Translations under genes and position numbers: made by a program
Source: a virus
Lineage: Duplodnaviria; Caudoviricetes
Length of the DNA: 25,606 nt
Reading direction: 5' to 3' (one strand)
IMG/VR virus record: IMGVR_UViG_3300005804_000114
Coordinates: 1 to 25,606 of that record
Notes under the pieces: generated by a model
The model's database searches: none
The model's input: only the letters and a program-made list of their open reading frames with translations
What the model was told of the DNA's origin: nothing
Shown here: one piece after another, positions 1 to 25,606 of the stretch
Position numbering within the stretch: the first letter of the stretch is position 1
How the letters are laid out: each line of letters opens with the position of its first letter

Positions 1-1158
1 TCAACTTTCTAAGACCTCTAATTTTGTGCCCGCTTTAGGCCCAGTATTGAAAATAGCGGTCTGCAGACCGGAAATAACGTCATTTTGCATGTTCGGAATC
101 AAATGACTGTAGGTATTTAGGGTGATTGTAATTGTGGAATGTCCGAGCCTTTCCTGGACAACTTTAGGGTGAATTCCTTGTCTTAAAAGCCATGATGCGT
201 GGTAATGACGGAGACTGTGAAAATGAATTCCATTCGGTAACTTTAACTCCTTCACAAGCTTCTTAAACCAGTGAGAAGTATTGATGGGATGAAGAGGCTC
301 GCCGTATTTGTTGACAATAAAAAAGGTAGGGCGCCGATTATATTTTTTGGCCTTAAGTTGTCTTTCGCTTCGCATTTTGATATATTTTTTCAAAACTTCT
401 TCCGTTCCAGGCAAGAACGGGACAGGTCTCCGGCTGCCCTTGGTCTTGGTCTGCTTCAAAACAACAGAACCCTCGATATGATTTAAGCTTTGTTTAACTA
501 AAAAAAGCTTGTTTTCCATATCCGCACAATCATTTTGCAGACCAAGAATTTCCCCCAGGCGCATTCCGGTCGTGGAAGCAATATACACCGGAATATATAC
601 CGACATGTATAGTATTAGATTTTCCTGTGCTTTTTCGAGAATCAACTGGATCTGTTCATCGGTCGGGATAACAATCTCCGTTTTAGCCTGAGCGGGAGCC
701 TTAACGCCATCACAAGGATTATATCGCATGTATCCCCAACCAATCGCACGCTTAAAAGCAAGGTGCAATAACCGGTGAACCTTAAGGACCGTTGTAGACG
801 ACAGTCCCTTTTTTAATAGCTTGGTATAAAGGGACTGCAACTCTCCAGGCTTTAAATCAAGAATTTTTATCTTCCCGATATGGGGCGTGATATGCAGGGC
901 AATAAGCTCGTCATAACGCTTAGCTGTGGAAAGAGTAACCGTGGTCAAAACATAATCATCTGAAAACTTGTTCATATACTGAGCAACCGTCATATTGGGG
1001 TCGAGATAACCGGATCGCTGCCGGTATTCTACCATGGCCGCCTCAGCATCGGCCTTCGACCATCCTTTCTCATAAAGATAGATTCGTTCGCTTTTACCAT
1101 CTAATTCGACATAGAAGCGGATGGCGTAACCATTTGCTTTTTTAATCAATTCAGACAC
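1..1158 (-). CDS. int: Phage tyrosine integrase
   Basis: 385 aa; catalytic motifs TGMRLGE (R), HSLRH (HxxR), LGH and NTYSH (Y); SAM-like central domain; SD GAGGTG upstream of the GTG start. Confidence 0.95.
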   Translation of the reverse strand: MSELIKKANGYAIRFYVELDGKSERIYLYEKGWSKADAEAAMVEYRQRSGYLDPNMTVAQYMNKFSDDYVLTTVTLSTAKRYDELIALHITPHIGKIKILDLKPGELQSLYTKLLKKGLSSTTVLKVHRLLHLAFKRAIGWGYMRYNPCDGVKAPAQAKTEIVIPTDEQIQLILEKAQENLILYMSVYIPVYIASTTGMRLGEILGLQNDCADMENKLFLVKQSLNHIEGSVVLKQTKTKGSRRPVPFLPGTEEVLKKYIKMRSERQLKAKKYNRRPTFFIVNKYGEPLHPINTSHWFKKLVKELKLPNGIHFHSLRHYHASWLLRQGIHPKVVQERLGHSTITITLNTYSHLIPNMQNDVISGLQTAIFNTGPKAGTKLEVLES

Positions 1159-1170
1159 AATCTCACCTCA

Positions 1171-1797
1171 CTATAAATTAACAATAATTTTTTTAAGCTT
1201 CCCTATGATTTTGCAGTCGCCGGTTTTCATGTCGTATGTTTTAGTAGGATATGTAGAATTTGCAGATTCTAAAATCAAAATATTATCGTGCTTAGTAATT
1301 TTTTTGAGGTATGCTTCACCATCTATTAAAACAGCAGCAATCTCCCCATTTTCTACATCTGGTTGCTGCCGGATCAAAACCAGATCGCCGTCAAAGATCC
1401 TGGCTCCAGTCATGCTATCTCCTTTTGCCCGAAGATAGAAGTATTCACCGCCGTTTAGCCAGGCTTCTGGGGTAGGTTCATGGCCTTCGATATCTTCATA
1501 AGCCAGAGAACCGTTACCGCAGGAGATGCGACCGACTATAGGAAGTTTAAGCATTTTATCATAAGACAAAAAGCGATCTCTCCCTTCGCCAAATAATGTA
1601 CTTTTTGGGACATTAAAAAAGGCTGATATCTTCTCAATGCTCCCTGCATTGGGCAACTTGTTCGCTGATTCCCATTCAGAAACGGCGGTTTTGCTTACAT
1701 CTAAGTTTTCGGCCAATTCAAGCTGGGTTAACCCCTTTTCTTTACGTAAAGCAAAAATATTACTTGCAAATATTTTCTTGACATCATTATCAAACAT
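1171..1797 (-). CDS. LexA/CI-like phage repressor (XRE HTH + S24 autopeptidase)
   Basis: N-terminal HTH (LTQLELAENLDVSKTAVSEWE); cleavage-site region VGRISCG; catalytic Ser in GDSM and Lys in YLKK; divergent from Cro. Confidence 0.93.
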   Translation of the reverse strand: MFDNDVKKIFASNIFALRKEKGLTQLELAENLDVSKTAVSEWESANKLPNAGSIEKISAFFNVPKSTLFGEGRDRFLSYDKMLKLPIVGRISCGNGSLAYEDIEGHEPTPEAWLNGGEYFYLRAKGDSMTGARIFDGDLVLIRQQPDVENGEIAAVLIDGEAYLKKITKHDNILILESANSTYPTKTYDMKTGDCKIIGKLKKIIVNL

Positions 1798-1821
1798 TTG
1801 AATACACCTCCCAATATTTGT

Positions 1822-1850
1822 ATAATATAACTTTTCGCAAACATAATCAA
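1822..1850 (-). promoter_or_regulatory. Sigma-A-like promoter for repressor-integrase
   Basis: Minus strand TTGATT-17 nt-TATTAT upstream of the repressor SD GGAGGTG. Confidence 0.6.
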
Positions 1851-1891
1851 CTATTTAACAAAAAAAGTTTACTAAAAAAGAAAGTTATATA

Positions 1892-1920
1892 TTGACAGTT
1901 CGCTAAAAGCAAACTAGAAT
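1892..1920 (+). promoter_or_regulatory. Sigma-A promoter of the early lytic (cro) operon with overlapping palindromic operator 1897-1915
   Basis: TTGACA-17 nt-TAGAAT; imperfect palindrome AGTTCGCTAAAAGCAAACT spans the spacer. Confidence 0.8.
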
Positions 1921-1954
1921 TAAGTTACAAAGTTGCGAAAGGAGGTATTAAAGG

Positions 1955-2224
1955 ATGCAAATAATCGAAAAAGTACCTATTTATCTTAAAAATACATTAA
2001 GGTCATTAAGGATAAAATTTAATTACACCCAAGAAAAAGCAGCTAGTCTGCTAGATATCAGTGTTCCCACGCTTAGAAATTGGGAAAGAGATTCAAGTAA
2101 TGTGCCATATCACATGATTGAGCGCTTTGAGAAAATTTATGGGACATCACAAGACTATATTTTTTTTGGCGATGAGGTCGCTTTTAGTGAACTTATCAGA
2201 AGCCAGACAAGCCAATCTGCTTAA
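1955..2224 (+). CDS. Cro-like XRE HTH regulator
   Basis: HTH (YTQEKAASLLDISVPTLRNWE); SD AAGGAGG; divergent from repressor. Confidence 0.88.
   Translation: MQIIEKVPIYLKNTLRSLRIKFNYTQEKAASLLDISVPTLRNWERDSSNVPYHMIERFEKIYGTSQDYIFFGDEVAFSELIRSQTSQSA
2175..2193. promoter_or_regulatory. Second operator-like palindrome inside the 3' end of cro
   Basis: Reverse complement AGTTCACTAAAAGCGACCT matches 1897-1915 at 16/19 positions. Confidence 0.55.
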
Positions 2225-2239
2225 TAGGGAGAGATATTT

Positions 2240-2269
2240 ATGGCTTATTTAACTCTTTAAGAAGCAGCT
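2240..2269 (+). pseudogene. Truncated duplicate of the excisionase 5' end (MAYLTL*EAA)
   Basis: 2246-2269 matches 2844-2867 at 22/24 nt; TAA stands where the intact gene has CAA; has its own SD. Confidence 0.65.
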
Positions 2270-2291
2270 CTTTCGACAACTAGGAGGAAAA

Positions 2292-2803
2292 TCCTGTGTC
2301 GAAGAATAGATTTTATTATGGGTGTTATAGATGAATCAGGGTGTCGGGCACTCGTGGACAGGTTATTGATTGCTCATCTCACTATCTATGCGTTGCACCT
2401 TCTGCAGCCAACTGGGAACAGGCTGCAACTTGGCTCATGGTTGTCCGTTTTGGATATTCCATGAATTCACCCGATTTACAACCGCCTATTACTAAACGGC
2501 GGGGCAAGCTTACCCACAATTACATCACCTAATTTCGGTCTGTCAGATTCTTCTTCACATCCTAATAATCCAATTTCCTTCCAATGGCTTTGTGCCTGTC
2601 TTACTGGTTCAAGTGCGGAGGCAATGCCATGGAGTCTAGATTGAATTCTTGCGGACTGAGATGCAATGCTAAGAATGTTATTCAAAATGTTACCGCATCG
2701 GCTTTTTATCCGATACATCTACATGTTCCCATGCAGTTCAGCATATCTCATCACCCTGATTCATCTATAACACCCATAATAAAATCTATTCTTCGACACA
2801 GGA
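2292..2803. mobile_element. 512-bp cassette bounded by perfect 52-bp inverted repeats (2292-2343 / 2752-2803) and flanked by GAGGAAAA direct repeats; MITE-like or invertible
   Basis: The two ends are an exact reverse-complement match; GAGGAAAA at 2284-2291 and 2804-2811; no transposase inside. Confidence 0.6.
2476..2751 (-). pseudogene. Interrupted cargo ORF within the inverted-repeat cassette
   Basis: ATG at 2751 directly after the repeat; MRYAELHGNM, then in-frame TAG (2719-2721), then 80 more open codons. Confidence 0.35.
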
Positions 2804-2834
2804 GAGGAAAATCCTGTAAGAAAGGAGGCACCCC

Positions 2835-3050
2835 ATGATTCAATATTTAACTATTCAAGAAGCAGCTGATCGCCTCCGGATCTCCAAGCAAACGATTTAC
2901 AATAAAGGACCGGCAATGTACGGTGGTCAGAAAATAGGGGGCTTGTGGAGATTCCCGGAAGATAAACTGGGAATGCCACAGGAGAAACCAAAAGAGGAAT
3001 ACTCGGGATACATCCGAGCCTTCCCAAACAAAAGAAAGAAAGCGGGGTGA
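2835..3050 (+). CDS. xis: Excisionase-like HTH_17 DNA-binding protein
   Basis: YLTIQEAADRLRISKQTIY...KIGGLWRF signature; SD AAAGGAGG. Confidence 0.85.
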   Translation: MIQYLTIQEAADRLRISKQTIYNKGPAMYGGQKIGGLWRFPEDKLGMPQEKPKEEYSGYIRAFPNKRKKAG

Positions 3051-3054
3051 TAAA

Positions 3055-3198
3055 ATGCACGCATTTAGCCAAGATATTGACTTTTTAAGTTGTGGGGATT
3101 ATGCAACAATCCTGGAAGGGTCCGGGGAAAGAAATCCTCGTGCCAGTTGGACCGTTGAGGGCGCTGAGTATTACAGAAAAATGACCGAGAAAGAATAA
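3055..3198 (+). CDS. Small hypothetical protein (47 aa)
   Basis: ATG after GGGGTG SD immediately following xis. Confidence 0.5.
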   Translation: MHAFSQDIDFLSCGDYATILEGSGERNPRASWTVEGAEYYRKMTEKE

Positions 3199-3260
3199 CG
3201 GGACCTTAAATAGGAAAGCTCACCATACCTCGTATATAGTGAGCAATCCATTACCTAATT

Positions 3261-3555
3261 GTTTACCCTAACAACAAGCCCCTCGCACGAGGGACGATCA
3301 ACTTGAAGGCTTCCACTTTAGCGGCTAGTTCCGCAATGATTTAGACGCTGGAAGCTATAAGAAAGTAACACCGCAAGCGTAGGCGTGGGAAAACCGCTTT
3401 TTAGTTACTGAATTACATCAAGGTGCGTGGGTGCGACATAAGGGTAGTAGCAAGTTGCTGTAACAGCTTGCCCATTGGAAAACCATCCCCCTTTCGAACC
3501 CATATAGGGCTAAGCATATTGTACCAAATGCGAGGGGCTTGTTGTTGGGGTAAAC
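3261..3555 (+). ncRNA. Candidate structured RNA closed by a 27-bp terminal stem
   Basis: 3261-3287 pairs with 3529-3555 (one U-G); several nested helices whose non-Watson-Crick pairs are G-U on the + strand. Confidence 0.65.
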
Positions 3556-3587
3556 GCAGGAAGAAAAAAATTCTAGGGAGGGATTCA

Positions 3588-4337
3588 ATGTCAAACCTAA
3601 CGGTTCTAGAACACCAAAGCCAAAGAGTATTAACAACTCAACAATTAGCTGAAGTTTATGAGACCAACCCAAATAATATCATTAAGAATTTTGGTAATAA
3701 TTCAGAAAGATTTCAGGAGGGAAGAGACTTTTACCGGCTTGAAGGTGAGCAGTTGCAAGAGTTCAAAAGGCAAATGAATAATGTTCATGAACCTTGGAAA
3801 TTTGCTTCATCACTCTTTCTCTGGACACAGCGGGGAGCAAACCGGCATTGTAAGATTCTTGACACAGACCAAGCCTGGCAACAGTTTGACATACTTGAAG
3901 AAACATACTTCAAGGTTAGGCAATTAAAACCACTATCAGTTCTTGACGCCCTAGCTCAAACCGTCCAGGTTCTCCAAGAGCAGAACGCCAGAATACTACA
4001 GCTTGAATCTACTACCCAAGCCATAAAGGACACTATCATAACCCAGCCGGATAACTGGCGGGACGATCTCAACAAAATGTTTAACAAAATTGCACTTTCC
4101 ATAGGCGATAACAAATTCCGCGATCTAAGGACAGAAAGTTATAAATTACTCGAGCAACGGGCCAGAGTAGACCTTACCCGCCGGCTTATAAATCACCGGT
4201 CGAGGCTGTTAGAACAGGGATCATCAAAGACAGTAATTGAAAAGGCCAATAAGCTTGATGTAATTGAGCAAGATACCAAGCTAAGAGAGATATACGCACA
4301 AATCATAAAAGAATATTTTATCAAACATTGTGCTTAG
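3588..4337 (+). CDS. ORF6N-domain phage antirepressor-like protein
   Basis: RVLTTQQLAEVYET...NFGNNSERFQEGRDFYRLEG...LFLWTQRGANRHCKILDTDQAW; true start likely ATG 3588 after GGGAGGG, not 3423. Confidence 0.85.
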   Translation: MSNLTVLEHQSQRVLTTQQLAEVYETNPNNIIKNFGNNSERFQEGRDFYRLEGEQLQEFKRQMNNVHEPWKFASSLFLWTQRGANRHCKILDTDQAWQQFDILEETYFKVRQLKPLSVLDALAQTVQVLQEQNARILQLESTTQAIKDTIITQPDNWRDDLNKMFNKIALSIGDNKFRDLRTESYKLLEQRARVDLTRRLINHRSRLLEQGSSKTVIEKANKLDVIEQDTKLREIYAQIIKEYFIKHCA

Positions 4338-4353
4338 AAAGTGGGGTGTTACA

Positions 4354-4557
4354 ATGCCCAGGCGTAACCCTGACACACGCCATAAACATCGTCCGGTAAA
4401 TAAAAATCTCCTCAGGGTTGAAAAGCTTATCGCCATCAGAACGGAGTTATTCTCTCTCAGAAAGGATATCCAGCGGCGGGAATTTTTCCACGGAGAGGAG
4501 GTAAAACAAGGTGGAATGCCTATCAGTTTCAAGGAACCTATGCCCTGGTCAGGCTAA
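4354..4557 (+). CDS. Hypothetical basic protein
   Basis: ATG after GGGGTG; co-oriented in the early operon. Confidence 0.5.
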   Translation: MPRRNPDTRHKHRPVNKNLLRVEKLIAIRTELFSLRKDIQRREFFHGEEVKQGGMPISFKEPMPWSG

Positions 4558-4693
4558 TTGCCTAGACATCTGCCGCAGAACTCTCGGATGCAAAGCGGAT
4601 GAAATCTACGAGTTTTGCATACAGTGTCCGGTTCACGGGTGCGATAAATACCCAAAGGTATTAGGAGGGAAAGGAGATCATGAAAAAGACTAA
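4511..4693 (+). CDS. Small Cys-rich hypothetical protein
   Basis: GTG start after GAGGAGG; eight Cys. Confidence 0.5.
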   Translation: MECLSVSRNLCPGQANCLDICRRTLGCKADEIYEFCIQCPVHGCDKYPKVLGGKGDHEKD

Positions 4694-4769
4694 ACTTTTA
4701 GACAGGCCAAAAGAGCATAAAGAAAAGCGTTTTGACTCTGCTATGTATCCATTACTTAGGGTGACATAA
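4680..4769 (+). CDS. Very small hypothetical protein (29 aa)
   Basis: ATG after AAAGGAG; MKKTKLLDRPKEHKEKRFDSAMYPLLRVT. Confidence 0.35.
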   Translation: MKKTKLLDRPKEHKEKRFDSAMYPLLRVT

Positions 4770-4821
4770 ATCAACGCCGTTATCAGGCAGAACTTTTATA
4801 TCAAGGATGGGGGAGAGATAA

Positions 4822-5637
4822 GTGAAAGGTTACAAGGGATTTAATAAAGACCTCAAATGTAGAGACTTCCAGTTTGAAGTTGGAAAGGAGTATGAGCACA
4901 AAGGTAAAGTCAAGGCTTGTGAGAGCGGTTTTCACTTCTGCGAGAATCCTATGGATGTGTTTGGTTATTATCCACCGGGAGACGGAAGATACTGCGAAGT
5001 CGAAGGAGACGGCAAATTAAGCACAGATACTAACGACAGCAAGGTTGCATGCTCAAAAATCAAAATTGGATTGGAAATTGGTCTTAAGGGGATTATCGAA
5101 GCTGGGCTGAAATTCATTATGGAAAAGGTTGATTGGAAAGAAGAAAACAACGTTACCGGAGACCGATCAGGAGCGCAGGCAACCGGAGACCAATCAGGAG
5201 CGCAGGCAACCGGAGACCAATCAGGAGCGCAGGCAACCGGAGACCAATCAGGAGCGCAGGCAACCGGAGACCGATCAGGAGCGCAGGCAACCGGAGACCA
5301 ATCAGGAGCGCAGGCAACCGGAGACCGATCAGGAGCGCAGGCAACCGGAGACCGATCAATGGCATGTGTTAATGGGGACTATTCTTCCGCAACTATTTTT
5401 GGCAAGGATTCCGTTGCATGTGCATTAGGGTATCAATGTAAGGCAAAGGCTGAAAAGGGGAATTGGCTAGTCTTAGTAGAGCGTGGAGATTGGAACGGTA
5501 ACACATATCCAATCAAAGATATTCAGCCTGTTTTGATTGACGGAGAGAAAATTAAAGCCGATACATGGTATCAACTTCAAAATGGTCAAGTTGTGGAGGT
5601 ACAGGGATGGAATTATTCAAGTGGTTTATTGAACTAA
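4822..5637 (+). CDS. Phage protein with KGYKGF...CESGFHFCENP N-terminal domain (DUF7666-like) and 9-aa repeat solenoid
   Basis: Recognisable phage N-terminal domain; TGD(R/Q)SGAQA repeats; C-terminal IDGEKIKADTWYQL motif. Confidence 0.8.
   Translation: MKGYKGFNKDLKCRDFQFEVGKEYEHKGKVKACESGFHFCENPMDVFGYYPPGDGRYCEVEGDGKLSTDTNDSKVACSKIKIGLEIGLKGIIEAGLKFIMEKVDWKEENNVTGDRSGAQATGDQSGAQATGDQSGAQATGDQSGAQATGDRSGAQATGDQSGAQATGDRSGAQATGDRSMACVNGDYSSATIFGKDSVACALGYQCKAKAEKGNWLVLVERGDWNGNTYPIKDIQPVLIDGEKIKADTWYQLQNGQVVEVQGWNYSSGLLN
5155..5358 (+). repeat. 27-bp tandem repeat, 7 full copies plus a 15-nt partial copy
   Basis: Unit ACCGGAGACC(G/A)ATCAGGAGCGCAGGCA; only one variable base. Confidence 0.97.
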
Positions 5638-5858
5638 TGATCAAGAAGTTACCGCAAAACGAAAAATGCCTGTACTTGGCTAACAGGCTGATTGAGGAAT
5701 CCGGGGAAGACGCAATAAGTGAACAAACCGGCATAGCGTACTTTTCTATATTCGGCCATCCTGAAGGTAAATTCCTTGAAATTGATGGACCGGCAGCGAA
5801 TAAGAAACCTTTCGTTATTACAGGCAGACTTACCGCCAAGATAGGAGGTAATCCATGA
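5607..5858 (+). CDS. Hypothetical protein
   Basis: ATG 5607 after GGAGGT; stop overlaps the next start (ATGA). Confidence 0.55.
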   Translation: MELFKWFIELMIKKLPQNEKCLYLANRLIEESGEDAISEQTGIAYFSIFGHPEGKFLEIDGPAANKKPFVITGRLTAKIGGNP

Positions 5859-6022
5859 TCCAATTTATCCCTTACTTCATAGCATCTTACATTATTGTGT
5901 TTTTCATGGGCCGTGTATGGCAAAGAGAAAAAGATATGGCTAAACAAGAAGAGATACATGCAGCAAGAAAAAGAGCCCAAGTATATGACATAAACGGGCG
6001 CATAAAAAATACCAGCAATTAA
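5855..6022 (+). CDS. Small single-pass membrane protein (55 aa)
   Basis: SD AGGAGGT; hydrophobic N-terminus MIQFIPYFIASYIIVFFMG. Confidence 0.55.
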   Translation: MIQFIPYFIASYIIVFFMGRVWQREKDMAKQEEIHAARKRAQVYDINGRIKNTSN

Positions 6023-6074
6023 CCGGCAACAGATATTGTCAGACCAATTTTAACAGAGAAACGGAGAGATGTAA

Positions 6075-6227
6075 ATGTGTAACACCTGCCAGTATAAGAA
6101 AATCTGTAAATATAAACATTCCGTTGAATTATTCATAATGGAGATTGAGCAGACAAGGGAAGATTATTCTCTCCCTAACCTTGAAGTAGGACTCATCTGT
6201 AAAGAATTTAAGGAGGAAGAATGTTAA
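6075..6227 (+). CDS. Small Cys-containing hypothetical protein (50 aa)
   Basis: SD GGAG; MCNTCQYKKICKY...; overlaps the next start. Confidence 0.5.
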   Translation: MCNTCQYKKICKYKHSVELFIMEIEQTREDYSLPNLEVGLICKEFKEEEC

Positions 6228-6817
6228 CTCCAATTCCTAATCTTGAATTTAATGAAGAACTTCACTTATACACGGTAAGCGGAATCAACGTCCCATCTGT
6301 ATCTAAAATCCTTCAACCTCTTTCAATGCAAGCTTATAAAGGTATAGACAAAGACACCTTGAACTTCGCAGCACAAAGGGGAACGTCAGTACACTTCAGC
6401 ATTGAACTGTACGATGATACCGGCTGTGAGGAAGTTCGGGAAGATTGCCAAGGTTACTTCGATCAGTACAAGCGGTGGAAAGAAGTAAGCCAACCGGAAA
6501 TACTTGCGACGGAGTATAGATTTTATCATCCTGTTTTGTGGTATGCCGGAACAGTGGACAAGATTGTCAAGATAGGCAATAGAGTTATCCTTCTCGATTT
6601 AAAGACTACTGCTCAAATAAACCACTGGTATCTAGGCCCGCAGTTAGCAGCATATGCATTCGGATTAGGCTCTCAGGACATCAAGGTTGATGATGTAATG
6701 GTATTGCACCTAACCCCAACAGATTACGCCTTCAAGAAGGTCACGGAGCGTCTAGACATCTTTATGCAATGTCATAAAATCCATAATTTTTTAAAAGAAA
6801 TGGGGATAAAACCATGA
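6221..6817 (+). CDS. PD-(D/E)XK exonuclease (RecB/Cas4-like phage nuclease)
   Basis: VPSVSKIL, RGTSVH, YAGTVD, LLDLKT and QLAAY motifs. Confidence 0.85.
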   Translation: MLTPIPNLEFNEELHLYTVSGINVPSVSKILQPLSMQAYKGIDKDTLNFAAQRGTSVHFSIELYDDTGCEEVREDCQGYFDQYKRWKEVSQPEILATEYRFYHPVLWYAGTVDKIVKIGNRVILLDLKTTAQINHWYLGPQLAAYAFGLGSQDIKVDDVMVLHLTPTDYAFKKVTERLDIFMQCHKIHNFLKEMGIKP

Positions 6818-7476
6818 TGAATAGCGAAGATCAAATTAAACAAGTTGAAACCGAATTAGTCCAAATGGCTAACGGACTTAAGGTAACCTCAGATACCGAA
6901 TACCAATATGCCGGTGAGTTCTTAAAGAAAATTAAAACAAATATTAAAGGCATTGAAGATTTTTTTGCAGACATCAAAAAGCCAGCGCATAAAGCCTGGA
7001 AGGACATATGTGATAAAGAAATCAGTTACAAAAAGCAACTGGAACAGGCCGAGCGGATTGTCAAGAGCAGTATGTCCATATACATCCAGGAGCAAGAACA
7101 GAAACGTCGACAGGAAGAAGCTAGAATACGTGCTGAGCAGGAAAGAATCGCTCTTGAACAACTTCAAAAGGCAGAGGAATTAAAATCCCAAGGAAATGAT
7201 ATCGCGGCAGCTATCGCAGAGGAAACGGCCTATTCCATTGATACCATGAAGCCGGTTTTGGAAGTCGCAAGCCCTAAGATGGAAGGAATCAGCTATCAGA
7301 TGGATTGGGAAGTTGAAATAACTGACGATTCTAGCGTTCCTGTTGTCCTTAAAGGCATGATATTAAGACCAGTTGACTTATCCACCGTAAAACGTCTTGT
7401 CAAGGCGTCCAAGGGGCAAATAACAATCCCTGGTATCAAAATAACAGAAACAAAGAATGTGAGGGTAAGAGTATGA
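6814..7476 (+). CDS. Coiled-coil phage protein of the recombination module
   Basis: 220 aa helical E/K/Q-rich protein ending in an IPGIKI motif; translationally coupled on both sides. Confidence 0.7.
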   Translation: MMNSEDQIKQVETELVQMANGLKVTSDTEYQYAGEFLKKIKTNIKGIEDFFADIKKPAHKAWKDICDKEISYKKQLEQAERIVKSSMSIYIQEQEQKRRQEEARIRAEQERIALEQLQKAEELKSQGNDIAAAIAEETAYSIDTMKPVLEVASPKMEGISYQMDWEVEITDDSSVPVVLKGMILRPVDLSTVKRLVKASKGQITIPGIKITETKNVRVRV

Positions 7477-8165
7477 GTGAAATAACAGGATTATCCATAA
7501 TTGAATCTATAAATCCTTCCGTAATGACAACATCCTTGCAAAAGATACATCAATTTCAGCAGCTGGTACAAAGCCAGATGAAACAAAACCACGATTATGG
7601 GATTATCCCCGGAACAGAAAAGCCAACACTTTTAAAACCGGGAGCCGAGAAAATATTAATGCTAATGGGATTAACTTCAGAGTTTGACATAGTTGAAAGC
7701 ACAAGGGGCTTTGATCTTGGTTTCTTTCAATATCAGGTTAAATGCTGTCTCTATAAAAACGGAATATGTATTACCCAAGGAATGGGAGCAGCTAATACCA
7801 AAGAACGCAAATATATTAAGATGGATGCCTATACAATGGACAACACCGTCTTAAAAATGGCTAAGAAAAGGGCATTAGTGGACGCCGCCTTATTAGTTGG
7901 TTCTCTATCGGATGTATTTACCCAGGATATTGAGGATATGGACTTAACTGGCCAACAGGCGAGCGGACAGCAGAAATATGCAACCGATAACTCGGGAACA
8001 ATCTCATAGGCTCAAGCTAAGCGTATCTTTGGAATTGCCAAGGGCAATAACGAATTAGTCAAAAAAACGCTTGATAAATACGGATACAAAAACAGCACCG
8101 ATGTTAACAAACTTGACTATGACAAAATCTGTATTGAGATCGAACAAGCCGTAACTGGCGAATAA
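7473..8165 (+). CDS. Putative single-strand annealing recombinase (Rad52/ERF-like) with an in-frame TAG at 8007-8009
   Basis: KPTLLKPGAEK, NTVLKMAKKRALVDA and FTQDIED motifs; the frame continues 51 codons past TAG (IS*AQAKRIFGIA...) to a TAA overlapping the next SD. Confidence 0.65.
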
Positions 8166-8180
8166 GGAGGATAAGCACTA

Positions 8181-8828
8181 ATGATAATCACTGGGAAGAT
8201 CATAGATTCAACCGAAGATGAAATACTCATTAGTGCTTTTTTCCCCTCGTACTTTATTGAAAAACGACAAATTAGTGAAGTTGAGATAACCATCACAGAT
8301 GGTCGTCAAATCAGCGCAGAGCAGCGTAAAAAAATATATGCAACCATCCGGGACATATCCCTCTATACCGGTCATGATCCGGAGGAACTAAAGGCAATAT
8401 TTAAAGCAGATTACATAGCAAAGACCGGCGAGAAATGGCTTTCGCTTTCAGACGTAGACATGACAACGGCCTGTGACTTTTTGCAACACTTGATTGAGTT
8501 TTGCATAGATAACGGCATCCCGTCAAAGGACAGTTACCTTGACCGTACACCGGATATTGGAAGGTATTTATACCGGTGCTTAGCGACTCGTACATGTGCT
8601 ATTTGCGGCAAAAAAGCAGAGGTACATCATTCCGGCGAAAGTAAAATCGGCATGGGTAGGAATCGGACAAAAATACATCATTTAGGACTACAGGCGGTCG
8701 CTTTATGTCGGCAGCACCATGAATTTGGTATTCATTTAGTGCCGGAATCAGAGTTCTATGAACTGCATCATATATGGGCTATTCGTCTAGATGAATACCT
8801 ATGCAAAAAATTAGGATTAAAGGTTTAG
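8181..8828 (+). CDS. Putative HNHc nuclease (phage DUF968-like)
   Basis: DGRQISAEQRKKIYA N-terminus; CAICG...HH...IGMGRNR...LCRQHH. Confidence 0.8.
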   Translation: MIITGKIIDSTEDEILISAFFPSYFIEKRQISEVEITITDGRQISAEQRKKIYATIRDISLYTGHDPEELKAIFKADYIAKTGEKWLSLSDVDMTTACDFLQHLIEFCIDNGIPSKDSYLDRTPDIGRYLYRCLATRTCAICGKKAEVHHSGESKIGMGRNRTKIHHLGLQAVALCRQHHEFGIHLVPESEFYELHHIWAIRLDEYLCKKLGLKV

Positions 8829-8842
8829 GAGGAGAAGAAAAG

Positions 8843-9291
8843 ATGATTCAAAAAAGAAAGGCGAAAAAACTATACAGCTTATCAGCTATTTATATGGAGA
8901 ACCTGACGAAGTAATAAACCTTTTCGATTTTACAATATGCTGTTCGGCTATGACCATATCGAGACACGAAGTAATCGTGGAATCTTCGGATGAAACACCA
9001 TTCGATGAACCAGTTACCACAACAGAATTACACGGGAATTTAATTTTACATGACGATTACTTTGAACATCTTTCCGGAAGAAGATTAGAATTCATCGGTA
9101 CTCCCTTACCACTCAGTTCTTTGAATCGTGCTTTTAAATTTGTCAGACGTGGTTACAGCATATGTGATGAAAACATAATTAAAGTGTCCGAGGCTATATT
9201 CCGGCAAGTTAATTTCGATGATGAAGATAATCTAACCCAACACCTTGCGGGTATAGATCTTAATGGCAGAGGTATTAGAGTTATTGATTAG
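8843..9291 (+). pseudogene. Frameshifted or 5'-truncated protein resembling the C-terminal half of phage nucleotidyltransferase-fold proteins
   Basis: The SD-supported ATG at 8843 is out of frame with the long frame, which reads IQLISYLYGEPDEVINLFDFTIC before ATG 8950. Confidence 0.4.
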
Positions 9292-9350
9292 TCTAAGTTT
9301 TCCCCGCTTTCCCAAGTAGTTACCGAATGGAGCGAACCGACTGTCTGGGT

Positions 9351-9399
9351 TAATCCTCCCCCTCATAGCGTAGCCGGGAACATAACCGGCTGCGCACCC
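9351..9399 (+). other. C/U-rich tract plus 10-bp GC hairpin
   Basis: TAATCCTCCCCCTCATA then GCGTAGCCGG / CCGGCTGCGC; no U tail. Confidence 0.55.
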
Positions 9400-9419
9400 C
9401 AAAGATTGGAGATGAGAGA

Positions 9420-9788
9420 ATGAAAAATATAAGGTTTCGAGCTTGGTGTAGAAACGCAAAATGCATAAAAAAAGTTATTTCAATGTTTTTTGATGACTTT
9501 GGGAATATTTCCAGTGTTTTACTTGATGAATGCGAAGATATCGAAGATACCGAAGACGTTGAGATAATGCAATATACCGGACTTAAAGACAAGAACGGCA
9601 AGGAAATCTACGAAGGGGATATCTTCCGCGATTCGTTAGGTTATATGGCAGTTGTAGAATGGGATAATGACAACGGTAGATTTTTGGGATTTACGTTTGG
9701 AAATGAAAGAAAAATCATCTATGTTGGCAAAGAACCAAAGGTTGAGGTCATCGGCAATATTCACGAAAACCCCGCCTTACTTAAATAG
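9420..9788 (+). CDS. YopX-family phage protein
   Basis: IRFRAW, MQYTGLKDKNGKEIYEGDI and EVIGNIHENP motifs. Confidence 0.92.
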   Translation: MKNIRFRAWCRNAKCIKKVISMFFDDFGNISSVLLDECEDIEDTEDVEIMQYTGLKDKNGKEIYEGDIFRDSLGYMAVVEWDNDNGRFLGFTFGNERKIIYVGKEPKVEVIGNIHENPALLK

Positions 9789-9792
9789 CGTG

Positions 9793-9887
9793 TCCCTTCC
9801 CTATAGGCATAGGCCGTAAGCCATGCGGTCTATGCCACCATTAAGTAATCCCCTCCCTTTCTATAGCGGCCTGCTCAGGTGGGCCGC
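9793..9887 (+). other. Two further C/U-tract plus GC hairpin units
   Basis: Stems 9806-9818/9824-9836 (followed by ACCA) and 9866-9874/9879-9887. Confidence 0.55.
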
Positions 9888-9916
9888 AGTTCTAAAACCT
9901 TTTAAGGAGAAAAAAT

Positions 9917-10093
9917 ATGCCAAAGTACAAAGGAAAATACAAAAAGTCTCGTTCCTGCATTCACGCCGAACAACCATTAATGTTTATGGTTATCGTTAAG
10001 GATACATGCCCTAAGAAGGTTAAATTTTCAAGCGCCTATATGGTTGATAAGCCGACCTGTGAAGAGTGCGAATGTCACGAACCGAAGGAGTGA
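9917..10093 (+). CDS. Small Cys-containing hypothetical protein (58 aa)
   Basis: SD AAGGAG; MPKYKGKYKKSRSC...CEECEC. Confidence 0.55.
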   Translation: MPKYKGKYKKSRSCIHAEQPLMFMVIVKDTCPKKVKFSSAYMVDKPTCEECECHEPKE

Positions 10094-10102
10094 TACTCCT
10101 GA

Positions 10103-10900
10103 ATGGCAGACGGATGGATCAAATTACATCGAAAAGTTTTAGAAAGTAAAACCTTCTCAAAGCTTACTGCTATTCAAAAACTGATTGCCATTTATATAAT
10201 CTTGAACGCAAACCACGAGGATGGAGAATGGCATGACAGTTACAAGAATATCAAAGTTCCGGTTAAAAGAGGCCAGCTTATAACTTCCAGAAATAAAATC
10301 AAAGAGTGGTTCAATTACGATAAAGAAATAACAGACCAGAAAATTAGAACTACTCTAAATAAATTAACTGGTGAATTTTTAACCATTGAAACAACCAAGA
10401 ACTATACCATCATAACTGTGCTTAATTACGAGGTTTATCAGAAAAAAGACAAGGAAGATAACCAAGACATCAACCAAGAAATAACCAAGGAACAACCAAG
10501 GACTAACCAAGGACTAACCACAAACAAGAATGATAAGAAAGAATTAATATATACAGTGTTTTCACATTGGAACTCTAAGGAAATTATCACTCATAAACAA
10601 TTATCGGAAAAACAGTCTGGACATATAAACGCAAAACTTGAATCAGGTTATACACTCGAAGAAATTTTAAAGGCAATAGATAATTACGCAACCGTCCTGA
10701 AAGAAGATAAATATTTCTGGACTTACAAATGGAAACTTGACGAATTTCTTGTTCGTGGTCTTGACCAATTTATTGACAAAAATGAACCTTTAAAAAATTT
10801 TCAAAGAAACAAAGGGGAGAATAGTCAAAAGATGCCATTGCCATTAGACAAACCAAGGATAGTAAGGAGTGTTGAAGATGTATCAAGACCTGGAAAGTGA
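10103..10900 (+). CDS. Phage replication initiator protein
   Basis: GWIKLHRK...NANH...RGQLITS N-terminus; internal iterons; upstream of helicase. Confidence 0.85.
   Translation: MADGWIKLHRKVLESKTFSKLTAIQKLIAIYIILNANHEDGEWHDSYKNIKVPVKRGQLITSRNKIKEWFNYDKEITDQKIRTTLNKLTGEFLTIETTKNYTIITVLNYEVYQKKDKEDNQDINQEITKEQPRTNQGLTTNKNDKKELIYTVFSHWNSKEIITHKQLSEKQSGHINAKLESGYTLEEILKAIDNYATVLKEDKYFWTYKWKLDEFLVRGLDQFIDKNEPLKNFQRNKGENSQKMPLPLDKPRIVRSVEDVSRPGK
10460..10522 (+). repeat. Iterons of the phage replication origin (AACCAAG, ~11-bp period)
   Basis: Copies start at 10460, 10472, 10483, 10494, 10505 and 10516 (last is AACCACA). Confidence 0.75.
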
Positions 10901-12125
10901 ACGATGTTTAATATCTTCCATGCTTGAAGGCGAAGATTCCTTGATTGAGGGTTGTGCAGCACTTGAACCGGAAGACTTTACAGAAAAAAAACACATAATC
11001 ATTTTTGACATCCTTACCAAACTATACCAACGAGCCGTAAAACCGACTTTTCTCGAAATAGTCAAAGAGGGTAAATTGAGCAAAGAGGACAGATATTATC
11101 TCCAACAGATTAGCGGATATCATGTATCTTCAGTAAATCTTCCGTACTGGTTAGAGAATGTTAAAGACAAATCTAACCGAAGAAAGCTCAGGATATCCTT
11201 GATGAAAATGGCTGAGGACTTAAAGAATCCTGACATAAAAACTGAAGACCTAATCAGTGAAGCACAAAAGAATATTATCGAGATAACCACCAAGTCTGTT
11301 GAAAAAGTTGATACCGGAAAAGAATTGGCCGATCTCGCCAGAACAGTCATTAAAGACAAAATGGAACACAAAGGAGAACTCGAAGGAATACCTACAGGTA
11401 TTAAAGCTTTAGATCGACTTACAGCAGGATTTAAGCCCGGGGAACTAATTTTACTAACTGCTGAATCAGGACATGGGAAAACCGCATTTGCTCAAAACTT
11501 TATTCTAAAAGGTTGTTTTATGCGGGAAGTACCAACACTCTATATTAACAGCGAAATGTCCAAAAAACAGATTGCCTTAAGATATAGTTCAATGCTTAGC
11601 GAAGTGAATGCAGACCGAATTAAGTACGGAGAAATAGAACCCCAAGAATATAAGAGAGTAGATTCTGGTTTGAACATCATGGGATACGCTCCGTTCTATC
11701 ACTTCTTAAGCCCTGATTTATCCCTGAATAAAGTTGTTAGGGTAATCCGTAAGTATTTTGTGCAAAAAGAAATTAAGTACGTTGTTCTTGATTATGTTGG
11801 AAGAATGGACAAGCTGGATAAGGATATTAAAGAGTGGCAAGTCTTAGAAAACATTGTAAAAACATTAAAAACATTAGGCCAGGAACTTCAAATAGCTATT
11901 GTGGTTTTAGCTCAGTTAAACGAAGACCAAAAACTCCAAGCTGCTAAAAGAATGCGAAATGAAGCAGATATAATGCTAAAAATTTTCCCTATGTCCAAAG
12001 ACGACTTAGAAAAAGAAAAGGGCAATTATTGGCTGTTTCTTGACAAAAACAGAGACGGGCAAAGCGAGATAATGATACCTGTTTTATTTAAAAAAGAAAT
12101 ACTGCAAGTGGTTGACGTAACATGA
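10878..12125 (+). CDS. dnaB: DnaB-like replicative helicase
   Basis: GIPTGIKALD, Walker A AESGHGKT, SEMS, VVLDY, LAQLN and DKNRDG motifs. Confidence 0.93.
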   Translation: MYQDLESERCLISSMLEGEDSLIEGCAALEPEDFTEKKHIIIFDILTKLYQRAVKPTFLEIVKEGKLSKEDRYYLQQISGYHVSSVNLPYWLENVKDKSNRRKLRISLMKMAEDLKNPDIKTEDLISEAQKNIIEITTKSVEKVDTGKELADLARTVIKDKMEHKGELEGIPTGIKALDRLTAGFKPGELILLTAESGHGKTAFAQNFILKGCFMREVPTLYINSEMSKKQIALRYSSMLSEVNADRIKYGEIEPQEYKRVDSGLNIMGYAPFYHFLSPDLSLNKVVRVIRKYFVQKEIKYVVLDYVGRMDKLDKDIKEWQVLENIVKTLKTLGQELQIAIVVLAQLNEDQKLQAAKRMRNEADIMLKIFPMSKDDLEKEKGNYWLFLDKNRDGQSEIMIPVLFKKEILQVVDVT

Positions 12126-12349
12126 TTGATCTTATTGTCCAGTTCCAAAACACAATAATAACAATGTATCAGAACAATAGGCTGACCGAAGAAGAATTTG
12201 AGATTTTAGCTGGACTATCAGAGAACATAAGTGATGAAATGGTTCTGAATCTGATTATGGCTTTAAAAGCCGAAGACCTAAAAGACAAAGACATTGTTGA
12301 TTGCATCATAAACAAACACTATAAAACCGCTTTACAGATTGTTACTTAA
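12122..12349 (+). CDS. Hypothetical protein
   Basis: ATGA-coupled to dnaB. Confidence 0.6.
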   Translation: MIDLIVQFQNTIITMYQNNRLTEEEFEILAGLSENISDEMVLNLIMALKAEDLKDKDIVDCIINKHYKTALQIVT

Positions 12350-12369
12350 AGGATAAGGGAGGGAACTCT

Positions 12370-12594
12370 ATGATCTGCTCGATCTGCTCTGGCAAAGGAT
12401 ATGTCGTTGTAAAGAGGTTTGATCCGATGTACGGTTGCGAAATAGATTTCATGAAACACTGTTCATGCCAAAGTGGGGAGCCGTACCAATATCAGGGAAA
12501 CGGATTTCAAATAGGTTCCTACGCCGAACACGCCGAGAAGGAAAGAAGGTTTGAGGAACGGATAAAAAGCCTTTTGGAAAGGGTTACGATATGA
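12370..12594 (+). CDS. Small Zn-finger-like protein
   Basis: CSICSGKG...CSC; SD GGGAGGG. Confidence 0.65.
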   Translation: MICSICSGKGYVVVKRFDPMYGCEIDFMKHCSCQSGEPYQYQGNGFQIGSYAEHAEKERRFEERIKSLLERVTI

Positions 12595-12794
12595 ACGCTC
12601 AAAAAGCCTTAGAATACAGAGATCCCCAAAAGGTAGTGTTTGAACCAACCGAAGGCATGGGTAAAATGCCAAAATGTCCGAGGTGCAAAGCGGTATTCAT
12701 AACCAAGTATGGGTTGACAAGCTTCTGCGGGAACTGCGGTCAAAGACTCAACTGGCGGAGCTTGCTGGATGATTTGAGGGAGGATGAAGCGTGA
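12591..12794 (+). CDS. Zn-ribbon phage protein
   Basis: CPRC...FCGNCGQRLNW. Confidence 0.7.
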   Translation: MNAQKALEYRDPQKVVFEPTEGMGKMPKCPRCKAVFITKYGLTSFCGNCGQRLNWRSLLDDLREDEA

Positions 12795-13681
12795 ACATAT
12801 GCCTGATAGACGCTGACAGTAAAATTCCAAATCTTGCTCTCATGAAAATATCGGCATGGCATAAAGCACAAGGCGATCAGGTTTCCTGGTACAATGCGAT
12901 GTTTCATGTCAAAGAGAATAAACCAGACAAGATTTATGCCAGCAAGGTTTTTACCTTCACCGAAGATTATCATTACTTTCCGCATGACGTTGAAGTTGTT
13001 AAGGGCGGGACCGGGTACGACATTAAAAAGACTTTACCTGATGAAATTGAAACCATATGTCCGGACTATTCGCTTTACGACATGGATCACTCACTCGGAT
13101 TTCTTACGAGAGGTTGCCCCAATAAATGCTCATGGTGCTTTGTACCGAAGAAAGAAGGAAATATCAGACCGGCGCAGGACATTGAAGAGTTCTTGAGACA
13201 CGATAAGGCTATCTTGGCAGACAATAACGTCCTCGCTCACGATTGGGGAATTAAGCAGATTGAGAAGATTATCAAACTCAAAGTGAAGGTTGATTTTAAC
13301 CAAGGACTTGACGCGAGACTGATTAACGATTCCACGGCGAAACTTCTCTCTAAGGTTAGATGGCTTAATCCCATCAGGTTAGCGTGTGACACCGAAGGCC
13401 AAATGAAGCATGTTCAGAAGGCCGTGGAGCTTCTTAGGTGGTACAATGCAACGCCGGCAAGGTATTCCTGTTATGTTCTTCTAAAACCGGGGAAAATTGA
13501 CGATTGCTTGAAAAGAGTAAAGTTCCTAAAGGGGATCTGCATTGACCCATTCGTTCAACCTTTTCAGCCGCCAAAAGGGAGAATAATCCCGCAGGATGAA
13601 AAGGATTTGGCAAGGTATTGTGACATGAAAGCAACTTTTAAAAGCGTTTGGTGGGAAGATTACAAAAAGACTGGAGCGTGA
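12791..13681 (+). CDS. Phage radical SAM protein
   Basis: PNLALMKISAWHK N-terminus; TRGCPNKCSWC (CxxxCxxC); DNN and DFNQGLDARL motifs. Confidence 0.88.
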   Translation: MNICLIDADSKIPNLALMKISAWHKAQGDQVSWYNAMFHVKENKPDKIYASKVFTFTEDYHYFPHDVEVVKGGTGYDIKKTLPDEIETICPDYSLYDMDHSLGFLTRGCPNKCSWCFVPKKEGNIRPAQDIEEFLRHDKAILADNNVLAHDWGIKQIEKIIKLKVKVDFNQGLDARLINDSTAKLLSKVRWLNPIRLACDTEGQMKHVQKAVELLRWYNATPARYSCYVLLKPGKIDDCLKRVKFLKGICIDPFVQPFQPPKGRIIPQDEKDLARYCDMKATFKSVWWEDYKKTGA

Positions 13682-13685
13682 GAAT

Positions 13686-14219
13686 GTGAAAAAGTTAATA
13701 ACTCAAACAATTATAATCCTAATAATTGGATTCTCATTCGGCCTAAACGTAGCCCAAGCCCAAACAATAGAACTTCAGAACAAAGTCATAGACGGTCAGA
13801 TAAAAGACCTTTACCAGCAGATGAACGCACTGAACGAGGAAGTAAAAAGGCTTAAGGAGCCAGCTGGCATAACCGAGGAAGACCTTGAACTACTCTCTAA
13901 GCTCATCTACACAGAAGCTAGGGGAGAATCGTTTGAGGGGCAAGTTGCGGTGGCGGCAGTCGTTTTGAACCGGCTAAAAAGCCAAGATTTTCCCAAGAGC
14001 ATCCGGGAAGTAATTTACTCTGAGAACCAGTTTAATGGGGTCAAGAATCTTAAGTATGTTACTCCGACCGAGAAGAATATTCGGGCAGCCAAACGAGCAT
14101 TGATGGGTTTTGACCCTACAAATGGGGCGGTGTTTTACTGGACGAAGAACACGAAAGGAAAATGGTTCAGATCCCGCGAGGTTAAACAGGTTATCGGGAA
14201 CCATCAGTTCTGTAGTTGA
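13686..14219 (+). CDS. Secreted cell-wall hydrolase (Hydrolase_2, SleB/CwlJ-like)
   Basis: Signal peptide ending AQA; coiled coil; EARGE, VAAVVLNR, DPTNGAVFY and IGNHQF motifs. Confidence 0.9.
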   Translation: MKKLITQTIIILIIGFSFGLNVAQAQTIELQNKVIDGQIKDLYQQMNALNEEVKRLKEPAGITEEDLELLSKLIYTEARGESFEGQVAVAAVVLNRLKSQDFPKSIREVIYSENQFNGVKNLKYVTPTEKNIRAAKRALMGFDPTNGAVFYWTKNTKGKWFRSREVKQVIGNHQFCS

Positions 14220-14343
14220 TGTTCTTCGTTAGAATCAAACCACAGCGACGAGAAGGCACCTGGAATTAATTAGGATAACCGATTAATAGATTCGGATTAA
14301 TTGGAAGTATGAAACGATTCTAGGGCAAATATGGAGGTGTGAA

Positions 14344-15432
14344 ATGAAAAACGAATTCAAAAGCAAAGTATATACAGATCGACCGGCGTACGCAGATTTC
14401 GATGCGCCGAGAAAATTTGAGGCGATAAAAAGTATAATTGCAAAAAGGCTGATCGAGCACCCGAACGCCATCTGCTCTTACTCTGGCGGAAGTGATAGCG
14501 ATATCATATTGCACCTTATTGAGTCAGTTCGTGAAATATTTAATCTCCCGCCTATTCAATATTGCTTTTTTAACACCGGTCTTGAAATGAAAGCGATAAA
14601 ACGTCACATTCGCGATATGGAGGAACTATATGGTATTACAATCTCTGAGCACCGGCCAAAAAAAAGCATAGTGCGGGCCACGCGAGAGTACGGACAGCCG
14701 TTTGTTTCAAAGATCATGTCAGCCGGGCTTGAGGGAATTCAGAAGAAAAACATTCCGCTATCGATTGCCGAAGAATACGCAGAAGCAGAAGACAAGGCGG
14801 CAAAACGCCTAGAACTTAAAAAGCGATATCCGGGGTGCGAAACAACGATTAACTTTCTATGCTGCTGCAACTCCAAAGGAGAACCACGGCCCGATATTCA
14901 GTTGGTCATAAATTCATCAAAATATATGCTGGACTTCATCAGAGAGAATCCAATCCCCTTTAAGGTAAGCAACAAATGCTGTGATTACTGCAAAAAACAA
15001 GTAGCGCATAACGTGCAAAAATCCTTTGAAATGGTCATCACCGGAGAACGCCGTGACGAGGGTGGAGTGAGGTCTGTCCCTCGCAAGGATAACACGTCAA
15101 TGTGCTTCTCGGAAGCAGCTGACGGCAAGTACAGGCTCCGACCACTATATTATGTGTCCGACGCGGATAAACAATGGTACAAAGACTACTACAAAATCCG
15201 TTATTCAGATGCCTATGAGGTGTACGGATTAACACGCACAGGGTGTTGCGGATGCTCCATATCGGCAAAAGCGGTAGAGGATTTGGAAAAGATACGACCA
15301 TTTGAGCCGAATTTAGTAAAGGCCGCGTGGAACGTGTTTGGTGACAGCTATAGATACCGCCAACAGTACAACGAGTATAAAGCGCGTAGGCGAAATGGAA
15401 ATCAACCGAGCATGTTCGATTTGGAGGTGTGA
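14344..15432 (+). CDS. PAPS-reductase-family (PP-loop) protein
   Basis: SYSGGSDS, FNTGLE, CC...KK, TGERRDEG and RTGCCGC motifs. Confidence 0.88.
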   Translation: MKNEFKSKVYTDRPAYADFDAPRKFEAIKSIIAKRLIEHPNAICSYSGGSDSDIILHLIESVREIFNLPPIQYCFFNTGLEMKAIKRHIRDMEELYGITISEHRPKKSIVRATREYGQPFVSKIMSAGLEGIQKKNIPLSIAEEYAEAEDKAAKRLELKKRYPGCETTINFLCCCNSKGEPRPDIQLVINSSKYMLDFIRENPIPFKVSNKCCDYCKKQVAHNVQKSFEMVITGERRDEGGVRSVPRKDNTSMCFSEAADGKYRLRPLYYVSDADKQWYKDYYKIRYSDAYEVYGLTRTGCCGCSISAKAVEDLEKIRPFEPNLVKAAWNVFGDSYRYRQQYNEYKARRRNGNQPSMFDLEV

Positions 15433-15436
15433 GAGA

Positions 15437-15655
15437 TTGGAGTTATACAGATTTAAACCAAACGTATTTATGAGTCCTTATGAGCTTAGAGGAATGATAG
15501 AAGCCACTAAGGATGATTATGAACAAGTAAAACTAGCCTACTGCCCGAAATACCAAGACCAATATTACGGCTGCCCGTCATGGAACAATGGCGAAGGGTC
15601 GGAAGAATGTTGTCAGTGCCGGATGGGGGTTTGGGAGGTGGTCAATAATGCCTGA
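15437..15655 (+). CDS. Small Cys-rich hypothetical protein
   Basis: TTG start after GGAGGTG; overlaps the next start. Confidence 0.55.
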   Translation: MELYRFKPNVFMSPYELRGMIEATKDDYEQVKLAYCPKYQDQYYGCPSWNNGEGSEECCQCRMGVWEVVNNA

Positions 15656-16804
15656 GCTTACTCATTTTAGTTTGTTCTCAGGTATTTGACCGGCGGGATA
15701 GATTTGGCAGCCGAATGGGCAGGATTTGAAACTGTCGGACAATGCGAATTTGCCGACTACCCCACAAAAGTCTTAGAAAAACACTGGCCAGACGTACCAA
15801 GATGGAGGGATATAAGGAATGTTACAGCCGAGTCTATTCGATCAAGAGGAATACGAGAAATTACCTTGTTATCAGGGGGCTTCCCCTGTCAACCTCATTC
15901 CGTTGCTGGAAAACATAAAGGCTCTGATGATGAGCGTAACCTCTGGCCGGAATTCTGCAGAGTCATTAGCGAAACTTCTCCCAAATGGGTTTTGGGCGAA
16001 AACGTACCAGGGATATACACAAGCGACAATAGACGGTTCTTTGGAAGAGTTCTCAATGATTTGGCCTCGCTGGGGTACTATGTTGGATGGGCAACTTACG
16101 GAGCTATCCACGTTGGCGCTAAGCATAGAAGAGAAAGAGTCTTTATTGTGGCATACGCCAAGGGCAGTAATGATAGAAGAATCACCAGAGAATTTCAGAA
16201 AAAGAATGAACAAAAAAAGGCCAAACGACAGGAAGAACGGATTTCCGAATTTGGCGGTACAGGTGAAATTCTGGCCAACTCCAACAGCTCAAGACTTCAA
16301 GCGCAGGGGACCGAACAGCAAACAGCAAGGTTTGAGCAATGCTGTATTATGGCCAACACCGAAGGCATCACTAAGAGGGGATTGTCCATCAGAGAGGGTA
16401 AGGAGATCACCGGATTTAGCAGCAGCAGTAAATATATATCCAACTCCCCAAGCAAGAGATTACAGGACGGGAGAGGGACACCGATGGCAAACACCGGAGA
16501 AAAGAAGCAGGAATTTAAACGATGCGATTGCCTATCAAGAGGGATACAAATTACTTCCTACACCCACGGCTCAGGATGCGAAAAACGCGACCCTACCACA
16601 AAGCCAGAAGAACAGGGACAGCATTCCAGGACATTTATTGAGGGAAGGAAATACTGGGAGTTTGAACCCGACGTGGGTAGAGTGGCTAATGGGGTTCCCT
16701 CAAGGGTGGACAGACTTAAATGTTTAGGAAATGCAGTAGTACCACAACAGGTATTTCCAATCTTAAAAACTATTGCACAGATAGAGAGGTGTTCAAATGC
16801 TTAA
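15648..16804 (+). CDS. dcm: C5 cytosine DNA methyltransferase, catalytic (alpha) chain, interrupted in motif I at 15687-15691
   Basis: MPELTHFSLFSGI* (15648-15689) then GGIDLA in the frame of ORF 15686-16804; motifs IV GGFPCQ, VI ENV, VIII HRRERVF and X LGNAVV. Confidence 0.85.
15819..16727 (+). CDS. Nested alternative-frame (beta) chain of the methyltransferase with PTP repeat modules and motif IX
   Basis: 302-aa open frame inside dcm; own SD GGAGG at 15804-15808; ends LNPTWVEWLMGFPQGWT. Confidence 0.8.
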   Translation: MLQPSLFDQEEYEKLPCYQGASPVNLIPLLENIKALMMSVTSGRNSAESLAKLLPNGFWAKTYQGYTQATIDGSLEEFSMIWPRWGTMLDGQLTELSTLALSIEEKESLLWHTPRAVMIEESPENFRKRMNKKRPNDRKNGFPNLAVQVKFWPTPTAQDFKRRGPNSKQQGLSNAVLWPTPKASLRGDCPSERVRRSPDLAAAVNIYPTPQARDYRTGEGHRWQTPEKRSRNLNDAIAYQEGYKLLPTPTAQDAKNATLPQSQKNRDSIPGHLLREGNTGSLNPTWVEWLMGFPQGWTDLNV

Positions 16805-17075
16805 CTACTGTATAAGCCAATCTCAATTAGCAAAACTAGACGAAAAATATAAAATGACTGATTCTGAAATAAGATCAATCGTAAAATATGGCATACCAAG
16901 GGAAGGTGATTGTTATTTAATCTTAGAAGCTCAGTCAAAGCGAACGGATGAAATCTTCATTCACAAAGACATGATACCGTATCTTAGAGAATTGATAGCA
17001 ATAATTGACCATATAGGCGATGGAGTAAGCTTTGATGAGTTTCATATTCCGCCGAGGAACAGAAAAATAGGATAG
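16797..17075 (+). CDS. Hypothetical protein
   Basis: SD GAGGTG; coupled to dcm. Confidence 0.6.
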   Translation: MLNYCISQSQLAKLDEKYKMTDSEIRSIVKYGIPREGDCYLILEAQSKRTDEIFIHKDMIPYLRELIAIIDHIGDGVSFDEFHIPPRNRKIG

Positions 17076-17085
17076 GGGCGAAAAG

Positions 17086-17520
17086 ATGAAAGTTAAATTC
17101 ACTATCCCGGGGGAGCCAAAAGGAAAGGCTAGGCCAAGAGTAACAAAAGGCGGAATAACCTATACACCTGCTGAAACTGTAAATTATGAAAATTGGGTTA
17201 AGGTATGTTATCAGCAACAGGTGAATCGACATCTTGGAGACGGACAAATCGAAATAGAAGTTGATATGTATTACAGCATTCCGAAGTCAGCTGCAAAAGG
17301 GAAAATACTGGCCATGAAGCACAATATAGTCAGGCCAACCAAAAAGCCTGATTGTGACAATGTTCTTAAAGCTATAGCAGATTCTCTTAATGGAATAGCG
17401 TATAAGGATGATTCGCAGATTGTCACAGCCGTAATAAGAAAACTGTATTCAGTTGAGCCGAGGGTTGAAGTTGAGATTTTCGACAGAGAATCTGATCCTG
17501 ACTATGTGACGGGGGTGTAA
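17086..17520 (+). CDS. rusA: RusA-family Holliday junction resolvase
   Basis: GEPKGKARPR and KPDCDNVLKAIADSLNGIAYKDDSQI motifs. Confidence 0.93.
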   Translation: MKVKFTIPGEPKGKARPRVTKGGITYTPAETVNYENWVKVCYQQQVNRHLGDGQIEIEVDMYYSIPKSAAKGKILAMKHNIVRPTKKPDCDNVLKAIADSLNGIAYKDDSQIVTAVIRKLYSVEPRVEVEIFDRESDPDYVTGV

Positions 17521-17522
17521 AA

Positions 17523-18095
17523 ATGGAACACTGCTCAGTCTGTGGAGAAGAACTTACAAAACCAAGCAAAAACCCAGAATCAAAATACTTGCACTGTGGT
17601 AAACGCGAATGTAGAAACGAGGTTGCCCGCCATCGTTCCGCAGATAATAAAAAAAATATAAAAACACGTCCAGTAAGCGAAAAACGGAAGGCTGGGATAA
17701 AAAAGATGAGGGAAGAACTTAACACCATTGAAAAGTTCTCTCAAGCCAGCTATGGGCGGCATGGACTTCAGAATCTTACTAAAAGATACGGAATTTTACC
17801 TTGGGATGTTACAAATTACAGCAAAGAATTATTTTCGGGAATGACACACGGAGAAATATTAAGAGCAAGGAAAGACGCAGTAAAGAAAAACGAACAAACA
17901 AGGCCGTTAGAAAGGAAAAAGGTTGAAGTCAAGGTTTATAAAATAACCGACCCCGCAGCAGTTGAAAGAGGAATTAAGGAACACAAATTTGGCGAACCGG
18001 CCAGCTATGACGGGCTGAAGTTAGTTCGGACAGAATATGCGAATGAAATTATGATGCCGGTTAATTGGACGTTGGTGGGAGTTATGGAGGGATGA
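17523..18095 (+). CDS. Hypothetical protein with N-terminal Cys cluster
   Basis: CSVCG...C...C; 190 aa. Confidence 0.65.
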   Translation: MEHCSVCGEELTKPSKNPESKYLHCGKRECRNEVARHRSADNKKNIKTRPVSEKRKAGIKKMREELNTIEKFSQASYGRHGLQNLTKRYGILPWDVTNYSKELFSGMTHGEILRARKDAVKKNEQTRPLERKKVEVKVYKITDPAAVERGIKEHKFGEPASYDGLKLVRTEYANEIMMPVNWTLVGVMEG

Positions 18096-18099
18096 GAAG

Positions 18100-18369
18100 A
18101 TGGCATACGCAGTTCACGAACTTAAAACATGGCTTGAATACTATCAAGCCGTAGTCGATGGCCGCAAACCGTTTGAAATTAGATTAAATGATAGAAACTA
18201 TCAGATCGGAGATGTTTTATTCCTCAGAGAATTTGAACCGAATAAAGGAATTTATACCGGGCGCAACATTACGAGAGAGGTCACATACACGCTTAAGAGA
18301 AAACCTTTTGTTCCTGATGGATATATCGTTATGGGAATTAAGCCGTGGGATGGTGATCTGAATGCCTGA
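18100..18369 (+). CDS. DUF3850 / ASCH-like protein
   Basis: HELKTW...GRKPFEIRLNDRNYQIGDVLFLREF...YTGR. Confidence 0.85.
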   Translation: MAYAVHELKTWLEYYQAVVDGRKPFEIRLNDRNYQIGDVLFLREFEPNKGIYTGRNITREVTYTLKRKPFVPDGYIVMGIKPWDGDLNA

Positions 18370-18670
18370 ATTATTAACCAGAAAACAGATTGAAGATATG
18401 AGTAGATGCCAAGAAAAACCAGATTGTACTTCTTGTTCCTTGTTCGATCAAGCTAAGAATGATTTTATAAATACCGAGTGCGATATTGACAATGTTGCGC
18501 AAACGGCCCTTACCTTACTGAATATGTTGAAAAGGCTGGAGTTTGCAAACCTAACCTTTGAAGGGGAAGAGTGTTATATCTGTGCAGGGAATGAGGGAAC
18601 AGGACATAAACCGGATTGTGAACTTGGTAACCTACTTAAGGAGATGGAGGTAGAACATGGGACTCCTTAA
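18362..18670 (+). CDS. Cys-rich hypothetical protein
   Basis: CYIC...GHKPDC; coupled on both sides. Confidence 0.6.
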   Translation: MPELLTRKQIEDMSRCQEKPDCTSCSLFDQAKNDFINTECDIDNVAQTALTLLNMLKRLEFANLTFEGEECYICAGNEGTGHKPDCELGNLLKEMEVEHGTP

Positions 18671-18979
18671 CTACACCACCAAAATAGATGTCCATACCAC
18701 TCTAGGAGAAATCCAGAAGATACTTGTTGAGCATGGGGCAAGGAAGATCATGCAGGACTTCGATGAGAAGGGGAAGATTGCAAGCTTAAATTTCTCAATG
18801 ATGACCACCCAGGGTGAAGCCGGGTTCCGGCTACCGGCAAATGTTCCGCAGGCTTTTGAGGTTTTAAAGCAACAGAAAAGGAAGAAATATTCCTACCATA
18901 CATGTTGGACCGGAACGGAAGAACATTCTTCCAGGCCTACCAGCAAAGGCAATTAGGAAGTGGGGAGGTAGACCAATGA
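18657..18979 (+). pseudogene. Phage protein with an out-of-frame internal lesion near 18880
   Basis: N-part MGLLNYTT...FRLPAN; a second frame EEIFLPYMLDRNGRTFFQAYQQRQL ends in a TGA that overlaps the next ATG. Confidence 0.6.
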
Positions 18980-19269
18980 TATTAAGCAAGGAAAAAATAC
19001 AGAACGAAATAAATGAGCTTAAAACATGGAGAGAATTGAATAAAGAAAATTATGTTTATAAAGTCATAGAATCGAAGGATTTAATTGATACCATCGAATC
19101 CCAACAGCAGGAGATAAAGCAAAAGGATGAAGCCTTAGAACAGGCAAGGGAAGTATTTAATAATATCCTCTCTGGTGACGGAGATTTAAACGATGCTATC
19201 GAAGAAGCTATTACCGGAATAAACCTGATAGAGAAAGCCTTGGGTGGTGATGATGTCCAGCAGGGGTAA
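18976..19269 (+). CDS. Coiled-coil hypothetical protein
   Basis: SD GGAGGT. Confidence 0.6.
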   Translation: MILSKEKIQNEINELKTWRELNKENYVYKVIESKDLIDTIESQQQEIKQKDEALEQAREVFNNILSGDGDLNDAIEEAITGINLIEKALGGDDVQQG

Positions 19270-19432
19270 AAAGAAGAAGATCAAAAACAGACCAAATCTT
19301 TGTGAAGCTTGCCGCTATAAAAATAAGTCGTATTTTAAAAGGCCCTGTCGGTCAAAGCCTGATTACGAATATGTTATTGAATGCAGCATGTGGCAGCCAA
19401 TTAGATGGTGGCAAAGAATATTTAGGGGGTAA
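19253..19432 (+). CDS. Small basic Cys-containing protein
   Basis: GGTG SD; CEAC...C...C. Confidence 0.5.
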   Translation: MSSRGKKKKIKNRPNLCEACRYKNKSYFKRPCRSKPDYEYVIECSMWQPIRWWQRIFRG

Positions 19433-19704
19433 TGGGGATGTACTATGATTTACTTTTTCCATATCGAATAGAAGCAGGTGCCAAAATTGGAACACAGGAA
19501 AATGGTGAGCAATTACCAGTTTATACAAAAATTACTTTGGGTAAAGCCAAAAAGCCTATTACTGAAGAGGAATATGACAAAATGCACGAGGCCAACAGAA
19601 TAACATTAGCAAATATTCTGCATGAAAAAATAGAGCTGATTACTCCAATATCCGGCGAAGAATACGAAGAAAACGCCAACGAGGAGGACGATAGGGATGA
19701 ATAA
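19432..19704 (+). CDS. Hypothetical protein
   Basis: TAATG-coupled to the previous ORF. Confidence 0.6.
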   Translation: MGMYYDLLFPYRIEAGAKIGTQENGEQLPVYTKITLGKAKKPITEEEYDKMHEANRITLANILHEKIELITPISGEEYEENANEEDDRDE

Positions 19705-20110
19705 ACAAGAATTACAGGATATCAGGGAGCGGTGCGAGAAGGCAACGCCGGGACCATGGAAATGGATAATAAACGGGAATACCGTACAATCTCATGCGAT
19801 AACTACAGATACCGGAAAATGCGGCATACAGGAGAAGATATGTGCTTCTATTAGTCCAAAAACGAAAAATGCCAACTTTATCGCCCATGCTAGAACCGAT
19901 ATCCCTGCTCTCCTTACTGAAATAGACCGCCTCACAGCCGAGAGGGATAATAAGGGGTGTGGATGGTGTAATAGGCTGGATGAATACGATAGATTTGAAT
20001 GCACTCTAATAAACCATGAAGGAAGCGACATGGCAGTAGATCACATGATAGTGTCATGTATTGCAGATTATTGCCCTGTTTGTGGACGAAGATTGGAGGT
20101 CCGGTCATGA
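19697..20110 (+). CDS. Ead/Ea22-like phage protein with C-terminal Zn ribbon
   Basis: ATPGPW...NANFIAHARTDIPALLTEIDRL; YCPVCGRRL. Confidence 0.75.
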   Translation: MNKQELQDIRERCEKATPGPWKWIINGNTVQSHAITTDTGKCGIQEKICASISPKTKNANFIAHARTDIPALLTEIDRLTAERDNKGCGWCNRLDEYDRFECTLINHEGSDMAVDHMIVSCIADYCPVCGRRLEVRS

Positions 20111-20592
20111 GTGAATTAAAGACTTGCCCGTTTTGCGGGAATGAGCATGTAACAATTACTCAAAATTATGGATATTGGCATATCGGATGCCCTCAATGCC
20201 AAACAGCATTTGAAAATGACGGAACATGCGGACGAAACAAAGACAAAGAAAAAACTATCGCCGCCTGGAACCGCCGAGCAAATGGCTGGATACCAGTATC
20301 AGAGAGATTGCCAGAAAGTGGAAAGCATGTATTTCTTTCCTGCCAAATAAAGCCAAGTGGCAAGAAATATGTATGTGATGGATTTTATGTTGAGCATGAA
20401 ACTATTGTAGGTAGTGATCTGCCAGATGATACAGACCTTTTTTACTCAGAGGAAAAAGATGAATATTACCTACCAGAGGGGTTTTATGAGGTAATTAAAA
20501 ATTGGGATGATTACGGCAGTATAACAATAGGCGACTTTGTTACCCACTGGATGCCACTACCAGAGCCACCGGAAGGAGTTGATCAGGGATGA
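20107..20592 (+). CDS. Lar-family (restriction alleviation) Zn-ribbon fused to a DUF551-like domain
   Basis: ELKTCPFCG...AWNRR followed by WIPVSERLPE...VTHWMPLPEPP. Confidence 0.8.
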   Translation: MSELKTCPFCGNEHVTITQNYGYWHIGCPQCQTAFENDGTCGRNKDKEKTIAAWNRRANGWIPVSERLPESGKHVFLSCQIKPSGKKYVCDGFYVEHETIVGSDLPDDTDLFYSEEKDEYYLPEGFYEVIKNWDDYGSITIGDFVTHWMPLPEPPEGVDQG

Positions 20593-20659
20593 GTGAGTAT
20601 AAACGGTTGATAGGACGGAATGAATTTGGAGAAGCAACAAAGCAGATCGGAGGAAAAGA

Positions 20660-21088
20660 ATGGAAGAACGAATAGAGCGTCACATATACCAGTACGTTGA
20701 AGCCGAACTACGGAATTATAAGACATACAAAAAACTGATAGAAGAATACGATAAAGAATTGTTATATACCGGGGCAAAGTCTGGATTAAGCAAAGACCCG
20801 TCCGGAAGATTTAGTCAGGGACAAACAGGGGACCCGACACATAGCGAGGCAGTAAGGGTTATAACGAATAATAATCGAGTGAAAAGGTATAAAGATATTA
20901 TTAAATGTATCGAAGATACCTTGGAAGAACTTTCTCCGGAAGACCGTAAACTAGTTGAATTAAAATATTTCCAAGGGTGGTTAACGGATTTTGGAGTAAT
21001 AAGAGAGCTACACATCGGGAGAACAAAATACTTTAAAGACAAACGTAGGATAGTTTGTAAAATTGCGTTGCGAATGAGATTAACATAA
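20660..21088 (+). CDS. RinA/ArpU-family late transcription activator
   Basis: VEAELRNY, GDPT and LVELKYF motifs; last early gene before the packaging module. Confidence 0.8.
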   Translation: MEERIERHIYQYVEAELRNYKTYKKLIEEYDKELLYTGAKSGLSKDPSGRFSQGQTGDPTHSEAVRVITNNNRVKRYKDIIKCIEDTLEELSPEDRKLVELKYFQGWLTDFGVIRELHIGRTKYFKDKRRIVCKIALRMRLT

Positions 21089-21132
21089 GCGGACTATTTG
21101 CGGACTAAATGATAGTATTTCCGATATATAAT
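21089..21132 (+). promoter_or_regulatory. Putative activator-dependent late promoter
   Basis: GCGGACTA direct repeat with 11-bp period (21089, 21100), then TATAAT at 21127-21132 without a canonical -35. Confidence 0.65.
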
Positions 21133-21148
21133 GATACCATGGATAGTT

Positions 21149-21176
21149 AAGACCGCCCTGGACGGACGGTCTTTTT
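21149..21176. terminator. Intrinsic terminator-like hairpin at the 3' end of hicB
   Basis: AAGACCG...CGGTCTT stem with a T run on +; stem is fully paired (one G-U) on the minus strand. Confidence 0.6.
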
Positions 21177-21195
21177 ACGCTATATTGCCATATTA

Positions 21196-21588
21196 TTATT
21201 CTATGCCAAGACGACTTTTTAAGGCGTCTTGAAGTATCTGAGAAAAATTGACATTGTGGGCTTCGGCTTCTTCATTGAGCCAGGAAGGAATAGACAAGGT
21301 TTTTTTAACAGCCCGGGAATCTTTTCTACGGCGGTAAGCAGTCATGTCAACGTCAATCATCGTAACAAATTGACCTGGTCCCATTAAAATACTATCCTGA
21401 TCCGAAGTTTTTGGAATCTCTTCATCTGCATCAATAAGATAGTCCAGCCAACTGCCTAATGCGTCACGAGCATTATAAATTGAGTCTGCGATATCTTTGC
21501 CTTGGCTGTTTGTTCCTGGCAGATCAGGAAAGCGTATAGCAAATCCGGTGTCAACAGGGGTAAAGATTGCGGGAAAAACGTAAATCAT
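21196..21588 (-). CDS. hicB: HicB-family antitoxin (orphan)
   Basis: YVFPAIF...FPDLPG..SQG...ARDAL; C-terminal VKKTLSIPSWLNEEAE...NFSQILQDAL. Confidence 0.92.
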   Translation of the reverse strand: MIYVFPAIFTPVDTGFAIRFPDLPGTNSQGKDIADSIYNARDALGSWLDYLIDADEEIPKTSDQDSILMGPGQFVTMIDVDMTAYRRRKDSRAVKKTLSIPSWLNEEAEAHNVNFSQILQDALKSRLGIE

Positions 21589-21641
21589 TTTGCACCTCCA
21601 AAGTTACTATATTATTTATTTGTTATCCCAAGATGTGGGGC

Positions 21642-21653
21642 TTATTTCTTCAT
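21642..21653 (-). pseudogene. 3-codon stub (MKK*) at the expected hicA position
   Basis: SD AGGTAGGTGA then ATG AAG AAA TAA, between the promoter and hicB. Confidence 0.55.
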
Positions 21654-21679
21654 TTATGTATCACCTACCTTCTGATATT

Positions 21680-21731
21680 ATTATAATACGTATAATACGT
21701 AATGTAAATAGTTTGTACGTAATTTTACGTA
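21680..21731 (-). promoter_or_regulatory. Sigma-A promoter of the hic locus with four TACGTA operator-like boxes
   Basis: Minus strand TTTACA-17 nt-TATAAT (21708 to 21680); TACGTA at 21687, 21696, 21716 and 21726. Confidence 0.75.
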
Positions 21732-21754
21732 TTATTTTTATTGGAGTTGATGCA

Positions 21755-21943
21755 ATGACAATAGCAAAATGTTTGCACTATAAACCAATAGACAGCAAAG
21801 AGAAAGTGAACTGCATCAACTGTAAAAGATGGGCCGGGAAGAAGTGTAAGGATGAAGCGTTGATGTTAGCTGAATACGAGAAGAGACATGGGGCCTATGA
21901 GCACATGATGAGGGAGAATAAAGGTGTGATGATAGATAGCTAA
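21755..21943 (+). CDS. Small Cys-rich hypothetical protein
   Basis: ATG after GGAG; C...CxxC...C. Confidence 0.55.
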   Translation: MTIAKCLHYKPIDSKEKVNCINCKRWAGKKCKDEALMLAEYEKRHGAYEHMMRENKGVMIDS

Positions 21944-22071
21944 TTAGACCCAAGAAGATATGTTCTTATCCAGGATGTCCTGAGTTAACTACAGAACGGT
22001 CATGTGACCAGTACGGGAAGCAGAAGTTTGAGAATAAGGGAATTACAATATCCTAAATGAGGTGGTGATTA

Positions 22072-22881
22072 ATGGATATAAGAGAGCGGGCCAAGATTCT
22101 ATTTGAACAAGGGGAAAGGCTTATTGATATTTCCGATAAGCTTAAAATAAATTACAACACTATTAAACAATGGTGTAACCGAGGTAAATGGAAAAAACCA
22201 AAGAAGGTTACAAAAAAAGTTACACCCAAAATAAAGAATGTTCCCTTGGCAAAAAACGATAATAAATCCCTTATTGAAGATAATGGCCTCACTGAAAAGC
22301 AAAGGCTTTTTTGTTTATATTGGGTTAATAACCGAAATGCAACTCAGTCATATTTAAAGGCTTACGGCTGCAACTATGCGGTAGCGGCAGTCGAGGGGCA
22401 CCGAAACCTAACGAAACCTAAAATTAAAGATGAAATCAATAGACTGCGAGAATTAAAAAAAGAATCTATTATGATAGACGAAAACGACATTATAGAAAAA
22501 TATATGCGAATAGCCTTTTCAGATTTAACTGATTTTATCGAGGTAAAGACTGAACAAGTCCCAATGATGTCAAGTGACGGCCCTATAATGATACCAGACC
22601 CAGATACGGGAGAACTAAAACATATGATGCAAACCGTCAATATGCTTACCCTTAAAACAAGCGATCAAATTGATGGAGCGTTGATTAGCGAAATAAGACA
22701 AGGCAAACAGGGAGTAAGTATTAAACTAGAAGACCGGCAAAAGGCGTTAAAGTGGCTTGCAGATTTCTTCGGGATGAATCCGGAGCATAAACACCGGGTA
22801 GAATATGATGCTAAAAAGTTACAGCTTGAACAGGAAAGATTACAACATACAATCAAGATAGATGAGGTGAAGGTGTTTTAA
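22072..22881 (+). CDS. terS: Terminase small subunit-like protein (N-terminal HTH + Terminase_2)
   Basis: LTEKQRLFCLYW...NATQSYLKAYG...RNLTKPKI and IKLEDRQKALKWL motifs. Confidence 0.8.
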   Translation: MDIRERAKILFEQGERLIDISDKLKINYNTIKQWCNRGKWKKPKKVTKKVTPKIKNVPLAKNDNKSLIEDNGLTEKQRLFCLYWVNNRNATQSYLKAYGCNYAVAAVEGHRNLTKPKIKDEINRLRELKKESIMIDENDIIEKYMRIAFSDLTDFIEVKTEQVPMMSSDGPIMIPDPDTGELKHMMQTVNMLTLKTSDQIDGALISEIRQGKQGVSIKLEDRQKALKWLADFFGMNPEHKHRVEYDAKKLQLEQERLQHTIKIDEVKVF

Positions 22882-22882
22882 G

Positions 22883-23566
22883 ATGGCGCGTCATGCTAAG
22901 GTACAAACATTTTATGCAAGTAAAGAATGGGTTTCCTTCAGGTTAGGGTTAATAGCCGAGAGGGGAAATAGATGCGAACGATGCAAACAAATAATATCAA
23001 GACCAATAGACGTTATCGGGCATCACAAAATAGAACTTACTCCAGAAAATGTGAAAGATGTAATAATAAGCCTTAATCCTGAATTAGTTGAACTAATCTG
23101 TTTTGATTGCCACCAAAAAGAGCATAACCGATTTGGATATCAGACAGAGAAAAAAGTCTACATAGTTTATGGTCCGCCGCTGTCAGGTAAGACAAGCTTT
23201 GTGCAATCGCAAATGAGGCGGGGAGATATTGTTATTGACATGGACCGTCTTTACGAGGCAATAACAATGTTGCCGGCATTTGATAAACCAGATAATCTCC
23301 TTGGTAATGTGAGGGGCATATACAATTTACTGCTCGATAACATAAAAACCAGATATGGAAAATGGAACAATGCTTGGATTATCGGAACATATCCCGATAA
23401 ATATAAGCGGGAAAAATTAGCAGAGGACCTAGGGGCTGAACTGATCTTCTGCGAGGTAAGCAAGGATGAATGCTTAAGGCGGTTGTCCTTAGATGAAGAC
23501 CGTAAGTATCGGCAAGATGAATGGTGTGGATATGTCAATAAGTGGTTTGAGCATTATATTGCCTAG
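22883..23566 (+). CDS. Packaging-associated HNH endonuclease fused to a P-loop domain
   Basis: CERC...HH...LICFDCHQKEH followed by VYGPPLSGKT. Confidence 0.85.
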   Translation: MARHAKVQTFYASKEWVSFRLGLIAERGNRCERCKQIISRPIDVIGHHKIELTPENVKDVIISLNPELVELICFDCHQKEHNRFGYQTEKKVYIVYGPPLSGKTSFVQSQMRRGDIVIDMDRLYEAITMLPAFDKPDNLLGNVRGIYNLLLDNIKTRYGKWNNAWIIGTYPDKYKREKLAEDLGAELIFCEVSKDECLRRLSLDEDRKYRQDEWCGYVNKWFEHYIA

Positions 23567-23654
23567 GCCTGCCCCCGGGTGCAGAAAATCTTAACATATC
23601 GGATAACCGTGTGGCAATGAGAAGAACAACATATGGCCCAAAATTTGAAATTCC
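23567..23654. other. Candidate cos / packaging-initiation region
   Basis: Intergenic gap between HNH and the small gene preceding TerL, starting with GC-rich CCCCCGGG; positional inference only. Confidence 0.4.
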
Positions 23655-23672
23655 TTGGAGGTTTTTAGAATT

Positions 23673-23999
23673 ATGTCAAAACAAGAGGAATTCCAGAAAG
23701 AACGCTTAAGATGGGATGAATTATTTGCCAAAACAGACGACCAAACACAAAAGGCAGCCGATGGCTTAATCCAAAAAGCGGCCTTTTTAAATTCTATGTG
23801 TTGGGAACTAGAACAAGTAATTGAGACATCTGGAGCGATAAAAGTGCATCCACAGCATCCGGAATTACAAAAACAGATTCCCGCCGTCAAGGAATATGCA
23901 CGATTATCAGAAAGCTATGCAAACATCGTTAATAAACTAAACGTTCTCAGGTTAAAAACAACCGTTGAAGACGATGATGAACTGGGGGAATTTGAATGA
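23673..23999 (+). CDS. Probable terminase small subunit (P27-like)
   Basis: SD GGAGG; helical protein with QIPAVKEY and acidic C-terminus; ATGA-coupled to TerL. Confidence 0.7.
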   Translation: MSKQEEFQKERLRWDELFAKTDDQTQKAADGLIQKAAFLNSMCWELEQVIETSGAIKVHPQHPELQKQIPAVKEYARLSESYANIVNKLNVLRLKTTVEDDDELGEFE

Positions 24000-25606
24000 T
24001 TACCGAATATAACGGAATTCATTCCTGGTTGCTTGAATATATCGACAAGTGCAAATCAGGAGAAATAATAATCGGCCATGAGCTTATGCAAATGCTCGAT
24101 ATCCTACTGACTCATTTTGATAATCCGGAAATAACAATTGATTTTACTGGAGCTCATAAACGAATTAAGTTTATCGAAACCCAGTGTAGGCATTCTGAGG
24201 CTCCCTTTGCCGGCAAGCCTTTTATCTTGATGCTCTGGCAAAAAGCCCTAATAGAAGCAATATATATATTCACTATCCACGATGACGAAGTTGGGAGAAA
24301 AGTAAGACTTTATCAGGAAGTTCTTCTTGAAATCGGAAGGAAGAATGGGAAAACACCAACTATATCCGCTGACTGCCTATCCGAATTCTTTTGTGGGCAG
24401 ATTGGAACAAAGATCCTTTGCTCATCAAATGACTACGAGCAAGCCGACTTGATGTTTCAGGCCATTGATGCAATGCGAGAACAAAGTCCATCTCTTAGCA
24501 AAGTTACCCGCAAGAACATCAAAGGGATATACTTCGGTAATCCTAAAAAACAAAAACACAAAGGAAAATTCAGCTATCAAAATAAGGGAAGCATAAGAAA
24601 GATTTCCGCAAAAACAGGAGCTAAGGAAGGTAAAAATATTGCGGTAGGAGCGGTCGATGAAGTCCATGAACTTAAAGATGATAGTTCAATCATGCCGATC
24701 AGGCAGGCCCTTTCGACACAGGACGAACCGCTTTATTTTGAACTTACCACTGATGGCTTTGTAAACGATGGGTATTTGGATACCCGCCTAAACGAAGCCA
24801 AAAAAGTTTTAAATGGCGAACTCGACCGGCCAAGATGGTTAATATGGCTTTACACCCAGGATAGCGAAGCGGAAGTTTGGCAGGATGAAAAATCATGGGT
24901 TAAAAGTAACCCTGGTCTTGGAACAATCAAAAAATGGTCTTTCCTTCGGGGAATGGTCGAAGAAGCCAAGACAAATATGGCAACCAGGGCCTTTGTCCTA
25001 GCAAAAGATTTTAATATCAAACAAAATACATCAACTGCCTGGCTGCCGCCTGAAATCTATACCAATGAATCAACTCTTGATCAAGAAATACTTCGGGGAT
25101 GCGCCGGGATCGGCTCAGTTGACCTGGCTGAAACAACTGACCTTTTATCTGCAAGGATGACCGTAATGCGACCGGGGGACACAACAAAATATATGCTCCA
25201 AAAATACTTTATTCCAGAAACAAAACTTGATAAAACACCGGACGATGTAGATTATCTTGATTGGGCAAAACACGATTTAATTAAAATATGCCCGGGAAAT
25301 GATAACGACTTTAGTTTTATCACCGAATGGTTTGTTTATATCGTAAAGCAATTGGGAATCAGACCATACAAAATTGGCTATGACAATGCTTTGGCAAAAT
25401 ACTGGGTAAAAGACATGGAAGATACCGGCTTTGACATGGAACGAATACCGCAGAAGCGGGAAGTAATGTCTACCCCAATGAAACTTTTAGAAGCAGACTT
25501 AAGAAGCAAGCTAATAAACTACAACAATAACCCAATAGATAAATGGTGCCTAAAAAACACATCATTTGAAATCGATAAACTAGGCCAGATCATGCCGGTT
25601 AAAGTT
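23996..25606 (+). CDS. terL: Terminase large subunit (Terminase_1 type), runs off the window end
   Basis: LMLWQK, Walker A GRKNGKT, Walker B AVDEVHE, WVKSNPGLG and nuclease VDLAETTDL motifs. Confidence 0.93.
   Translation, partial: MITEYNGIHSWLLEYIDKCKSGEIIIGHELMQMLDILLTHFDNPEITIDFTGAHKRIKFIETQCRHSEAPFAGKPFILMLWQKALIEAIYIFTIHDDEVGRKVRLYQEVLLEIGRKNGKTPTISADCLSEFFCGQIGTKILCSSNDYEQADLMFQAIDAMREQSPSLSKVTRKNIKGIYFGNPKKQKHKGKFSYQNKGSIRKISAKTGAKEGKNIAVGAVDEVHELKDDSSIMPIRQALSTQDEPLYFELTTDGFVNDGYLDTRLNEAKKVLNGELDRPRWLIWLYTQDSEAEVWQDEKSWVKSNPGLGTIKKWSFLRGMVEEAKTNMATRAFVLAKDFNIKQNTSTAWLPPEIYTNESTLDQEILRGCAGIGSVDLAETTDLLSARMTVMRPGDTTKYMLQKYFIPETKLDKTPDDVDYLDWAKHDLIKICPGNDNDFSFITEWFVYIVKQLGIRPYKIGYDNALAKYWVKDMEDTGFDMERIPQKREVMSTPMKLLEADLRSKLINYNNNPIDKWCLKNTSFEIDKLGQIMPVKV

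Follow-up and report, generated by a model that had tools for sequence, protein, structure and literature searches.

Very few genes in nature have been shown to use programmed bypassing; in the parts of the literature available to us, they are gene 60 of phage T4, inserts in yeast mitochondria, and the gene for the terminase of Streptomyces phage phiHau3. In the MobA/gene 60 system, as described in the accessible text of a preprint (bioRxiv 10.1101/2022.08.31.505936), an HNH element sits in a conserved gene and provides a respelled copy of its codons, and the gap opens, behind the take-off codon, with a stop or rare codon and ends at the landing codon. According to the same text, MobA elements can lose the nuclease yet keep the cassette, and in all gene 60 homologues the landing codon is read by the same tRNA. 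Pairing of the exiting mRNA has been proposed, on circumstantial evidence, to drive T4 gene 60 bypass (bioRxiv 10.1101/2024.12.09.627546, available sections). Low-level hops of +5 and +6 over a stop were obtained in E. coli by means of synthetic constructs (Weiss et al. 1987, described in the available part of PMC5009743), and, by that part of the 2016 review, in-frame stop hops in nature were not then known. For the phiHau3 terminase, the bypass junction peptide was identified by mass spectrometry in E. coli using a UAA variant (PMC10732093, in the portion accessible).

Phage methyltransferases have a literature of their own on mobile elements and divided chains. The methylases of actinophages are reported to host homing elements, namely an intein, a LAGLIDADG element, and the hidden HNH of ShiLan (available text of PMC9957025 and PMC11855218), and M.EcoHK31I has an alpha chain with motifs I to VIII and X and a beta chain nested in another frame (available text of PMC2836561). 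A gap in motif I is not described in the accessible text of PMC10732093, PMC3711429, PMC4190342, PMC9957025, or PMC11855218, and the words "bypass" and "Gudmit" are both absent from the accessible text of the last two. Our wider search of the literature returned no report of such a gap, with the proviso that tables in PMC3711429 or in the MobA preprint could hold one.

The DNA analyzed here, called the window throughout, is the whole 25,606-nucleotide stretch of the IMG/VR record IMGVR_UViG_3300005804_000114 and is part of a temperate phage with integrase, repressor, replication, and terminase genes. Its C5 methyltransferase gene carries a surplus TGACC (15687-15691) that splits the FSGI|GG of motif I. 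The features that concern us are the following.

15437..15655, + strand: small gene that found no family match in family searches; its stop (15653-15655) lies inside the 5' hairpin arm, and it occupies the position of the nuclease gene of relatives.
15634..15640, + strand: Shine-Dalgarno sequence GGAGGTG of the replacement 5' end, seen in the sequence.
15647..15656, + strand: 5' arm of a predicted hairpin, AATGCCTGAG, covering the start codon and the stop of the upstream gene (fold against shuffles).
15648..15689, + strand: ORF1, from ATG 15648, MPELTHFSLFSGI-stop, with the first strand and the F-S-G-I of motif I (from the sequence).
15677..15686, + strand: 3' arm of the predicted hairpin, CTCAGGTATT, made of the F-S-G-I codons up to the take-off codon (fold against shuffles).
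15684..15686, + strand: ATT (Ile), proposed take-off codon (sequence and family statistics).
15687..15691, + strand: 5-nt gap TGACC, with the stop TGA at 15687-15689 and the proposed landing triplet ACC at 15689-15691 (from the sequence).
15692..16804, + strand: ORF2, C5 cytosine methyltransferase alpha chain from the GG of motif I to motif X (matches to PF00145 and M.HhaI).
15819..16727, + strand: nested +1-frame ORF of 302 aa, in the frame of ORF1 and with a purine-rich leader of its own (PHROG 1008 "DNA methyltransferase," E value of 3e-35).

The TGA is followed by CC and then by GGC at 15692, and motif I of the enzyme is whole only when the gap is skipped; reading that resumes at +5 finds 370 open codons. 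In the +1 frame a stop follows after 13 codons, in agreement with the earlier claim that a prfB-like +1 shift would fail here, while the -1 frame reads LTGG... from TTG 15686 and both the -1 and the +2 frames are open into ORF2. The original prediction had described GGAGGTG, ATG 15648, MPELTHFSLFSGI, the TGA, the surplus TGACC, and GGC 15692 exactly as they stand in the sequence. It was right about the gap but contained neither the hairpin formed by 15647-15656 and 15677-15686 nor the homing-nuclease origin.

ORF2 matches PF00145 with an E value of 1e-43 and M.HhaI with an E value of 5e-16, and motifs I, IV (PC), VI (ENV), VIII, and X are all present in the gene. The nested ORF, which carries WPTP repeats, is likely a beta chain of the M.EcoHK31I type. 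A string found by regular expression, which we take to be like motif IX, occurs in the +1 frame of 26 out of 60 loci with the gap and 13 out of 21 without it. The nested chain may complete the enzyme, as in M.EcoHK31I, for which the available text describes no gap in motif I; the nested layout occurs with and without the gap and is not the new feature.

The motif I gap is real and conserved. The original prediction had proposed the raw reads as a check for assembly error; in run X1, a single contig crosses the stretch at a depth of 127 with zero variant letters or indels, which speaks for the gap but is a weak check, as X1 may be the window's own source and contigs drop rare variants. The strong evidence is recurrence: neither assembly error nor chance accounts for the gap because the same codon is gapped in 112 distinct contexts, two cultured GenBank phages included, and the suggested search for recurrence in divergent phages was thereby answered positively. 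A target-site duplication or transposon scar was also considered and rejected, neither flank being repeated by the gap.

In a set of 80 homologues from IMG/VR, 3 are gapped at this codon and 76 are intact, all 76 with an exact FxGIGG. The remaining homologue (L032, near position 2985) is gap-less and has a 1-nt deletion just 5' of motif I, probably a mutation or sequencing error. An open-length scan, in which gaps of 1 to 26 nt were allowed behind the anchor TTCTC in 31 of the 64 parts of IMG/VR, listed 119 loci, 39 of which were methyltransferases by local HMM; these had gaps of 4, 5, and 6 nt in 13 cases each, unlike the chance matches, in which many other gap lengths occurred. All scans pooled, there were 566 pattern matches, 268 of them HMM confirmed, with repeats across scans counted. 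Unconfirmed matches, 91 of which came from dedicated scans, were dropped, and a few of them resemble real gene starts cut by a contig end or an interruption. The 268 confirmed matches represent 112 distinct contexts. At 85% identity these form 81 clusters, which yield 87 cluster-by-junction representatives, and the junctions are of 41 distinct kinds; the representatives are related, and counts over the 87 are therefore not counts of independent events. The patterns demanded F-x-G and G-G-(L/I/F/M)-D, which confines the sample to such spellings of motif I. A looser contig scan over 8 of the 64 parts yielded no methyltransferase among 121 matches, two scans of sampled genomes matched in 0 and 1 of 351 (the sole match, L672, is not a methyltransferase), and a plasmid scan gave zero gap matches. 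The two cultured phages are the Gordonia phages Gudmit (MN813685.1) and Lton (OP297548.1), both with TAT-TGAAC-GGC downstream of an HNH gene.

The anatomy of the gap shows a pattern that any explanation has to accommodate. Its length is 5 nt in 66 of the 87 representatives, 4 nt in 14, and 6 nt in 7; it is found in all three frames and varies even between sister loci, such as L007 with TAAC and L001 with TGACC (88% identity). The first triplet is TGA in 36, TAG in 18, TAA in 11, and a sense codon in 22, so that, as in MobA, the take-off codon is followed directly by a stop, both in the window and across the family (65 of 87). Of the first triplets that begin with T, 65 of 71 are stops and none is TGG. 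The 22 sense-led gaps come from GC-richer loci, and the resemblance to the rare codons of MobA is weak in these, with a relative synonymous codon usage below 1 in 15 of 22 on noisy counts. In three loci with a 5-nt sense-led gap (L554, L450, and L541), the un-hopped frame runs for 245 to 341 codons into the motif of the beta chain, and one start could yield the alpha chain with a hop and an extended beta chain without one.

The take-off codon specifies Ile in 79 representatives, Tyr in 5, and Val in 3, and the last triplet of the gap tracks it. In 83 of 87 this triplet lies within one mismatch of the take-off codon family, a test that 16 of the 64 triplets would pass; in shifted registers, the same test is passed by 27 of 87 (one base back), 0 of 87 (one base forward), and 1 of 87 (two bases back). 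A middle A in the landing triplet accompanies Tyr take-off in 5/5 cases against 2/82 for the others, and GT accompanies Val take-off in 3/3 against 19/84. The expectation of a matched landing codon in relatives thus holds at the level of one mismatch but not as full cognacy, since 11 landing triplets are fully cognate, 72 have one mismatch, and 4 have two. The window's pair, ATT/ACC, belongs with the commonest landing triplet (ACC, 27 cases), mismatched at the middle position; in T4 gene 60, by contrast, landing is not mostly near cognate.

Short slips or readthrough could in principle dispense with a hop: a +1 shift would serve the 4-nt gaps, a -1 or +2 shift the 5-nt gaps, and readthrough the 6-nt gaps, leaving one or two extra residues in the S-adenosylmethionine (SAM) loop. 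The -1 and +2 frames that stay open into ORF2 in the window would allow this, as would the four of seven 6-nt gaps that are stop-free and in frame. Three mechanisms would, however, be needed at one conserved site that has no slippery sequence, the extra residues sit badly with the exact FxGIGG of all 76 intact homologues, and the tracking between last triplet and take-off codon would go unexplained, which makes slips decidedly unlikely in our estimation. The stop-free in-frame 6-nt gaps are those of L382, L571, L612, and L578 (CAAACC, CAACTC, and TTAGTC), where plain reading would give two extra SAM-loop residues. The other three 6-nt gaps are stop led (TAGGTT, TAGGTG, and TAGGTC) and would be natural in-frame stop hops.

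The -1 shift, which the original prediction had offered together with re-initiation at TTG as its second option, is unable to serve 4- or 6-nt gaps. Re-initiation itself, either at TTG 15686 after termination or at a start inside the Shine-Dalgarno sequence, would produce a split or N-terminally altered alpha chain. The TTG does overlap the stop in the window, some start triplet lies in the downstream frame in 38 of 66 five-nt gaps, and the family is already two-chain. The GenBank starts of Gudmit 58 (L668:871) and Lton 60 (L673:1473) are of this kind, each in the downstream frame at an upstream codon inside the Shine-Dalgarno sequence. Nevertheless, a Shine-Dalgarno-led start in the downstream frame was found in none of the 80 representatives with a 4- or 5-nt gap, and the TTG depends on the combination of TGA and a 5-nt gap, with TAA or TAG gaps giving none, so the option is not conserved. 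The F-x-G of motif I belongs to the SAM-binding loop of C5 methyltransferases, and the product of re-initiation would be without it, as are the annotated Gudmit 58 and Lton 60 proteins, in which gene callers have missed motif I. We regard re-initiation as the least probable of the readings weighed here.

In our view, the best reading is a hairpin-assisted ribosomal hop over the gap, and the comparative sequence evidence makes it fairly probable. The stop-hop from ATT to near-cognate ACC, the first option of the original prediction, fits best because the gap occurs in all three frames, begins with any of the stops, and ends in a triplet that follows the take-off codon; a hop is favored because a single event has to account for gaps of +4, +5, and +6, for the preference for a stop in the frame of ORF1, and for a last triplet that depends on which tRNA sits in the P site. 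The ribosome would make MPELTHFSLFSGI and stall while its P site is occupied by ATT and its A site by UGA. The arm at the start codon could then zip onto the exiting F-S-G-I codons, pulling ATT off the peptidyl-tRNA-Ile and barring its return, after which the peptidyl-tRNA-Ile would form weak pairs with ACC, 5 nt further along, and decoding would restart at GGC. A barred return would let a near-cognate landing suffice. Such a hop is probably of low efficiency, and several features stand against it: a fully cognate landing triplet occurs in only 11 of 87, the peptide made before take-off is short, 22 of 87 gaps are sense led with codons that are weakly rare, the 3' arm would presumably still be inside the ribosome at take-off, and a peptidyl-tRNA of 13 residues may drop off.

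The hairpin itself is a family trait. In the window its z scores against shuffles are -2.3 and -3.1, while in Gudmit and Lton it is weak or unremarkable (-0.4 and +0.5). A duplex of -10 kcal/mol or stronger between the upstream 50 nt and the F-x-G-x codons is predicted in 82 of 87 representatives against 1 of 21 gap-less clusters, and the mean pairing probability at arm positions 2 to 9 is 0.8 to 0.94 in the 87 against 0.26 to 0.41 in the 21 controls. When the arm of each locus is compared with foreign arms, the own arm pairs better in 79 of 87 representatives and in 10 of 21 controls. The predicted arm covaries, with compensatory changes present: the wobble base of the Ser codon is paired in 71 of 73 contexts with a fixable register, and all four Watson-Crick pairs are used. 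The arm starts at the start codon in most loci; a Shine-Dalgarno-led ORF1 of 12 to 16 codons is present in 55 of 87, and the pairing includes the start codon in 42 of these 55. Judged by best register, 21 of 87 form a second group, in which this arm is used in a different frame and the loop is 27 nt long, and selection therefore works on the nucleotides. When the arm was made a requirement in a scan of IMG/VR that allowed gaps of 0 to 12 nt, all 33 matches were gapped (9 distinct contexts) and none was intact. The window fold had hinted that the upstream arm served as template for the gap by quasi-palindrome repair, or that the gap had co-adapted to it, an idea that we rejected: among the 87, the own gap did better in 40 cases but worse in 46.

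A hairpin followed by U also resembles a terminator, and this bears on the possibility that the gap is removed or skipped in RNA, by hairpin-driven realignment of RNA polymerase or by a micro-splice, so that the ribosome reads an intact mRNA. Removal at the RNA level is frame independent, as are the data; in register 0 or -1 it keeps the residue in 87 of 87 and 84 of 87 representatives, and ACC or ACT could pair with an RNA end AUU through U-G wobbles. Yet such removal needs no stop in the ORF1 frame, and 65 of the 87 have one; there is no repeat of a length to re-form the RNA-DNA hybrid, and the TAC-to-AAT and ATC-to-ACT junctions would probably leave a 3'-terminal mismatch. Rfam introns gave no matches in 9 loci at the gathering score or in the window at an E value of 0.1. 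All told, we consider removal in RNA unlikely. A group I or group II intron was rejected, there being no Rfam catalytic core in these searches and only 5 surplus bases in the window. A promoter and terminator scan returned nothing on the + strand.

Where the cassette came from can be stated with more assurance than how it is decoded. From sequence comparisons, we are highly confident that the gap cassette derives from an element with a predicted nuclease of the HNH type. Upstream sequence of 500 nt or more is present in 71 representatives; of these, 25 have an HNH match in PHROGs, and a nuclease gene within 1 kb upstream (by PHROG or leave-self-out tblastn) adjoins the cassette in 37, as in MobA, against 0 of 21 control clusters and 0 of 83 gap-less loci. 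In 30 of 71, the gene start is duplicated some 100 to 900 nt upstream, and the nuclease gene often follows this stranded original; one of the 30 is probably due to chance, like the single match among 21 controls. In 28 pairs of old and new starts (56 to 85% nucleotide identity), the old copy is hairpin-free and mostly continuous into GG without a gap, and the new copy pairs more strongly in 28 of 28; the codons displaced have thus received a respelled replacement, again as in MobA. In Lton, the match to the gap-less CheeseTouch runs as far as the old ATG (86%) and picks up once more at the resume point (94%). Between the two, nuclease and cassette fill about 490 nt where CheeseTouch has about 25 nt; this comparison maps the ends of the element. 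The element would insert at the FSGIGG codons of the methyltransferase, stranding the old start upstream, and would bring a respelled start whose gap would ruin the target of the nuclease itself. That immunity is the purpose of the cassette is a claim we hold with less confidence than its origin.

The commonest passenger type matches PHROG 8446 "HNH," and its structural model has a pLDDT of 82; for its C-terminal domain, the four covering matches are beta-beta-alpha-Me (HNH-type) nucleases with middling Z scores of 4.8 to 5.2. Pfam HNH_3 fits 4 of the 8 passengers tried, a profile search of the passenger against the sequences of solved structures gave helix-turn-helix matches only, and in the ESM Atlas the passenger falls mostly into unnamed clusters, with HNH appearing only under 0.9. 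The best two matches to this passenger among 50,697 GenBank phages are Gudmit and Lton. At least two nuclease types that share an HTH-KRNQ module serve the same cassette, which suggests nuclease swapping, and four representatives (L001:2302-2877, L105:2611-3219, L554:73-489, and L566) carry it in antisense orientation. A quick tree built from 110 catalytic domains requires 15 changes between gap and gap-less labels; strong branches make at least 6 of these unavoidable, a pattern that a mobile 5' module or repeated loss would produce.

In four loci, a stub is kept about 100 nt upstream and the nuclease is wholly or mostly deleted, and the cassette stands without a nuclease in 34 of 71 representatives, the window among them. 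Within 1 kb upstream of the window's cassette there is no HNH gene or stub, and because both are absent, the window appears to be an end state in which nuclease gene and stub have been lost and the cassette has been kept. The Shine-Dalgarno sequence at 15634..15640 would then probably be the left edge of what remains of the element; a comparable arrangement of Shine-Dalgarno sequence, spacer, ATG, and CCN is found in L001, L007, L105, L113, and L106.

Homing elements are able to spread at a cost, and conceivably a selfish nuclease element simply kills the methyltransferase, with the cassette as baggage, in line with the inactivation that was the third option of the original prediction. The alpha frame does end early in 4 of the 87 representatives, and dN/dS is higher for gapped pairs (0.12 over the 30 codons past the gap and ahead of the beta overlap, in 41 disjoint pairs) than for gap-less pairs (0.045, in 10 pairs). 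A value of 0.12 nevertheless contradicts inactivation, as do the conserved replacement start and hairpin. Both PC and ENV are retained in 74 of the 87 alpha frames, although HMM filtering biases dN/dS and frame counts toward intact genes. The element moreover brings a new Shine-Dalgarno sequence, a start, and a copy of HxSLFSGI; the hairpin covaries; and the cassette outlives the nuclease in the 34 representatives mentioned above. Between the ATG and the end of the gap, Gudmit and Lton differ by a single nucleotide, while just downstream their synonymous sites have diverged. Gene killing is accordingly, to our mind, highly unlikely.

Read as a hop, the cassette would work like the MobA/gene 60 element, but it falls outside that group on four counts: its take-off and landing codons are mostly not matched, its gap has another length, its target gene is a different one, and it has no peptide signal. 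The target is motif I of a C5 methyltransferase and not the topoisomerase of T4 gene 60, and the gap has 4 to 6 nt against 20 to 50 nt in the available descriptions of T4 gene 60 and MobA. Only 12 to 16 (or about 23 to 27) codons precede it, compared with about 45 in gene 60, which leaves no room for a 46-residue peptide signal. The stem-loop of T4, as described in the accessible text, takes in the take-off codon, whereas the predicted covarying stem here lies 5' and ends at that codon. The zipping model parallels the exiting-mRNA proposal for T4 gene 60 (bioRxiv 10.1101/2024.12.09.627546, available sections). As in the synthetic E. coli hops, to judge from the part of the account available, a P-site tRNA would leave its codon, cross a stop, and re-pair 5 to 6 nt on. 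The phiHau3 terminase resembles the window in having a short coding gap in a phage gene but has a UUA hungry codon and a different gene, and the accessible text of PMC10732093 mentions no nuclease cassette. Methylase genes are a target of homing nucleases in actinophages also, where the inserts described in the available text are spliced or read through in frame, unlike the gap cassette.

We see an even chance that these loci constitute a minimal class of bypass, in which a 5' hairpin closing on the take-off codon would eject the peptidyl-tRNA and drive a hop of 4 to 6 nt in any frame, with a near-cognate landing and no nascent-peptide signal. Such a module of about 50 nt, spread over phages of several bacterial groups, may let homing nucleases invade codons that cannot be respelled, and would give a selfish nuclease another route into a conserved motif without splicing. 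If the class is true, in-frame stop hops would for the first time be known from nature, and the model in which pairing of the exiting mRNA pushes the ribosome would gain its smallest test. The 50-nt cassette, with 41 natural junction variants and hairpin-less controls, would show whether pairing of the exiting mRNA alone drives forward movement and how little anticodon pairing a landing requires, and it is carried by two cultured phages, Gudmit and Lton, whose host is used in teaching laboratories.

Three further observations concern neighboring genes and relatives. In Gordonia phage Hans (MZ322009.1; L670:817-1639), an intact FSGYGG start is unannotated and a LAGLIDADG gene follows at 1184-1639. 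Just upstream of the cassette in the window, the replication module contains radical SAM, cell-wall hydrolase-like, and PAPS reductase-family genes (12791-15432). At 22072-23566, two consecutive genes match terminase small subunit families, the second with an N-terminal HNH match.
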